A stretch of DNA of 64,000 nt from Rathayibacter sp. VKM Ac-2760 (lineage in GTDB: Bacteria; Actinomycetota; Actinomycetes; Actinomycetales; Microbacteriaceae). The position numbers and the translations under genes are program-made. The notes under the pieces were generated by a model. It did not search any database. It worked only from the letters and a program-made list of their open reading frames with translations, and was not told the origin of the DNA. This document shows positions 1 through 64,000 of this stretch, piece by piece. The stretch is from assembly GCF_009834185.1 (NCBI RefSeq), contig NZ_CP047173.1:1391725-1455724 (forward strand). The letters are read 5' to 3'. Within the stretch, counting starts at the first letter, position 1, and every line of letters starts with the position of its first letter.

Positions 1-110
1 GCCGCGATCGGCGACTCCGTCGTCTCGCGACTCCGCTGACCCTCCTCTCCGGCCCCGCCCCCGGGCCGCCGCCACTCCAGGCCCGCACGCCACTCCAGGA
101 AGAACCCCTC

Positions 111-1217
111 ATGACCGACACCCTCCCCGCGCAGGACCTCGCCTTCGAGGTGACCGCCAACCCGCAGCCCCGTTCCGCCGAGGAGCGCGCGCGCATCCTC
201 GCCAACCCGGGCTTCGGCGTCCACTTCACCGACCACATGGTCGACATCGGCTGGTCGCGCGCCGGCGGCTGGCACACTCCGCGCGTCGAGCCGTACGGCC
301 CGATCTCGCTCGACCCCGCCGCGGCCGTGCTGCACTACGCGCAGGAGATCTTCGAGGGGATGAAGGCCTACCGCCACGCGGACGGCTCGATCTGGACCTT
401 CCGCCCCGAGGCGAACGCCGGCCGGCTGCAGCGCTCCGCCCGGCGACTCGCGCTGCCCGAGCTGCCGACCGAGCTGTTCGTCGAGTCGCTCCGGCAGCTG
501 ATCGCGGCCGACGGCGCCTGGGTGCCCTCCGAGCCGGAGACGAGCCTGTACCTGCGGCCGTTCATGTTCGCGCAGGAGGCGTTCCTCGGTGTGCGCGCGG
601 CCGAGCAGGTCGCGTACTACGTGATCGCGAGCCCGGCCGGCGCCTACTTCTCCGGCGGCGTCGCCCCGGTGTCGATCTGGCTGTCGACGTCCTTCGCCCG
701 CGCGGGCAAGGGCGGCACGGGAGCGGCGAAGACCGGCGGCAACTACGCCTCGTCGCTGCTGCCGCAGCAGGAGGCCTACCAGCACGGCTGCGCGCAGGTG
801 CTCTTCCTCGACTCGCAGGAGTCGCGCTGGATCGAGGAGCTCGGCGGCATGAACGTCGTGCTGGTCAAGAAGGACGGCACGCTCGTCACGCCGGAGTCGG
901 ACTCGATCCTCGAGGGGATCACACGCGACAGCGTGCTGCAGCTCGCCGAGGACCGCGGTCACCGCGTGGAGCGCCGCCAGGTGTCGATCGACGAGTGGCG
1001 CGACGGGGTCGAGTCCGGTGACGTCGTCGAGGTGTTCGCCTGCGGGACCGCGGCGGTCATCACCCCGATCGCCGAGCTCAAGGGCGACGGCTTCTCGGTA
1101 GGCCACGAGGGTGCGCCGGCCGGCGCGCTGACGATGTCGCTGCGCGAGGAGCTGACCGACATCCAGTACGGACGTCGCGAGGACACGCACGGCTGGATGA
1201 CGAGGTTGGACGCATGA
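111..1217 (+). CDS. ilvE: branched-chain amino acid aminotransferase
   Basis: 368-aa translation has a class IV aminotransferase fold and IlvE-like motifs (EIFEGMKAY, tandem Gly run, VFACGTAAVITPI). The stop overlaps the next start (ATGA). Confidence 0.9.
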   Translation: MTDTLPAQDLAFEVTANPQPRSAEERARILANPGFGVHFTDHMVDIGWSRAGGWHTPRVEPYGPISLDPAAAVLHYAQEIFEGMKAYRHADGSIWTFRPEANAGRLQRSARRLALPELPTELFVESLRQLIAADGAWVPSEPETSLYLRPFMFAQEAFLGVRAAEQVAYYVIASPAGAYFSGGVAPVSIWLSTSFARAGKGGTGAAKTGGNYASSLLPQQEAYQHGCAQVLFLDSQESRWIEELGGMNVVLVKKDGTLVTPESDSILEGITRDSVLQLAEDRGHRVERRQVSIDEWRDGVESGDVVEVFACGTAAVITPIAELKGDGFSVGHEGAPAGALTMSLREELTDIQYGRREDTHGWMTRLDA

Positions 1218-1999
1218 AGATCGCACGATTCGCCACGCAGCGCTCCGGGGACAACGGGGGAGCGATCCACTTCGGGATCCTGGACGAGGACGACCTGGTC
1301 GTGCTCGCCGGGGACCCGATGTTCGCGGGCTTCGAGACCACGGGGGAGCGGATCCCGCTCGCCGAGGCGAAGCTGCTCGCGCCGGTGATCCCGCGCTCGA
1401 AGGTGATCGGGATCGGCAAGAACTACTCCGACCATGCGGCCGAGATGGGCGGCGACGCTCCGGCCGAGCCGCTGATGTTCCTGAAGCCGAACACCTCCGT
1501 GATCGGGCCGGACGAGGCGATCGTGCTGCCCGAGGACAGCCAGCAGGTGGAGTTCGAGGGCGAGCTGGCCGTCGTGATCGGCGCGATCGCGCGGAACGTG
1601 CGCGCGGAGGACTACGAGGACGTGGTCTTCGGCTACACGATCGCGAACGACGTGACGGCGCGCGATCTGCAGAAGTCGGACGGGCAGTGGGCGCGGGCCA
1701 AGGGCTACGACACGTTCTGCCCGATCGGGCCGGTCATCGAGACCGAGTTCGTCTGGAACGAGAGCGCGCTCGAGACGCGGGTCAACGGGCGGCGGATGCA
1801 GTCCGGGAACACGGGCGACATGATCCACGGGGTGCCCGAGATCATCGCGTACGTCTCGCGGGTGTTCACTCTGCTGCCGGGCGACATCATCCTGACCGGG
1901 ACGCCGGCCGGCGTCGGTCCGATCGCGAACGGCGACACGGTCGCCATCGACATCGAGGGCATCGGCACGCTCTTCAGCCCGGTGGTGTCCCGGGCCTGA
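1214..1999 (+). CDS. fumarylacetoacetate hydrolase (FAH) family protein (2-keto-4-pentenoate hydratase-like)
   Basis: 261 aa with the FAH-family C-terminal domain signature (FEGELAVVIG...GYTIANDVTARD...ILTGTPAGVG). It is translationally coupled to ilvE. Confidence 0.85.
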   Translation: MKIARFATQRSGDNGGAIHFGILDEDDLVVLAGDPMFAGFETTGERIPLAEAKLLAPVIPRSKVIGIGKNYSDHAAEMGGDAPAEPLMFLKPNTSVIGPDEAIVLPEDSQQVEFEGELAVVIGAIARNVRAEDYEDVVFGYTIANDVTARDLQKSDGQWARAKGYDTFCPIGPVIETEFVWNESALETRVNGRRMQSGNTGDMIHGVPEIIAYVSRVFTLLPGDIILTGTPAGVGPIANGDTVAIDIEGIGTLFSPVVSRA

Positions 2000-2004
2000 C
2001 CCGT

Positions 2005-2080
2005 CTCGCGAGATGCCACTTGTGCGCGCTTTTCACGGCGTGTCGCGGGCACAAGTGGCATCTCGCGGGTGGGGGTCAGG
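2005..2080. repeat. palindromic REP-like element, family 1 copy 1 (CGCGAGATGCCACTTGTG...CACAAGTGGCATCTCGCG, then GGGTCAGG tail)
   Basis: Perfect inverted repeat of about 22 bp around an inner palindrome (CGACACGGCGTGTCG), directly after the FAH stop. Near-identical copies lie at 3995, 18133 and 58527. Confidence 0.85.
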
Positions 2081-2164
2081 TGTCGCAGCGGCGGGTGCTT
2101 CACCGTGCTCCCCGGAGCTGTCAAGCGGAGACGCTCGGCGGGGGTGGAGTCGTAGCGTCGAAGC

Positions 2165-3943
2165 ATGAGCTCGCCCCGCACGACCCGCAGCACCGAGACC
2201 ACCGCCACGAAGAAGAGCACCACGAAGAAGAGCACCACGAAGACGTCCGCCACGAAGAAGATCACCACCGCGAAGTCCGCCATGGCGAAGAAGAGCACCG
2301 CGACGAAGAGCACCCGCAGCACCGTCGATCGCATCGCCCGCGAGGACTTCGGCTGGACGTCGCTGCTGCCGGGGCAGCGCGAGGCCATCGAGTCGGCCGC
2401 CGCAGGGCGGGACACGCTGCTCGTGCTCGCGACGGGCGGCGGCAAGTCCGCGGTGTACCAGATCGCCGGTGCCGAGCGCGGGGGCGTCGTCCTCGTCGTC
2501 TCTCCGCTCGTCGCGCTCCAGGCCGACCAGCTCGCCTCGATCGGGGCCGCGCCGGCCGCGCCGCCCGCCGTCGCCGTCAACTCCGCCCAGGGCACCGCCG
2601 CCGTCGCGCGGGCCTGGGAGCGCATCGACGAGGGCGGCCCGCTGTACGTGCTGCTCGCTCCGGAGCAGCTGGCCAAGGAGGAGAACGTCGCGCGCCTCGC
2701 TGCGGCCGGCGTCTCGCTCCTGGTCGTCGACGAGGCGCACTGCGTCTCCTCCTGGGGCCACGACTTCCGCCCGGACTACCTGCGGCTGAAGGACGTCCGC
2801 AGCGCGCTGGGCGATCCGCCCGTGCTCGCGATGACCGCGACCGCCTCCCGACCGGTGCGCGAGGAGATCATCGAGCGCCTCGGCATGACCGACCCCGAGG
2901 TGCAGGTGCACGGGGTCGACCGCCCCGAGATCCGCCTCGTGGTGCACCGCCACGAGAGCGAGAACGAGAAGCGCACGGCCGTCGCCGAGGAGGCCCGCAG
3001 CTGGACGGCTCCCGGGCTGGTCTACGTGGCCACGCGCAAGGAGACCGAGACCTACGCGGCGGAGATCGCCGCCGAGGGCCGCTCCGTCGCGGCGTACCAC
3101 GCGGGGCTCAAGACGAGCGAGCGGCGCGACGTGCACCGGCAGTGGCGCGACGGCGAGCTGGACGTCGTGGTCGCGACCTCCGCCTTCGGGATGGGGATCG
3201 ACCGCGGCGACGTGCGCTTCGTGCTGCACGCGACGACGTCCGAGTCGCTCGATGCGTACTACCAGGAGATCGGGCGCGCCGGTCGCGACAGCGAGCCCGC
3301 GACGGCCGCACTGCACTACCGGCTCGAGGACCTGGGACTGCGGCGCTTCTTCGCGAAGCGCCGGGTCGAGCCGGCCGCGCTGCGGGTGGTGTGGGCGGCC
3401 GTGTCCGACAGGCCGGGCGTGCAGGTCGACGAGCTGGCGGAGGCGCTGGGCAAGTCGCCGCGCACCGTCGCGCGGCTGGTCAACGACCTGGCCGAGGCCG
3501 ACCTGCTCGAGACCGAGGGCGGCCTGCGGGCCGTCAGCGACGCGAGCGGCGACGCCGCCGTGCGCGCGGTGAAGGAGGAGCTCGCCTCGCGCGAGCGGAT
3601 CGCCGAATCGCGGCTGTCGATGATGCGCGCCTACGCCGAGACCTCGCAGTGCCGGCGGCGCGTGCTGCTCGACTACTTCGGCGTCGAGGGCCCGGAGTGG
3701 TGCGGCAACTGCGACGGCTGCGAGCGGCACGAGGCACGGCAGGAGGCGGCACAGGACGCTCCCGCCGATGCTCCGCTGAGCGTGGACGAGACGGTCGAGC
3801 ACCGCGCATGGGGCGCCGGCACCGTGATGAGCGTGGAGGACGACCGCGCGACGATCTTCTTCGAGACGGAGGGCTACAAGGTGCTGTCGTTCGCGGCGCT
3901 GGAGTCCGGAGTGCTGCGGGAGCGGGAGGCCGTCTCGGCGTAG
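2165..3943 (+). CDS. recQ: RecQ-family ATP-dependent DNA helicase with Lys/Thr-rich histone-like N-terminal tail
   Basis: DEAH box (LLVVDEAHCVSSWGHDFRPDY), helicase C motifs and a RecQ zinc-binding Cys cluster (CRRRVLLDYFG...CGNCDGC). The N-terminal 55 aa are KKSTT-type low-complexity repeats. Confidence 0.9.
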   Translation: MSSPRTTRSTETTATKKSTTKKSTTKTSATKKITTAKSAMAKKSTATKSTRSTVDRIAREDFGWTSLLPGQREAIESAAAGRDTLLVLATGGGKSAVYQIAGAERGGVVLVVSPLVALQADQLASIGAAPAAPPAVAVNSAQGTAAVARAWERIDEGGPLYVLLAPEQLAKEENVARLAAAGVSLLVVDEAHCVSSWGHDFRPDYLRLKDVRSALGDPPVLAMTATASRPVREEIIERLGMTDPEVQVHGVDRPEIRLVVHRHESENEKRTAVAEEARSWTAPGLVYVATRKETETYAAEIAAEGRSVAAYHAGLKTSERRDVHRQWRDGELDVVVATSAFGMGIDRGDVRFVLHATTSESLDAYYQEIGRAGRDSEPATAALHYRLEDLGLRRFFAKRRVEPAALRVVWAAVSDRPGVQVDELAEALGKSPRTVARLVNDLAEADLLETEGGLRAVSDASGDAAVRAVKEELASRERIAESRLSMMRAYAETSQCRRRVLLDYFGVEGPEWCGNCDGCERHEARQEAAQDAPADAPLSVDETVEHRAWGAGTVMSVEDDRATIFFETEGYKVLSFAALESGVLREREAVSA

Positions 3944-3994
3944 AGGCGGGGTCTCGAGACGCCGTCCTGCGGACGGCTGCTCGACCGGCAAGGC

Positions 3995-4073
3995 CACTCC
4001 GCGAGATGCCACTTGTGAGCGGGCGACACGGCGTGTCGCGCTCACAAGTGGCATCTCGCGGGAGGGGGTCAGG
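3995..4073. repeat. palindromic REP-like element, family 1 copy 2
   Basis: Same 22-bp arms and inner palindrome as copy 1. It lies between the convergent recQ and DUF2795 3' ends. Confidence 0.85.
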
Positions 4074-4260
4074 CCTGGGAGACGGCGGAGCTCACGTCGG
4101 TGGGCTTGTCGTAGTCGCCCTCGGGGATCGCGCGGAGGGCGTCGAGGACGTCGGCGCCGGCGCCCTGCTTCTCGGCGGCCTCGACGATGGTGTCCTTCGA
4201 GGCCGGGTAGTCGATCCCGGAGAGGTGCTTCTGGATCTCGATCGGGGTGGGTACAGCCAT
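4069..4260 (-). CDS. DUF2795-family small conserved protein
   Basis: 63-aa ORF (MAVPTPIEIQKHLSGIDYPASKDTIVEAAEKQGAGADVLDALRAIPEGDYDKPTDVSSAVSQA) with good codon bias. It is hidden inside a 541-aa shadow ORF in the track. Confidence 0.7.
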   Translation of the reverse strand: MAVPTPIEIQKHLSGIDYPASKDTIVEAAEKQGAGADVLDALRAIPEGDYDKPTDVSSAVSQA

Positions 4261-4325
4261 GGTGCTGTCCTTTCGTGGTGGTGCGGGGAGTGCTCCTCGG
4301 CGAGGAGCACGACGGAGCGAGCCGC

Positions 4326-5801
4326 TCAGGGCGTCGACGACGAGCGGATGCGCTGGACCATCTCGCTCGTGGAGTGCTCGGAGACGTAGCCCACCGTGGT
4401 GACGGTGCCGCCGTAGGAGCGGACGACCACCGCCTCCGCGAGCATGTCGGGGGCGTAGTCGCCGCCCTTCACGTAGACGTCGGGCCGCACGCGCTCGAGC
4501 AGCGGGATCGGGGTGTCGCCGCTGAACAGGGTGACGTAGTCGACGCAGCCCAGCTCGGCGATCACGCCCGCGCGGTCGCCCTCGGGGTTGATCGGGCGGC
4601 CCTCGCCCTTCAGCCGGCGCACCGAGTCGTCGTCGTTGACCGCGACGACCAGCACGTCGCCGAGCTCGCGCGCCTGGCGGAGGTAGGCGGTGTGGCCGCG
4701 GTGCAGCACGTCGAAGCAGCCGTTGGTGAAGACGATGCGGCGGCCGCGACGGGCCTGCTCGGCGAGCACCTCGACGAGGCCGTCCTCGCCGAGCACCACG
4801 GCGCCGGGGGCGGCGAGCGAGGCGAGCAGATCGTCCGCGGTGCAGACGGAGGTGCCGGGGCGCTGGACGACGACGTCGGCCGCGGCCTGCGCCAGGTCGA
4901 CGGCGGTCGCGAGCGAGCGGCCGGCGGCGAGGGCGAGAGTCGCGGTGGCGGCGAAGGTGTCGCCGGCTCCGGAGGCCTGCTTCTCCTCCGCGGGCTGGGC
5001 GAAGGTGCGGCTGACCGTGCCGTCGGCGTCGAGCGCGGTCGAGCCGTCGCGGTCGAGAGTGACCACGACGTGCCGGGCGCCGGAGCGCTCGCGCAGGCGG
5101 CCAGCCGCGGCGCGGACGGCGGCGGCGCGCTCGGCGCCGCGGCCGAGCGGAGTGCCGAGGAGGCGCTCCGCCTCCTTCGCGTTCGGGGTGACCAGGTCGG
5201 GCGCCGCGAAGGCCCAGTCGGCGAGCTCGTGCGCATCGATCACGAGGAGTCCGGGGCGCTGCACGGCGAGCACGCGCTCGATCGCGGCGCGGAGGATCCC
5301 GGAACCGTAGTCGCAGACGAGCACGGCGTCGGCGCCGTCGGCCGCGCGGACGGCGGCCTCGGCGAGCTCGGTCAGCTCGGGGTCGGACGGGCGGTGCGGA
5401 CCGGAGTCGACGCGCAGCATCACGCTGTCGCCGCCGACGACGCGGGTCTTGATCGTGGTCGAGGCGTCGCTCCGGACGATCGCGCCGGTGTCCAGGCCGG
5501 CGCGCTCGAGCGCGGCGAGGAGGCGGTCGCCCTCGGCGTCGCGGCCGGCGACCCCGACCGTGCGCACCTCGGCGCCGAGCGCCCGCAGGTTCGCCGCGGT
5601 GTTGGCCGCACCGCCGGCGACATCGACGACGTCCTCGAGGCGCAGCACGGGCGCGGGCGCCTCGCGGGTGACCCGCTCGGCCTCGCCGAGCCACCAGGAG
5701 TCGAGGATGAGGTCGCCGACGACGGCGACGACCGGCGGCCGCTCGCGCACGTGCGCGACCAGCGCGCTCGCCCGCTGCAGCGCGGAGCCCTCGAGGCTCA
5801 T
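4326..5801 (-). CDS. hldE: bifunctional D-glycero-beta-D-manno-heptose-7-phosphate kinase / heptose-1-phosphate adenylyltransferase
   Basis: N-terminal pfkB-type sugar kinase domain (VVGDLILDSWW...GAGDTF) plus C-terminal cytidylyltransferase-like domain (FTNGCFDVLHRGHTAYL...VNDDDSVRRLKG). ATGA overlap with the upstream ALDH gene. Confidence 0.9.
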   Translation of the reverse strand: MSLEGSALQRASALVAHVRERPPVVAVVGDLILDSWWLGEAERVTREAPAPVLRLEDVVDVAGGAANTAANLRALGAEVRTVGVAGRDAEGDRLLAALERAGLDTGAIVRSDASTTIKTRVVGGDSVMLRVDSGPHRPSDPELTELAEAAVRAADGADAVLVCDYGSGILRAAIERVLAVQRPGLLVIDAHELADWAFAAPDLVTPNAKEAERLLGTPLGRGAERAAAVRAAAGRLRERSGARHVVVTLDRDGSTALDADGTVSRTFAQPAEEKQASGAGDTFAATATLALAAGRSLATAVDLAQAAADVVVQRPGTSVCTADDLLASLAAPGAVVLGEDGLVEVLAEQARRGRRIVFTNGCFDVLHRGHTAYLRQARELGDVLVVAVNDDDSVRRLKGEGRPINPEGDRAGVIAELGCVDYVTLFSGDTPIPLLERVRPDVYVKGGDYAPDMLAEAVVVRSYGGTVTTVGYVSEHSTSEMVQRIRSSSTP

Positions 5802-7150
5802 CGCGCGCCGCCGGGCAGGACGGGGAGGCCGAAGTGCACGACCGTGGTCGTGGTCATCTCGTCGAGCAGCTCCGGGCCGTAGCCGAAGCCCGAGCCGCTG
5901 GTGCCGCGCGGCTGCGCGCTGCCGCCGGGGGCGCCGCCGAAGACGCCGTTGATCTTGACGGTGCCGACGGGGAGGGTCGCCGCGGCGCGGTGCGCGTGCT
6001 CCATGTCGGCGGTGAGCACGGTGGCTGCGAGGCCGTAGGGGCCGGCGGCGGCGCGGGTGAGCGCCTCGTCGAAGGAGTCGACGACGAGGATCGGGGCGAC
6101 GGGGCCGAAGGTCTCCTCGGTCATCACCAGCATCTCGTCGGTGCAGTCGGCGAGGACGGTAGCGGGGTAGAAGGTGCCGTCGCCGGGGGTGCCGCCGGTG
6201 AGGGCGCGGGCGCCGTCGGCGACGGCGGCGGAGACGTGCTCGTGCACGGCGTCGCGCATCCGCTCGTCGACCAGGCGGGGGAGGGGGCCGGCGCTCCAGC
6301 GCTCGGCCTCGGCGACCAGGGCGGCGGTGAAGTCCTCGGCGACGTCGCGGTGCAGGTAGATCCGCTCGACGGAGGTGCAGATCTGGCCCGCGTTGGCGAA
6401 GGCGCCGAGGGCGGCCTGCTCGGCGGCCCAGACCGGGTCGACGTCGCGGTCGACGACGAGCGCGTCGTTGCCGCCGTTCTCGAGGATGGTGTGCGCGCCG
6501 GTGACGGCGGCGATGCGGGCGAGGGCGCGGCCGGTGGCGGTCGAGCCGACGTGCGCGAGGACGTCGACGCCCTCGGTGCGGGCGAGGGCGTCGCCCACGG
6601 CGCCGTCGCCCTCGACCAGGGTCAGCACGCCCTCGGGGAGCGCCTCGGCGAGGATCGAGGTGAAGAGCGCGCCGGTGCCGGGGCTGCGCTCGCTGGGCTT
6701 GTGCACGACGACGTCGCCGGAGACGATCGCGGCGCCGAGCATCCCGGCGGCGACGGCGACCGGGTCGTTCCAGGGGGTGAGCGCGAGGACGACTCCGCGC
6801 GGGTGCGGCAGGGCGAGGTCGACGTTCAGGGCGCCGCCGCGCAGGCTCCTGCCGCGGTGCAGCGGGCCGAGCTCGGCGTACTGCAGCAGGGTGTCGACGC
6901 CGGCGCGGACGCCGCCGAGGGCGTCGCCGGCGGGCTTGCCGGTCTCCTCGGTGTTGAGGTCGGCGAGCTCCTGCTCGCGGGCGGCCACAGCGTGGGCGGC
7001 GGCGCGCAGCAGGGCGCCGCGCTCGGCGGGAGCGGTGGCGGCCCAGGTGGGGAAGGCGGCGCGGGCGCGGGAGACGGCGTCGGCGGCGAGGTCGGCGGGG
7101 GCGCCGGTGGTGCCGGCGGCGGGGGTCGCGGTGTCGATGGTCACGGTCAC
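5798..7150 (-). CDS. aldehyde dehydrogenase family protein
   Basis: ALDH motifs (LTPWNDP, ELGGNDA, catalytic C in GQICTSVERIY). Start is uncertain: GTG near 7144-7150 with a GAGAGG RBS, or ATG at 7240 which would run into repeat A. Confidence 0.85.
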   Translation of the reverse strand: MTVTIDTATPAAGTTGAPADLAADAVSRARAAFPTWAATAPAERGALLRAAAHAVAAREQELADLNTEETGKPAGDALGGVRAGVDTLLQYAELGPLHRGRSLRGGALNVDLALPHPRGVVLALTPWNDPVAVAAGMLGAAIVSGDVVVHKPSERSPGTGALFTSILAEALPEGVLTLVEGDGAVGDALARTEGVDVLAHVGSTATGRALARIAAVTGAHTILENGGNDALVVDRDVDPVWAAEQAALGAFANAGQICTSVERIYLHRDVAEDFTAALVAEAERWSAGPLPRLVDERMRDAVHEHVSAAVADGARALTGGTPGDGTFYPATVLADCTDEMLVMTEETFGPVAPILVVDSFDEALTRAAAGPYGLAATVLTADMEHAHRAAATLPVGTVKINGVFGGAPGGSAQPRGTSGSGFGYGPELLDEMTTTTVVHFGLPVLPGGAR

Positions 7151-7237
7151 CTCTCGGTCGGAGGCGTCCGCAGGGGTCGCGGACGCTGATGCCCTCGTCC
7201 GATACCCGCGCGGCGGCGGCTCAAACGGATGGCTCGT

Positions 7238-7310
7238 CACAACATCAGCTGAGAAGGCGACTCATCGCCGATGAGCGATGAGCCCCCGATTCAGCTGATG
7301 TTCTGCGGCC
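7238..7310. repeat. palindromic element, family 2 copy A (ACAACATCAGCTGAGA ... TCAGCTGATGTTCTG)
   Basis: About 16-bp inverted arms around a loop that is itself palindromic (CTCATCGCCGATGAG). It lies between the GNAT/AIRS gene stop and the ALDH start. Four more copies lie elsewhere. Confidence 0.8.
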
Positions 7311-7320
7311 GCCGAGTGCG

Positions 7321-8706
7321 TCAGGCCGCGCCGAGGCGGGTGACGGCGGAGGTGATCGCCGGGGTGCTCGCGCCGTCGGGCCAGCGGAGGGTGACGCCCT
7401 CGCCGGGGACGACGCGGCCGATGGCGGCGGTGGCGCTGTGCGGGGTGCCCATCCGGGAGGCGCCGGGGCGGTCGGCGGTGAGCATCGCGAAGCCGGGGAA
7501 GCAGGAGAGCCAGTCGGCGAGGCCGGCGGCGGAGGGGCGGGGGATCGCGGCGACCTCGAGCTCGGCACCCGCCCCGGACGCCTCCGCGAGCATGCCGACG
7601 GTGCCGACGAGCCCGGCCATGCTGACGTCCTTCGCGCCGTCGGGAGCGCAGGCGCCGACGCTCGCAGCGAGGGCGCGGAGCACCTCCGGCGGGCGGCCGG
7701 AGGTCGAGTCCCACTGCAGTCCCGCGTAGCCCGGGCGCCACGCGCCGGAGAGGTCGGCGGTCAGGCTCAGCTGGTGTCCGATCGGGGCGCTGCCCGGGAC
7801 CGGGCGCGCGGTGCGGCCGAGGCCGGTGACCGAGAGCGCGGCGGGCACTCCGAGCTGGGTGTGGCCGCCGAGCAGTGGCACGCCCCAGGCCTCGCTGCCG
7901 GCGCGCAGGCCGCGGAGGATGCGGGCGGCGAAGGAGGCGTCCCGCGCGCCGACCGCGTCGAGCAGGCCGACCGGATCGGCGCCCATCGCGGTGAGGTCGT
8001 TGACGTTGACGAGCACCGAGCACCAGCCCGCCCACTCCGGGTCGCGCTCGACCATCGAGGGGACGATCGCGTCGCAGACGGCGACGAGGTCGGAGCCGGG
8101 GACGGGCGCGCCGTCGTCGCCGCGGAAGCCCGGGCCGCCGAGCTGGCCGGCGAACGCGTCGAGCAGCGGACCGAGGGCGGCCTTGGCCCCGCGAGCGAGG
8201 CGGTCGAAGCGGTCGATCGGCCAGCGCATCCGCACGTGCGGGACGCCGGCCACCTCCGCCGTGCCGAGGCGGTCCCAGCCGAGCCGGCGGAAGAGCACCT
8301 CGTTCTGGGTCTGCACCGTCGCCTCGAAGCGGAGCACGCCGCGCGCCTCGGCCTCGGCGCAGGCGGCCCGGACCAGCGCGGCACCGAGGCCGGCGCCGCC
8401 GCGGGCGCTGCGGCGGACGACCAGGCGACTGCCGGTCCACCAGCCCAGATCGTGCTCCAGCGCGGGCGCGATCCGCACGCCACCGAGCACGCCGTCGGCC
8501 GAGCGCGCGACCAGGACGACCGTGCGCGGATCCTCGTCGAGAGTGTCGCGGTCGTCGGCGTCGAAGAGGCCCTGCTCGGCGACGAAGACCTCGCGGCGCA
8601 GCGCCCGGTAGGCGGCCACCTCGGCCGGGTCCGCGACCACGACCACGAAGGCCTCGCGGGCAGCCGGCGCGACCGCGCGGACCCCCTCGAGGATCGAGAG
8701 CTGCAT
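7321..8706 (-). CDS. GNAT acetyltransferase / AIR-synthase-related fusion protein (MSMEG_0567-type)
   Basis: 461 aa. The N-terminal half is a GNAT acetyltransferase fold and the C-terminal half is an AIR-synthase-related (PurM-like) domain. ATGA overlap with the radical SAM gene. Confidence 0.85.
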   Translation of the reverse strand: MQLSILEGVRAVAPAAREAFVVVVADPAEVAAYRALRREVFVAEQGLFDADDRDTLDEDPRTVVLVARSADGVLGGVRIAPALEHDLGWWTGSRLVVRRSARGGAGLGAALVRAACAEAEARGVLRFEATVQTQNEVLFRRLGWDRLGTAEVAGVPHVRMRWPIDRFDRLARGAKAALGPLLDAFAGQLGGPGFRGDDGAPVPGSDLVAVCDAIVPSMVERDPEWAGWCSVLVNVNDLTAMGADPVGLLDAVGARDASFAARILRGLRAGSEAWGVPLLGGHTQLGVPAALSVTGLGRTARPVPGSAPIGHQLSLTADLSGAWRPGYAGLQWDSTSGRPPEVLRALAASVGACAPDGAKDVSMAGLVGTVGMLAEASGAGAELEVAAIPRPSAAGLADWLSCFPGFAMLTADRPGASRMGTPHSATAAIGRVVPGEGVTLRWPDGASTPAITSAVTRLGAA

Positions 8707-9851
8707 CAGGCGCCGGCGGTCTTCAGCACGCCGCAGGCGCCGCAGGCCGCGCAGCCCGCCTTCTGGCCGGAGGAGAGCATCCCCGCCGCGATCAGCAGCG
8801 CGGCGACCTGCTCGCTCACCTTCTCCAGCAGCGAGCCGGCCGGCGGCAGGACGTGGTCCACCTCCGTCGCGAGCGTGCCCCTGAGCGGCCGGAACGGCAC
8901 CACGAACGGGTAGATCCCGCGCTCGATCAGCTCGCCGGCGCTCGCGACCAGCTCGTCGGGATCCTCGCCGAGGCCGACGAGCAGGTAGGTCGAGACCTGG
9001 TTGCGGCCGAAGATCCGCACCGCCTCGTCCCAGGCCTCCCAGTACTTCGCGGTCGAGACGCGCGCCTTGCCGGGGGTCCAGCGGCGGCGGATGTCGTCGT
9101 CCATCGACTCGATGTGGATGCCGATCGAGAGGGCGCCGGCGTCCTTCAGCTCCTGCAGCGCGGCGAGGTCCTCCGGCGGCTCGCACTGCACCTGGATCGG
9201 CAGCCCGGGCACGGCCTCGAGCACAGCGCGGACGCAGCGGGCGAGGTGCCGGGCGCCGCGGTCGCGACCCTTCGAGGTGCCGGTGGTCATCACCATCTGG
9301 CGGATGCCGTCCAGCCGGGCGGCTGCCTCGGCGACCTCGGCGAGCTGCGCGGGGGTCTTCACGGCGATGGTGGAGTCGTTGGCGAGCGAGGCCTCGATCG
9401 CGCAGAAGCGGCAGCGCTCGGCCGCGTCGTAGCGCATGCAGGTCTGCACGACGGTGGTGGCGAGGATGTTCCGGCCGTGCAGGCGGGCGATCTTCTCGTA
9501 GGAGACGCCGTCGGCGGTGCTGAGGTCGTAGAAGCGCGGGCGCTTCACCGGCTCCACGTCGAGGCCGATGTCGGCGCCGTCGAGCAGGAGCCGGCCGTTG
9601 GTCACGGCGTAGGGGCTCTTCGGGTTGACGGGGATGGCGGCGCCGAGGCCGCCGAGCATCACGTGGCCGTCGTCGCTCGGGCCGGCGCCCGCCTCGCGGT
9701 GCACGGGGGCGTCGACGCGGATGCCCTGCAGGGCGATGTCGACGCGGGTGCGCAGGGCGGACGGGGCGGCTCCGCAGCCGGAGTCGGCGGGAGCGGTGTC
9801 GGTCGGGGCACTGTCGATGGTGCGGAGGCGGGGCATCTGCAGGTCGGTCAT
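8706..9851 (-). CDS. radical SAM protein, MSMEG_0568 family
   Basis: 381 aa with a Cys-rich radical SAM core (CxxxCxxC-like: RCRFCAIE) and a C-terminal CAACGACG cluster. It is the first gene of a minus-strand operon diverging from the Sll0783-type operon. Confidence 0.85.
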   Translation of the reverse strand: MTDLQMPRLRTIDSAPTDTAPADSGCGAAPSALRTRVDIALQGIRVDAPVHREAGAGPSDDGHVMLGGLGAAIPVNPKSPYAVTNGRLLLDGADIGLDVEPVKRPRFYDLSTADGVSYEKIARLHGRNILATTVVQTCMRYDAAERCRFCAIEASLANDSTIAVKTPAQLAEVAEAAARLDGIRQMVMTTGTSKGRDRGARHLARCVRAVLEAVPGLPIQVQCEPPEDLAALQELKDAGALSIGIHIESMDDDIRRRWTPGKARVSTAKYWEAWDEAVRIFGRNQVSTYLLVGLGEDPDELVASAGELIERGIYPFVVPFRPLRGTLATEVDHVLPPAGSLLEKVSEQVAALLIAAGMLSSGQKAGCAACGACGVLKTAGA

Positions 9852-9928
9852 GGTGCTCCTCGGATTCTCGAGTCGAGCGGTGCGCGACGGCGAGTCCGAC
9901 GTCGTGAGCCTCCATTAGGTCAACGCGG

Positions 9929-9975
9929 TGTTTCGGAGCGATGACATCGGGAACGCGATCGTGTTACATCCGGCG
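9929..9975. promoter_or_regulatory. candidate GlnR-type operator in the divergent promoter (GTAAC-n6-GCGTTC-n5-GTCAT-n6-GAAAC read on the minus strand)
   Basis: Two half-site pairs matching the actinobacterial gTnAc-n6-GaAAc pattern, in the 378-bp gap between the radical SAM and Sll0783-family genes. This is inference only. Confidence 0.3.
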
Positions 9976-10229
9976 GCCGCCCCGGAGCCCGCCCGGCGTC
10001 ACGCAGGCTTCTTCTGGCCGAAACCACTTCGAAACACGAGCGGCCTTGACTGGACGCAGTCGGGACGAACGCTCCCGACCCGGCCCCGTCGCTCCGCTCG
10101 CCCTCGAACCGCCCCGAGCGACGCCGGCCTCTGCATCACAGCACCGCCCGTTCCACCCGGCACTCCTGTCCCTGCACCACTCGCTCGCGCCCCGCCCGGC
10201 GCGCTCCTCACCGAACCCCGGAGGTTCCC

Positions 10230-10799
10230 ATGACCGACGACCAGACCACCCCCGCCGACGTCAGCACGGACGACCAGGCCGCGATCGAAGAGCAGATCAG
10301 CGCCAACATCGAGAAGTCGCGCGGCGAGATCGCGCACCCCTCGCTGCCCAAGGGCAGCAACCTCTACGGCTCCACCAAGGTCTTCCCCGACTACCAGGCC
10401 GAGCCCGGGCAGTCCTACTTCACCCTCGTGCACGGCATCGCGCACGAGTCCTCGGTCAGCTTCGTCGCGATCCTGCAGGCGACCCGCGCGGCCCGCAAGG
10501 GCTTCGAGTCGGCCGTCTACTTCTACGGCCCCGGCACGATCAACGCGATGGCGACCCGTGGCTTCCCGACGGTCGGCGACTCCGGCTTCCCGGGGGAGCA
10601 GAACATCAACGACGCCCTGAAGACCTTCATCGACGAGGGCAACCGCGTCTTCGTCTGCCGCTTCGGCATGGCGCTGCACGGCCTGCGCGAGGAGGACCTG
10701 ATCGAGGGCACCATCCCCTGCCACCCGCTCGACGTGCAGGACGCCGTCATCCACTACGCCCGCAAGGGCGCCATCATCAACTCGACCTACAACCTCTAG
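10230..10799 (+). CDS. MSMEG_0572 / Sll0783-family nitrogen-starvation-response protein
   Basis: 189 aa. It is the first gene of a plus-strand operon, with an RBS GGAGG upstream. Family assignment is from recalled family knowledge and gene context (Nit, small protein, FAD oxidoreductase, GT downstream). Confidence 0.75.
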   Translation: MTDDQTTPADVSTDDQAAIEEQISANIEKSRGEIAHPSLPKGSNLYGSTKVFPDYQAEPGQSYFTLVHGIAHESSVSFVAILQATRAARKGFESAVYFYGPGTINAMATRGFPTVGDSGFPGEQNINDALKTFIDEGNRVFVCRFGMALHGLREEDLIEGTIPCHPLDVQDAVIHYARKGAIINSTYNL

Positions 10800-10808
10800 G
10801 CCGCCGCC

Positions 10809-11687
10809 ATGACCGTCGTCGGATCGGTCGCGGCGAACTTCACCCGCGACCTCGATCAGAACTACGCGCTCATCGCCGCGCTGGCCGAGGAGGCCCGGGA
10901 GAAGCGGGTCGAGTTCCTCGTCCTGCCCGAGGCCGCGATCGGCGGCTACCTCTCCTCGCTCGGCAATCACGGCGACACCGTCAAGACGACGACCCGATCG
11001 ATGCCACCGGCGATCGCGCTGGACGGGCCGGAGCTGCGCCGGGTGCAGGAGATCGCGGGCGACCTGCTGGTCGCGATCGGCTTCTGCGAGCTCGACGAGG
11101 ACGGCGAGACCCGCTACAACGCGGCCGCCCTGCTCGACGGCGGGCAGATCTACGGCAGCTACCGCAAGGTGCACCAGCCGCTCGGCGAGCACATGTCCTA
11201 CTCGCCCGGGCCCGGCTACTCGGTCTTCGAGACGCCGGTCGGCCGGGTCGGGCTGCAGATCTGCTACGACAAGGCCTTCCCGGAGGCGGCCCGCTCGATG
11301 GCGCTGGACGGGGCGGAGATCATCGCCTCGCTCTCGGCCTGGCCGGCCGCGCGGACGGCGACGGCGGAGAACCTGCAGGAGGACCGCTGGACCTACCGCT
11401 TCAACCAGTTCGACATCGCGCGGGCCCTGGACAACCAGGTGTTCTGGCTGGCGTCGAACCAGTCCGGCACCTTCGGGTCGCTCCGCTACGTGGGCAACGC
11501 GAAGGTCGTCGATCCGGGCGGCAACATCCTCGCGACGACGCTGCTCGGCTCCGGCATGGCGGTCGCCGACATCGACGTGCGGGGCACCTTCGAGGCGATG
11601 CGCGGCGGGATGTTCCACCTGCGCGACCGCCGGCCGGACGCCTACGACATCGACCGCGTCTGGAGCGGAGGGCTGGTCCATGCCTGA
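10809..11687 (+). CDS. carbon-nitrogen hydrolase (nitrilase/Nit superfamily)
   Basis: Intact E-K-C triad context (LVLPEAAIGGY, YRKVH, GLQICYDKAFPE). Confidence 0.85.
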   Translation: MTVVGSVAANFTRDLDQNYALIAALAEEAREKRVEFLVLPEAAIGGYLSSLGNHGDTVKTTTRSMPPAIALDGPELRRVQEIAGDLLVAIGFCELDEDGETRYNAAALLDGGQIYGSYRKVHQPLGEHMSYSPGPGYSVFETPVGRVGLQICYDKAFPEAARSMALDGAEIIASLSAWPAARTATAENLQEDRWTYRFNQFDIARALDNQVFWLASNQSGTFGSLRYVGNAKVVDPGGNILATTLLGSGMAVADIDVRGTFEAMRGGMFHLRDRRPDAYDIDRVWSGGLVHA

Positions 11688-12000
11688 GATGACCTTCCAC
11701 GTCCGCTGGCCGGACGGCGTCGAGGAGCGCTGCTACTCGCCGAGCCTGGTGATGCACGACTACCTCGCCGAGGGCGAGAGCTATCCGCTCGAGGACTTCG
11801 TCGGGCGCTCGACCGAGGCGCTGCGGCTGGCCAGCGAGCGGGTGCGCGCGAAGTTCGGCTTCGCCTGCACCTCCGCGCTGCAGCAGGAGTCGGAGATCGT
11901 CGCGGCCGCCGCGCGCTTCGACGGCGGGCGGGTGCGGGTGCTGGCGATGGATCCGCCGCTGCCGTCCGCTGCTCCGACCGTGCAGGGGACGCGCGCATGA
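11680..12000 (+). CDS. small conserved protein, MSMEG_0570-like
   Basis: 106 aa. It overlaps the upstream stop by 8 nt and the downstream start by 4 nt. Position and size match the small cluster member. Confidence 0.65.
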   Translation: MPEMTFHVRWPDGVEERCYSPSLVMHDYLAEGESYPLEDFVGRSTEALRLASERVRAKFGFACTSALQQESEIVAAAARFDGGRVRVLAMDPPLPSAAPTVQGTRA

Positions 12001-13271
12001 CCGCGCTCGAGAACGGCCGGCACCTGCCGGTCGCCGTGATCGGCGCCGGTCAGGCCGGGCTGTCGATCAGCCGCCTGCTCACGGACGAGGGCGTCGAGCA
12101 CCTCGTGATCGAGCGCGACACGATCGCGCACGACTGGCTCGACCGCCGCTGGGACAACTTCACCCTCGTCACGCCGAACTGGCAGTGCCGGCTCCCGGGT
12201 TACCCCTACGACGGCGACGACCCGCACGGCTTCATGACCCGCGACGAGGTGCACGCCTGGGTGCGGCGCTACGCGGAGTCGTTCGACGCTCCGGTCGTGG
12301 AGGACACCGAGGTGCTGCGGCTGCGCGAGGGCGCGGACGGGGCCTTCGAGATCGTCACCTCGCGCGGCACGATCACGGCCGACCAGGTCGTCGTCGCGAC
12401 CGGCGGCTACCACCGGCCGGTGCTGCCGGCGGTCGCGCACCGCATCCCGGACTCGGTCGTGCAGCTGCACTCGGCCGACTACCGCTCGGCCGCGGCGCTG
12501 CCCGAGGGCGGGGTGCTCGTGGTCGGCTCCGGCCAGTCCGGCGCGCAGATCGCGGAGGACCTCTTCCTCGAGGGGCGCGCCGTGCACCTGGCGCTGGGGA
12601 CCGCTCCGAGAGTCGCCCGGTTCTACCGCGGGCGGGACTGCGTCGCGTGGCTCGCCGACATGGGCGTCTACGACGTGCCGGTGCACGCGCAGGTGGGCGG
12701 GCTCTCGAAGCGGGAGTCGACCAATCACTACGTCACCGGGCGCGGCGGCGGGCGGGATATCGACCTGCGGGCGTTCGCGCGCGACGGGATGCACCTCTAC
12801 GGGCGGCTGCAGCAGGTCGACGGTGCGTCGCTCCGGTTCGCGCCGACGGCCGAGGCGTCGCTCGACTACGCGGACTCGGTCGCCGAGTCGATCAAGAACG
12901 ACATCGACGCCTACATCGAGCGCTCGGGCGTGCAGGCGCCGACCGAGGCCCGCTACACCCCGGTCTGGCGGCCGGAGCGCGAGATCGAGGAGCTGGACCT
13001 GGCGGCCGCCGGGATCACGAGCATCGTCTGGGCGGTCGGCTTCCGCGCCGACTACTCCTGGATGCAGATCGGCGTCTTCGACGGCGCCGGGCACCCCACC
13101 CACCGCCGCGGCGCGACCGCGGTGCCGGGGCTGCACTTCCTCGGGCTGCCGTGGCTGAACACCTGGGGCTCCGGCCGCTTCGAGGCGATCGCGCGGGATG
13201 CGGAGCACGTGGTGCAGCAGCTGCTCGGCGGCGCGCGGTTGGACCGGTTCGAGGGCGCCGCGGTACGGTGA
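11997..13271 (+). CDS. FAD-dependent oxidoreductase (flavin monooxygenase-like), MSMEG_0569-type
   Basis: Two Rossmann dinucleotide motifs (VIGAGQAG and VVGSGQSG) typical of class B flavoprotein monooxygenases. Confidence 0.85.
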   Translation: MTALENGRHLPVAVIGAGQAGLSISRLLTDEGVEHLVIERDTIAHDWLDRRWDNFTLVTPNWQCRLPGYPYDGDDPHGFMTRDEVHAWVRRYAESFDAPVVEDTEVLRLREGADGAFEIVTSRGTITADQVVVATGGYHRPVLPAVAHRIPDSVVQLHSADYRSAAALPEGGVLVVGSGQSGAQIAEDLFLEGRAVHLALGTAPRVARFYRGRDCVAWLADMGVYDVPVHAQVGGLSKRESTNHYVTGRGGGRDIDLRAFARDGMHLYGRLQQVDGASLRFAPTAEASLDYADSVAESIKNDIDAYIERSGVQAPTEARYTPVWRPEREIEELDLAAAGITSIVWAVGFRADYSWMQIGVFDGAGHPTHRRGATAVPGLHFLGLPWLNTWGSGRFEAIARDAEHVVQQLLGGARLDRFEGAAVR

Positions 13272-13352
13272 CGGCCGCGCGCTCGCCCCGGGCGCGCCTC
13301 CGGCCGCTCGTCCGGCCGCTCGTCCGGCCGGGCGGGGCGAGAGAAGAGGACC

Positions 13353-14207
13353 ATGTCGAGCATCACCCTGGCCGCGGTCGCGGCGCACTTCGGCCGCGAT
13401 CTCGAGCGCACCCTCGTCAAGCTGCCCGGCATGATCGCGAGCGCGCAGGAGCGCGGGATCGACCTGCTGGTGCTGCCCGACGCGACGCTCGGCGGCTACC
13501 TGCTCGACATGCACCACCCCGGCCCGGACGACCTGCCGCAGGCCGTGGAGGTCGACGGGCCGGAGGTCGCCGCGGTCGCGGCGATGGCGGGGGACACGAC
13601 GGTGTGCTTCGGCATCGCCGAGCGCGCGCTCGAGGGCGGCGAGGTCCGCCGCTACAACTCGGCGGTCTGCGTGCAGGGCGGCCGGGTGATCGGGACGCAC
13701 CGGAAGGTGCACCTGCCGCTGGGCGAATCGGAGGCGTACGCGGCGGGCGACGCGTTCCGCTCCTTCGACTCCGCGGTCGGGCGGATCGGGATGATGATCG
13801 ACTTCGACAAGACCTTCCCCGAGTCGGCGCGCTCGCTGGCGCTGGACGGGGCGGAGATCCTCTGCTGCCTCAGCGCCTGGCCGGCCAGCGTCACCGACCG
13901 GTCCGACCGGATCCGCAACGACCGGCAGGCGCACCTGTTCGACCTCTACGACTGCGCGCGCGCCGCCGAGAACCAGGTCTACCTGGTGTCCTCGAACCAG
14001 ACAGGCGTGCTCGGCGGGCTGCGCTTCCTCGGGCAGGCGAAGGTCGTCGATCCGGCCGGCGAGATCATCGCGAAGACGTGGGCGAAGGGCGGGCTCGCGG
14101 TCGCGACGGACGACGTGTCCGCGTCCGTGGCGCGAGCCCGGCGGAGCATGGACCACCTGCGGGACCGCGCCGTGCACGCGTACCACGGGGCGGCGCCCAC
14201 CGGCTGA
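13353..14207 (+). CDS. Nit-superfamily paralog with substituted catalytic residues (probable pseudoenzyme or altered chemistry)
   Basis: Aligns along its length to the 10809 Nit gene, but the nucleophile Cys motif ICYDKAFPE reads IDFDKTFPE (C to D) and the Glu in LPEAAIGGY reads LPDATLGGY (E to D). The Lys (HRKVH) is kept. Confidence 0.8.
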   Translation: MSSITLAAVAAHFGRDLERTLVKLPGMIASAQERGIDLLVLPDATLGGYLLDMHHPGPDDLPQAVEVDGPEVAAVAAMAGDTTVCFGIAERALEGGEVRRYNSAVCVQGGRVIGTHRKVHLPLGESEAYAAGDAFRSFDSAVGRIGMMIDFDKTFPESARSLALDGAEILCCLSAWPASVTDRSDRIRNDRQAHLFDLYDCARAAENQVYLVSSNQTGVLGGLRFLGQAKVVDPAGEIIAKTWAKGGLAVATDDVSASVARARRSMDHLRDRAVHAYHGAAPTG

Positions 14208-14278
14208 CCCGGCCGGCCTGCCCGCCCGGCTGCCCGGCCCCGCTGCCCACCCGCCCGCTCGATCGAGAAGGAGACCCC

Positions 14279-15385
14279 GTGCGGATCGCGCAGCTGACCT
14301 ACTCCACCAGGCCCCGCGGCGGCGTGGTGCACACGCTCGCGCTCTCGGAGGCGCTGGCCCGGCGCGGGCACGAGGTGACCGTCTGGACGCTCGGCCGCGG
14401 CGGTGACTCCGCCTTCTTCCGCGCGGTCGATCCCGCCGTGGCGGTCCGGGTCGTGCCGTTCGCGGCGCGAGAGGGCGAGAGCGTCGGCGACCGGATCGTC
14501 CGCTCCCTCGATGCGCTCGCGGCCGGGCTCGCGGCGACGGGCGGGACGGAGTGGGACGTCGTGCACGCGCAGGACTGCATCTCGGCCAACGCCGCGCTCC
14601 GTGCCGGCGCCGCCGGACCGGGCGGGCTGCTGCGCACCGTGCACCACCTCGATGAGTTCACGACGCCGGCGCTGATCGACTGCCACGAGCGCGCGCTCAC
14701 CGGGCCGGCCGCGCTGCTCGCGGTCTCGGCGTCGGTCGCGGGCGACGTCGCCGCAGGCTGGGGCCGCGAGCCGACCGTGATCCCGAACGGCGTCGACGCC
14801 GCGCGCTTCGCCGCCGCCGCGGGCGGCCAGGGGGTCGCCGAGTGGCGGGCCGAGCTCGGCCGCTACGTGCTCGCGCTCGGCGGCATCGAGCCGCGGAAGG
14901 GCAGCGTCGACCTGCTGGCGGCGTTCGCGGGACTCGCGCCCGGCACGGTGCTCGTCTTCGGCGGCGGGGAGACGCTGTTCGACTACCGGGGCTATCGCGA
15001 GGAGTTCGAGCGCCGGGCGGCCGAGCTGGGGGTGACGCCGGTCGTGCTCGGCACGGTGCCCGAGGAGCGGCTCGCAGCGCTCGTCGCCGGCGCGGCGGTG
15101 CTCGGCTTCGTCTCGACCAAGGAGGGCTTCGGCCTCGCGGCGATGGAGGCGCTCGCCGCGGGGGTGCCGGTCGTCGCGCGCGATCTGCCGGTGCTGCGCG
15201 AGGTGTTCGGCGGGACGGTGGCGTACGGGAGCGACGTGGCGGGCATCCGGGCGGCGCTGGCCGCGGCGCTCGCGGGGGAGGCGCCGGACCCGCGGCCCGG
15301 GCGGGAGCTGGCCTTCTCGCACTCCTGGGACGACGTCGCCGCGAGCCACGAGGCCCTGTACCGGTCGCACGCGAGCGCCGCCTGA
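14279..15385 (+). CDS. glycosyltransferase family 4 (MSMEG_0565-type)
   Basis: GTG start with a GAGAAGGAG RBS. GT-B fold with the EGFGLAAMEALAAGVPVV motif. It sits inside a 1066-aa shadow ORF in the track. Confidence 0.85.
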   Translation: MRIAQLTYSTRPRGGVVHTLALSEALARRGHEVTVWTLGRGGDSAFFRAVDPAVAVRVVPFAAREGESVGDRIVRSLDALAAGLAATGGTEWDVVHAQDCISANAALRAGAAGPGGLLRTVHHLDEFTTPALIDCHERALTGPAALLAVSASVAGDVAAGWGREPTVIPNGVDAARFAAAAGGQGVAEWRAELGRYVLALGGIEPRKGSVDLLAAFAGLAPGTVLVFGGGETLFDYRGYREEFERRAAELGVTPVVLGTVPEERLAALVAGAAVLGFVSTKEGFGLAAMEALAAGVPVVARDLPVLREVFGGTVAYGSDVAGIRAALAAALAGEAPDPRPGRELAFSHSWDDVAASHEALYRSHASAA

Positions 15386-16800
15386 TGCGCCGCTCGTTCT
15401 CGCGCTGCTTCTCGGCGCTCGCCGCGGAGGATCCCGAGCGGGTCGTGGTCGTCGCGGACGACGCGACGCTCACCGCGGGCGCCCTGGACCGGGCCTCGAA
15501 CCGGCTCGCGCGCGCCTACGCGGCGCGGGGCGTCACTCCGGACTCGCTCGTCGCGGTCTCGCTGCCGAACTCGGCCGAGCTGGTGCTGGCCTGCGCCGCG
15601 ATCTGGAAGGCGGGCGCGACGCCGCAGCCGCTCTCGCGCGGGCTCTCGGCGCGGGAGCTCGCCGAGGTCGGCGCGCTCGGGCGGCCCACGCTGAGCGTCG
15701 GCGTCGAGCTGGAGGGCGTGCCGTTCGTCCCCGCCGGCTTCGAGCCCGACCCGGCGCTGCCGGACGACGAGCTGCCGGATCTCCGGGCGGCGTCGTGGAA
15801 GGCGCCCGCCTCCTCCGGCAGCACCGGTCGGCCGAAGATCGTTCTCGCGGCGGCTCCCGCGCTGATGGACCCGACGCAGCCGGTCGCGGCCTTCCTGCCG
15901 CGGGAGGGGGTGCAGCTCGTGGCCGGGCCGCTCACCCACTCCGCGACCTTCACCTACGCGTTCCGCGGGCTCCTGACCGGGCAGCGGCTGGTGATCCTGC
16001 CGCGCTTCGACGAGGCGCGGGTGCTCGCCGCGATCGCGGCGCACCGGGTGACCTGGGCGCTGCTGGTGCCGACGATGATCCACCGGCTGCTGCGGACGCC
16101 CGCGCACCGGGACGCGGACGTGTCGTCGCTCGAGACGGTGCTGCACCTGGGCTCGCCGTGCCCGCCCGCGGACAAGCGCGCGCTGATCGACTGGGTCGGG
16201 GCGGAGAAGGTGGTCGAGGTCTACGCGGGCAGCGAGTCGAACGGGCTGACGATGATCCGCGGCGACGAGTGGCTGGAGCGGCCCGGCAGTGTCGGCCGGC
16301 CGATCGGCGGCACGGAGCTTCGGGTGCTGCGCCCGGACGGGACGGAGTGCGCGGTCGGTGAGCCGGGGCGGGTCTGGCTGAAGCGCGGCGAGCCGACCTA
16401 CCGCTACCTCGGCGGGGAGTCGAAGCGGACGGAGGACGGCTGGGACACGCTCGGCGACGTCGGCTCGGTCGACGCCGACGGCTACCTGACCGTGCTCGAC
16501 CGGGCCGACGACCTGATCCTGCGCGGCGGGGTGAACGTCTACCCGGCGGAGATCGAGCGGGTGCTGGAGGAGCACCCGGCGGTGCGCGGGGCGGTCGCGT
16601 ACGGCGTCCCGGATGCGGAGCTGGGCCAGGCGATCGAGGCGGTGGTCGACATCGCGGACGCCGCAGTGACGGCGGAGGAGCTGCTCGCCTTCGCGCGCGA
16701 GCACCTCGGCTCACGCGCGCCGCGGGCGCTGCGGCTCCAGCGCTCGCCGCTGCGCGACGACGCGGGCAAGGTGCGGCGCGCGGCGCTCGCGGACGACTGA
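15385..16800 (+). CDS. AMP-dependent synthetase/ligase (acyl-CoA synthetase family)
   Basis: AMP-binding motif SSGSTGRPK and adenylation core (YAGSE, GWDTLGDVG, LILRGGVNVYP). Its start overlaps the GT stop (TGATG). Confidence 0.85.
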   Translation: MRRSFSRCFSALAAEDPERVVVVADDATLTAGALDRASNRLARAYAARGVTPDSLVAVSLPNSAELVLACAAIWKAGATPQPLSRGLSARELAEVGALGRPTLSVGVELEGVPFVPAGFEPDPALPDDELPDLRAASWKAPASSGSTGRPKIVLAAAPALMDPTQPVAAFLPREGVQLVAGPLTHSATFTYAFRGLLTGQRLVILPRFDEARVLAAIAAHRVTWALLVPTMIHRLLRTPAHRDADVSSLETVLHLGSPCPPADKRALIDWVGAEKVVEVYAGSESNGLTMIRGDEWLERPGSVGRPIGGTELRVLRPDGTECAVGEPGRVWLKRGEPTYRYLGGESKRTEDGWDTLGDVGSVDADGYLTVLDRADDLILRGGVNVYPAEIERVLEEHPAVRGAVAYGVPDAELGQAIEAVVDIADAAVTAEELLAFAREHLGSRAPRALRLQRSPLRDDAGKVRRAALADD

Positions 16801-16847
16801 GCAGCCGCGCAGGCGGGGCCCGCGAGTGGCCGCCGCCCGCAGGTCGC

Positions 16848-16922
16848 CGCACAACATCAGCTGAGAGGTGGGTCCCTCCCCCCACAGCGGAGGCCCTCCC
16901 TTCTCAGCTGATGTTGTGCGGG
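16848..16922. repeat. palindromic element, family 2 copy B
   Basis: CACAACATCAGCTGAGAGG...CCTTCTCAGCTGATGTTGTG, nearly perfectly palindromic including the loop. It lies 3' of the ligase. Confidence 0.8.
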
Positions 16923-17028
16923 GCTCGACGGCCGTCTCCGGTTTCGGAACGCCCCGGACGGGGAAGTGGAGGAGTGCCCCTTCCCCGGAGTCGTCCCGCG
17001 CGGCTCCGCAGCACCGAGAGGAACCCCC

Positions 17029-18111
17029 GTGGTCGCCATCGCCCCGCTCCGAGACCGCTTCGACGGAGTCGAGAGGATCGCCGTGCTCCGCGGTGGCGGA
17101 CTCGGCGATCTGCTCTTCGCGCTGCCCGCCGTGGACGCGCTCGCCGCCGCGTACCCGGGCGCCGAGATCACCCTGCTCGGCACTCCGGCGCACCGCGTGC
17201 TGATCGAGGGCAGCGACGCGCCCGTGGCGGGCGTCGAGGTGCTGCCGGTGGCGCAGGGTGTGCGCGACGGCGACGGGGAGGACGAGCGGATCGTCGAGGA
17301 CTTCACGGCCCGGATGCGCGCCCGGCGCTTCGACCTCGCGGTGCAGCTGCACGGCGGCGGGCGCTTCTCCAACCCGTTCCTGCTACGGCTCGGCGCGCGG
17401 CACACGATCGGCACGCGCACCGACGACGCGGCGGACCTGGAGCGCACCATCCCCTACGTCTATTACCAGCACGAGATGCTGCGCGCGCTCGAGGTCGTCG
17501 GGCTCGCGGGCGCGCCGGCGGTGCGGCTGGAGCCGTCGCTGCAGGTCGACCCGGAGCGCCGCGACCGGCTCGCCGCGGTGCTGCCCGACGGCGGACCGCT
17601 GGTGCTGATCCACCCGGGGGCGACGGACGTGCGGCGGCGCTGGGCGAGCGCGTCCTTCGCCGAGGTGGCGCGGGCGCTGCTGGCGGACGGGGCGCGCGTG
17701 CTCGTGGTCGGCGACGCCTCCGACGTGCCCGCCGCCGACGCGATCGTCGCGGGCGCGCCGGGCGCCGTGTCGTGGGCCGGCGCGGTCGAGCTGCCGGACC
17801 TCGCTCCGCTGCTCTCGCTCGCCGACCTCGTGCTCGGCAACGACAGCGGACCGCGGCACCTCGCAGCGGCGGTCGGGGCGCCCACGGTCGGCGTCTTCTG
17901 GGTGGGCAACGCGATCAACGCCCAGCCCCTCGGCCGCCAGCGCCACCGCGTCCAGCTGAGCTGGACCACCCGCTGCCCGGTCTGCGGCATCGACGTCACG
18001 CAGGTCGGCTGGACCGCCCCGCGCTGCGAGCACGAGCTGTCCTTCGTCGACGACGTCCCCGTCTCCCGCGTCCTGGAGGACGCCCGAGCCGTCCTCGCCT
18101 CGACCAGCTGA
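17029..18111 (+). CDS. glycosyltransferase family 9 (ADP-heptose:acceptor heptosyltransferase-like)
   Basis: GT9 motifs (RGGGLGDLLFALPAV...HPGATDVRRRW...GNDSGPRHLAAAVGAPTV). The start is a GTG with a GAGAGGA RBS. Confidence 0.85.
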   Translation: MVAIAPLRDRFDGVERIAVLRGGGLGDLLFALPAVDALAAAYPGAEITLLGTPAHRVLIEGSDAPVAGVEVLPVAQGVRDGDGEDERIVEDFTARMRARRFDLAVQLHGGGRFSNPFLLRLGARHTIGTRTDDAADLERTIPYVYYQHEMLRALEVVGLAGAPAVRLEPSLQVDPERRDRLAAVLPDGGPLVLIHPGATDVRRRWASASFAEVARALLADGARVLVVGDASDVPAADAIVAGAPGAVSWAGAVELPDLAPLLSLADLVLGNDSGPRHLAAAVGAPTVGVFWVGNAINAQPLGRQRHRVQLSWTTRCPVCGIDVTQVGWTAPRCEHELSFVDDVPVSRVLEDARAVLASTS

Positions 18112-18132
18112 CGACGCCCGGGCCTTGCCCCA

Positions 18133-18206
18133 ACCGCGAGATGCCACTTATGAGCGGCGACACCGGCGTGTCGCGCTCATAAGTGGCATCTCGCGGGAGG
18201 GGTCGG
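18133..18206. repeat. palindromic REP-like element, family 1 copy 3
   Basis: CGCGAGATGCCACTTATGAGCG...CGCTCATAAGTGGCATCTCGCG, between the convergent GT9 and SDR genes. Arm mismatches are compensated (G to A on both arms), so the stem is preserved. Confidence 0.85.
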
Positions 18207-18243
18207 ACGCGGGTGAGCGTCAGACGTCCTGGGCGTCAGCGGG

Positions 18244-18948
18244 TCACGGCCAGGAGGGCTCCTCCTCGTGGGTGATGACGAGCTCGCGGACCTCGCAACC
18301 GCGGGGCTGGCCGAGGACGAACATCACGGCGTTCGCGACGTTCTCCGGGTCGTTGAGGAGCGCGTCGGGGCCCGGCTTGTACTGGGCGTCGCGGTCGTCG
18401 AAGAAGCGGGTCTTCATGCCGGAGGGGATCAGGGTGGTGACGCCGATCTCGCCCTTGGTCTCGGCCGCGAGGGCGCGGGTGAAGCCGAGCACGCCGAATT
18501 TCGACGCGCAGTAGGCGGTCGCGTCCGAGACGGCCTTGATCGCGAGCGAGGACGCGACGGTGACGACGCGGCCGTGGGTCTCCGTCAGGAACGGCAGCGC
18601 GGCGCGGACGACAGCGGCGGTGCCGAGCAGGTTGACCGAGATCACGCGCTCCCACTCCTCCGGGTCGACGTCGACGAGGCGGCCGCAGCGGTCGATGCCG
18701 GCCGCGGTGACGACGGCGTCGAGTCCGCCGTGCTCGTGGGCGATCTCGACGACCGCCTTCTCGGCCTCGCGGGTCTTCGCGACGTCCACCTGGTAGGCGG
18801 CGACGCCCTCCTGCACGTTCGACACGTCGCGGTCGAGGACGATCGGCGTGCCGCCCGCGGCCGCGACGGCAGCGGCGACGGCGGCTCCGAGTCCGGAGGC
18901 GCCTCCGGTGATCAGGACGCGGCCGATGGGGGTGGGGGTGGTGGTCAT
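18244..18948 (-). CDS. SDR-family oxidoreductase
   Basis: TGGASGLG Rossmann motif and a catalytic YxxxK (YCASK). Confidence 0.85.
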   Translation of the reverse strand: MTTTPTPIGRVLITGGASGLGAAVAAAVAAAGGTPIVLDRDVSNVQEGVAAYQVDVAKTREAEKAVVEIAHEHGGLDAVVTAAGIDRCGRLVDVDPEEWERVISVNLLGTAAVVRAALPFLTETHGRVVTVASSLAIKAVSDATAYCASKFGVLGFTRALAAETKGEIGVTTLIPSGMKTRFFDDRDAQYKPGPDALLNDPENVANAVMFVLGQPRGCEVRELVITHEEEPSWP

Positions 18949-19020
18949 GGGTGTCCCTTCCAGGATCCTCGGCGCCGGCGAGCGGGCGCGGTGGGTGGTG
19001 GTCGGCCGGAGCCGACGCGG

Positions 19021-20395
19021 TCAGCCGACGCGCGCGAGCGCGGCGGCGAGATGGGTGGTCGAGCGGCCCGCGTGGTACGGCACCGTCAGGACGCGGCCGC
19101 CCCACTCGGCGACCGTCGCGGTCTCGGGCAGCGATTCGGCGGAGTAGTCGCCGCCCTTGACCCAGACGTCCGGGCGGATGCGGCGCAGTGCCTCGTCCGG
19201 GGTGTCCTCGCCGAAGACGAGCACGGCGTCGACGCACTCGAGCGCGAGCAGCAGGTCGACCCGGTCGTCCTCGGGGATGATCGGCCGCGCCGGTCCCTTC
19301 AGGCGACGGACGGAGTCGTCCGAGTTGAGGCAGACGATCAGGCAGTCGCCGAGCGCCCGGGCGGCCGAGAGGGTGCGGGCGTGCCCGGCGTGCAGCAGGT
19401 CGAAGCAGCCGCCGGTCGCGACCACGGTGCCGCCGGCGCCGCGGACGGCCTCGGCGACGCGCAGCGCGTCCACCCCCGAGGCCCCGTGCAGGGCGGCGGT
19501 GTCGGCGGGCACGGCGAGGGAGGCGCGACCGCCCGCGAGCAGATAGGCACCGGCCGCGGCGACGGCCGCGCCGACCGCCTCGGACGCAGTGGCCCCGCCC
19601 GCGAGTGCGACGGCGGCGGAGGCGGCGAAGGTCGCCCGCCCCGCACGGGTCCGTCGGCGGCACGGGGGCGGCAGGATGCACGACCGGAACGCCGGCGCCG
19701 CGCGAGCGGACCAGCGCACCGCCGGAGCCCATCGTCACGGCGACCGCGCCGCAGCCCCAGCGCTCGAGCAGCGTCGTCGCGGCGGTCTCGGCGAGGGTGA
19801 CGCCGCGGCCACTCGCGCCGGAGAAGCCGGTGGCCTCGCCGAGGTTCGGCGTCGCGAGGGTCGTCCCGGCGACGGGCGCCGAGCCGCGCGGGTGCGGATC
19901 CCAGACCAGCGGCACCGAGAGCGCGTCGAGGGCGGCCCGCAGCGAGGCGTCCTCGGTCAGCCGGCGGCCGTAGTCCGCCACGACGACCGCGTCCACCTCG
20001 TCGAGCGCGGCGAGCATCTCCAGGGTCACGCTCGGCACCGGCGGTCGCTCGCAGCCGCGGTCGAAGCGGACGACGGCCTGGCCGGAGGCCGCGACCCGCG
20101 TCTTCACCGGCGTCGGAGCGCCGGACGGACCGGCGACCACCCGCACGCCGTCGAGCGCGACCAGCAGCTCGGCGGCATCCGGGTCCGCGGCGTCGGCGAG
20201 CGCCGTCACCAGCACGACGTCGTGGCCGTCGCGCGCGAGCATCCGCGCCACGAGCCCGGCGCCGCCGGCCCGGACCCCGCGGGTCGACACGTCGACCACG
20301 GGCACGGGCGCGTCGGGGCTCAGCCGCTCGGCCGGGCCGGAGAGGTCGACGTCGAGCATCACGTCGCCGACCACGGCGATCCGCAGGCGGCTCAC
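19021..20395 (-). pseudogene. hldE: second hldE paralog (heptose kinase plus adenylyltransferase) with an apparent frameshift between domains
   Basis: The kinase domain reads in one frame to ...PCGAGD. The adenylyltransferase domain (TFAASAAV...GGCFDLLHAGHARTL...LNSDDSVRRLKG) is in another frame. The junction GGCGACCTTCGCC lacks about 2 nt relative to GGC GAC ACC TTC GCC. This could be a sequencing error. Confidence 0.6.
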
Positions 20396-21024
20396 GCGGC
20401 CGCCCCCGTCCGCACGCGGATCCGGTGCTCGAACGCCCGGCAGAGCGCGTGCACCAGCACGAGCTGCGCCTCCTGCACGTTCGAGCCGTGGCCCTCGAGA
20501 GCGATCGACTCGTCGCAGGCCTCGGTCAGCGGGTTCGGCCCGTCGCCGGTCAGCGCCCAGGAGCGGGCTCCGGCTGCGCGCGCCGCCTCGGCCGCGTGCA
20601 GCAGGTTGGCGCTGCGGCCGCTGGTCGAGAGCAGCACGACGACGTCGCCGGCGCGGGCGTGCGCGGTGACCTGGCGGGAGAACACGTGGTCGAAGCCGTA
20701 GTCGTTGCCGATGGCGGTGAGGCTGGAGGTCTCGGAGTGCAGCGAGATCGCCGAGAACGGCACGCGGTCGCCGTCGAAGCGGCCGACCAGCTCGGCAGTG
20801 AGGTGCTGCGCCTCCGCCGCCGAGCCGCCGTTGCCGGCCGCGAGCAGCCGCGCGCCGGAGTGCAGCCGGTCGGCCAGCTCGACGCCCCAGGCGACGATCC
20901 GGTCGGAGTGCCGCTCCAGCTGCGCGACGACGTCGAGCGCGCGGGCGATGTGGTCGTCGACGAGGCGCCGGGCGGCGTCCGTCGGGGTGTCGGTCGGGGT
21001 GTCCAGAACGGTGTCGATGCTCAT
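20392..21024 (-). CDS. gmhA: D-sedoheptulose-7-phosphate isomerase (SIS domain)
   Basis: 210-aa SIS-domain protein ([20 protein letters not shown]...[11 protein letters not shown]). ATGA overlap with the upstream GT4 gene. Confidence 0.85.
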
Positions 21025-22337
21025 CTGCGCGGGGCCGCCTTCCGGGGGGTGGAGGAGAGGGGAGTGCGGGCGGTGCCGCTCATGGCGGCCTCGCCGTCGC
21101 CGAGTCCGGCGAGGGTGGTCAGGTAGGCGCGCTCCGTGTCCGCGGCGACGCGGTCCCAGGAGTAGCGCGCCTCGACGCGGGCGCGGCCGGCGGCCCCGTA
21201 GGCACGGGCGCGCTCGGGGTCGGCGATCAGCGCGGCGAGCGCCTCGGCGAGGGCCTCGGGGTCGCGCGGCGGCACGTGCACGCCGGTGACGTCCTCGACG
21301 ACCGTGTCGATCAGCCCGCCGACCGAGGAGGCGACCACCGGCACGCCGCAGGCCATCGCCTCCAGCGGGGTGATGCCGAACGGCTCGTACCAGGGCGCGC
21401 AGATCACGATGTCCGCCGATCGGAGCATCGCCGGCATCTCGGTCTGCGAGAGCTGGCCGGCGAAGTCGACGCGATCGGCGACGCCGAGGCCCTCGGCGAC
21501 GCTGTGCAGGCGCTGATACTCCGGGTCGGCGGCGAGCGCGTCGCCCGAGCCGGAGCCGCCGACGATCACCAGCTCGGCGTCGCAGCCGTCGGCGACCAGG
21601 CGGGCGAGCGCCTCGATGGCGTGGCCCATGCCCTTGCGCGGCACGAGGCGGCCGATGCTCATCAGGCGCACCCGCCCGGAGCGCTCGGCGACGGGTCCGT
21701 CGGGCGTGAACCGCTCGAGGTCGACCCCGCAGGGCACCACCGAGATGCTCGCGGTCGGCACGCCCAGGCCCTTGAGCTCGAAGGCCTCGTCGGAGCAGGT
21801 GGCGACGACGCCGTCCGCCCGCTGGCCGACGCCGGGCTCGAGCCAGGCGCGCTCCTCGGGGCTGGTGTCGAGCGCGCCCTGCTGGCGGCGCTTCACCACG
21901 CCGAGCGCGTGGAAGGTGTGGAAGACGGGCACGCGGCGCCCGGTGGCGCGCTCGACCCGCTCGGAGGCGTCGAGGGCGGCGACCCCGGACATCCAGAAGT
22001 GGCTGTGCACCAGGTCGGGGCGGGAGTCGAGCCAGTCGTTCGCGAGATCGACGGCGAAGTCGCCCATGAACGGCAGCAGCTCGTCCTTCGAGACCTTGGC
22101 GGCCGGCCCGGCGTCGATGTGCACGACCTCGACGCCGGAGGTGAAGGGCACGCGCCGGGGGAGGGACGCGTCGTCGCGCCGGGTGTAGACGGTGACGCGG
22201 TGGCCGCGGCGCGCGAGCGCGTCGGCGAGCGCGGCGACGTGCACGTTCTGGCCGCCGGCGTCGACGCCGCCGAGCGTCGCCAGCGGGCTGGCGTGCTCGG
22301 AGACCATCGCGATCGAGAGGGGTCGGGTCGAGGTCAC
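21021..22337 (-). CDS. glycosyltransferase family 4
   Basis: GT-B with the [18 protein letters not shown] motif. Confidence 0.85.
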
Positions 22338-23340
22338 AGGGTGCTCCCTTCGCGGGTTCCGGCGGTGGACAGGGTGCGCGGGGCGGCGGCGAGGTCGCCG
22401 AGCACCCCGTCCCAGTCGCGGTGGAACCGGCCGAGGCTGTAGCGCGCGAGCGCGGCCTCACGGGCGACCGCGCCGGCGATCGCGGCCCGCTCCGGATCCT
22501 CGATCAGCGCGCGGGCCGCGGCGGCGAGTGCGTCCAGGTCGTTCGAGATCGCGCCGGCCTCGGGCGGCACGGCGCGGCCGGCCTCGGTCGTCTCGAGCGC
22601 GACGACCGGCATCCCCAGGTGCATCGCCTCGAGCAGCGCGAGCCCGAGCGAGGTCCAGCGGAACGGGTGCAGGTAGACGCGGCGGCGGGCGAGCTCGGCG
22701 TGCATCGCGCCGGTCTTCACATCGCCGAGCACCTCGAGCCGGTCGGCGGGCAGCCCGGGCGTGCCGACGAGCCCCTCGGTCTTCATCCCGAAGACGTCGA
22801 GCGGCGCGACCGCGGCGAAGCGCGGCAGCAGATCGGTGCCGGTCACCCGCTGACGGCGCACCGGCTCGTTGATGACGACGCCGAAGCGCGCCAGCTCGCC
22901 GGTGTAGAGCGGTCCGGGGTCGTTGATCCCGTGCTCGATCACCGTGGTGCGCGTCGATCCGGTATCCCACATCAGCGCGTTGAAGTGCGTCACGTGCACG
23001 AGCAGGAGGTCGTCGCGGTCGGCGAGCGGGTGGCGGTTGTCGGGCACGTCGCCGCGGGGCGTGTTGTGCTCGACGTAGACCGCGGGGATCTCGCGGCCGA
23101 GCCGCCGGCCGAGCAGCCGCTCCGCCTCGGCGAGCTCGTCCGGACGCTGGAGGAGGACGACGTCGACGTCGGCGTCGCGCAGCTCCTCCGGGGCGATCTC
23201 GATCGTGTTCGGCCAGTCGCGGCCGCCGGTGCCGAGGCCCCAGCCGTCGCGGGCCGGAGTGGTGGGGAGCAGGTACTCGTGGTCGCCGCGGACGAACGCG
23301 TCCGCCCAGCCGCCGTGCACGTGCCAGAGCAGGATCCTCA
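22334..23340 (-). CDS. glycosyltransferase (GT-B, GT4-like)
   Basis: [13 protein letters not shown]-terminus and the C-terminal motif [18 protein letters not shown]. It is start/stop coupled to both neighbours. Confidence 0.8.
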
Positions 23341-24420
23341 TGCGAGTGCCTCCGAGGGTGTGGTGGTGGGGGTCGTCGTGGCTGTCGTCGTGGCGCGGCG
23401 CGGGAGCGCGCGGAGCCGGTGCGCGGCGGCCACCGCCTCCTCGGCGCTCACCCCCGCGAGGCAGGGGTGACCGGGCACCGGGCAGACCCGCGCGCGCGAG
23501 CCGGCGCAGGCCGCGCCCTGATCGCCGAGCAGCTCGACCGGCACGCCGTAGGGCGCCCAGCGGATCGCCGGGACGACCGGTGCGAACAGGCTGACGACCG
23601 GGGTGCCGACGGCCGCCGCGAGGTGGGCCGGGCCGGTGTTGCCGCTGATCACGACCTCGGCGCGCGCGAGCACCTCGGCCGCGCCGGCGAAGTCGGTGGC
23701 GCCGCCGAGGTCGATGCCGCGGCTGCCCGCGACCTGCGCGGTGAGCACTCGCTCGCCGGGCCCGCCGGTGACGGCGACCGCGACTCCGGAGTCGGCGAGC
23801 AGCTCCACGGCACGCGCCGCGTTCTCGGCCGGCCAGGCCCGCGCGGGAACGGCGGCACCGGGGTGCACGACCACGTACGGGCCGACCCCCTCGAGCGCGG
23901 CGGGCAGCACGCCCTCGCGGCGCACCCGCAGCAGCCCGTCGTCGCCCTTCGGCAGCGCGAAGCCCGCGGCCGCCGCGATCGCGAGGGCGCGCTCCGGCTC
24001 GGGCTGGTCCTCGTCGAGGGTCTCGCCGGGCACCAGCCGCACGTCGAGCAGGGCACCGGCGAAGTCGACCGAGGCGCCCGAGATCCGGGCGACACCGGCC
24101 AGGCGCAGCAGCAGCGCGAGCGGCAGCGGCGACTGGTGGAAGGAGGTGAGGATCACGGCCTCGTCCGGAGCGAACTCCTCGACGATCGCGCGCAGCTCCG
24201 CCACCAGGGCGGCGTCCACCGGCCGCGAGGCGTCGCCGATCCACGGGCAGGACCAGGTGCGCACCGACGTCGGCCCCGGCAGCAGCGCCGCGGCGGGCGC
24301 CCCCTGCGGCCCGGCGAGCAGCAGCACCTCGGCATCCGCGGCGATCGCCCGCACGGCCGGCCCGCAGAGCAGCACGTCGCCCGCGCTGTCCAGCCGGGCG
24401 ACCAGCACCCGCCGGGTCAC
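23338..24420 (-). CDS. glycosyltransferase family 9 (heptosyltransferase-like)
   Basis: GT9 fold (HPGAAVPARAWP...ISGNTGPAHLAAAVGTPVV). GTG start overlapping the gmhB stop. Confidence 0.85.
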   Translation of the reverse strand: MTRRVLVARLDSAGDVLLCGPAVRAIAADAEVLLLAGPQGAPAAALLPGPTSVRTWSCPWIGDASRPVDAALVAELRAIVEEFAPDEAVILTSFHQSPLPLALLLRLAGVARISGASVDFAGALLDVRLVPGETLDEDQPEPERALAIAAAAGFALPKGDDGLLRVRREGVLPAALEGVGPYVVVHPGAAVPARAWPAENAARAVELLADSGVAVAVTGGPGERVLTAQVAGSRGIDLGGATDFAGAAEVLARAEVVISGNTGPAHLAAAVGTPVVSLFAPVVPAIRWAPYGVPVELLGDQGAACAGSRARVCPVPGHPCLAGVSAEEAVAAAHRLRALPRRATTTATTTPTTTPSEALA

Positions 24421-25028
24421 GCCTCGTCCTCGTCGGGCTGCATCGCGAGCAGCAGCTCCACGGCCTCGAGGAGCGTCGCCGCGCGCAGCGGTGCGGCGGT
24501 CACCTCCTCCGTGCGGGTGATCGGGGTCGGCACGAGGACGCCTCGCGCGCCGGCGGCGGCCGCGGCCCCCACATCGGCGCCGATGTCGCCGATCACAGCG
24601 AGCGACTCGGCGGGCAGATCCAGAGCCCGGGCCGCCTGGAGCACCATGCCCGGAGCGGGCTTGCGGCAGGCGCAGCCGTCCTCCTGCCCGTGCGGGCACA
24701 GCTGCCAGGTGTCGAAGCCGCCGAAGAGCTCGTCCACGCGGCGGTTCACCGCGTCGGCCTGCTCGCGGTCGATGATGCCGCGGGCGATGCCGGACTGGTT
24801 GGTGACGACGCCGACGGCGAGCCCCGACTGGCGGGCCCGGTCCACCGCGTCGAGGGCGGTCGGCATCGGCTCGACCCGCGCCGGGTCGCCGTTGTAGGGC
24901 ACGTCGACGACGAGCGTGGCGTCGCGGTCGAAGAGGATGCCGCGCAGCCGCGGCGCGCCCGCGACGGACGCGACGGGCGCGTCCTCGGCGGTGCGGTGCG
25001 CGGAGCCCTGCTGGATCGAGTCGTTCAC
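24417..25028 (-). CDS. gmhB: D-glycero-D-manno-heptose-1,7-bisphosphate 7-phosphatase (HAD, histidinol-phosphatase-like)
   Basis: HAD motif I (ILFDRDATL) plus a Zn-binding Cys pair (CPHGQEDGCACRKP). The start is taken as GTG at 25028 with a GGAGAAGG RBS. An ATG at 25061 is also possible. Confidence 0.8.
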   Translation of the reverse strand: MNDSIQQGSAHRTAEDAPVASVAGAPRLRGILFDRDATLVVDVPYNGDPARVEPMPTALDAVDRARQSGLAVGVVTNQSGIARGIIDREQADAVNRRVDELFGGFDTWQLCPHGQEDGCACRKPAPGMVLQAARALDLPAESLAVIGDIGADVGAAAAAGARGVLVPTPITRTEEVTAAPLRAATLLEAVELLLAMQPDEDEA

Positions 25029-25156
25029 CTTCTCCTCGTACCCCCCTCGTCCGGGTTCCAAACGCGGGGGAGGAGAAGTCGTCCGCTCGGGCGCGTCGGT
25101 CGCCGTCCGCGTCTGCGCGGGTCCGGGGTCTCCGCGGGTCCGGGGATCCGCGCGCC

Positions 25157-25212
25157 TGAGGATCCCGCGTCCGAGGATCCCGCGTCTGAGGATCCCGCGT
25201 CTGAGCCGCTCG
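25157..25212. repeat. 15-bp tandem direct repeat (GAGGATCCCGCGTCT about 3.5 copies) in a divergent promoter
   Basis: TGAGGATCCCGCGTC / CGAGGATCCCGCGTC / TGAGGATCCCGCGTC, preceded by a CGGGTCCGGGG duplication. It lies between the gmhB-operon start and the GT9 gene at 25250. Confidence 0.7.
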
Positions 25213-25249
25213 GAGCGGGGTACGGGACCTCCGACAGGAAGGAGGCGCC

Positions 25250-26272
25250 GTGCGCGCTCTCACCGCCCCCGACGGCACCCCGGAGATCCTCGCCCTGCGA
25301 GCCCTCAAGCTCGGCGACCTCCTCGTGGCCGTCCCCGCGCTCAAGGCCCTGCGCCGCGGGTTCCCCGAGCACCGGCTGATCCTCGCGACCACGCCCTGGC
25401 TCGAGCCGATCGTCGACCTCGTCGACGGCCTCGACGCGCTCGTCCCGACCCTCCGCGGTCTCGACGACCCGCTGCCGGTCGATCCGGGCCGGATCGAGCT
25501 GGCCGTCAACCTGCACGGCAACGGCCCGGAGTCGCGCGACGCCCTGATCGCGCTGGAGCCGCAGCGCCGGCTCGATTTCCGCGTCCCCGCCCTCGACCCG
25601 GATGCGAGCCACGACGACCCGCGCCCGCTCTGGATCGACGGGGAGCTCGAGCGCGCCCGCTGGGCCCGCCTGGTCAACTCCATCGGCCTCGACGCCGACC
25701 CGGAGGACGTGGCCATCGCCGTCCCGGACGCGCCGGCTCCGGTCGCCGGCGCCGCGATCGTGCACATCGGCGCCTTCTACGGCTCGCGCGAGTGGCCGGA
25801 GGAGCGCTTCGCCGCCGTCGCCCGCTCGCTCGCCGCCGAGGGCCACCGCGTCGTCTACACCGGGGGTGCGAACGAGGCCGACCGCGCCCGCCGCGTCGCC
25901 GAGCTGGCCGGCACCGGCGAGGTGCTCGCCGGCACGATCGACCTGACCGGGTTCGCGGCGGTCGTCGCAGCCTCCGAGGTCCTCGTCACCGTCGACACCG
26001 GAGCCGCGCACCTCGCCTCGGCCTACGGCATCCCGTCGGTGGTGATCTTCGGACCGGCGCCGCCCGAGGCCTGGGGCCCGCCGGTGAGCGGACCGCACGT
26101 CGTGCTGACCGACGCGTCGCTCCGCCGCGGCGACGTCTTCTCCTCCGAGCCGGACCCCGCGCTGCTCGCGGTGCAGACCGAGCACGTGCTCGACGCGCTC
26201 GCCGCTCTGCCCTCGCGCGCCGAGGCGCACCTCAGGCGGTCCGCAGCCGCGCTGCCGGGCGGACGGGCGTGA
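25250..26272 (+). CDS. glycosyltransferase family 9 (heptosyltransferase-like)
   Basis: GT9 motifs (LKLGDLLVAVPALKAL...VDTGAAHLASAYGIPSVV). GTG start with a GGAAGGAGG RBS. Confidence 0.85.
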   Translation: MRALTAPDGTPEILALRALKLGDLLVAVPALKALRRGFPEHRLILATTPWLEPIVDLVDGLDALVPTLRGLDDPLPVDPGRIELAVNLHGNGPESRDALIALEPQRRLDFRVPALDPDASHDDPRPLWIDGELERARWARLVNSIGLDADPEDVAIAVPDAPAPVAGAAIVHIGAFYGSREWPEERFAAVARSLAAEGHRVVYTGGANEADRARRVAELAGTGEVLAGTIDLTGFAAVVAASEVLVTVDTGAAHLASAYGIPSVVIFGPAPPEAWGPPVSGPHVVLTDASLRRGDVFSSEPDPALLAVQTEHVLDALAALPSRAEAHLRRSAAALPGGRA

Positions 26273-27163
26273 CGGTCGCGACCCGCGCGCGGGCCGCCCT
26301 GGGCTGATGGCTGCGCGAGGGGGCGCCGAGGCGGTCGGCGAGCTGCGCGAGGATCCGGCGCTGCAGCCGCGAGACCTGCATCTGCGTGGTCCCGAGCGCG
26401 TCGGCGATCTGCTGCTGCGTCATCTCCTCGACGAAGCGCATCCGGAGCAGCTCGCGCTGGCCGGCCTCCAGCTCCGCGAGCGCCTCGGCCAGACCGTGCC
26501 GGCGGTCGATCGCGGCGAGGTCCGCGTCGTCTCCGCCGAGCGTCTCGCCCAGGCGGACGCCGGTCTCGCCGACCGACTCGTCGAGCGAGAGCGGGTGCCC
26601 CGCCGAGCGCGCGTCCGCGACCTCGGCCGGGTCGACGCCGAGCCGCCGCGCGATCTCGCGATCGGACGGATGACGGCCGAGCTCCTGCGCCAGCTCGTCG
26701 GCGACGACCGCCGAGCGCCGGTGCAGCTCCTGCACCCCGCGGGGCGGCCGGATCATCCAGCCCAGATCGCGGAGATGGCGCTTCAGCTCACCCGTGATCG
26801 TGGGCACCGCGAACGCGGCGAAGCTGTCGCCGCGCTCCGGGCTGAACCGCCGGGCCGCCTTCACGAGACCGACGTAGGCGACCTGCCGGAGATCCGCGCG
26901 ATCGCCGCCGCCGCGGGAGACCCGGTTCGCCATCGCCTCGGCCAGGCCGAGGTGGTCGAGCACGATGCGCTCGCGGATCCGCGCGCCCTCGGCGTCGTCG
27001 GCGCCGGCCGCCGCCTGGAACAGCGAGAGCGTGCGCGCGTCCTTCTCCTCGCGCGGCGATCCGGCCGCCGGGGGGAGCGCGGGCGGCACGGAGGCGGGCG
27101 GCACAGGGGCGGGCGGCACGGGGGCGGGGAGTGCAGTGGCGGTGGCGAGAACGACCGTGCTCA
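26232..27163 (-). CDS. RNA polymerase sigma factor, group 3 (SigB/SigF-like)
   Basis: Sigma-70 regions 2, 3 and 4 are present (region 4 HTH: EEMTQQQIADALGTTQMQVSRLQRR), with a Pro/Ala-rich N-terminus. It is convergent with GT9 and overlaps it by 40 nt. Confidence 0.85.
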
Positions 27164-27352
27164 TCGGTACCCCTTCCGGGCATGCTGGCGCCCAGGTCCG
27201 GAGCGGCGGGTTGCGACGCGCTCGTCGTCGAGCGGCCCCGGGAGAAGCGGTGCCCACAGGCCACCACTGCTCCTCTCGTTCTAGAAGTCCGTTGACTCGG
27301 AGCACTGCTTCGCGCTAGGCACCCCGAGCGCACCCGCCTCCGGCACGTCGAA

Positions 27353-28200
27353 CCACCTCCGGCTCGCAGATCCGCGTCCGGCTCGCTGAATCTCCCGTTT
27401 CCCGCGAGCCGAGCCTGTTTCCGCGAGCCGAGCCTCGACCCGTGGCACCTCCGGCTCGCAGAATGACGTCCGGCTCGCCGAATCGCCTGATTCCCGCGAG
27501 CCGAACCGGTTTCCGCGAGCCGAACCTCGGCCCGCGTCACCTCCGGCTCGCAGATTCGCGTCCGGCTCGCTGAATCGTCTGAATCCGGCGAGCCGAACGG
27601 GTTTCCGCGAGCCGAACCTCGGTCCTCGTCACCTCCGGCTCGCAGATTCGCGTCCGGCTCGCTGAATCGCCCGTTTCCCGCGAGCCGAACGGATTTCCGC
27701 GAGCCGAGCCTCGACCCGTGGCACCTCCGGCTCGCAGAATGACGTCCGGCTCGCCGAATCGCCCGATTCCCGCGAGCCGGACCGGTTTCCGCGAGCCGAA
27801 TCTCGGTCCGAGTCACCTCCGGCTCGCAGATTCGCGTCCGGCTCGCTGAATCGCCCATTTCCCGCGAGCCGGACCGGTTTCCGCGAGCCGAACCGCGACC
27901 CGCGTCACCTCGGGCTCGCAGAATGACGTCCGGCTCGCTGAATCACCTGATTCCCGCGAGCCGAACGGGTTTCCGCGAGCCGAACCTCGGTCCGCGTCAC
28001 CTCCGGCTCGCAGATTGACGTCCGGCTCGCCGAATCGCCTGATTCCCGCGAGCCGGACCGGTTTCCACGAGCCGAGCCTCGGCCCGCGTCACCTCCGGCT
28101 CGCAGATTGACGTCCGGCTCGCCGAATCGCCCGTTTCCCGCGAGCCGAACCGGTTTCCGCGAGCCCGACCTCGGCCCGCGCCACCTCCGCCCCGCAGACC
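27353..28200. repeat. 92-bp tandem repeat array, 9 units plus a degenerate 10th
   Basis: Unit starts at 27353, 27445, 27537, 27629, 27721, 27813, 27905, 27997 and 28089. Each unit is CACCTCCGGCTCGCAGAnnnnnnTCCGGCTCGCyGAATCGCCyGwTTCCCGCGAGCCGAACCGGTTTCCGCGAGCCGAACCTCGGyCCGCGT, i.e. two CCGGCTCGC and two GCGAGCCG blocks per unit (cruciform-capable). Two unit subtypes alternate (GATTCGCG versus GAATGACG). Confidence 0.9.
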
Positions 28201-28302
28201 CCCCCCGCCCCGCCCACCACTCCGACCCCGCCCCATCCCCCTCCCGCCCCCTCGCTGTCCAGTCCGCCCCCGATCCCCGCCCCGCCGCTAGAATCGCCGC
28301 GT
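28190..28302. promoter_or_regulatory. C-rich (minus-strand G-run) tract plus a TAGAAT -10 box 10 nt upstream of the gltX ATG (probable leaderless transcript)
   Basis: About 100 bp with almost no G on the plus strand (CCCCCCCGCCCCGCCC...CCCCCTCCCGCCCC). GCTAGAAT sits at 28286-28293 and the gltX ATG at 28303. Confidence 0.4.
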
Positions 28303-29844
28303 ATGTCTGAGCTCACCCCGCCCTCCGATCGCGCCCACGACGCGCACCCGTTCACCACCGCGACCGGGAGCGACGTCCGCGTCCGCTTCTGCCCGTCCCC
28401 GACCGGGACGCCGCACGTCGGCCTCATCCGCACCGCCCTGTTCAACTGGGCCTACGCGCGGCACACCGGAGGCACCTTCGTCTTCCGGATCGAGGACACC
28501 GACGCGGCCCGCGACAGCGAGGAGAGCTACGAGCAGCTCATCGACGCGCTGCAGTGGCTGAAGCTCGACTGGGACGAGGGCGTCGGAGTCGGCGGCCCGC
28601 ACGGCCCGTACCGCCAGTCCGAGCGCAGCGACGTCTACACCGACGTCATCCAGCGCCTGCTCGCCTCCGGCCACCTCTACGAGAGCTACTCGAACGCGGA
28701 GGAGATCGACGCCCGCAACGAGGCGGCCGGCCGCGCCAAGCAGCACGGCTACGACAACCACGACCGCGACCTCACCGAGGAGCAGCGCGCCGCCTTCCGC
28801 GCCGAGGGCCGCAGCCCCGCGCTGCGCCTGCGCGTCCCGGACGCCGACCTCTCCTTCGACGACCTCGTCCGCGGCGAGATCACCTTCCCGGCCGGCTCGT
28901 TCAGCGACTTCGTCGTCGTCCGCCCCAACGGCCAGCCGCTCTACACGCTGGTGAACCCGGTCGACGACGCGCTCATGCAGATCACCCACGTCCTCCGCGG
29001 CGAGGACATCCTGCCCTCCACCGCGCGCCAGATCGCGCTGTACCACGCGCTGATCGACATCGGAGTGACGACGTTCGTCCCGCGCTTCGGTCACCTCCCC
29101 TACGTGATGGGGGAGGGCAACAAGAAGCTCTCCAAGCGCGACCCCTCGGCCAACCTCTTCCACCACCGCGACCGCGGCTTCATCCCCGAGGGCCTGGTCA
29201 ACTACCTCGCCCTGCTCGGCTGGTCGCTCACCCACGACCGCGACGTCTTCTCGATCGACGAGATGATCGCCGCCTTCGACGTCGCCGACGTGAACCCCAA
29301 CCCGGCCCGCTTCGACCTCAAGAAGGCCGAGTCGATCAACGGCGACCACATCCGCCTGCTCGCGGTCGACGACTTCACCGAGCGCACCATCCCCTACCTG
29401 ATCGCCGCCGGCGTTCTCGAGGGCCGGCCGACCGCCGACCAGCGCGCCGTCCTCGACGCCGCCGCCCCGCTCGTCCAGGAGCGGATCGGCCTGCTCGGCG
29501 AGGCGCCCGGCATGCTCGGCTTCCTCTTCACCACCGCCGACGCCCTCTCCTACGACGAGGACGCGCTGAAGGGCCTGCCCGCGAACGCCGGCGAGGTCCT
29601 CGCCGCATCGATCGGCGCCCTCGAGCTCGTGCCCGAGGGGGAGTGGCTGACCGCTTCGATCCAGGAGGCGCTCGCCGGCGCCCTGATCGAGGGCCTGGGC
29701 CTCAAGCCCCGCATCGCCTACGGGCCGTTGCGCACCGCGATCTCGGGCCGCCGCGTCTCGCCGCCGCTGTTCGAGTCGATGGAGATCCTCGGCAAGTCCG
29801 AGTCGATCGCCCGCCTCGCCCGCCTCGCCGACACCCGGAGCTGA
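28303..29844 (+). CDS. gltX: glutamate--tRNA ligase
   Basis: Class I aaRS HIGH ([15 protein letters not shown]) and KMSKS (KLSKR) motifs. Full-length GluRS. Confidence 0.95.
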
Positions 29845-29846
29845 TC

Positions 29847-30851
29847 GTGGCGGAGGTGCAGGGCGGCCACTACGACGTCGTCATCATCGGAGCCGGTCCC
29901 GCGGGCCTGTCCGCCGGGCTGAATCTCGTTCGTGCGCGCCGCAGCGTGCTGCTGCTCGACAGCAACCGGCCGCGCAACGCGGCGACCCTGCACTCGCACG
30001 GCTTCCTCACCCGCGACGGCGTCTCGCCGCTCGAGCTGCGCCGCCTCGGCCGCGCCGAGCTGGAGCAGTACGACGAGGCCGAGGTGCACAACGCGATGGT
30101 CACCTCCGTCGAGCGCTCCGGCGGCGAGTTCGTCGTCACCGCGAAGGGCGTCCGCGGCTCGGCCGACCGCTCGGTGCTCGCGACCGCCGTCGTCGTCGCC
30201 GGCGGCCTCTCCGAGCGCCTGCCGACGCTGCCGAGCCTCCGCGCCTACTACGGCACCGCCGTGCACAGCTGCATGGAGTGCGACGGCTACGAGAAGGCCG
30301 GCGAGCCGCTCGCGCTGATCGGCGAGACCGCCGACCTCGCCGAGCGCGCCATGCTGCTCTCGCAGTGGTCGACCGACCTCATCGTCTTCACCAACGGCGT
30401 CGGAGTCGTCAGCGACGCCGACGAGTCGCTGCTCGGCTCGATCGGCATCCGCGTCGAGCGCCGCCCCGTCGCCGACCTCGCGGGGGAGCGCGCCGTGATG
30501 ACCGGAGTCGCCCTCGCCGACGGCGACGTCATCCCGCGCACCGGCGCCTTCGTCCGCCCGGTCTGGGTGCCCGTCCTCGACTACCTCGACCCGGCCGGCC
30601 CCGACGTGGACGCCGACGGCTTCCTCCGCGTCGACGCGGGCGGCCGCACCTCCGTCCCCGGCCTCTACGGCGCCGGCGAGGTCACCGCCCCCGGACCGCA
30701 GCAGCTGATCGTCGCCGCCGGCTCCGGCGCGCAGGTCGCCTCGGCGATCAACCGCGACCTCGTCCGCGCCCGCCTCGGCGAGGCCGCGCCCGAGTCGGAG
30801 GCCCCCGCCATCGACACCCGGGCCGCCGATCTGAGCGACGTCCGTCCGTAG
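29847..30851 (+). CDS. FAD/NAD(P)-binding oxidoreductase (thioredoxin-reductase-like)
   Basis: GTG start 2 nt after the gltX stop. It has a VIIGAGPAGLSAG dinucleotide motif and a CMECDG redox-type motif. Confidence 0.8.
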   Translation: MAEVQGGHYDVVIIGAGPAGLSAGLNLVRARRSVLLLDSNRPRNAATLHSHGFLTRDGVSPLELRRLGRAELEQYDEAEVHNAMVTSVERSGGEFVVTAKGVRGSADRSVLATAVVVAGGLSERLPTLPSLRAYYGTAVHSCMECDGYEKAGEPLALIGETADLAERAMLLSQWSTDLIVFTNGVGVVSDADESLLGSIGIRVERRPVADLAGERAVMTGVALADGDVIPRTGAFVRPVWVPVLDYLDPAGPDVDADGFLRVDAGGRTSVPGLYGAGEVTAPGPQQLIVAAGSGAQVASAINRDLVRARLGEAAPESEAPAIDTRAADLSDVRP

Positions 30852-30886
30852 CCCGGGCCGGTCGATTTGAGCGACGTCCGTCCGTA
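30828..30886. repeat. 24-bp direct duplication (GATyTGAGCGACGTCCGTCCGTAG x2) spanning the oxidoreductase stop, about 75 bp upstream of tRNA-Gln
   Basis: Copies at 30828-30851 and 30863-30886, separated by 11 bp. Confidence 0.7.
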
Positions 30887-30960
30887 GGGTACTGTCGTCT
30901 CTCGGCGCCGGGTTCACCCCCGATCGCCATCTGGTCCCGGCCTCACCGCCGGATGACCAT

Positions 30961-31032
30961 TGGGGTATGGTGTAATTGGCAACACGACTGATTCTGGTTC
31001 AGTTGTTCTTGGTTCGAGTCCAGGTACCCCAG
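30961..31032 (+). tRNA. tRNA-Gln (anticodon CUG)
   Basis: Hand-folded: acceptor TGGGGTA/TACCCCA (U1-A72), U8, D stem GTGT/ACAC, anticodon stem ACTGA/TCAGT with loop TTCTGGT (U33, CUG), T arm CTTGG-TTCGAGT-CCAGG, discriminator G. No encoded CCA. Confidence 0.85.
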
Positions 31033-31240
31033 CACTTCTCCTCCTCGCCCTGAGGATCCTCGCCCGGCTGTCGCCCGCCGCTGTTCCGGCTGTGTCGTTC
31101 CGGCAGCGCCGCGCGTCTCGCGCAGGGCCGCTGCATCCCCCGCCCGGCCGACGCCCGACTCCTCCCGGCATGCCACGATGAACCTGTACATCGCTCAGAA
31201 ACCCGCCTCCCGCGGGTTCCGAGAAGGGGGTCTCTCGTCC

Positions 31241-32761
31241 ATGAATTCTGATCTGCTCTGGGTCGTCGGCGCCGGCATCGTCGTCGGCGTCGTGCTGCTG
31301 CTCGCCATCATCGGCTTCTTCATCTTCCGGGCCTGGTACCAGGTCCCGCAGGCCGACGAGGCCATCGTGATCGTCGGAAAGAAGCAGAAGGGCGACGACG
31401 GCCTGACCTCGAACATGACCGTCATCACCGGCGGCGGCGCCTTCGTCAACAAGCTGACCCAGCGCTCCGACCGCATCTCGCTGCGGTCGCGGCAGATCAA
31501 GATGGAGCCGGTCGCGCAGACCAAGAACGGCGTCACGATCCACCTCGCGGGCGTCGCCCTCGTCAAGATCGGCTCCACGCCCGACCAGGTGCGCGCCGCC
31601 GCCGAGCGGTTCGCCTCTCAGGACCAGTCGATCGACGTCTTCACGACCGAGCAGCTCGAGGGCGCGCTGCGCGGCGTCGTCGCGAAGCTCAGCGTCGAGG
31701 AGGTCATGCAGGACCGCCAGAAGCTCGGTGACGAGATCGCCGAGGGCATCAAGGGCGACCTGCTCGCCCAGGGGCTCGTCCTCGACTCCTTCGCCATCCA
31801 GGGCGTCACCGACCGCAACGGCTACATCGAGGCGCTCGGCGCGCAGGAGATCGAGCGCGTCCGCCGCGAGGCCGACGTCGCCCGGATCAACGCGGCCCGC
31901 GAGGTCAAGGCCCGTCAGCTCGCCACCGACGAGGCGAACCTGATCGAGCAGACCGCCTTCGACAAGAACACCGCCGCCTCGAAGTCCGAGGTCGGCCGCG
32001 CCAACGCCGAGGCCGAGCAGGCCGAGAACCTCGCCCGCGCCGAGCGCGAGCAGGCCGTCCTCGTCCAGCGCGCCGAGAACCGGCAGGCCGAGCTCGACGC
32101 CGACGTCAAGCGCGTCGCCGACGCCGAGAAGTACCGCCGCCAGACCGAGGCCGACGCCGACGCCTACGGGCGCGAGAAGAAGGCCTCGACGGATCGCCAG
32201 GTCGCGCAGCAGGTGTCCGACGCCGAGGCCTACGCCGTCCAGCGCCAGGCCGAGGCCCGTCAGGCGTCCGCCGCGGCCGAGGCGGCGGCTCTGAGCGCCC
32301 GCGCCGAGGCGGAGGCCCACGCCCTGCGGGCCAAGGCCGGCGCCGAGGCCGAGGCCCTGCGCGCGAACGCCGCGGCCGAGGCGGAGGCCATCCGCGCTAA
32401 GGGTGAGGCGAGCGCGGCCGCGATCCAGGCCGAGGCGGAGGCCCTCCGCGAGAACCAGGAGGCGATCCTGGGCCGCGAGCTCATCGGACAGCTCCCCTCC
32501 CTCATGGCGGAGTTCGCGAAGGGCTACCAGAACGTCGGCACCGTCACCCTGATCGGCGGCGACACCGCCGGCACCCACATCGCCCGGGAGCAGGCGGCGA
32601 GCCTCGCGGCCACCTTCGACAGCGTGAAGTCCGCGACCGGCGTCGACCTCGGCGCGATCCTGCAGGGCCAGGCGTTCGGCCGGGGAGTGGCGTCGGCCGC
32701 CGAGCCCGCCGCTCCCACCGGCCTCACCGGCGATCCCACCGCCGTCCCCTCGACGAGCTGA
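31241..32761 (+). CDS. SPFH/band-7 (flotillin-like) membrane scaffold protein
   Basis: N-terminal TM segment, an SPFH domain, then a long Ala/Glu-rich coiled coil (AEAEALRA repeats). The start is taken at MNSDLLW with a GAGAAGGGGG RBS. Confidence 0.85.
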   Translation: MNSDLLWVVGAGIVVGVVLLLAIIGFFIFRAWYQVPQADEAIVIVGKKQKGDDGLTSNMTVITGGGAFVNKLTQRSDRISLRSRQIKMEPVAQTKNGVTIHLAGVALVKIGSTPDQVRAAAERFASQDQSIDVFTTEQLEGALRGVVAKLSVEEVMQDRQKLGDEIAEGIKGDLLAQGLVLDSFAIQGVTDRNGYIEALGAQEIERVRREADVARINAAREVKARQLATDEANLIEQTAFDKNTAASKSEVGRANAEAEQAENLARAEREQAVLVQRAENRQAELDADVKRVADAEKYRRQTEADADAYGREKKASTDRQVAQQVSDAEAYAVQRQAEARQASAAAEAAALSARAEAEAHALRAKAGAEAEALRANAAAEAEAIRAKGEASAAAIQAEAEALRENQEAILGRELIGQLPSLMAEFAKGYQNVGTVTLIGGDTAGTHIAREQAASLAATFDSVKSATGVDLGAILQGQAFGRGVASAAEPAAPTGLTGDPTAVPSTS

Positions 32762-32905
32762 CCGCCGATCCGTCGCGGACGGCCGCCTCGACGGCCGGCG
32801 GACGACCGTTCGCGACGGATCGAGCACGCCTCAGGCTTGTCGAGCACGGGAAGGGCGATCCGTCCACTCCCCGCGGGCCCCGCGGTCCGGACGTACGCTG
32901 ACCGG

Positions 32906-33679
32906 ATGAGGCAGGGTCGGACGCGCGCGCTCGGCGGCGCCGCGCTGGCGCTGACCGCGGTGCTCCTGCTGGCCGGCTGCAGCGGCGACTCCTTCCGCGC
33001 GGACTTCGCGCGGACCTTCGGCAGCGACGAGTCGGTCGCCGATGTGGAGCTCGCGAGCGTCGACGACAGGCCGTTCAGCGGCGGAGTGAGCGCCGAGGTC
33101 GTGGCCCGCGAGGACCTGTCCGATGCCGACCTGACGTCCCTCGCCGCCCGGTTGGCCACCTTCGCCGCGAAGCGTCCGACGGGCGACGTGCGGATCCTCC
33201 TCGACGCCGAGGACCTCACCCTGCCCGTCTCCGGCGACGACGCCCTTACGTCCGGCCGGATCGCGGCCGCGCTCGCGCTCCGGGACGACTCGCGGGTCTC
33301 GTCCCTCGCCCTCGCCGCCGACGACAGCGAGGACCGCGTCAGCGGACTGAGCCTCTTCCTGGCGGAGGGGACGTCCGCCGCGGACGCCTTCGCACTCGCC
33401 CGCGACGCGCCCGCGCTGCTCCCCGACGCCCCACCCCTGCACATCAGCGTCCAGAGCGCCGACCGCGCGCAGCTCGTCACCGGCTCCCCGGGCCCGTGGC
33501 TCGACGACGCGGAGCGCCTCTGGACCGCGATCTCGGCCGCCGTCCCCGCCGCGGGCTTCCGCGCCGACTCCGACCACCTCGACGTGACCCTGACGAGCGA
33601 CGCCGACCGCGCCGCGGCGACGCTCGCCGCCGACACTGTCCCCAGCGACGGCATCTCCGTCACGTTCTCCGCCCCCTGA
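32906..33679 (+). CDS. hypothetical lipoprotein
   Basis: Signal peptide with a lipobox LLAGC, then an Asp/Ala-rich mature protein. Confidence 0.65.
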   Translation: MRQGRTRALGGAALALTAVLLLAGCSGDSFRADFARTFGSDESVADVELASVDDRPFSGGVSAEVVAREDLSDADLTSLAARLATFAAKRPTGDVRILLDAEDLTLPVSGDDALTSGRIAAALALRDDSRVSSLALAADDSEDRVSGLSLFLAEGTSAADAFALARDAPALLPDAPPLHISVQSADRAQLVTGSPGPWLDDAERLWTAISAAVPAAGFRADSDHLDVTLTSDADRAAATLAADTVPSDGISVTFSAP

Positions 33680-33769
33680 CCGCCGAGGACGCACCCCGTT
33701 CGCTGCCCATCGCACAGCGAGGTGCAGGTCGTCACGGTCGGAGGGCGACCGATCAGCCGGAGGAGGCTC

Positions 33770-33925
33770 CATGAAGCGCAAAGACGTGACCGCCGAGGCT
33801 CTCCGCCGTGCCGCAGAGCGATCGACGCGTGCCTCGGCCGCCTTGGAGAACCGCTCGGTGCCGACCGATACCGTCCGCTCCGACAGGGTGGCTCGATTCC
33901 TCGCTGCCCGGGGGTCCCGCGCCTG
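33770..33925 (+). CDS. hypothetical small protein (51 aa)
   Basis: ATG with a strong GGAGGAGG RBS. The ORF is below the track's length cutoff. There is no family recognition. Confidence 0.3.
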
Positions 33926-34120
33926 ACCGGCGTCGGTCCCGCGTGCACGGGTGATGCTCTGCACGCTGATCGTGTGGCAGATGCTTCCCGACGCGGTCGC
34001 GGTGAAGGGCGGCATAGGTGTGAAGCTCCGTCTCGGTGAGCCAGGCGACAAGTCCGCGGACGGGAAGGGCGCGAGCGACGCGGTCACGCCGCCCGCTCGC
34101 ACAGCCCGCCGCGCAACATC

Positions 34121-34184
34121 AGCCCGGAGCCGACCTCAGCCACGATGGCGGACGGCGACCGCTCTCAGCCGACGTTCTGCGCGG
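34121..34184. repeat. palindromic element, family 2 copy E (degenerate)
   Basis: GCGCAACATCAGCC...GCCACGATGGC...CTCAGCCGACGTTCTGCGC. The CAGCTG core is mutated to CAGCC on both arms (compensatory). It lies upstream of the TA pair. Confidence 0.65.
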
Positions 34185-34255
34185 CCCGCGCGCGCCGTCG
34201 GTCTCGTCCAACACTCCGATCGCTCGGAATCGAGTTCCGTATTACGATAATCGTC

Positions 34256-34519
34256 ATGAGCGACGGGGAGACGATCGACGGCCGGCCGGTGACGGAGGAG
34301 CAGATCGCAGAGTGGGCGGCGGAGGCGGAGCGCGGCTACGACATCGATGCCCTCAAGGCGAGAGGCCGAGGACGCCCCGGTAGAGGCGCTCTCCCCTCGC
34401 AGGTCGTCGCCGTTCGGCTCACCCTGGACGAGCTCGCCGCACTCGACGAGCGCGCCGCCCGGGAGCACAAGACGCGCTCCGAGGTCGTCCGCGAGGCGCT
34501 CGCCGCGTCGGCGGCGTGA
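34256..34519 (+). CDS. ribbon-helix-helix (CopG/BrnA-like) antitoxin
   Basis: C-terminal RHH (VVAVRLTLDELAALDERAAREHKTRSEVVREAL). AT-richer promoter/operator upstream (GTATTACGATAATCG). It overlaps the toxin start (GTGA). Confidence 0.75.
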   Translation: MSDGETIDGRPVTEEQIAEWAAEAERGYDIDALKARGRGRPGRGALPSQVVAVRLTLDELAALDERAAREHKTRSEVVREALAASAA

Positions 34520-34755
34520 AGGTCCACCCTTCGGCGCTCAAGCACGGGATCTCGGCGGACGACGCCGTCCACGCCGCAGACCTGGCGCTCTGGGTCGAGG
34601 AACTCGACGACGACTCTCCGGCGCGTCAGCTCCGCCTGGGCTTCGATACCCGCGGTCGGCTCCTCGAGACGGTCGTCCTGATCTTCGACAGCGGCCACGA
34701 ACTCGTCATTCACGCGATGAAGGCCCGCCCGGGCATGATCGAGCTCCTGCCCTGA
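34516..34755 (+). CDS. BrnT-like (DUF497) toxin
   Basis: 79 aa. KHGIS...RLGFDTRGRLLETVVLIFDSGHELVIHAMKARP matches the BrnT/DUF497 pattern. Confidence 0.65.
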   Translation: MKVHPSALKHGISADDAVHAADLALWVEELDDDSPARQLRLGFDTRGRLLETVVLIFDSGHELVIHAMKARPGMIELLP

Positions 34756-34875
34756 CGGGCCGCTGACGGGTCGTTCAGGCCGACGCGCGCGTCGGTGCCG
34801 GTCAGGGGCGATACGTCTGTGCGGCTCCCCGCTGCGTCCTCCCTCTTCCGAACGTCGGCGACTTCTCGCGCCCCC

Positions 34876-36594
34876 TCAGAAGTAGCGCGCCAGGTGCTCG
34901 CGGAGCGCCTCGTCGCAGACGTGCACGTACGTCCCCCTGATGCCGCGCGTGAGCAGCACCGTGTAGATGTTGCGGACGTACGCGAGCAGGTCCTCGTCGC
35001 TGTAGGTGATGCCGAGCTTCGGGTTGTTCTCGCGCCCCTTCTTGTCGAAGTAGTGCGAGCGGTCGAAGACGACGCGTCCCGAGGCGGTGTCGAAGCGCAG
35101 ATCGCGGCCGATGATGACGCCCGCGTAGTTGAGGTCGTAGCCCTGCACCGTGTGGATCGAGCCGACCTCGTCGATCGCGCCGGGGGAGTTGATCCAGTCG
35201 CGCTGCGTCTGATTCCAGCGGAGCGACTCGTCGCCGATCACGATGTCGAAGGCGCTCCTGTCCGTCTTCGTGACCCACTTCCACGCGTAGCCCGCGACCA
35301 GTCGTGAGAGGCCGTGCTCCCGGTCGCGCTCGACGATCGAGCGGCGCAGCTCGCCCGGATCGTCGAAGAAGCGCAGGTCGTACTCGCCGAAGTCCTCGCG
35401 CGCCGACGGCGGATCATCGGACAGCGCGGCGCGGACGTAGCCGACGTAGTCCTTCTCCGCGGCGATGCGCATCTGCGAGCGGAGCGGGTAGACCCGGCCC
35501 TCGGCCGACGCCTCCGCGAGGACGGCGCGGGTGACCGTCGCGGGCAGGTCCGCTGGGCGGACGGTCTGCGCGGTGTCCAGCATCAGGATCGTGTGCCTGC
35601 TCCGCGCGCGGATCCAGTCCAGCTGCGTGTACTCGAGCGAGTCCTCGCCGAACAGCCGCTCGTTGATGTCGATGAACTTGCGGTTGAGCGGCCCCGAGGG
35701 CTGGTTCGCCCGCTGGCTGAGCCGGTGCGCTTCGTCGACGAGGAGCAGATCGAACGGCTCGTCGCTCTCGCCGACCTGGAAGGGCGTCAGCACCAGGTCC
35801 TTCGACAGTCCCGGGGTGAGGCTGAAGACCCGGGAGATCGACCCGCGCAGCGACTGCTGCGGCACGACGAGGCCGACCCGCAGCGTCGACAGCAGCTCCG
35901 CGTGGCCCGGGGTGAAGAACTCGCTGAAGATCGAGTCGCCGTCCAGCGGCTCCTCCGGGTCGTGCTCGCGGATGTCCTGCAGCAGCTTCAGCAGGTAGAT
36001 GGCGACGACGGTCTTCCCGGTCCCCGGATCGCCCTGCACGACGACGGTGCTGGGACCGCCGGACTCGAGGTCGGTGAACAGCCCTTCGAGGATGTCCTCG
36101 ACCGCGATCGCCTGATCGTGGTTCAGCGCCTTGAACGGAGACAGCTTGAAGAGATCGCTGTTGACGATCTCGGGGAGCGTCCGCTGGAAGAGCTTCTCCT
36201 CGGTGCGGAGGACCTCGAACACCTCGTCGAACGTCCGGCGGTAGGACGCGCGGTCGAAGTAGTCGGCGTCGGTGATGCCGGCGTTGTGATTGAGGACAGC
36301 CAGGCGGCCCTCCCCCGAGAGCATCCGCAGGAGGAACGATTCGAGGTCGAGGCAGGCCGACTTGTTGAAGGTGTCGTCGAGGACGACCCGCACCCGGTCC
36401 AGCCGGCTCTTCTCCGGCGAGTCGAGGTGCTGGCGCAGTCGCCCCTCGGCGTTCAGCGACTCGCCGACGTAGACCTCCGAGGCGCTGTCGAGCACGTAGA
36501 CGACGGGCCAGTTCCGGTGCCGCGGGTCGGCGGCGCCCCACACGCGCACCCGATCGGAGTCGAACGGGAGTCGCTCGACGCTAAAGCCGGTCAT
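34876..36594 (-). CDS. GIY-YIG nuclease domain plus DUF2075 (Schlafen-like AAA ATPase/helicase) protein
   Basis: N-terminal GIY-YIG motif (VVYVLDSASEVYVGESLNAEGRLRQH), then a P-loop (GDPGTGKTVV) and DExx (LLLVDEAHRL) within a DUF2075-type ATPase. Regional GC is about 63% against about 71% for its flanks. Confidence 0.85.
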   Translation of the reverse strand: MTGFSVERLPFDSDRVRVWGAADPRHRNWPVVYVLDSASEVYVGESLNAEGRLRQHLDSPEKSRLDRVRVVLDDTFNKSACLDLESFLLRMLSGEGRLAVLNHNAGITDADYFDRASYRRTFDEVFEVLRTEEKLFQRTLPEIVNSDLFKLSPFKALNHDQAIAVEDILEGLFTDLESGGPSTVVVQGDPGTGKTVVAIYLLKLLQDIREHDPEEPLDGDSIFSEFFTPGHAELLSTLRVGLVVPQQSLRGSISRVFSLTPGLSKDLVLTPFQVGESDEPFDLLLVDEAHRLSQRANQPSGPLNRKFIDINERLFGEDSLEYTQLDWIRARSRHTILMLDTAQTVRPADLPATVTRAVLAEASAEGRVYPLRSQMRIAAEKDYVGYVRAALSDDPPSAREDFGEYDLRFFDDPGELRRSIVERDREHGLSRLVAGYAWKWVTKTDRSAFDIVIGDESLRWNQTQRDWINSPGAIDEVGSIHTVQGYDLNYAGVIIGRDLRFDTASGRVVFDRSHYFDKKGRENNPKLGITYSDEDLLAYVRNIYTVLLTRGIRGTYVHVCDEALREHLARYF

Positions 36595-36907
36595 GCCTGG
36601 TGCTTCTCCCGCGAGCCTTCTCCACCGGGTACTTGGCCCTGGTCCTCTCGAGCTTCGCGAGGACGATCTCGCCCGCGTCCACCCCGAGTCGGTCGGCGAG
36701 CAGGAGAGAGTAGGTCAGCACGTCCGCGAGCTCGTCGACGGCCGAGGGGAGGTCGCCCTCGCCCCACTGGAAGCACTCGAGCAGCTCGCCCGACTCGATG
36801 CTGATGCTCTTCGCGAGGTTCTCCGGCGTGTGGAACTGCGCCCAGTCGCGCTCGCGCACGAAGGCGCGGAGGGCGTCGAGGACCTCGTCATCGGGCATGG
36901 CTGCCAA
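36581..36907 (-). CDS. MazG-like nucleoside triphosphate pyrophosphohydrolase
   Basis: 108 aa with an EExxE metal motif (ESGELLE) and a MazG all-alpha fold signature. It overlaps the DUF2075 gene start by 14 nt. Confidence 0.8.
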   Translation of the reverse strand: MAAMPDDEVLDALRAFVRERDWAQFHTPENLAKSISIESGELLECFQWGEGDLPSAVDELADVLTYSLLLADRLGVDAGEIVLAKLERTRAKYPVEKARGRSTRHDRL

Positions 36908-37066
36908 CCTACAGCGGCGGTGCGGCGGTCACCCTGCCCCCGCTCGCTTCGACGCCCGAGATCCGCCGAGCGTGCGATCGCGGCGAGGCCCCCCCTTCGC
37001 GTCCACTGCCTCGCCACCCGCCACCGACCGGACCCGAGCGGGGCTTCGCCGCGCCGCCAGGCCCTG

Positions 37067-37546
37067 TCACATGTCCGGCCGGCCGAGTTCCTTCCGCAAC
37101 TGCAGAGCCGTCGGCTCGTAGCCGAGCGACTCGTACAGCCCGCGGGCCGCGGTGTTGAAGCCGAAGACGTTCAGCGCGAGCGCCCGGTAGCCGCGCGAGC
37201 GGGCGTGCTCCTCCGCCAGCAGCATCGCCGCGCGGCCGAACCCGCGGCCCCGCTCGGCCGGGTCGACCTCGACGTCCCAGACGTAGGCGACGCCCTCGAG
37301 GTCCTGCGGGTGCGGGCCGACCCAGAGCACCCCGACCGGGCGTCCGTCGTCGAGGATCCGCAGCAGGTCGTGGCCCGGCGCGAGGTCGCCGCCCGGGAAG
37401 AGCCGCTCGTCGTTCGCGTCCGCGTTCCGCACCGCGGCGGCCTCGTCGTCGCCCGCTCGGATCCGATCAGCGACGTACGTCCTGCGTTGGACGGACCTCC
37501 ACGCCGTCAGTTCGTCGGGTGGGAGCGGCGCGAGGGAGACGGACAT
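37067..37546 (-). CDS. GNAT-family N-acetyltransferase
   Basis: GNAT motif A (RGRGFGRAAM). An alternative GTG start at 37561 is possible. Confidence 0.8.
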   Translation of the reverse strand: MSVSLAPLPPDELTAWRSVQRRTYVADRIRAGDDEAAAVRNADANDERLFPGGDLAPGHDLLRILDDGRPVGVLWVGPHPQDLEGVAYVWDVEVDPAERGRGFGRAAMLLAEEHARSRGYRALALNVFGFNTAARGLYESLGYEPTALQLRKELGRPDM

Positions 37547-37571
37547 GCCCCACGGTCCCACACCGCCGGCA

Positions 37572-37640
37572 CGACGTCAGCTGAGGCACCGGCTCAACGC
37601 CGATGGTGGATGACGAGCGGTCTCAGCTGACGTCGTGCGC
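37572..37640. repeat. palindromic element, family 2 copy C
   Basis: ACGTCAGCTGAGG...GCCGATGGTGGATGACGAGCGG...TCTCAGCTGACGT, between the permease stop and the GNAT start. Confidence 0.8.
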
Positions 37641-37661
37641 CGCCGAGGCGCCGGAGTCCGC

Positions 37662-39038
37662 TCAGGAGCGGTCCGCGTCCGAGCTCTCGGCCGCCGCGGT
37701 CTGCTCCGCGTGCTTCTTCTTGCCGAGGCGGGTCGCCAGGAAGAGCAGCGTGCCGACCACGACGTAGCCGGCGGTGCCCAGCCAGACCACGCCGGTCTGC
37801 TGGGTCAGCAGCACGGCGCTCGTGATGATCGCCAGCACCGGCACGACGCGCGGCACCGAGAAGTGCGGGTGGTCGACGCGGTCCTTCTTCAGCACCAGCA
37901 CCGAGACGTTCGCCGAGATGAAGACCAGGAGCAGCAGCAGCACGGTCGTCTCGGCGAGGGTTCCGACGTCGCCGACCAGGCTCAGCGCGGCGGTCGCGCC
38001 GCCGACCACGACGATCGACACCCACGGCGTGCGGCGGTTCGGCAGCACCCGGCCGAATGCGCTCGGCATCAGCCCCGACTTCGCCAGCCCGAAGCCGACC
38101 CGGCTCGCCATCACCATGAACAGCAGCGCGCCGTTCGCGATCGCGATCAGCGCGATCAGGCCGAACAGCCACGGCGGCACCGCCACTCCGCTCGCCGCGA
38201 CCACGTCGAGCAGCGGGCCCGTCGACTCCGCGAGCTCCTCGTTCGGCAGCACGATCACCGCGCCGAGGGCGATCAGCAGGTAGACGACGGCGGCGGTGAT
38301 CAGTGCGCCGAAGAGCGCCCGCGGGTAGACCTTCGACGGGTTCCGCACCTCCTCCGCCATGTTGGCCGCCGCCTCGAAGCCGAGGAAGGAGAAGAAGGCG
38401 ACGATGGACGCGGCGAACGCGCCCTGCAGCGGAGCGACGTCGGGCGCGAACTCGAAGATCCGGCCCGGGTCGCCGTTGCCGCCACCGAAGAAGATCGCTG
38501 CGCAGACGATCACGATCACCAGTCCGCTCACCTCGATCACCGACGCGACCAGGTTCGCGGTGAGCGACTCCTTCACTCCGCGCAGGTTGATCAGCGTGAG
38601 GACCGCGATGAAGACGACGGCCGTCGGTGCGGCCGGCACGTCGAGCAGCGCGCCGAGGTAGTCGCCGGCGAAGGCGTTGGCGAGCGAGGCCGCGGTCGTG
38701 ATCCCGGACGCCATCATCAGGAAGCCGACGAGGAACGACAGGTACGGCTTGCCGAACGCCCGGTCGGCGTAGCGGGCGGCGCCGCCGGCGTGCGGGTACT
38801 TGGTGATCAGCTCGGCGTAGGTGCCGGCCGTCAGCAGGGCGATGACGAGCGCGATGAGCAGCGGCAGCCAGATCACGCCGCCGACGTCGGTGGCCATCGT
38901 CCCGACCAGCGTGTAGATGCCGGCGCCAAGCGTGTCGCCGACGATGAAGGCGAAGAGGAGCGGGCCGGTGATGACCTTCTTCAGCGATCCTCCGCCCTTC
39001 GCGGGGGCGGCGGACTCGGCGTTCGTGGTGTCGGTCAT
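37662..39038 (-). CDS. APC-family amino acid permease
   Basis: 458 aa with 12 predicted TM segments and an APC signature. It is buried in a 1159-aa shadow ORF in the track. Confidence 0.85.
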   Translation of the reverse strand: MTDTTNAESAAPAKGGGSLKKVITGPLLFAFIVGDTLGAGIYTLVGTMATDVGGVIWLPLLIALVIALLTAGTYAELITKYPHAGGAARYADRAFGKPYLSFLVGFLMMASGITTAASLANAFAGDYLGALLDVPAAPTAVVFIAVLTLINLRGVKESLTANLVASVIEVSGLVIVIVCAAIFFGGGNGDPGRIFEFAPDVAPLQGAFAASIVAFFSFLGFEAAANMAEEVRNPSKVYPRALFGALITAAVVYLLIALGAVIVLPNEELAESTGPLLDVVAASGVAVPPWLFGLIALIAIANGALLFMVMASRVGFGLAKSGLMPSAFGRVLPNRRTPWVSIVVVGGATAALSLVGDVGTLAETTVLLLLLVFISANVSVLVLKKDRVDHPHFSVPRVVPVLAIITSAVLLTQQTGVVWLGTAGYVVVGTLLFLATRLGKKKHAEQTAAAESSDADRS

Positions 39039-39242
39039 CCGGCGATTCCAACGAGAACCGGCCCGGGGCGCAACCCCCGCCGCGAGATCGCTTCGGAATT
39101 TCTCACGATCGAAACACGCGAGGCGAGCGGCCGGGCCCAGGGCCGGGCGGAGGAGGCGGAGCGCCACCGACCCGCCCGTCCGCCCCGCCCCCGCCCCGGT
39201 GCGCCACCATGGGCGCACGCCCCGCGACGGATCGAGGACCCC

Positions 39243-40565
39243 GTGCACGACATCACCCCGCGCCCCGGCCTGCCCGAGCGCCTCGCGCGGCTGATCCGCC
39301 TGCGCACGGTGTCCGCCGAACTCGAGACCGTCGACGAGCCGCTCGCGCTGCTGCGCGAGCTCTACCCGCTGACGCACGAGCGCCTCGAGCTCGAGCGCAT
39401 CACCGACCGCGGACTCCTCTACCGCTGGCCGGGCCGCGACTCCGGGGCGGATCCGCTGGTCCTGATGGCGCACCTCGACGTGGTGCCGGTCGAGGACCCC
39501 GCCGCCTGGACGCACCCGCCGTTCGGCGGCGAGATCGTCGGCGGCGCGGTCTGGGGCCGCGGCGCGCTCGACGACAAGGGACCGCTCGTCGTCGTGCTCG
39601 AGGCCGTGGAGAACCTGCTGGCCGCCGGCGTCGTCCCCGCCCGCGACGTCCTGCTCGCCTTCGGCGGCGACGAGGAGGTGCGCGGATCCGCAGCGTGCGC
39701 CGTCGCCGCCACCCTGCGCGAGCGCGGGGTCGTGCCGTGGCTGGTGCTCGACGAGGGCAGCGCCGTCGTCGAGGCGCCGCTGCCCGGCGTCGTCGGCCCG
39801 GTCGCGATGATCGGCGTCGGCGAGAAGGGCCTGCTCACGCTGCGCCTGACCGCGCGCTCGGCCGGCGGCCACGCCTCCGCTCCGCCGCGCCTCACCGCCG
39901 TCGGCCGCCTGGCGCGCGGTCACCCGGCTCACCCCGTCGACCTTCCCCGCCTGGGTCCCGAGGCGCTCGCCCGCGCGCTGACGCTCCTCGCCGAGCGCGC
40001 GCCCGGGCGTCGCGGCACTCTCTACCGGCTGCTCGGGTCGCGCCCGCAGGTCGCCGCGCCCCTGCTCGCCGCGCTCGGCGGCGAGACCGCCGCGCTGGTG
40101 CGCACCACGATCGCCCCGACGATGCTGCGCGCCGGCACCGCCGACAACGTGCTCGCGGCGGAGGCGTCGGTCGTGCTGAACCTGCGCCTCGCGCCCGGCG
40201 AGACGGTGTCGAGCGCCACCGAGCGCGTCCGCCGCCGCGTCCGCGACCGCGAGCTGACCGTCGAGGTCGTCGCGGGGGAGGACCCGTCGCCGCAGTCGCC
40301 GAGCGACGGCGCTCCGTTCGCCGCCGTGCGGGCGGCGCTCGCCGTGTCGCACCCGGACGCCGCGGTCGTGCCCTACGTGATCAACGCGGCCACCGACTCC
40401 CGGCACCTGCACCGCTTCGCGCCCGCCGTCTACCGCTTCGCGCCGCTGCTGATGTCGAAGGAGCAGCGCGCCGGCATCCACGGGGTCGACGAGCGCGTCG
40501 ACGTCGCGGCGCTCGAGCGCGGCGAGGTCTTCCACCGCGCCCTGATCACGGGGCTCGGAGCCTGA
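39243..40565 (+). CDS. M20-family metallopeptidase
   Basis: HLDVVP metal-ligand motif and a GRGALDDKG motif. GTG start. Confidence 0.8.
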   Translation: MHDITPRPGLPERLARLIRLRTVSAELETVDEPLALLRELYPLTHERLELERITDRGLLYRWPGRDSGADPLVLMAHLDVVPVEDPAAWTHPPFGGEIVGGAVWGRGALDDKGPLVVVLEAVENLLAAGVVPARDVLLAFGGDEEVRGSAACAVAATLRERGVVPWLVLDEGSAVVEAPLPGVVGPVAMIGVGEKGLLTLRLTARSAGGHASAPPRLTAVGRLARGHPAHPVDLPRLGPEALARALTLLAERAPGRRGTLYRLLGSRPQVAAPLLAALGGETAALVRTTIAPTMLRAGTADNVLAAEASVVLNLRLAPGETVSSATERVRRRVRDRELTVEVVAGEDPSPQSPSDGAPFAAVRAALAVSHPDAAVVPYVINAATDSRHLHRFAPAVYRFAPLLMSKEQRAGIHGVDERVDVAALERGEVFHRALITGLGA

Positions 40566-40608
40566 CCCGCCGAAGGCCCCGCAGGCGCCGGGTGTAGGTT
40601 CGTCCGTC

Positions 40609-42045
40609 GTGGAGACGGTGCCGATGCAGACCCAGGATCGCGTGCGGACCCAGGACGGCCCGCACGTCCGGGACCGCGTGCTCGCCGACCTGCGCGCGCT
40701 GCTCGGCGACCGCGTGCTCACCGACCACGACGTCCTCGAGGCGTACCGCCACGACGACGCCGAGTGGGCGCCCTCCGGGCTGCCGCTCGCGGTCGTCGTC
40801 GCCGAGAGCGCGGAGGACGTGGCGCACGCCGTCCGCGTCGCCGCCCGCGAGGGCCTCAGCGTCGTCCCGCGCGGTGCCGGCACCGGCCTGTCCGGCGGCG
40901 CCAACGCCCTCACCGGCTGCCTCGTCGTCTCGCTCGAGCGGATGACCGCCGTCCTCGAGATCGACGCCGACGAGCGCTTCGTCGTCGCCCAGCCCGGCGT
41001 GATCAACGACGCACTGCGGGCGGCCGTCGCCGAGGTCGGGCTCTGGTACCCGCCGGACCCGGCCAGCTCCGCCATCTCGACGATCGGCGGCAACGCCGCG
41101 ACCAACGCCGGCGGCATCTGCTGCGTCAAGTACGGCGTCACCCGCGATTACGTGCTCGGGATGAAGGTCGTCCTCGCCGACGGCTCGCTGGTGAACCTCG
41201 GCCGCCGCACCGCGAAGGGCGTCGTCGGCTACGACCTCACCGGCCTGATGGTCGGCTCCGAGGGCACCCTCGGCATCATCGTCGAGCTCACCCTCCGCCT
41301 GCTCCCGCTCGCCGGCCGCGAGCAGCGCGCCGTCGTCGGCTCCTTCGCCTCGCTCGAGGCCGCCGGAGTCGCGGTCGCCGCGATCTCGGCCGCCGGCATC
41401 ATCCCGTCCGCGCTCGAGATCATCGACAGCACCTGCCTGCGCGCCGTCGACGACTGGCAGCACCTCGGCCTGCCGCACGGCGTCGACACGCTGCTGCTGG
41501 CGAAGGTCGACGAGCCGGGCGAGGCGGGCCGCGCCGCCGCGGACCGTGTCGAGGCGCTGATGGCCGGCGCCCGCGCCCTCTCCGTCGAGCAGGCCACCGA
41601 CCAGGACGAGGTCGACCGGCTCTTCCTCGCCCGCCGCCTCGCCTACCCGGCGCTCGAGCGCCTCGGCCCGGTGCTGACCGAGGACGTCTGCGTGCCGCGC
41701 GGCGCGGTCCCAGAGATGCTCGCCCGCATCCGCTCCGCCGCAGAGGACCACGACGTGGTGATCGCGACCATCGCGCACGCCGGCGACGGCAACCTGCACC
41801 CGTTGATCATCGCGCCCGAGGGCGACGACGCCGCGAAGGACCGCGCGAAGAGCGCCTTCGACCGCATCGTCGCCGACTGCCTGGCGCTCGGCGGCACCGT
41901 CACCGGCGAGCACGGCGTGGGCCTGCTCAAGCTGCCTGGCGCGGCCGACGAGCTCGGGCCGCGCGTGCTCGCAATGCACCGCTCGATCAAGGACGCGCTC
42001 GACCCGCTCGGCGTGCTCAACCCGGGCAAGGCGTTCCCTGGCTGA
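40609..42045 (+). CDS. FAD-linked oxidase (GlcD / D-lactate dehydrogenase-like)
   Basis: FAD-binding PCMH domain (VVPRGAGTGLSGGA) and a C-terminal oxidase domain. Confidence 0.85.
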   Translation: METVPMQTQDRVRTQDGPHVRDRVLADLRALLGDRVLTDHDVLEAYRHDDAEWAPSGLPLAVVVAESAEDVAHAVRVAAREGLSVVPRGAGTGLSGGANALTGCLVVSLERMTAVLEIDADERFVVAQPGVINDALRAAVAEVGLWYPPDPASSAISTIGGNAATNAGGICCVKYGVTRDYVLGMKVVLADGSLVNLGRRTAKGVVGYDLTGLMVGSEGTLGIIVELTLRLLPLAGREQRAVVGSFASLEAAGVAVAAISAAGIIPSALEIIDSTCLRAVDDWQHLGLPHGVDTLLLAKVDEPGEAGRAAADRVEALMAGARALSVEQATDQDEVDRLFLARRLAYPALERLGPVLTEDVCVPRGAVPEMLARIRSAAEDHDVVIATIAHAGDGNLHPLIIAPEGDDAAKDRAKSAFDRIVADCLALGGTVTGEHGVGLLKLPGAADELGPRVLAMHRSIKDALDPLGVLNPGKAFPG

Positions 42046-42058
42046 CGCGCCGCCCGCC

Positions 42059-42871
42059 TCAGCGCGCCAGGAACTCCAGCAGGGCCTCGGTGAACACCTT
42101 CGGCTGCTCGATGTTCGCCGCGTGCCCGTCCTTCTCGATCACGAGCGAGTCGCCGTGCGGAGCGAGTGCTGCCGCCGCCGCCGCGTGCTCGGCCGGCCAG
42201 AACTCGCTCTCGCGCCCGGCGACGAAGAGCACCGGCACGCCCGTCCGCGCGATCACCGGCCGCCAGTCCGCCGCCGCGTGGTCGTTCAGGAGCCGCCGCT
42301 CGGTCTCGGTCAGCTCGCGCCGCTCGCCACCGCCGAGCGCCTTCAGCAGCCGAGCGATGCGCACCGGCCCCTTCGACGCGACGCTCCACCGGCCCGGATC
42401 GGGGATCGTCGTCGCGAAGAGGGTGTCGCGATTCGCCTCGGTGTAGTCGTAGAAGCCGTAGGGCCAGTCCTCGCCGTTCAGCATCCGCGGCGTCTGGTCG
42501 ACGATCACGATGCGCTCGACCCGGCTCGCCGCCTCCACGCCCGCCCCCGCGAGGAACGCCCAGATCGAGTTGCCGCCCATCGAGCCGCCGACCAGCGCGG
42601 CACCGCGCAGATCCAGGTGCTCGAGCAGCTGCGCGAGATCCGCCCCGTGCCGCAGCATCGTCGCGCCGGCCTCCGTCCGCTCGGACAGCCCGTGCCCGCG
42701 CCGGTCGAACGAGACCACCCGGTAGCCCGCCTCGGCGAGCGGCCCCTGCTGCGGCTTCCAGCTCGTCGCCGGCGCCTTGAACCCCGCGATCAGCACCACC
42801 GGGCGCCCCGCGGGGTCGCCCTGCTCGGTCCAGCTCAGCCGGACCCCGTCGTCCGTGGTGAAGTCCGGCAT
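42059..42871 (-). CDS. alpha/beta hydrolase
   Basis: Nucleophile elbow GGSMGG, with HG upstream. Confidence 0.8.
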   Translation of the reverse strand: MPDFTTDDGVRLSWTEQGDPAGRPVVLIAGFKAPATSWKPQQGPLAEAGYRVVSFDRRGHGLSERTEAGATMLRHGADLAQLLEHLDLRGAALVGGSMGGNSIWAFLAGAGVEAASRVERIVIVDQTPRMLNGEDWPYGFYDYTEANRDTLFATTIPDPGRWSVASKGPVRIARLLKALGGGERRELTETERRLLNDHAAADWRPVIARTGVPVLFVAGRESEFWPAEHAAAAAALAPHGDSLVIEKDGHAANIEQPKVFTEALLEFLAR

Positions 42872-42972
42872 CGTCGCCCCTCGTCGCAGTCGTCGCGGTC
42901 GGCTCCGGCCGCTCCCCGCCACGCTAGTGCGACGGGAGGCGCGAGTCGCTGCAGAGGAGGGGGCTGTGGCGA

Positions 42973-43368
42973 TCAGGCTTCCTCGAGCACGCTCCGCACC
43001 GCGTCGTTGGCCTCGCGCCACTCGTCCGGGTCGGCCTCCTCCCAGAGCTCCGTGAGCTCGCTCCCGGGCGAGTCGGAGGCGGCCAGCGCGGCGAGGGCGA
43101 GCGCCACGAGCTCGTCGTCGGGTCGCCCGGCCCGCTGCACGAAGTGCGCGATCGTGTCGGCGTGCGGACCGCCCTCGCGGCCGAGCCCGCGCGCGACCAC
43201 CTCGGCGGCCGCGATCGCGCAGGTCGCCGCATCGGCGTCCACCCCTCTCGGCGCGACGGCGGTCTCCAGCGCCTCGCGGACGTACTGCCAGTCGCCGGCC
43301 TCGTCGAGCTCGTAGACCCAGTCGCTCGCCGTGTCGTTGCCGAACGGCTCTCCACTCCATGCACCCAT
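42973..43368 (-). CDS. hypothetical protein (DUF4259-like)
   Basis: 131-aa acidic protein with good codon bias. Confidence 0.55.
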   Translation of the reverse strand: MGAWSGEPFGNDTASDWVYELDEAGDWQYVREALETAVAPRGVDADAATCAIAAAEVVARGLGREGGPHADTIAHFVQRAGRPDDELVALALAALAASDSPGSELTELWEEADPDEWREANDAVRSVLEEA

Positions 43369-43494
43369 GGCCCGACGCTACGCCGACCCGCGCGCGGCCG
43401 CACCGCCGATGCACCGATCGATCCGTCGGAGAAGCACGTGCCGGAGCACGCGGGAGATCCGTCCGTGACGGATCGATCCGAGCGGAGGAGCGCC

Positions 43495-43935
43495 TCAGGC
43501 CAAGCGCTCGCTGAGTGCGACGATGACGCCCTCCGGTCCGCGGACGTACGCCATGCGCCAGGCCCCCTCGTACTCGTCGACACCGCCGACCAGTCCGTAC
43601 CCGTCGGCCGCGAGCCGCTCGAGGACGGCGGCGAGGTCGTCGACGACGAAGGCGAGGCTCCGAAGCCCCGGCTCGTCCGCATCGACGGGGGCGGGGACGG
43701 GCCGCGGCGCCGGCCGGACGAACCGTGAGAGCTCGACGGCGGTCCCGCCGCCGGGCGGACGCAGCATCACGATGTCGGTGCGGGCGTCCTGCATGCCGAC
43801 CACCGTGTCGAGGAACTCGCCCTCCACGGGCGCCCGTCCCTCGAGCACGAGACCCAGCCCGACGAAGAACGCGGTCGCCGCCTCGAGGTCGTGGACCGTC
43901 ACTCCGATGTGGTCGAACCCGGTGATCCCGGCCAT
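43495..43935 (-). CDS. VOC (glyoxalase/bleomycin-resistance) family protein
   Basis: HIGVTVHDLEAATAFF N-terminus typical of the VOC fold. Confidence 0.8.
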   Translation of the reverse strand: MAGITGFDHIGVTVHDLEAATAFFVGLGLVLEGRAPVEGEFLDTVVGMQDARTDIVMLRPPGGGTAVELSRFVRPAPRPVPAPVDADEPGLRSLAFVVDDLAAVLERLAADGYGLVGGVDEYEGAWRMAYVRGPEGVIVALSERLA

Positions 43936-44172
43936 GCGCGTCTCCTCGTGTCGGCCCCAGTCAGGCAGGACCGCGCTGCCGCGTCAAGGCGCACTCCCAC
44001 CCCGTCTCCGCGGGGTGCAGCCGCCCGGCCGGGCCGGCCGAGCCGCTCCGTCGAGCCGCTCCGCCGAGTTCCTGCACCGTTCACCCACGGGAGCCCGCCG
44101 TGCGTACCGCGGCGCGCGAGCACTGGGTAGGCTGTACTGCTTCGTCGTGAGTGGAGCGGTCGCGGAGGAACG

Positions 44173-46014
44173 ATGGGCAAGAAGCGCAATCAGGGACGAT
44201 CCGGAGGCGGGCGCTCCGGCGGATCGGGCGGTCAGGGCGGCGGCCGCACGGCCGAGACCGCGCTGATGGTGCGGTTCCGCAGCTGGTACCGCTCCCACCT
44301 GGCCGACGTCGCCGTGATGCACGAGCACCTCGACGTCGACGAGGCCGTCGAGGTCCTCACCGATCTCTTCGCCATGACCCGCGACCTCCGCCCGCGCGGC
44401 TCGTTCGCCCAGCCCGACGCAGAGCTGCTCGAGGCCGTCTTCGACCAGATCGAGGCCGACCTCTCCGGTGAGGAGAGCGAGGCCGACCTCGACGACACCC
44501 TCTTCACCGTCGCCGAGGTGGTCGAGCACTTCCTCGACTTCCTCACCGACGAGGACCTCTGGACCGGCACCGACGAGGAGCTCGACGAGTGCCAGGCCGT
44601 GCTCGACGAGGTCCTCGACCTCGCCGGCTCCTTCGTCGAGGCCGTCCTCGACGACCTGCTCGAGGTCGACGAGGTCCCGGACGCCGAGATGCTCACCGCC
44701 GCCCGCGCCACCGCGCTCGTGCACGCCGCCGACGTCGTGGTCGAGCACCTCGCCGCGACCGCCGACGCGACGATCACTGAGCGCGCCGCCCGCGAGATCG
44801 TGGTCGAGGCGGGCATCTCCTCCGCCGGCTCGACCCCGAGCGACGACGCCGTCCGCATCCCCGTCTCGGCCTGGTGGGACGCGCTGGTCGCCTCCGACGT
44901 GCTCGAGACCGACGGCTCGACCGCGGGCCTCGGCGACGCCGCCCGGCCCTGGCGCAGCTCCGACGCTCGCGAGGCGACGGTCGAGCGCATCGCCTACATC
45001 GCCCGCTTCGTCGAGCAGTGGCTCGCCAGCTCGCAGGAGGCGCTCGCCGCCGCCGACACCGAGAACGGCGCCTTCTCGCCGCGCGAGCGCGCGATCACGA
45101 CGACCGACGCCGTCCTGGTGCGGATGGCCGTCGCCTGCCAGGCGCAGATCCACGAGGGCCTCGTCGTCGGCGAGCTGGTCGACGAGCTCGCCGCCGACCT
45201 CGACGTCTCGCTCGAGGAGGCGCTCGACGAGCGCGAGCGGATGGTCGGCTCGGCCGAGCGGATGCTCGACGACGCCGCCGAGCTCGGCCTGCTGCTGCAC
45301 TCGCCCGAGTTCGGCTACGTGCTGCCCGAGGGCCTGCAGCCCGTCCTCGCCTCGGTGGTCCGAGCGAGCATCGTGCTGCTCGGCGCCCGCGACGCGACCC
45401 GCCTCGAGATCCTCGACGAGGCGACGGAGGACACCGACGCCTCCTACGCCCTGCACGTCTCGCTCCTCGGCACCAAGCCGGTCGTCTGGCGCCGGCTCGA
45501 GCTGTCCTCGGAGTCGTCGCTGCGCGATCTGCACCTCGCGCTGCAGCTCTCGCTCGGCTGGACCGACGCGCAGCCGCACTACTTCAGCGTCGGCGTGCCC
45601 GACGAGGAGCGCGCGCCGATCGGCTCGCCGGCCGATGCCGAGGAGCTCGGCGCCGACCTGGTCGACGAGGGCGGCGTCGCGCTCGCCGAAGTGCTCGAGA
45701 GCGTCGACGACGAGCTGTTCTACGTCTACGACCTCGAGGACGAGTGGCGCCACGTCATCCGCCTCGAGTCGGTCTCGCCGCTGCGGGCCGCGCTGCCGCG
45801 CTGCACGGGGGCCCGGGGCGCCGCTCCGCTCGACGCCCCCGGTGGTCCGGCCGCGTGGGCCGACACGGTCCGAGCCGCGACCGATCCGGCCTCGGCCGAT
45901 CACGCGGAGGCGCTGGACGCCCTCGGCCTCGCCGCCGGGGCGACCTTCGACCCGGCGAGCGTCGACGTCGACGGCATCAACCGATCGCTCGGCCTGCTGC
46001 GCGCGGCGGTCTGA
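44173..46014 (+). CDS. hypothetical protein with a C-terminal plasmid pRiA4b ORF-3-like domain
   Basis: C-terminal YALHVSLLGTKPVVWRRLEL...LFYVYDLEDEWRHVIRLE matches the PRiA4_ORF3 domain. The N-terminal about 350 aa are highly acidic after a Gly/Arg-rich head. Confidence 0.75.
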   Translation: MGKKRNQGRSGGGRSGGSGGQGGGRTAETALMVRFRSWYRSHLADVAVMHEHLDVDEAVEVLTDLFAMTRDLRPRGSFAQPDAELLEAVFDQIEADLSGEESEADLDDTLFTVAEVVEHFLDFLTDEDLWTGTDEELDECQAVLDEVLDLAGSFVEAVLDDLLEVDEVPDAEMLTAARATALVHAADVVVEHLAATADATITERAAREIVVEAGISSAGSTPSDDAVRIPVSAWWDALVASDVLETDGSTAGLGDAARPWRSSDAREATVERIAYIARFVEQWLASSQEALAAADTENGAFSPRERAITTTDAVLVRMAVACQAQIHEGLVVGELVDELAADLDVSLEEALDERERMVGSAERMLDDAAELGLLLHSPEFGYVLPEGLQPVLASVVRASIVLLGARDATRLEILDEATEDTDASYALHVSLLGTKPVVWRRLELSSESSLRDLHLALQLSLGWTDAQPHYFSVGVPDEERAPIGSPADAEELGADLVDEGGVALAEVLESVDDELFYVYDLEDEWRHVIRLESVSPLRAALPRCTGARGAAPLDAPGGPAAWADTVRAATDPASADHAEALDALGLAAGATFDPASVDVDGINRSLGLLRAAV

Positions 46015-46025
46015 GCTCGTCGCCG

Positions 46026-46096
46026 ACAGAACATCAGCCGGGAGCGGACCTCCTCCACCATCGTGGACGAGGTCGCTTCTCAGCTGATCTTGTGAA
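46026..46096. repeat. palindromic element, family 2 copy D (minus-strand orientation)
   Basis: Minus strand reads CACAAGATCAGCTGAGAAG...CCACGATGGTGGAGGAGGTC...CGGCTGATGTTCTG. It lies between convergent gene ends. Confidence 0.8.
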
Positions 46097-46120
46097 GCCG
46101 TCCGCCCCTGCCGGCCGTCC

Positions 46121-47095
46121 TCACGGCGTGAGCAGCAGCTTGCCGATGTGCCCGGAGGAGCGCATCCGCTCGTGCGCCCGCTCCGCCTCGGCCAGCGGGA
46201 TCACCTCGTCGACCACCGGCCGCACCGTCCCGCCCGCGACCAGCGGCCACACCTTCTCGCGCACCGCGGCGACGATCGCACGCCGCTCCTCCAGTGGGCG
46301 GGCGCGGAGTGTCGTCGCGTGCACCGACGCGCGCTTGCGCATCAGCGTCCCGATGTCGAGCGCGCCCTCCGCGCCGGACTGGTTGCCGATGAACACGACG
46401 CGACCGCCGAGCGCGAGCGCCTCGATGTCCCGGGCGAGGTAGTCGCCGCCGACCGGATCGAGGATCACGTCGACCCCGCCGTCGGTCTCGGCGGCGATGC
46501 GCTCCACGAAGTCCTGCTCGCGGTAGTCGATCAGGATGTCCGCGCCGAGCGCCCGGCAGGCGTCGAGCTTGCGCGGACTGCCGGCCGTGACGGCGACGCG
46601 CGCCCCGATCGCCGACGCGATCTGGATCCCCGTCGTGCCGATCCCGCTGCCGCCGCCGTGGATCAGCACCGTCTCGCCGGCGCGGAGCCCCGCCACCAGC
46701 ACCAGGTTCGACCAGACGGTCGCGGTCGTCTCGGGCAGCGCGGCCGCCGAGATCAGCCCGACACCGTCGGGGACGGGCAGCAGCAGGCCCGCGTCGACGA
46801 CGACGTGCTCGGCGTAGCCGCCGCCCGAGAGCAGCGCGCAGACCTCCTCGCCCTCCGCCACCGCGGTCACGCCCTCGCCGAGGCCGACGACCGTGCCCGA
46901 GACCTCCATGCCGAGGATCTCCGAGGCCCCGGCGGGCGGCGGATAGACGCCGGCGCGCTGCCCGAGGTCGGCCCGGTTGACGCCGGCGGCGGCCACGCGC
47001 AGCAGCACCTCGCCGGGGCCGGGAGACGGGGTCGGCACCTCCTCGAGCACGAGGCGGGAGTCGGGGCCGGGGTTCTCGACGCGGATCGCAAGCAT
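46121..47095 (-). CDS. NADPH:quinone oxidoreductase (zinc-type ADH superfamily)
   Basis: MDR fold and a GGGSGIGT cofactor motif. Confidence 0.85.
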   Translation of the reverse strand: MLAIRVENPGPDSRLVLEEVPTPSPGPGEVLLRVAAAGVNRADLGQRAGVYPPPAGASEILGMEVSGTVVGLGEGVTAVAEGEEVCALLSGGGYAEHVVVDAGLLLPVPDGVGLISAAALPETTATVWSNLVLVAGLRAGETVLIHGGGSGIGTTGIQIASAIGARVAVTAGSPRKLDACRALGADILIDYREQDFVERIAAETDGGVDVILDPVGGDYLARDIEALALGGRVVFIGNQSGAEGALDIGTLMRKRASVHATTLRARPLEERRAIVAAVREKVWPLVAGGTVRPVVDEVIPLAEAERAHERMRSSGHIGKLLLTP

Positions 47096-47227
47096 GCCGC
47101 GATGCTACGCCGCGCGCGTCCGGCGGCCCTCCGTTCGATCTGCAGGCGGTCCGGGCCGTCGCGCGACCGGACGCACGGCGGAGGGCCCTTTCCCGGCGGG
47201 ATCGCCTGCAGATCGGACGGCGGCCGC

Positions 47228-48007
47228 TCAGGCGTGCTCGGCGAGGAAGGCGAGCACCGCGTCCTTGAACGCGCGTGCCGGAACCGTGCTGGTGTGGTCG
47301 CGGCCCGGGACGCTGACGAAGCGCGCCCCCGCCTCCTCCGCCAGCCGCGCCCCGCCGGGTGCGATGGGGTCGGCGCCGCCGGTCACCATCAGGGTCGGCA
47401 GTGCCGGGTGCACCCCGAGCTCCGGATGCGCCCCGCCGCGGACGCCGTCCGCCACCGCCACCAGCGCGGCGAGGTCGTTGCCGGCCACGCCCTCCGCCAT
47501 GCCGATGAACGCGCGGGTGAAGCCGTCGTCGATCTCGCCGCCGTCTGCCACCCGCGCCCGCGCCGCCGCCGCGTCGAAGTGCCGGAGCGGCTCGCCCACG
47601 GTGAGCCCGCCGAGGCTGAGGGTCGCCAGCAGCTCCGGGCGCTCGAGTCCGAGCACCCAGCCCATCCGCGCGCCGAGCGAGTAGCCCAGGTAGTGCGGAG
47701 CGATCAGGTCGTAGGTCTCGATCACCCGGACGATGTCGGCCACCATCGGATCGACCCCGTAGGCGCCGGCCCGGTGCGGCTTCTCGCTGGCCCCGTGCCC
47801 GCGCTGGTCGAGCGCCACCACGCGGTAGCCCGCGCGGCTCAGCGTCCGCAGCCAGCCCGCCGTCTCCCAGTTCAGCACCGCGTTCGACGCGAAGCCGTGC
47901 ACCGCCAGCACGGTCGGAGCCCCCTCGTCGCCGACCGCGTAGGTCGCGATCCGCGTCCCGTCGTCGGCGACCACGGACACGGGCGGGGGGAAGGCGATCG
48001 GCGTCAC
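47228..48007 (-). CDS. alpha/beta hydrolase
   Basis: HGFASN oxyanion region and a GYSLGA nucleophile elbow. GTG start. Confidence 0.8.
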   Translation of the reverse strand: MTPIAFPPPVSVVADDGTRIATYAVGDEGAPTVLAVHGFASNAVLNWETAGWLRTLSRAGYRVVALDQRGHGASEKPHRAGAYGVDPMVADIVRVIETYDLIAPHYLGYSLGARMGWVLGLERPELLATLSLGGLTVGEPLRHFDAAAARARVADGGEIDDGFTRAFIGMAEGVAGNDLAALVAVADGVRGGAHPELGVHPALPTLMVTGGADPIAPGGARLAEEAGARFVSVPGRDHTSTVPARAFKDAVLAFLAEHA

Positions 48008-48175
48008 CCGACAACCCTGCCACCCCGCGGGCGCGGGCTCGGCAGGCCCTCCGCGACGGCCGGACTGCACGGCCCGTCGCGCCATCGGACGGCCGGAAGG
48101 CCGACATCGCACGCCGACACCCGACGAGGGCCGCCGAGAGCCTCCTGAGCGAGGGCATCTGCGTTTGGTTCTCGG

Positions 48176-48406
48176 ATGGGAGATCCAGAACGCTCGAGTG
48201 ACCGGCACGACCGGAGGTCGCTGTACGGGGCGCACACACCGTGGGGCTTCCTCGCGATCCTGTTCGTCGGGTTGTCCGTCGGAAGCGCCGTCGCCGGTGC
48301 CGTCGGCGTGACCCTCTCGCTCGACGTCGTACCGATCGCCCTCTCCGTCGCGATCACCTGCCTGATCAGCCGCCTGGTGCTCTTCCTCCGACACCGCCGC
48401 CGGTGA
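48176..48406 (+). CDS. hypothetical small membrane protein
   Basis: 76 aa with two hydrophobic segments. Plausible codon bias. Confidence 0.35.
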   Translation: MGDPERSSDRHDRRSLYGAHTPWGFLAILFVGLSVGSAVAGAVGVTLSLDVVPIALSVAITCLISRLVLFLRHRRR

Positions 48407-48455
48407 GCGTGACGGCCGACGGACGCTGCGGTCGCTGAAGAAGGGCGCGGCGCGG

Positions 48456-48886
48456 TCAGCGCGCCGCTCGCGAGGAGCGCACGAACGGCACCGCGAGGAC
48501 GAGCCGCACGCTGTGCCCCCGCCCCGAGCGGATCCCGAGCACGACGGAGAGCACGAGGTTCAGCACGAAGAGGCCGAGGATCGCCGCGATCGTGAGGGTG
48601 GGCCAGCCGCCGCCGTAGGCGTCGCGCGCCGAGACCAGCGCGAGGTGCAGCGGGACGAGCATCAGCTGGAGCGCCAGGTAGGTGAGCTGCCAGTTCACGG
48701 CGACGACGCCGTTGCGGTCGCTCAGGGTGCCGGTGCGGCGGCGCGCGCCCCACGCCATCACGGTCGCCGTCAGAGAGATCAGCGGCGAGAGGATGACGAA
48801 GCCGGCGATCGCCGAGAGCCCCGCGAACCAGATCGCCCGGGCGCCGCGGCCGTCGCGGCGGCGGCGCAGCGTGTCGTCGTCGTCCA
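48456..48886 (-). CDS. hypothetical membrane protein
   Basis: 143 aa starting MDDDDTL, with 3-4 TM segments. Confidence 0.5.
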
Positions 48887-49077
48887 TCCGCCACCGCTCC
48901 CTCGCGATCCCGCCGGCGATCCGCCGGCACTCCAGTCTCCCACCCGCCCCCGGCGAGGGGCGGGGACGTCCCCCGCCGCCCCGGGGGTTACCCGGATGGG
49001 ATGCCGCGCGGCCGCTCCGTAGCGTGGAGGAGTCGCCGGGCGCCCCCGGCATCCCACCCGCAGAAGGAGCACCGACC

Positions 49078-49584
49078 ATGTCGAACACCGAGTCCACCCC
49101 CTCCAGTGCCACCACCGCCGTCCCCACCACCGCGACCGCCGCCGACGCGAAGCCCACCGAGGTCTACGGCGCCACCGCCGTCCTGACCGACCCGGCCCCG
49201 GTGCAGGAGCAGGAGCGGGAGCGAGCGCAGCGCGAGCAGCAGCCCGCCGCACAGCCCGCCGCCCAGCACCCCGCGCCCTACGGTGTCCCGCCCGTCGCCC
49301 CCGCCGCCGCCACCCCCGCGCCGTCCACCCCGTTCTCGCTGACCAGCCTCATCCTCGGCGTCACCTCGGTCTTCTTCGGCCTCACCGTGATCGCCCCCGT
49401 CGCCGGCCTGATCTTCGGCATCCTCGGCCTCCGCCGCGAGCCGACCGGGCGCACCCTCGCGATCTGGGGCATCGTCCTGAACGCCGTGATGATCGGCCTC
49501 GTCGTCCTCTTCGTCGTCGCGCTGCTCTTCCTCGGTCTTCTGGTGCCGTTCGTCGCGCTCGCGACCGGCACCGACGTCAACTGA
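49078..49584 (+). CDS. DUF4190-like membrane protein
   Basis: GAAGGAG RBS, a Pro/Ala/Gln-rich N-terminus, then two TM segments (GILGLRREP motif). Confidence 0.7.
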   Translation: MSNTESTPSSATTAVPTTATAADAKPTEVYGATAVLTDPAPVQEQERERAQREQQPAAQPAAQHPAPYGVPPVAPAAATPAPSTPFSLTSLILGVTSVFFGLTVIAPVAGLIFGILGLRREPTGRTLAIWGIVLNAVMIGLVVLFVVALLFLGLLVPFVALATGTDVN

Positions 49585-49606
49585 CCGGCGTCACCTCCGC
49601 CGCCCC

Positions 49607-50347
49607 TCAGGCCAGGAACGCCCGGAGCAGCGCGGCCGACGCCCGCACGTGCTCGCCGGCCAGCCGCGCCGCCTCGTCCGCCCGCCCCGACAGGACGGCG
49701 ATCACGAGCGCCCGGTGCTGCTCGTCCGCGTGCGCGATGTTGCGCGGCAGCAGCGGGATGTCGTCGAGCAGGGCGTTCAGCCGCATCCGGTTCTCGGCGA
49801 CGAGCGGCAGCAGCGACGGCACGCCGGCCAGCTCGGCGAGCACCAGGTGCAGCCGGGAATCCCGGCGGCGGTAGTCCTCCTGGCTCGCGTCCTCCACCGC
49901 CCCGAGCGCGTCGAACAGCTGCTCCCGGTCGGCCGCACTCAACTCGGCCGCCGCGGCCAGGCGCACCGCGCCCACCTCGAGGATCTCGCGGAGCCCCACC
50001 ACGTCGTCGATCTCGGCCCGGTCGAAGCCGCGCCGCCCGGTCGGCACCGCCGGCAGCTCGACCGCGACGAAGGTGCCGCCGTAGCGGCCGCGTCGCACCT
50101 CGAGGTACCCGGCGTCCACCAGCGACGCGATCGCCTCGCGCAGCGTGTCGCGCCCCACGGCGAGCCGCCGGGCCAGCTCGCGCTCGGCCGGCAGCCGCTC
50201 GCCGGGCGCCACCAGCCCGAGCCGCACCGTCTGCATCAGCCGCTGCACCGTCTCCTCGAAGGCGTTGCCCGAGCGCACGGGCCGCAGGACCGCCTCGCCG
50301 GCGCTCACCGCCGGCCCGGCCGCGGGCCCGGAGTCCGCGCCGGTCAC
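49607..50347 (-). CDS. GntR-family transcriptional regulator (FadR/FCD subfamily)
   Basis: N-terminal wHTH (LPAERELARRLAVGRDTLREAI) plus a C-terminal FCD domain. Confidence 0.85.
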   Translation of the reverse strand: MTGADSGPAAGPAVSAGEAVLRPVRSGNAFEETVQRLMQTVRLGLVAPGERLPAERELARRLAVGRDTLREAIASLVDAGYLEVRRGRYGGTFVAVELPAVPTGRRGFDRAEIDDVVGLREILEVGAVRLAAAAELSAADREQLFDALGAVEDASQEDYRRRDSRLHLVLAELAGVPSLLPLVAENRMRLNALLDDIPLLPRNIAHADEQHRALVIAVLSGRADEAARLAGEHVRASAALLRAFLA

Positions 50348-51148
50348 TCCGGCGTGACGTAGGCGGAGGAGATGCCGCCGTCGACGAGGAAGGTCGAGCC
50401 GGTGATGAACGAGGCGTCGTCGCTCGCGAGGAAGGCCACCGCGGCGGCCAGCTCCTCCGGCTCGGCGAACCGCCCGATCGGGATGTGCACGAGCCGGCGC
50501 TGCGCCCGCACCGGGTCCGCCGCGAACAGCTCCTGCAGCAGCGCCGTGTTGACCGGCCCGGGGCAGAGCGCGTTCACCCGGATGCCCTGGCGGGCGTACT
50601 GCACGCCGAGCTCGCGGCTCATCGCGAGCACGCCGCCCTTCGAGGCGGTGTAGCTGATCTGCGAGGTCGCCGAGCCGAGCACGGCCACGAACGACGCGGT
50701 GTTGATGATCGAGCCGCGGCCCTGCCGGGTCATGTGCCGCAGCGCCGCCCGGCAGCAGAGGTAGACCGACTTCAGATTCACGTCCTGCACCCGCTCCCAG
50801 GCCGGCAGCTCGGTCGTCTCGATCGAGTCGTCGTCCGGAGGCGAGATGCCCGCGTTGTTGAAGGCGATGTCGACCGAGCCGTAGGCGTCGACCGCGGCCT
50901 GGAAGAGCGCGTCGACCTCGGCCTCGCTCGTGACGTCGACCCGCACGAACATCCCGCCGAGCAGCTCCGCCGCCTCGGTGCCGCGCGCGACGTCGACGTC
51001 GGCGATGACCACGCGCGCTCCCTCGCGGGCGAAGCGCACCGCGGTGGCGAGACCGATGCCGCTGGCGCCGCCGGTGATGACGGCGACCCGGCCGGCGAGG
51101 CGCTGCGTCAGATCCAGCGGAGTGGTGTCGAGGGGAGGGAGCGCCATG
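50344..51148 (-). CDS. SDR-family oxidoreductase
   Basis: TGGASGIG motif, NNAG motif and a catalytic YxxxK (YTASK). Confidence 0.85.
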
Positions 51149-51215
51149 GATCGGCCTTTCACGGAGGAGGAGCGGGGGAGGAGCGGGAGGAGCGGAGGGG
51201 GAGTCGTGGGCCGGC

Positions 51216-52594
51216 TCAGTCGGCCGCGAAGAAGACGTTCTTGGTCTCGGTGAAGCCGAGGGCCGCGTCCGGTCCGAGCTCGCGCCCGAGCCCGGACTGC
51301 TTGAAGCCGCCGAACGGCGTCGCGTAGCGGACCGACGAGTGCGAGTTGACCGAGAGGTTGCCGGCCTCGACCGCGCGGGACATCCGCAGTGCGCGGCCGA
51401 GATCGCGGGTCCAGATCGAGCCGGAGAGCCCGTAGTCGGTGTCGTTGGCGAGCCGGATCGCGTCCGCCTCGTCCTCGAACGGCAGCACGGAGACGACCGG
51501 GCCGAAGACCTCCTCGCGCCAGACGGCGTCGCCGGTAGCGGGCAGCAGGACGGTCGGCGGGAACCAGAAGCCCGGGCCGGACGGAGCCGACCCGCGGAAC
51601 GCGACCGGCGCTCCCTCCGGCACGAAGCCGGCCACCCGCGCGTGATGCTCGGCCGACACCAGCGGACCCATCTCCGTCGCCTCCTCGCGCGGGTCGCCGA
51701 CGACGACGCCCTGCACGGCCGGCTCGAGCAGCTCGAGGAAGCGGTCGAGGACGCGCCTCTCGACCAGGATCCGGCTGCGCGCGCAGCAGTCCTGGCCCGC
51801 GTTCTCGAAGACGCCGGAGGGCGCGGTGCTCGCGGCGCGCTCGAGGTCGGAGTCGGCGAAGACGATGTTCGCGCTCTTGCCGCCGAGCTCGAGCGTCACC
51901 CGCTTCACCTGGTCGGCGCAGCCCGCCATCACCCGCTTGCCGACGCGCGTCGATCCGGTGAAGACGACCTTGCGGACCAGCGGATGCGTCACGAAGCGCT
52001 CGCCGACCACGTCGCCGCGCCCGGGCAGCACCTGGAAGAGGCCCTCGGGCAGGCCGGACGCGAGGGCCAGCTCGGCCAGGCGGAGACTCGTCAGCGGCGT
52101 CCACTCCGCGGGCTTCAGCACGACGGCGTTGCCCGCGGCGAGCGCCGGCGCGAAGCCCCAGGAGGCGATCGTCATCGGGAAGTTCCACGGCGTGATGATG
52201 CCGACCACGCCGAGCGGCTCGTGGACGGTGACGTCGAGCCCGCCGGCGACCGGGATCTGCGCGCCGAGCAGGCGCTCGGGGGCGGAGGAGGAGTACTCCA
52301 GCACGTCGCGGACGTGACCCGCCTCCCAGCGCGACTGGGTGATCGGGTGGCCGGAGTTGCGGGTCTCGAGCTGCGCCAGCTCCTCGATCGCGCCGTCGAC
52401 GGCGGCGGCGAAGCGGCGGAGGGCGCGGGCCCGGTCGACGGGGGCGAGCGCCGCCCAGCCGCGCGTGCGCCGCGGCGGCGCGGCTCGATCGCGGCGTCGA
52501 CGGCGGCGAGGTCGGCGAGGGCGATCTCGTCGAAGGCGGCGCCGGTCGCGGGGTCGACCAGGGTTTGCACGGCAGCGGGGGAGGGCGGGGTCAT
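51216..52594 (-). CDS. aldehyde dehydrogenase with an apparent internal frameshift near 52455-52475
   Basis: N-terminal 37 aa (MTPPSPAAVQTLVDPATGAAFDEIALADLAAVDAAIE) are in one frame. The rest (WAALAPVDRARALRRFAAAVDGAIEEL...ELGGKSANIV...catalytic C in GQDCCA) is in another. The shift region also has near-duplicated segments (52381-52411 and 52484-52516). Confidence 0.65.
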
Positions 52595-53403
52595 CGGGGT
52601 GCGTCCTTCGGGGTTCCGGAGCGGTCGTCGGCGTCGTGCGCGGCTCCCGCGCGGTGGGCGAGCGCCGCGGCGACGAGGCCGGTGAACAGTCGGGTGTCGG
52701 CGGTGTCCTCCTCCGGGTGCCACTGCACGCCGAGCGCGAAGCGGCGGCCCGGCAGCTCGAGCGCCTCGATGGTGCCGTCGGCGGTCCGGGCGGCGACCTC
52801 GAGGCCGTCGGCGACCCGGTCGACCGCCTGGTGGTGGTAGACCTGCGCGACGACGACGTCCTCGCCGAGCAGTCCGCGCAGGCGCGACTCCGGCTCGACG
52901 GCGACGTCGACGTGGGAGAACACGCCGCCGCCCGCCTGGTAGCGGCGGTCGCCGACGACGTCGGGCAGGTGCTGGTGCAGGGTGCCGCCGAGCGAGACGT
53001 TGAGCAGCTGCGCGCCGCGGCAGATGCCGAGGAACGGCAGATCGGCCTCGAGGGCGGCGGTCATCAGGTGGTCCTCCCAGGCGTCGCGCTCGGGGCGGGG
53101 CTCGTCCGTCTCCGGGTGCGGCTCCTGGCCGTAGCGGGCCGGGTCGATGTCCTTGCCGCCGCAGACGATCAGCCCGTCGAGCCGGGCGACGACCGCGCGG
53201 GCGGTCTCGGCCGAGGCCGGCTGGGGCGGCAGGAGCAGCGCCACGCCGCCGGCGCGGGTCACGGAGTCGAGGTAGTTCGCGGGCAGGAAGGACGCCTCGA
53301 CGTCCCACACGCCCGACACGGCGCGCTCGCGGTAGGTCGTCAGTCCGATGATCGGGCGCGGGGCGACGACGCCGCCGCCGGTCGACGCGTCAGAGCCGCT
53401 CAA
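52591..53403 (-). CDS. gamma-glutamyl hydrolase, class I glutamine amidotransferase-like (PuuD family)
   Basis: GICRGAQLLN catalytic Cys motif and an HHQ motif. ATGA overlap with the ALDH gene. Confidence 0.85.
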   Translation of the reverse strand: MSGSDASTGGGVVAPRPIIGLTTYRERAVSGVWDVEASFLPANYLDSVTRAGGVALLLPPQPASAETARAVVARLDGLIVCGGKDIDPARYGQEPHPETDEPRPERDAWEDHLMTAALEADLPFLGICRGAQLLNVSLGGTLHQHLPDVVGDRRYQAGGGVFSHVDVAVEPESRLRGLLGEDVVVAQVYHHQAVDRVADGLEVAARTADGTIEALELPGRRFALGVQWHPEEDTADTRLFTGLVAAALAHRAGAAHDADDRSGTPKDAPR

Positions 53404-54823
53404 AGCCGCGCACCCTCTCCCAGTCGGTCACCGCCGCGTCGTAGGCGGCCAGCTCCACGCGGGCGTTGTTCACGTAGTGCTCCACGACCTCGTCGCCGAA
53501 GGCGGCCCTGGCGAGCGCGGACGACTCGAACAGGTCGGCCGCCTCGCGGAGGGTGGCCGGGACCCGCGGCGCCCCCGAGCCGTAGGCGTTGCCGGTGCAG
53601 GCGTCCTCGAGCTCGAGCTCGTTCTCTATGCCGTGCAGACCGGCGGCGACGAGCGCCGCGACGGCCAGGTACTGGTTGACGTCGCCGCCCGGCACCCGGT
53701 TCTCGACCCGCAGCCCGGCGCCGTGTCCGACGACGCGCAGGGCGCAGGTGCGGTTGTCGAGACCCCAGGCGACCGCGGTCGGCGCGAAGGAGCCGTCGAC
53801 GTAGCGCTTGTAGGAGTTGATGTTCGGGGCGAAGAACAGCGTGAGCTCGCGCATCGCGGCCAGCTGGCCGGCCAGGTAGTGCCGGAAGAGCGGCGACATC
53901 CCGTGCTCGCCCGCCGCGTCGGCGAAGACGGGGGTGCCGTCCGTACCGCGGAGGGAGAGGTGGATGTGGCAGGAGTTGCCCTCGCGCTCGTTGAACTTGG
54001 CCATGAAGGTCAGGCTCTTGCCGTGCTTGTCGGCGATCTCCTTGGCGCCCGACTTGTAGATCGAGTGGTTGTCGCAGGTGACGAGGGCGGCGTCGTAGCG
54101 GAAGCCGATCTCCTGCTGGCCGAGGTTGCACTCGCCCTTGATGCCCTCGCAGTACAGGCCGGCGCCCTCCATCGACACCCGGATGTCCCGCATCAGCGGC
54201 TCCATCCGGGTCGAGGCGAGCAGGGCGTAGTCGATGTTGTAGTCGCTGGCGGGGGTCAGCTCGCGGTAGCCCTTCCGGAAGGCGTCGCGGTAGGAGTCGT
54301 CGAAGACGATGAACTCGAGCTCGGTCGCGACGAACGCCTCGAGCCCCCGGTCGGCGAGCCGGTCGAGCTGCGCGCGGAGGATCTGCCGGGGCGCCTCGCC
54401 CACCGGAGCGTCGTCGAGCCAGGTCAGATCGGCCGTCACCAGCGCGGTCCCCGGCAGCCACGGCGCGAGGCGCAGCGTCGACAGGTCCGGGATCATCTTC
54501 ATGTCGCCGTAGCCGCGCTCCCAGCTGGAGAGGGCGTAGCCGTCGACGGTGTTCATCTCGACGTCGACCGCGAGCAGGTAGTTGCAGCACTCGGCGCCGT
54601 GCTCGGCCACGTCGTCCTGGAACAGCCGTGCGGAGATGCGCTTGCCGACGAGCCGGCCCTGCATGTCGGTGAAGGCGACGATGACGGTGTCGATCTCGCC
54701 GGCCTCGATCAGGGTGTCGAGCCGGTCGAGGGTGAGCATGCCGCGGGGGAGCGTGCGGGCGGCGCGCGTCGTGTCGGCGCGCGGCTGGGCGGCGCGCGGC
54801 TGGTCGGCGCTGTCGGGTGCCAT
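53390..54823 (-). CDS. glutamine synthetase family protein (gamma-glutamyl-amine synthetase, PuuA/GlnA-like)
   Basis: GS catalytic-domain motifs (KFNEREGNSCHIHLSL, NRTCALRV). It overlaps the PuuD-like gene start by 14 nt. Confidence 0.9.
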   Translation of the reverse strand: MAPDSADQPRAAQPRADTTRAARTLPRGMLTLDRLDTLIEAGEIDTVIVAFTDMQGRLVGKRISARLFQDDVAEHGAECCNYLLAVDVEMNTVDGYALSSWERGYGDMKMIPDLSTLRLAPWLPGTALVTADLTWLDDAPVGEAPRQILRAQLDRLADRGLEAFVATELEFIVFDDSYRDAFRKGYRELTPASDYNIDYALLASTRMEPLMRDIRVSMEGAGLYCEGIKGECNLGQQEIGFRYDAALVTCDNHSIYKSGAKEIADKHGKSLTFMAKFNEREGNSCHIHLSLRGTDGTPVFADAAGEHGMSPLFRHYLAGQLAAMRELTLFFAPNINSYKRYVDGSFAPTAVAWGLDNRTCALRVVGHGAGLRVENRVPGGDVNQYLAVAALVAAGLHGIENELELEDACTGNAYGSGAPRVPATLREAADLFESSALARAAFGDEVVEHYVNNARVELAAYDAAVTDWERVRGFERL

Positions 54824-55061
54824 GGCGTGCCTCCGGAGATCGCTCCGCCGGGCGGGACGGACGCCGCATGGTCGGATTCGGGACCATTAGACCACAGCCC
54901 GTCTCGGTCGTGCTCCCGGTCGCCCGGTTGTCGCGCAGGGTCCATGGCGAGCCGTCGGCGCAGTGCCTCGATCGCGCCGTTCACACCCCTGTAACGCCAT
55001 TGGTCTTCCCCGCGTCCATTGAGGACCCTATGCTCTGAGCCACCCGAGCCGAGGAGACCCG

Positions 55062-56648
55062 ATGGCAGAGCAGACGAAGCAGACTCCGACGAGCAAGGGT
55101 GCGAGGCGCCCGGCGGCGTCCGGGCCCGACTCCGCGAACGTCACGAGCACCGCGGGGGTGACCTACCGCGAGGCCGAGGCCGGCTACTTCGAGAAGCGCA
55201 CCCTGCGCCGCTCCGCCGGCGTCTGGGGGCTCTGGGGTCTGGCCGTCGCCGCCGTCATCTCGGGTGACTTCTCGGGCTGGAACTTCGGGATCGAGTTCGC
55301 CGGCTTCGGCGGGATGCTGATCGCCTTCGCGGTCCTCGTGGTGATGTACTACGGCCTGATCTTCTCGATCGGCGAGATGTCGGCCGCGATGCCGCACACC
55401 GGCGGCGCCTACTCCTTCGCCCGCTCGGCGATGGGGCCGTGGGGCGGTCTGGTCACCGGACTGGCCGAGACCATCGAGTACGTGGCCACCACCGCCGTGG
55501 TCGTCTTCTTCTCGGCGCAGTACGCGAACGGGGTGACGAGCGAGCTGCTCGGCTTCGACCTCTCCGGCGCGATGTGGATCTGGTGGCTCGTCCTCTACAT
55601 CGTCTTCGTCGCGCTGAACTCCGCGGGCGCGGCGATCTCGTTCCGCTTCGCGATCGTCGTCTCGATCGTGTCCATCGCGATCCTGCTGGCCTTCTCCGTG
55701 ATGGCGCTGCTCTCGCCGGCGCTCGACTGGTCGAGCCTGTGGAACATCGCGCCGGACGCGGGCCAGTCCGAGTTCCTCCCGCACGGCGTCCTGCCGATCC
55801 TCTTCGCACTGCCGTTCGCCATGTGGTTCTTCCTCGGCATCGAGGAGCTGCCGCTCGCGGCCGAGGAGGCGCACGATCCGGTCCGCGACATCCCCCGCGC
55901 CGGCTTCTGGGCCCGCGGCACGCTGATCGTGACCGGACTGCTCGTCCTCTTCCTCAACACCGCGCTGATCGGCTCCGAGGACATGGGCGTCTCGACCGAG
56001 CCGCTGCTCGACGGCTTCCGCGCGATGGTCGGCGACGGGGCGGCGGCCGTGCTCGCGCTGTTCGCCCTGATCGGGCTGCTCGCCTCACTGCAGGGCATCA
56101 TGTTCGCCTACGGGCGCAACATGTACTCGCTCTCCCGGGCGGGCTACTACCCCCGCGTCTTCTCGCTCACCGGGAAGCGCCAGACGCCGTGGATCGCCCT
56201 GACCGTGGGCGCGGTCATCGGCTTCGTCGCCCTCGTCGTCGTCGACGTGCTCAGCCGGCTCGACCCGGACAACGCCGGCGCCGTCGCGGGAGCGATCGTG
56301 CTGAACATCGCGGTCTGGGGCGCGGTCGTCGCGTACTTCATGCAGATGGTCTCGTTCGTGCTGCTGCGCCGCCGGTTCCCGAGCGCGACCCGTCCGTACC
56401 GCAGCCCGTGGGGTGTGCCGGGTGCGGTGATCGCGGCGCTGATCAACGTGCTGATCTTCCTCGGCTTCCTCTTCAACGACGCGTTCCAGCCCGCGATCAT
56501 CGCCATCGCCGTGGTCTACGTGATCATCCTGATCGGCTTCGCGGTCTGGGGGCGGAAGCGCCTCGTGCTCTCGCCCGAGGAGCGCTACGCGCTGAGCGGC
56601 GGACTGCACGCGGCGCCGAGCATCCCGGAGCCGGATCGCGTCGACTGA
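55062..56648 (+). CDS. ethanolamine/amine permease (APC superfamily, Eat-like)
   Basis: N-terminal TLRRSAGVWGLWGLAVAAVISGDFSGWNFG, which I associate with ethanolamine permeases. 12 TM segments. Confidence 0.8.
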   Translation: MAEQTKQTPTSKGARRPAASGPDSANVTSTAGVTYREAEAGYFEKRTLRRSAGVWGLWGLAVAAVISGDFSGWNFGIEFAGFGGMLIAFAVLVVMYYGLIFSIGEMSAAMPHTGGAYSFARSAMGPWGGLVTGLAETIEYVATTAVVVFFSAQYANGVTSELLGFDLSGAMWIWWLVLYIVFVALNSAGAAISFRFAIVVSIVSIAILLAFSVMALLSPALDWSSLWNIAPDAGQSEFLPHGVLPILFALPFAMWFFLGIEELPLAAEEAHDPVRDIPRAGFWARGTLIVTGLLVLFLNTALIGSEDMGVSTEPLLDGFRAMVGDGAAAVLALFALIGLLASLQGIMFAYGRNMYSLSRAGYYPRVFSLTGKRQTPWIALTVGAVIGFVALVVVDVLSRLDPDNAGAVAGAIVLNIAVWGAVVAYFMQMVSFVLLRRRFPSATRPYRSPWGVPGAVIAALINVLIFLGFLFNDAFQPAIIAIAVVYVIILIGFAVWGRKRLVLSPEERYALSGGLHAAPSIPEPDRVD

Positions 56649-57079
56649 CGCGCGGCGTCCGGGGTCAGGAGGCGCCGCCGCGGCTGTCGTGGCCGGGGTC
56701 GAACGCGACGGGGGAGAGCCCGTCGCTCCGGATCGCGAGCGCGAGCGGGAGGGCGAGCGCGGTGAGCAGGACGGCGGTGAGGAGGGTGAGCAGGAGGAGC
56801 ATGAGGGGTCCGATCTCGAGGTGATGCTCCGAGAGTGGACCCGTCCACTTGTCCGCGGGGCTCGAGGAGCAGTCCACTTCGGCCGGTCCGGTCCATCCCC
56901 GTCCGGCCGCGCCAAGGTGGACTGCTCGGCTGGAGCCCCGGCGTAGGCTGGCCCCGCAGTCCGCGGACCCCCTGCACCCTTCGGGGCCGCACGACGACAG
57001 CGATGGAGCTGACGTGACCTCCGCCTCGACCACCCTCCCCGAGAGCATCGACCCGCCGAGCCGGCCGGAAGGACCCCCT

Positions 57080-58519
57080 GTGAACGGCGCCACCCGCACC
57101 GAGACCGACTCGCTCGGCCCGCTCGACATCCCGGCCGACGCCTACTGGGGCATCCACACCGCCCGGGCCCTGGACAACTTCCCGATCTCGAAGCGCCCGA
57201 TCTCGATCTACCCGGACCTCGTCCGCGCGCTGGCGACCGTCAAGCTCGCGGGGGCCCGGGCGAACACGGAGATCGGCAGCCTCGCCCCGGCGAAGGCCGA
57301 GCTGATCGAGCAGGCCTGCCGCCGGATCATCGACGGCGAGTTCCACGACCAGTTCGTGGTCGGTGTCATCCAGGGCGGCGCCGGCACCTCGACGAACATG
57401 AACGCGAACGAGGTCGTCGCCAACGTCGCCCTCGAGATCGCCGGCCGGCCCAAGGGTGACTACGCCTTCCTGCACCCCCTCGACGACGTGAACCGCAGCC
57501 AGTCCACCAACGACGTCTACCCGACGTCGATCAAGATCGCGATGACCTGGTCGCTGCGCCGGCTGCTCGACGAGCTCGCCCTCCTCCAGGCCTCGTTCTC
57601 GCGGAAGGCCGTCGAGTTCGGCAGCGTCCTCAAGGTCGGCCGGACGCAGCTGCAGGACGCGGTGCCGATGACCCTCGGCCAGGAGTTCCACGGCTTCGCC
57701 ACCACGCTCGGCGAGGACCACGCGCGCCTCTCCGAGACGATCTGGCTGCTCGCCGAGGTCAACATCGGCGCCACCGCGATCGGCACCGGCATCACCGCCG
57801 ATCCGCGCTACGGCGCCGCCGCCGTCCGCCACCTCAACGAGCTGACCGACCTCGACCTCGAGATGGCGCAGGACCTGGTCGAGGCGACCAGCGACGCCGG
57901 CGTCTTCATGTCGTTCTCGAGCGCGCTGAAGCGCTCGGCGATCAAGCTCTCCAAGATCTGCAACGACCTCCGCCTGCTCTCCTCGGGCCCGCAGGCCGGC
58001 TTCGGCGAGCTCAACCTGCCGCCGCGCCAGGCCGGCTCGAGCATCATGCCCGGCAAGGTGAACCCGGTGATCCCCGAGGTCGTCAACCAGGTCGCCTACT
58101 CGGTGGCCGGCGCCGACGTCACCGTGACCATGGCGGCCGAGGCCGGCCAGCTGCAGCTCAACGCCTTCGAGCCGGTGATCGCGCACTCGCTGCTGCAGTC
58201 GATCACCTGGATGACCCAGGCCTGTCTCACGCTCCGGATCAACTGCATCGACGGCGTCACCGCCAACGTCGACCGGCTGGAGGCGATGGTCGCCTCCTCG
58301 GTCGGCGTGGTCACCGCGCTGACCCCGAGCATCGGCTACACCGCGTCGGCGGCCCTCGCGAAGGCGGCGCTCGCCACCGGGCGCAACGTCGCCGACCTGG
58401 TGGTCGAGGCCGGTCTGATGTCGCGCGAGGAGGTGCTGCGGCTCATCTCACCCGCGCGCCTCTCCGGCATCGAGGCGATGACCGCGTCCCTCCCGATCAT
58501 CGAGCCGACGCCGGAGTAG
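57080..58519 (+). CDS. aspA: aspartate ammonia-lyase
   Basis: Fumarase/aspartase signature GSSIMPGKVNPV and an AspA-like N-terminus (DSLGPLDIPADAYWGIHT). GTG at 57080 with a GGAAGGA RBS. An in-frame GTG at 57014 is an alternative start. Confidence 0.9.
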   Translation: MNGATRTETDSLGPLDIPADAYWGIHTARALDNFPISKRPISIYPDLVRALATVKLAGARANTEIGSLAPAKAELIEQACRRIIDGEFHDQFVVGVIQGGAGTSTNMNANEVVANVALEIAGRPKGDYAFLHPLDDVNRSQSTNDVYPTSIKIAMTWSLRRLLDELALLQASFSRKAVEFGSVLKVGRTQLQDAVPMTLGQEFHGFATTLGEDHARLSETIWLLAEVNIGATAIGTGITADPRYGAAAVRHLNELTDLDLEMAQDLVEATSDAGVFMSFSSALKRSAIKLSKICNDLRLLSSGPQAGFGELNLPPRQAGSSIMPGKVNPVIPEVVNQVAYSVAGADVTVTMAAEAGQLQLNAFEPVIAHSLLQSITWMTQACLTLRINCIDGVTANVDRLEAMVASSVGVVTALTPSIGYTASAALAKAALATGRNVADLVVEAGLMSREEVLRLISPARLSGIEAMTASLPIIEPTPE

Positions 58520-58526
58520 TCCGGCC

Positions 58527-58604
58527 CACTCCGCGAGATGCCACTTGCGCGCGCCTTCCTCGGCGTGTCGCGCTCACAAGTGGCATCTCGCGGAGAGGTG
58601 CAGG
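58527..58604. repeat. palindromic REP-like element, family 1 copy 4
   Basis: CGCGAGATGCCACTTG...CACAAGTGGCATCTCGCG, between convergent aspA and adaA-alkA. The alkA-frame stop codon TGA lies inside the element. Confidence 0.85.
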
Positions 58605-60038
58605 GCGGCGTAGCTGCGCCAGGGGGACCAGGGGCGGGAGGAGTCGGCGAGGGCTCGAGGGGTCGAGGGGAGACCGAGGGCCGCGGCGCCGCGGCGGACG
58701 GGACCGTCGTCGGCGAGCAGCACGTCCGGGTCGCCGGTGATCCGTGCCGCGACGGAGCCGGCGGCCACCGGATCGATGCCGTCCACGGCGAGCAGGCGTT
58801 CCAGCAACTCCTCGCGACTCGCGCCGGCGTCGAGCCGCAGCTCGCCGGCGGCGAGGAGCGCGGCGACGCGGAGGACGGTCCCGACTCCGCGAGCGCCTGC
58901 CAGCGGCTCCGCGCCGCGGTCGGCGATCGCCGCGGGCGAGGAAGGCGCGGGTGATCGCCCCACTCGCGAGCGCGGCGGGCAGCGGCTCGCCGAGGGCCGC
59001 GACCAGCCGGGTCAGCGCCGCGCGGGCCGCGACCGGAGCACCGCGCCCGATCAGCGTGCGGAGCAGGGTCTCCGCCGGGTCGACGGAGCCCGGCAGGCGG
59101 ATCCCGGGCCTCGCGGCGACGAGCGGAGCGAGCACCGGATCCGCCGCGAGCGCCTCGTCGATCGCCGCGGAGTCGGCGTCGAGGTCGAGCAGACGGCGCA
59201 CCCGCGCGACCAGCGGGCCGACGTCGGCGACGGAGGCGAGCGTCGCAGTGCAGCGCACCGCGTCGCCGTCGAGCTCGAGCCGGGCGATCGCCGGGCCGCC
59301 GGGCAGCGCGAGCGAGCGGGCGTACCGGTCCGGCCCTGCCTCCTCGACCCCCGGCAGGGCGGTGCCCCCGAGCGCGGTGAGCACGCCCGCGTCGAACGGC
59401 GCCCGCACCGGCAGGCGCAGCTCGAGCGTCGTCGCGCCCGCCTGCACGGCCGCCGCCGAGCGGTCGCCGCGGGTCGAGGCGCGCACGGCGCTGGGGCTGC
59501 GCTCGTACACCTCCTGGATCGTCGCGTTGAACTGCCGGATGCTCGCGAAGCCCGCCGCGAACGCCACCTCCGACACCGGCAGCTCGGTGCCGGTGAGCAG
59601 CAGCCGGGCCGTCTGCGCGCGCTGGGCCCTGGCCAGGGCGAGCGGAGGCGCGCCGAGCTCGTCGCGCAGGATCCGGCCGAGCTGGCGGGTGCCGTAGCCG
59701 AGTCGTGCGGCGAGCCCGGCGACACCCTCGCGGTCGACCACCCCGTCGCCGATCAGCCGCATCGCCCGGGCGGCGGTGTCGTCGCGGAGGTTCCACTCCG
59801 GCGAGCCGGGCACGGCGTCCGGCAGGCAGCGCTTGCACGCGCGCAGCCCCGCCTCGTGCGCGGCGGCCGCGGTCGGATAGAAGCGGACGTTGCCGGGCCG
59901 CGGAGTCGCGGCGGGGCAGCTCGGGCGGCAGTAGATGCCGGTCGAGTGCACGCCGGTGAGGAAGCGGCCGTCGAAGCGGGAGTCGCGCGAGGCGACCGCG
60001 CGGTAGCGCTGCTCGAAGAGCGGGTCGACGTCCGTCAT
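58574..60038 (-). CDS. AdaA-type methylphosphotriester sensor/AraC regulator fused to AlkA-like DNA-3-methyladenine glycosylase (apparent +1 frameshift near 58940-58960)
   Basis: N-terminal Ada Zn-Cys4 (CRPSCPA...CKRC), an AraC HTH, then an AlkA N-domain. The HhH-GPD part (ELRLDAGASREELLERLLAVDGIDPVAAG...WSPWRSYAALHL) is in the +1 frame. Junction GCCTTCCTCGCC versus expected GCCTTCCCCTCGCC points to a missing C in a C-run. Confidence 0.7.
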
Positions 60039-60142
60039 GCTCCGAGCCTCGCACGGCACGCGGCCGCTCGATCGCGGGAATCGGACACGGCCGCTGTCAA
60101 CCGCCGGTCCGGCGGCCCGCCGGTGCCCTACTCTCGGTCCCC

Positions 60143-61258
60143 ATGAGCGTCTACCCGCCGCCCCCGCCCGCCCGGCCCTCGATCGTCCCGACCGTGCTGG
60201 GCGCGATCGGCGTCGCGCTGCTCGGCGTGCTGCTGCTCCTCGTGCTCGCCTACGTCGTGTCGGGTCTCGGCGCGACCGCCGCGGGGATCTGCGCGGTCGT
60301 CGCCCTGGTGCCGCTGCTGATCGTGCTCGCGGGCGTCCGCTGGGTCGACCGCTGGGAGCCGGAGGCGCCGCTCGGGCTGTGGTTCGCGTTCCTCTGGGGC
60401 GCGGCGGGCTCCGTGGCGATCTCGCTCCTGGTCGACCTCGGCGTGCAGATCGCGGTCTACGCGACCGGGGCGCAGCCGAGCGAGTCGGACTTCGTCGGCG
60501 CGGTGATCCAGGCGCCGATCGTCGAGGAGTCGGCCAAGGGGCTCGGCGTGCTGCTGATCCTGCTGATCTGGCGCCGGAGCTTCGACGGACCGGTCGACGG
60601 CATCGTCTACGCGGCGGTCGTCGCCTCCGGATTCGCCTTCGTCGAGAACATCCTCTACTTCGGCAGCGCGCTGGTGGAGGGCGGGCTCGGCTCGCTGGCC
60701 GTCACCTTCTTCCTCCGCGGCGTGCTCTCGCCGTTCGCGCACGTGCTCTTCACCGCCTGCTTCGGCGCCGCACTCGGTGTCGCGATGAACCGCCCGCCCG
60801 CCGCGCGCCTGCCGATCGCGCTGCTCGGCCTGGCGCTCGCCGCTTTCCTGCACGCGCTCTGGAACGGCTCGTCGTTCCTCGTCGCCGACTGGTTCGGCTT
60901 CTACGGCGTGGTGCAGGTGCCGCTGTTCGTCGTCGCGGTGGTGATCGTCTCGCTGCTGCGCCGGCAGGAGCGGCGGGTCACCCTGGAGCGGCTCGGCGAC
61001 TACGCCGCGGCCGGCTGGCTCTCGCCGACCGAGGTGCGGATGATCGGCACGGCCGAGGGGCGCCGCACCGCCGCGCGCTGGGCCCGGGTGGCCGGCGGCG
61101 ACCGGCCGCGGGCGATGCGCGGCTTCATCCGCTCGGCGACGCGGCTCGCCCACGTGGGTCAGCAGCAGCTGGCCGGGCGCGGTGGGCGCGGGGCGGTGCT
61201 CGACGAGCGGGTGCTGCTGGACGAGCTGGTGGCGCGCCGCGCCGCGCTGACCGGCTGA
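60143..61258 (+). CDS. PrsW-family intramembrane metalloprotease
   Basis: EESAKG, FAFVENILY and HALWN motifs across multiple TM segments. Confidence 0.85.
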   Translation: MSVYPPPPPARPSIVPTVLGAIGVALLGVLLLLVLAYVVSGLGATAAGICAVVALVPLLIVLAGVRWVDRWEPEAPLGLWFAFLWGAAGSVAISLLVDLGVQIAVYATGAQPSESDFVGAVIQAPIVEESAKGLGVLLILLIWRRSFDGPVDGIVYAAVVASGFAFVENILYFGSALVEGGLGSLAVTFFLRGVLSPFAHVLFTACFGAALGVAMNRPPAARLPIALLGLALAAFLHALWNGSSFLVADWFGFYGVVQVPLFVVAVVIVSLLRRQERRVTLERLGDYAAAGWLSPTEVRMIGTAEGRRTAARWARVAGGDRPRAMRGFIRSATRLAHVGQQQLAGRGGRGAVLDERVLLDELVARRAALTG

Positions 61259-61284
61259 CCACGGGGAACGAAGGGAGTCGCCGA

Positions 61285-62103
61285 GTGCGCAGCATCGAGG
61301 TCGGGACCGCCGACGGGGGAGTCCTCCGCGTCCACGACAGCGCCGGCCCGGGCCGGCCGCTGCTCTGGCAGCACGGCTCCCCGCAGACCGGGGCGCTGCT
61401 GGCGCCCGTGCTGCGGGCCGCCCGCGAGCGCGGACTCCGGCTGCTCTCCTACGGCCGGCCGGGCTACGGCGGCTCGACCGCCCGGCCGGGTCGCGACGTG
61501 GCCTCGGCGGCGGAGGACGTCCGCGCCGTCCTCGACGCACTCGGCCTCGACCGGATCCTGACGGCCGGCGCCTCGGGCGGTGGACCGCACGCCCTGGCCT
61601 GCGGCGCCCTGCTCGCCGACCGGGTCGACGGCGTGCTGGCGCTCGCCTCACCCGCGCCGGACGACGGCGGCCCCGAGTGGCTCGCCGGCATGGCGGCGCC
61701 GGGCGGGCTCGCCTCCGCGCGGGAGGGCCGCGATTCGCGCGCCCGCTTCGCCGAGACGGACGAGTTCGATCCCGCGTCGTTCGTCCCGGCGGACGACGAG
61801 GCGCTCGAGGGCGAGTGGGCGGCGCTCGGCGAGGACGTCGCGCGCTCCGAGGAGTGGGGCGACGGCGGCCTGATCGACGACGACGTCGCCTTCGCGCGGC
61901 CCTGGGGCGTCGACCTCGCGGCGGTGCGCTGCCCGGTCGTCCTGGTGCAGGGCGGCCTCGACCGGGTGATCCCGCCGCACCACGCCCGCAGGCTGCGCGC
62001 GCTCCTCCCGAGCGCCGAGCTGCACGAGCACCCGGGCGACGGCCACGTCTCGGTGCTGCGGCGGTTGCCCGAGGCGCTCGACCGGCTGCTCGCAGTGAGC
62101 TGA
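61285..62103 (+). CDS. alpha/beta hydrolase
   Basis: GASGGG nucleophile elbow and a C-terminal His motif (HPGDGH). GTG start with a GAAGGGAG RBS. Confidence 0.75.
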   Translation: MRSIEVGTADGGVLRVHDSAGPGRPLLWQHGSPQTGALLAPVLRAARERGLRLLSYGRPGYGGSTARPGRDVASAAEDVRAVLDALGLDRILTAGASGGGPHALACGALLADRVDGVLALASPAPDDGGPEWLAGMAAPGGLASAREGRDSRARFAETDEFDPASFVPADDEALEGEWAALGEDVARSEEWGDGGLIDDDVAFARPWGVDLAAVRCPVVLVQGGLDRVIPPHHARRLRALLPSAELHEHPGDGHVSVLRRLPEALDRLLAVS

Positions 62104-62125
62104 GGCGACGGCGGCCGCCGCCTGG

Positions 62126-63393
62126 TCAGCTCGGCTGCACCGCGACCTCGGGGTCGGTCGCCGTCCGCCTCGCCCGCAGTCGTTCCGCGGCGCGGCGGCG
62201 GAGATCCGCGAACGCGACGACGCCGGAGGCGAGGCACAGCGCCGCCACGGCCGGTGCGACCAGGTCGATCGCCGCCTCCAGCCCGAGCGCCGTCGCCACG
62301 GCTCCCGCGGCGACCGCGGTGATGGCCTGCGCGAGGTAGCTCAGAAGGTAGACGGCCGAGATCATCGAGCCGCGGTGCTCGGGCGGCGCCGCCTGCCCGA
62401 CCAGTGCGAGCCCGCCCGAGAAGCTGAGCGAGTAGCCGACGCCGCCGACGATCATGAAGGCGACGAACAGCACGAGCGAGCCGCTCGCCGCCGTCCACTC
62501 CATCAGCGCGAGACCGGCGATCGCGACCACGGCGCCGGCGATGATCGCGAGATGCGCGTGCACCCGCTGGATCGCCAGGGCGGTGAGACCGATCACGACC
62601 GACGACAGCGCGAGCACCGCGCCGATCACGAGCAGATCGGTCGTGCCGGTGAGCTCCCGCGCCATCTGCGCGCCGAGGGAGAGCACGAGGGCGCCGACCG
62701 CGTAGGCGACCGAGACGGCGAGCGTCGCTCCGGCGTACGCGCTCCGCAGACCCGCGGGCACGGTGGGCAGGCGCGGGCGCCAGCGGGCACCCGGGACCGG
62801 GCGGTCGTCGCGACCGAGGGCCAGCAGGACGAGCGTGACCGCGCCGACCAGCCCCAGGACCCAGTAGCTCAGCTGCAGGGGCAGCGGCGCGTACTGCGCC
62901 AGGGCTCCCGAGAGCAGGAGCGACAGGGTGAGCCCCGCGGCGGTCGACACGGTCGTCAGCGACGAGGGGAGCCGCGGGTTGGCCGACACGTTGTTGTCGA
63001 CGAGGGAGGCGCTCGCCGCGCTGAGCGCGAGCGCCGTCCCGACGCCCTGCATCGCCCGGCCGAGATAGAGCAGCGCGACGCCGTCCGCGAGCGAGAAGAC
63101 GAGCGCCGAGAGCGCGATCAGGGCGATGCCCAGCAGCATCGTCCGCCGCCGCCCGATGACGTCGGAGAGCCCGCCGACGAGGAGCAGCGCGAGCAGCAGC
63201 GCGACGGGATAGGCGCCGAAGACCGAGGTGATGACGACGGGGGAGAGTCCCCACTCCGCCGCGTAGCTGGGGTAAAGCACGGAGGGCGCGCCGCTGGACC
63301 AGAGGCACAGGGCCAGCACGAGCGTCGAGACCCAGAAGGCGCCTCGCCGCCCGAAGCGCGCGGGAGGGCGGAGGACGGTCCGGGGAGTCGGCA
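62126..63393 (-). CDS. MFS transporter
   Basis: 12 TM segments and MFS motif A (GGLSDVIGRRR). Confidence 0.85.
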
Positions 63394-63414
63394 TGGCGGC
63401 CACGCTAGTGCCCT

Positions 63415-63429
63415 GGCTTGGAAAAACCA
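63415..63429. promoter_or_regulatory. palindrome CTTGGAAAAACCAAG in the divergent MFS/HxlR promoter (candidate HxlR operator)
   Basis: Perfect 5-bp arms around an A5 spacer, 25 bp upstream of the HxlR GTG start. Confidence 0.3.
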
Positions 63430-63454
63430 AGCGAGCCTGCGATAGTCTCGACAC

Positions 63455-63952
63455 GTGCCCGCCACCGCCCGCCTCCCCGTCGACGTCGACAGCGACCGGG
63501 CCGAGCGCTGCTCGGTCGCCCGATCCCTCGAGCTCCTCGGCGAGCGCTGGAGCCTGCTGATCATCCGGGAGGCGCTGCGCGGAGCGAGCACCTACTCCGA
63601 GTTCCGCGAGCGGCTCGGTGTGCCGAGCGACGTGCTCTCGGCGCGGCTGCGCACCCTCACCGAGGCCGGGATCTTCGCCAAGGTCCCCTACCGGCCGGAA
63701 GGAGCGCGCGAGCGCTCCCGCTACGAGCTCACCGAGCAGGGCCGCGCGCTGAAGCTCGTGCTCGTCGCGCTCGCGCAGTGGGGCGATGAGAACCGTCCGC
63801 TGCCGCAGGGTGCGAGCTCGATCCCGGCCGACGCCGACTCGGGCGAGCGGCTCGAGCTCGCCTTCGTCGACCGGGAGGGCCGCCGGTCGCCTCTCGAGCG
63901 CGTCCGGATCGTGCCCGGCCCCGCCGCCCGGTCGACCTGGAAGAGTCTCTGA
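63455..63952 (+). CDS. HxlR-family transcriptional regulator
   Basis: HxlR wHTH signature (CSVARSLELLGERWSLLIIREALRGASTYSEF). Confidence 0.8.
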   Translation: MPATARLPVDVDSDRAERCSVARSLELLGERWSLLIIREALRGASTYSEFRERLGVPSDVLSARLRTLTEAGIFAKVPYRPEGARERSRYELTEQGRALKLVLVALAQWGDENRPLPQGASSIPADADSGERLELAFVDREGRRSPLERVRIVPGPAARSTWKSL

Positions 63953-64000
63953 GCCGAGCGTCCCGGCCGAGGGCGGTCCTCAGGCCGCGCGCAGCACCCG

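Follow-up and report, generated by a model that had tools for sequence, protein, structure and literature searches.

Between the divergent genes for a group-3 sigma factor and for glutamate--tRNA ligase (gltX), Rathayibacter sp. VKM Ac-2760 carries a long array of 92-bp repeats, and the question raised by this locus is what kind of DNA the array is and whether the number of its units matters for the two genes beside it. We addressed this in a stretch of 64,000 nucleotides, here referred to as the window, and in related genomes. The data presented here indicate that the array is probably a tandemly amplified, copy-number-variable cluster of an interspersed palindromic element specific to Rathayibacter.

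Anatomy of the array and its flanks

The features of the locus are as follows (window coordinates).

26232..27164, minus strand: group-3 sigma factor of the SigB/SigF/SigG family, 310 aa (Pfam Sigma70_r2, r3 and r4)
27292..27321, plus strand: promoter-like block TTGACT-N18-TAGGCA, left of the array and directed at it (from conservation)
27337..27353, plus strand: extra degenerate subrepeat CCTCCGGCACGTCGAAC, abutting unit 1 on the left (from sequence and a weak HMM match)
27354..28198: tandem array of 845 bp, nine full 92-bp units, then the initial 17 bp of a tenth (Tandem Repeats Finder)
27354, 27446, 27538, 27630, 27722, 27814, 27906, 27998 and 28090: starts of the nine units, each extending to start +91
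27354..27437: element core of unit 1, ~80-84 bp (from unit alignment, family consensus and single-unit fold)
28182..28254, plus strand: C-rich tract with the unit-like start CACCTCCGCCCCGCAGA (from sequence, GC skew and comparison with relatives)
28289..28294, plus strand: TAGAAT (TAGGAT in distant relatives), 8 nt 5' of the gltX ATG (from intergenic alignments)
28303..29844, plus strand: gltX, glutamate--tRNA ligase, 513 aa (Pfam tRNA-synt_1c and Anticodon_2)

The flanking genes are those named by an earlier, sequence-only reading of this DNA, with the sigma-factor gene starting at 27164 (minus strand) and gltX at 28303 (plus strand). The array lies 189 bp from the sigma start and 104 bp ahead of the gltX ATG. 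The sigma-factor protein matches NCBIfam TIGR02980 with an E value of 2.5e-61, under the curated cut-off, and the window GltX is 99.0% identical to a protein of unclassified Rathayibacter and 98.8% identical to one of R. festucae.

The 92-bp tandem array described by the sequence-only reading was borne out, with 9.2 units lying head to tail over 27354-28198: Tandem Repeats Finder reported a period of 92, 9.2 copies, 87% matches, 0% indels and a score of 1249, and a repeat search of the window recovered nine in-register copies exactly 92 bp apart. Each unit consists of CACC, two copies of TCCGGCTCGC followed by 9 bases each, a short centre, CGCGAGCCGA plus 9 bases twice, and a ~12-bp linker, which takes up the final ~10-12 bp of the 92. 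In unit 1, two direct 19-bp subrepeats come first, their core CGGCTCGC occupying unit positions 7-14 and 26-33, and then two inverted ones, in which GCGAGCCG occupies 51-58 and 70-77. Within the 64-kb window, TCCGGCTCGC occurs 21 times against 1.8 occurrences expected from shuffling, and 20 of the 21 are inside the array. Every unit had been said to hold two of each of two mutually complementary blocks, which is correct overall (exact CCGGCTCGC at 17 and exact GCGAGCCG at 16 of 18 expected places each) but for three deviations of a single base, found in units 7, 8 and 9.

The units differ from one another at ~10-13% of positions, and a regular alternation of two subtypes, from which the duplication of a 184-bp block had been deduced, could not be recovered. 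By their diagnostic bases the units follow each other in the order A B A A B A B B' B'. On average, units one, two and three places apart (lags 1, 2 and 3) share an identity of 0.876, 0.879 and 0.904, respectively. There is therefore no 184-bp higher-order period, and duplication of such a block is not seen. The array is non-coding, as was assumed before, since 92 is not a multiple of 3 and a GC3-based caller places no gene in it. It was also rightly set apart from CRISPR, as the units are contiguous and the ~12-bp linkers are themselves repeated, without unique spacers. A replication origin or terminus was considered as well and rejected, as the change in GC-skew sign near 25 kb only tracks the switch in gene orientation.

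The extra subrepeat on the left is part of a weak match (18 bits, 27337-27369) to the family HMM described below. On the right, the C-rich tract has a GC skew of -0.57 to -0.61, is missing from all relatives compared (L116-L122) and is probably a decayed tenth unit. In intergenic alignments, TTGACT-N18-TAGGCA is kept in P0001-group species, R. toxicus and R. festucae-clade genomes, which suggests that it may function as a promoter-like block; a conserved inverted repeat, CACTGCTCC / GGAGCACTG, also lies left of the array. On its right, TAGAAT probably serves gltX as the -10 box of a promoter of the leaderless type. A scan of 27000-28500 for sigma-70 consensus promoters called no site, TTGACT-N18-TAGGCA included, and the same interval yielded 0 terminator-like sites. 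In all alleles the conserved promoter-like blocks are outside the array, which fills the non-conserved middle of the spacer.

That the array, or its length, is an artefact of assembly was raised earlier and seems to us extremely improbable. A Logan short-read assembly of SRR10912304 from the same strain, built separately from that of the window, agrees with window positions 23232-27447 at 100% identity and ends after unit 1. It thus reproduces the left junction and unit 1 exactly and does not confirm the copy number, which rests on the window's own assembly; the break itself would fit what is expected where a repeat exceeds the read length. In addition, the divergence between units (~12%) is non-periodic, unlike the outcome of collapse or expansion, and 1- and 4-unit versions occur at the same site in relatives, one of them a complete genome.

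A dispersed palindromic family with variable copy number

The array is not the purely local minisatellite that it had been taken for, since its units are copies of a dispersed palindromic family. A pattern scan for TCCGGCTCGC-N9-TCCGGCTCGC in one genome per species (185,579 species) yielded 101 stretches, of which nine Rathayibacter genomes account for 48. Among the loci found in this way, an HMM of the nine window units detected 45 (53 clusters), all from the nine Rathayibacter species, with matches on both strands because the element is a palindrome. With both methods, the search for dispersed single units was thus positive in Rathayibacter. The 2-12 loci per Rathayibacter genome are a lower bound, given the strict pattern. 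Reciprocally, a family HMM built only from 54 dispersed copies of other Rathayibacter genomes matched each window unit with 65-71 bits (E 1e-19 to 1e-21) and found no further copy in the 64-kb window beyond the array. Applied to the pattern matches from other taxa, the unit HMM found none outside Rathayibacter. The matches in Streptomyces, Hyphomonas, Kribbella, Amycolatopsis and other taxa correspond to short tandem repeats of 19 bp or to conserved coding sequence; they share the 10-mer, are unmatched by the unit HMM and are regarded as ascertainment hits. An exception is a Pirellulales MAG with a palindromic repeat on the same GCGAGCCGGAGG 12-mer, which is possibly related. In the literature searched on Rathayibacter repeats, actinobacterial REP/RAYT and MITEs, we found no published description of the family.

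The consensus of the 54 dispersed copies is CACCTCCGGCTCGCnGAAnCnCGTCCGGCTCGCnGGATCCGCCGnTTCCnGCGAGCCGGACGCGnTTCCGCGAGCCGGAGGTnn. The element is ~80 bp long and has four ~19-bp subrepeats, each composed of the near-invariant TCCGGCTCGC and a spacer, two of them direct and the next two inverted. With this layout the whole element is a long palindrome with the termini CACCTCCGGCTCGC / GCGAGCCGGAGGTG, terminal inverted repeats of 14 bp that correspond to its outer subrepeats. Most dispersed copies are solitary. The number of subrepeats per arm varies from 2 to 4, as certain copies have an arm with three or four of them. Subrepeats are spaced 19/25/19 bp within elements, and successive elements are ~92 bp apart at independent loci. 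This ~92-bp period is found in the arrays of L083 (two), L056, L043 and L120, and in these, as in the window, the core orientation + + - - is repeated with it.

Genes in the family loci were called with a simple GC3-based caller, which reproduced the window genes, matching the recorded calls of related loci. The 53 clusters are distributed as follows.

Between co-directional genes: 29/53
Between convergent genes: 12/53
Between divergent genes, the window included: 4/53
Overlapping an ORF call: 3/53
At a locus edge: 5/53

Hence, where genes could be called to either side, which applies to 48 clusters, 45 are intergenic. Among the 29 clusters between co-directional genes, 25 are closer to the upstream stop than to the downstream start. 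Solitary copies begin a median of 18 nt past a stop codon (range, 0-52), and for certain convergent pairs the element makes up the whole spacer. The array of the window, in a 5'/5' spacer, is atypical for the family. Several copies occupy orthologous positions in 3-4 species, an indication that inheritance is mostly vertical. Among the 45 loci no gene or transposase recurs beside the elements apart from orthologous neighbours and ABC-type paralogues, and for 32 solitary copies no direct flank repeat of 2-8 bp, as a target-site duplication would leave, exceeded chance at any boundary offset.

At the sigma-gltX locus itself, unit number varies between relatives, as the sequence-only reading had anticipated. 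The R. festucae-clade loci were reached via members of the gltX 90% protein cluster, an exact look-up of the window gltX having given no match, and several of the copy numbers given here rest on short-read assemblies.

P0001-group Rathayibacter (gltX 93% identical): spacer of 250 bp, no units
R. toxicus (gltX 87% identical): spacer of 212 bp, no units
L117 and L118 = L122: spacer of 265 bp, half an element (two inverted subrepeats)
R. festucae DSM 15932, complete genome (L116): spacer of 340 bp, 1 unit
L119 and L120 = L121: spacer of 608-609 bp, 4 units (Tandem Repeats Finder: period 92, copies 4.0)
Window: spacer of 1138 bp, 9.2 units

There are thus 0.5, 1 and 4 units within the R. festucae clade, 9.2 in the window and none farther out, and with spacers of 0.5, 1, 4 and 9.2 units the locus behaves as a VNTR. 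The 0.5-, 1- and 4-unit genomes share 96-98% identity in their flanks, to which the flanks of the window are 86-96% identical; L118 and L120 even encode an identical GltX protein. Units share an identity of 0.90 inside the window array and 0.82 inside that of L120, against 0.74 between both, and this higher identity within than between arrays points to concerted evolution or independent expansions. At a second orthologous locus (L017, L026, L047 and L083) there are 1, 1, 1 and 3 units, respectively.

Hairpin potential, sequence constraint and origin of the array

The sequence-only reading had proposed that units fold on themselves and pair with their neighbours, and folding bears this out. When folded, solitary copies reached -78.9 and -88.1 kcal/mol (z -9.8 and -11.2) and are predicted to form near-perfect, very stable hairpins on either strand. 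For window units, the values were -42 kcal/mol on the plus strand and -49 to -55 kcal/mol on the minus strand, the latter being better because the mismatches are mostly A.C on the plus strand; the whole array gave -553.7 kcal/mol on the minus strand (z -13.4). Of 41 pairs, 23-27 are Watson-Crick pairs in window units and mostly 26-35 in solitary copies. Since the unit hairpins are weaker than those of solitary copies (-42 to -55 versus -79 to -88 kcal/mol), cruciform formation is, if anything, less favoured in the array.

How far pairing as such is under selection can be judged from the dispersed copies. Covariation was not apparent, as 76.4% of cells were paired compared with 76.2 +/- 0.5 in shuffles, variable pairs were not in excess (784 observed versus 773 expected), and no i+j=84 column pair was among the top pairs by mutual information. 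Furthermore, the core variant CGGCACGC, present in one half only, disrupts complementarity and is still kept in several arrays. Because the spacers vary without compensation, the conserved part is the four phased 10-mers rather than the pairing, and this keeps a protein-recognition model alive. Downstream of the hairpin there is no U-tract (mean of 2.3 T in 16 nt), and with no terminator-like site in the window region either, the element is not a canonical intrinsic terminator. A search of Rfam returned no family at gathering score and, at E <= 10, only sub-threshold generic miRNA-type hairpins. Taken together, the missing U-tract, the missing covariation and the persistence of CGGCACGC weaken an RNA-hairpin reading. 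The sole strand-specific hint of RNA-level selection, and a weak one, is a slight excess of G.U over A.C among the sense-strand mismatches of solitary copies (88 versus 58; 15 elements versus 7).

In our view, the element is best read as a REP/BIME- or TRIT-like 3'-end hairpin element that may have been amplified in a permissive promoter-spacer region. When transcribed at a gene end, it would give a ~38-bp GC-rich hairpin that could limit read-through or protect the 3' end, a role modelled on proposals for REP elements and mycobacterial TRITs. It is probable that an element already present in the R. festucae clade expanded in the sigma-gltX spacer by slipped-strand mispairing or unequal recombination, and that units were partly homogenised inside each array and afterwards decayed as hairpins. 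The poor hairpins and the range of 0 to 9 units beside the essential gltX argue for a tolerated, recombination-driven expansion at a permissive site, so that the array is most likely tolerated spacer DNA and at most might block or insulate, between the divergent promoters, transcription that enters from either side.

This bears on the idea of a contingency-type VNTR, in which unit number would set the output of the divergent promoters via spacing, supercoiling or cruciform extrusion. The position of the array between two divergent genes, its 0.5, 1, 4 and 9.2 units among close relatives and the self-complementarity of all units and all neighbouring unit pairs would suit such a device. It is distinctly unlikely, however, as the divergence of ~10-13% between units contrasts with the frequent reversible slippage typical of contingency loci, the window units are degraded palindromes relative to solitary copies, no allele has the promoter-like blocks inside the array, the essential gltX is compatible with anything from 0 to 9 units, and elsewhere the element is found at gene 3' ends and not at promoters. 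That gltX is kept beside 0.5-9 units fits tolerance as well as regulation, and tuning of both promoters by copy number is a hypothetical role. A mobile origin, as a miniature transposable element (MITE- or REPIN-like) served by a transposase encoded elsewhere and forming the array by repeated adjacent insertion, would account for a dispersed family whose presence differs by species and for the inverted termini of 14 bp, and site-specific insertion next to an existing copy could explain why independent loci share the ~92-bp period. Yet target-site duplications of 2-8 bp above chance, a REP-type GTAG head and a transposase recurring beside the elements of the 45 loci are all missing, retention at orthologous positions in 3-4 species speaks of mostly vertical inheritance, and concerted evolution in the arrays fits recombination; we regard this origin as very doubtful.

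The constraint on the 10-mers lends itself to a further reading, namely that they are binding sites for a sequence-specific protein (four phased 10-mers per element, 36 in the array), with the palindrome as a by-product and the array as a high-capacity platform (nucleoid, insulator or centromere-like) or a titration site. It draws on cores that are near-invariant while spacers vary freely without compensation, on the fixed spacing of 19/25/19 bp and ~92 bp at independent loci, on arms of 2 to 4 subrepeats of 19 bp and on the persistence of a core variant that destroys complementarity. We nevertheless consider it unlikely, since there is no candidate protein and no recurrent neighbour gene, the bias to the first ~20 nt past stop codons is easier to understand at the transcript level, and the G.U excess on the sense strand points, weakly, to RNA. 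A more specific proposal, to which we give little credence, is that TCCGGCTCGC, with the termini CACCTCC / GGAGGTG, could be the recognition site of a dedicated putative DNA- or dsRNA-binding factor that marks gene ends. It is left open by the lack of covariation, the persistent non-complementary cores and the fixed 19-bp and 92-bp phasing, and the Pirellulales MAG repeat on GCGAGCCGGAGG would also fit it. If true, the element would belong to a sequence-specific termination or 3'-processing system rather than act as a passive hairpin, and the array with its 36 sites would offer the factor a strong sink or platform, located between gltX and the gene for a stress sigma factor.

Significance and relation to known systems

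Read as a 3'-end hairpin element, the family is a new REP/BIME-like interspersed palindromic family in a known bacterial class, a modest rather than a radical novelty, and its main peculiarities are the build from four subrepeats and the absent covariation. It adds such palindromes to the Microbacteriaceae, where elements of this kind are little documented. Its placement ~18 nt past the stop without a U-tract bears on how transcripts end or are stabilised in high-GC actinobacteria, a matter still debated for mycobacteria. On the practical side, the 0.5 to 9 units among R. festucae-clade genomes provide a ready polymorphic marker for typing of Rathayibacter strains. The elements also break short-read assemblies and mislead annotation, as in R. 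festucae DSM 15932, where the sigma ORF call runs through the element.

Tandem arrays that vary between strains are familiar from the MIRU-VNTR loci of mycobacteria, which are intergenic and have 40-100 bp units in strain-variable number. MIRUs are not known to be long palindromes, and many of them are located within operons, where they preserve reading frames; the window units, in contrast, each represent a copy of a dispersed hairpin element, and their length of 92 bp is not divisible by 3. With MITEs such as Correia/NEMIS and ERIC, the Rathayibacter element shares its small size, its lack of coding capacity, its dispersal, its inverted termini and a hairpin when transcribed, but it differs in that no target-site duplication and no related insertion sequence were identified here and in that tandem arrays are atypical for MITEs.

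In position and structure, the element matches the pattern of both REP and TRIT (PMC2817692; PMC3152330). REP elements are short extragenic palindromes found genome-wide, mostly in 3' or inter-operon spacers, and BIMEs are regular tandem clusters with units of ~90-100 bp in alternating orientation (PMC2817692, PMC3116915). Like these, the Rathayibacter element is a dispersed, extragenic, imperfect palindrome that is clustered with alternating orientation, and it is mostly inherited vertically, with a copy number that varies between strains; as in REPINs, inverted copies give long hairpins. It differs from REP in having four 19-bp subrepeats instead of two stem-loops of ~25-35 bp, in opening with CACCTCCGGCTCGC instead of a GTAG head, in its actinobacterial host (REP, BIME and REPIN are proteobacterial) and in apparently fewer copies per genome, at least 2-12 loci by the strict pattern, which is a lower bound. 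The TRIT (Tuberculosis Rho-independent terminator) of Mycobacterium was described by Gardner et al. in 2011 (PMC3152330) as a motif centred about -8 relative to the stop codon, and those authors also suspected a factor that recognises the conserved sequence. TRITs and the Rathayibacter element are both genus-restricted, conserved actinobacterial palindromes with dozens to >100 copies at gene ends, are bidirectional and lack a classical U-tract. The Rathayibacter elements, however, begin a median of 18 nt past the stop, and tandem arrays of 92 bp are unreported for TRITs; the two are told apart here by described position, and their sequences appear to be unrelated. The closest analogues in function and architecture would be REP/BIME/REPIN and TRIT and, as a locus, a MIRU-type VNTR.

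Sequences around the array between the sigma gene and gltX

Three features lie close to the array of 92-bp units, in the sigma gene (SigB/SigF/SigG family, minus strand) or between that gene and gltX:

27074-27142, minus-strand coding: in-frame tandem repeat of 15 bp, 3.6 copies, at the N-terminus of the sigma gene
27265-27321, directed towards gltX: conserved inverted repeat CACTGCTCC ... GGAGCACTG around TTGACT
28182-28254: 73-nt, extremely C-rich tract (GC skew of about -0.6) that separates the array from the gltX promoter region

The 15-bp repeat encodes a P/A/V-rich N-terminal peptide repeat (...LPAPVPPAPVPPASVPPALPP...), and the sigma factor is 310 amino acids long in the window, compared with 293 to 301 amino acids in relatives. 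Thus, a length-variable repeat exists within the sigma gene itself, beside the array. In R. festucae DSM 15932 (CP028137.1; locus L116, 2755-4125), the record sourced from NCBI (GCA_004011135.1) has the sigma gene encoding 456 amino acids, and this ORF crosses the entire spacer between the two genes, together with the element inside it, and reaches into the start of gltX. The annotation looks like an ORF call that was extended too far due to the high-GC repeat.

The block at 27265-27321 is conserved from R. toxicus through the R. festucae clade, with TAGGCA located 18 nt downstream of TTGACT. A scan with the sigma-70 consensus made no promoter call at this block, which may be an operator or alternative-sigma promoter.

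The C-rich tract was found only in the genome of the window. It has a unit-like start, with the identical change of CCGGCTCGC to CCGCCCCGC in both subrepeat cores. Because G-runs are abundant on its minus strand, that strand may be capable of G-quadruplex formation. The plus-strand RNA would look like a Rho-loading site.

Element termini and element-bordered gene blocks

In the family consensus (alignment A1), the element begins and ends with CACCTCC and GGAGGTG, which correspond, respectively, to the anti-Shine-Dalgarno sequence at the 3' end of 16S rRNA and to a perfect Shine-Dalgarno sequence. If the element were transcribed, its Shine-Dalgarno-like end would be base-paired at the foot of the predicted hairpin. 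CACCTCC is retained in the window units (starts at 27354 + 92n), so that a minus-strand RNA, if produced, would carry GGAGGUG 10 times.

We also compared one orthologous element-bearing site among loci from other genomes (L017 5459-5583 versus L026 3171-6226; also L047 and L083). In one species, a single element separates gene A from gene C; in another, a 3-kb block of three genes lies between genes A and C, with an element on each side of it; and a third species has a different insert. Thus, the elements border variable gene blocks, an arrangement consistent with either element-to-element recombination or cassettes carrying an element of their own.

Other repeats in the window and the motif outside Rathayibacter

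The window contains four other tandem repeats, none of which resembles the 92-bp unit:

2205-2314: 15 bp, 7.1 copies
25131-25205: 15 bp, 4.9 copies
30817-30887: 36 bp, 2.0 copies, just upstream of tRNA-Gln (30961-31033)
32269-32397: 33 bp, 3.9 copies, within the Band_7 gene

Outside Rathayibacter, the same 12-mer (GCGAGCCGGAGG / CCTCCGGCTCGC) is the building block of a palindromic repeat observed in the Pirellulales (planctomycete) MAG DATKRK01, at no fewer than three loci:

L012, 250-460: palindromic repeat
L045, 2900-3100: palindromic repeat
L029, 1990-2170: palindromic repeat

The orientation of the 12-mer in this repeat is '- - ... + +'. The same 10-mer is also present in short tandem repeats of 19 bp at loci from Amycolatopsis, Kribbella, Acidimicrobiales, and Solirubrobacterales (L028, L070, L090, L061, and L015). 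Ascertainment through the pattern used for the search may explain these occurrences, or the motif may be used more widely.
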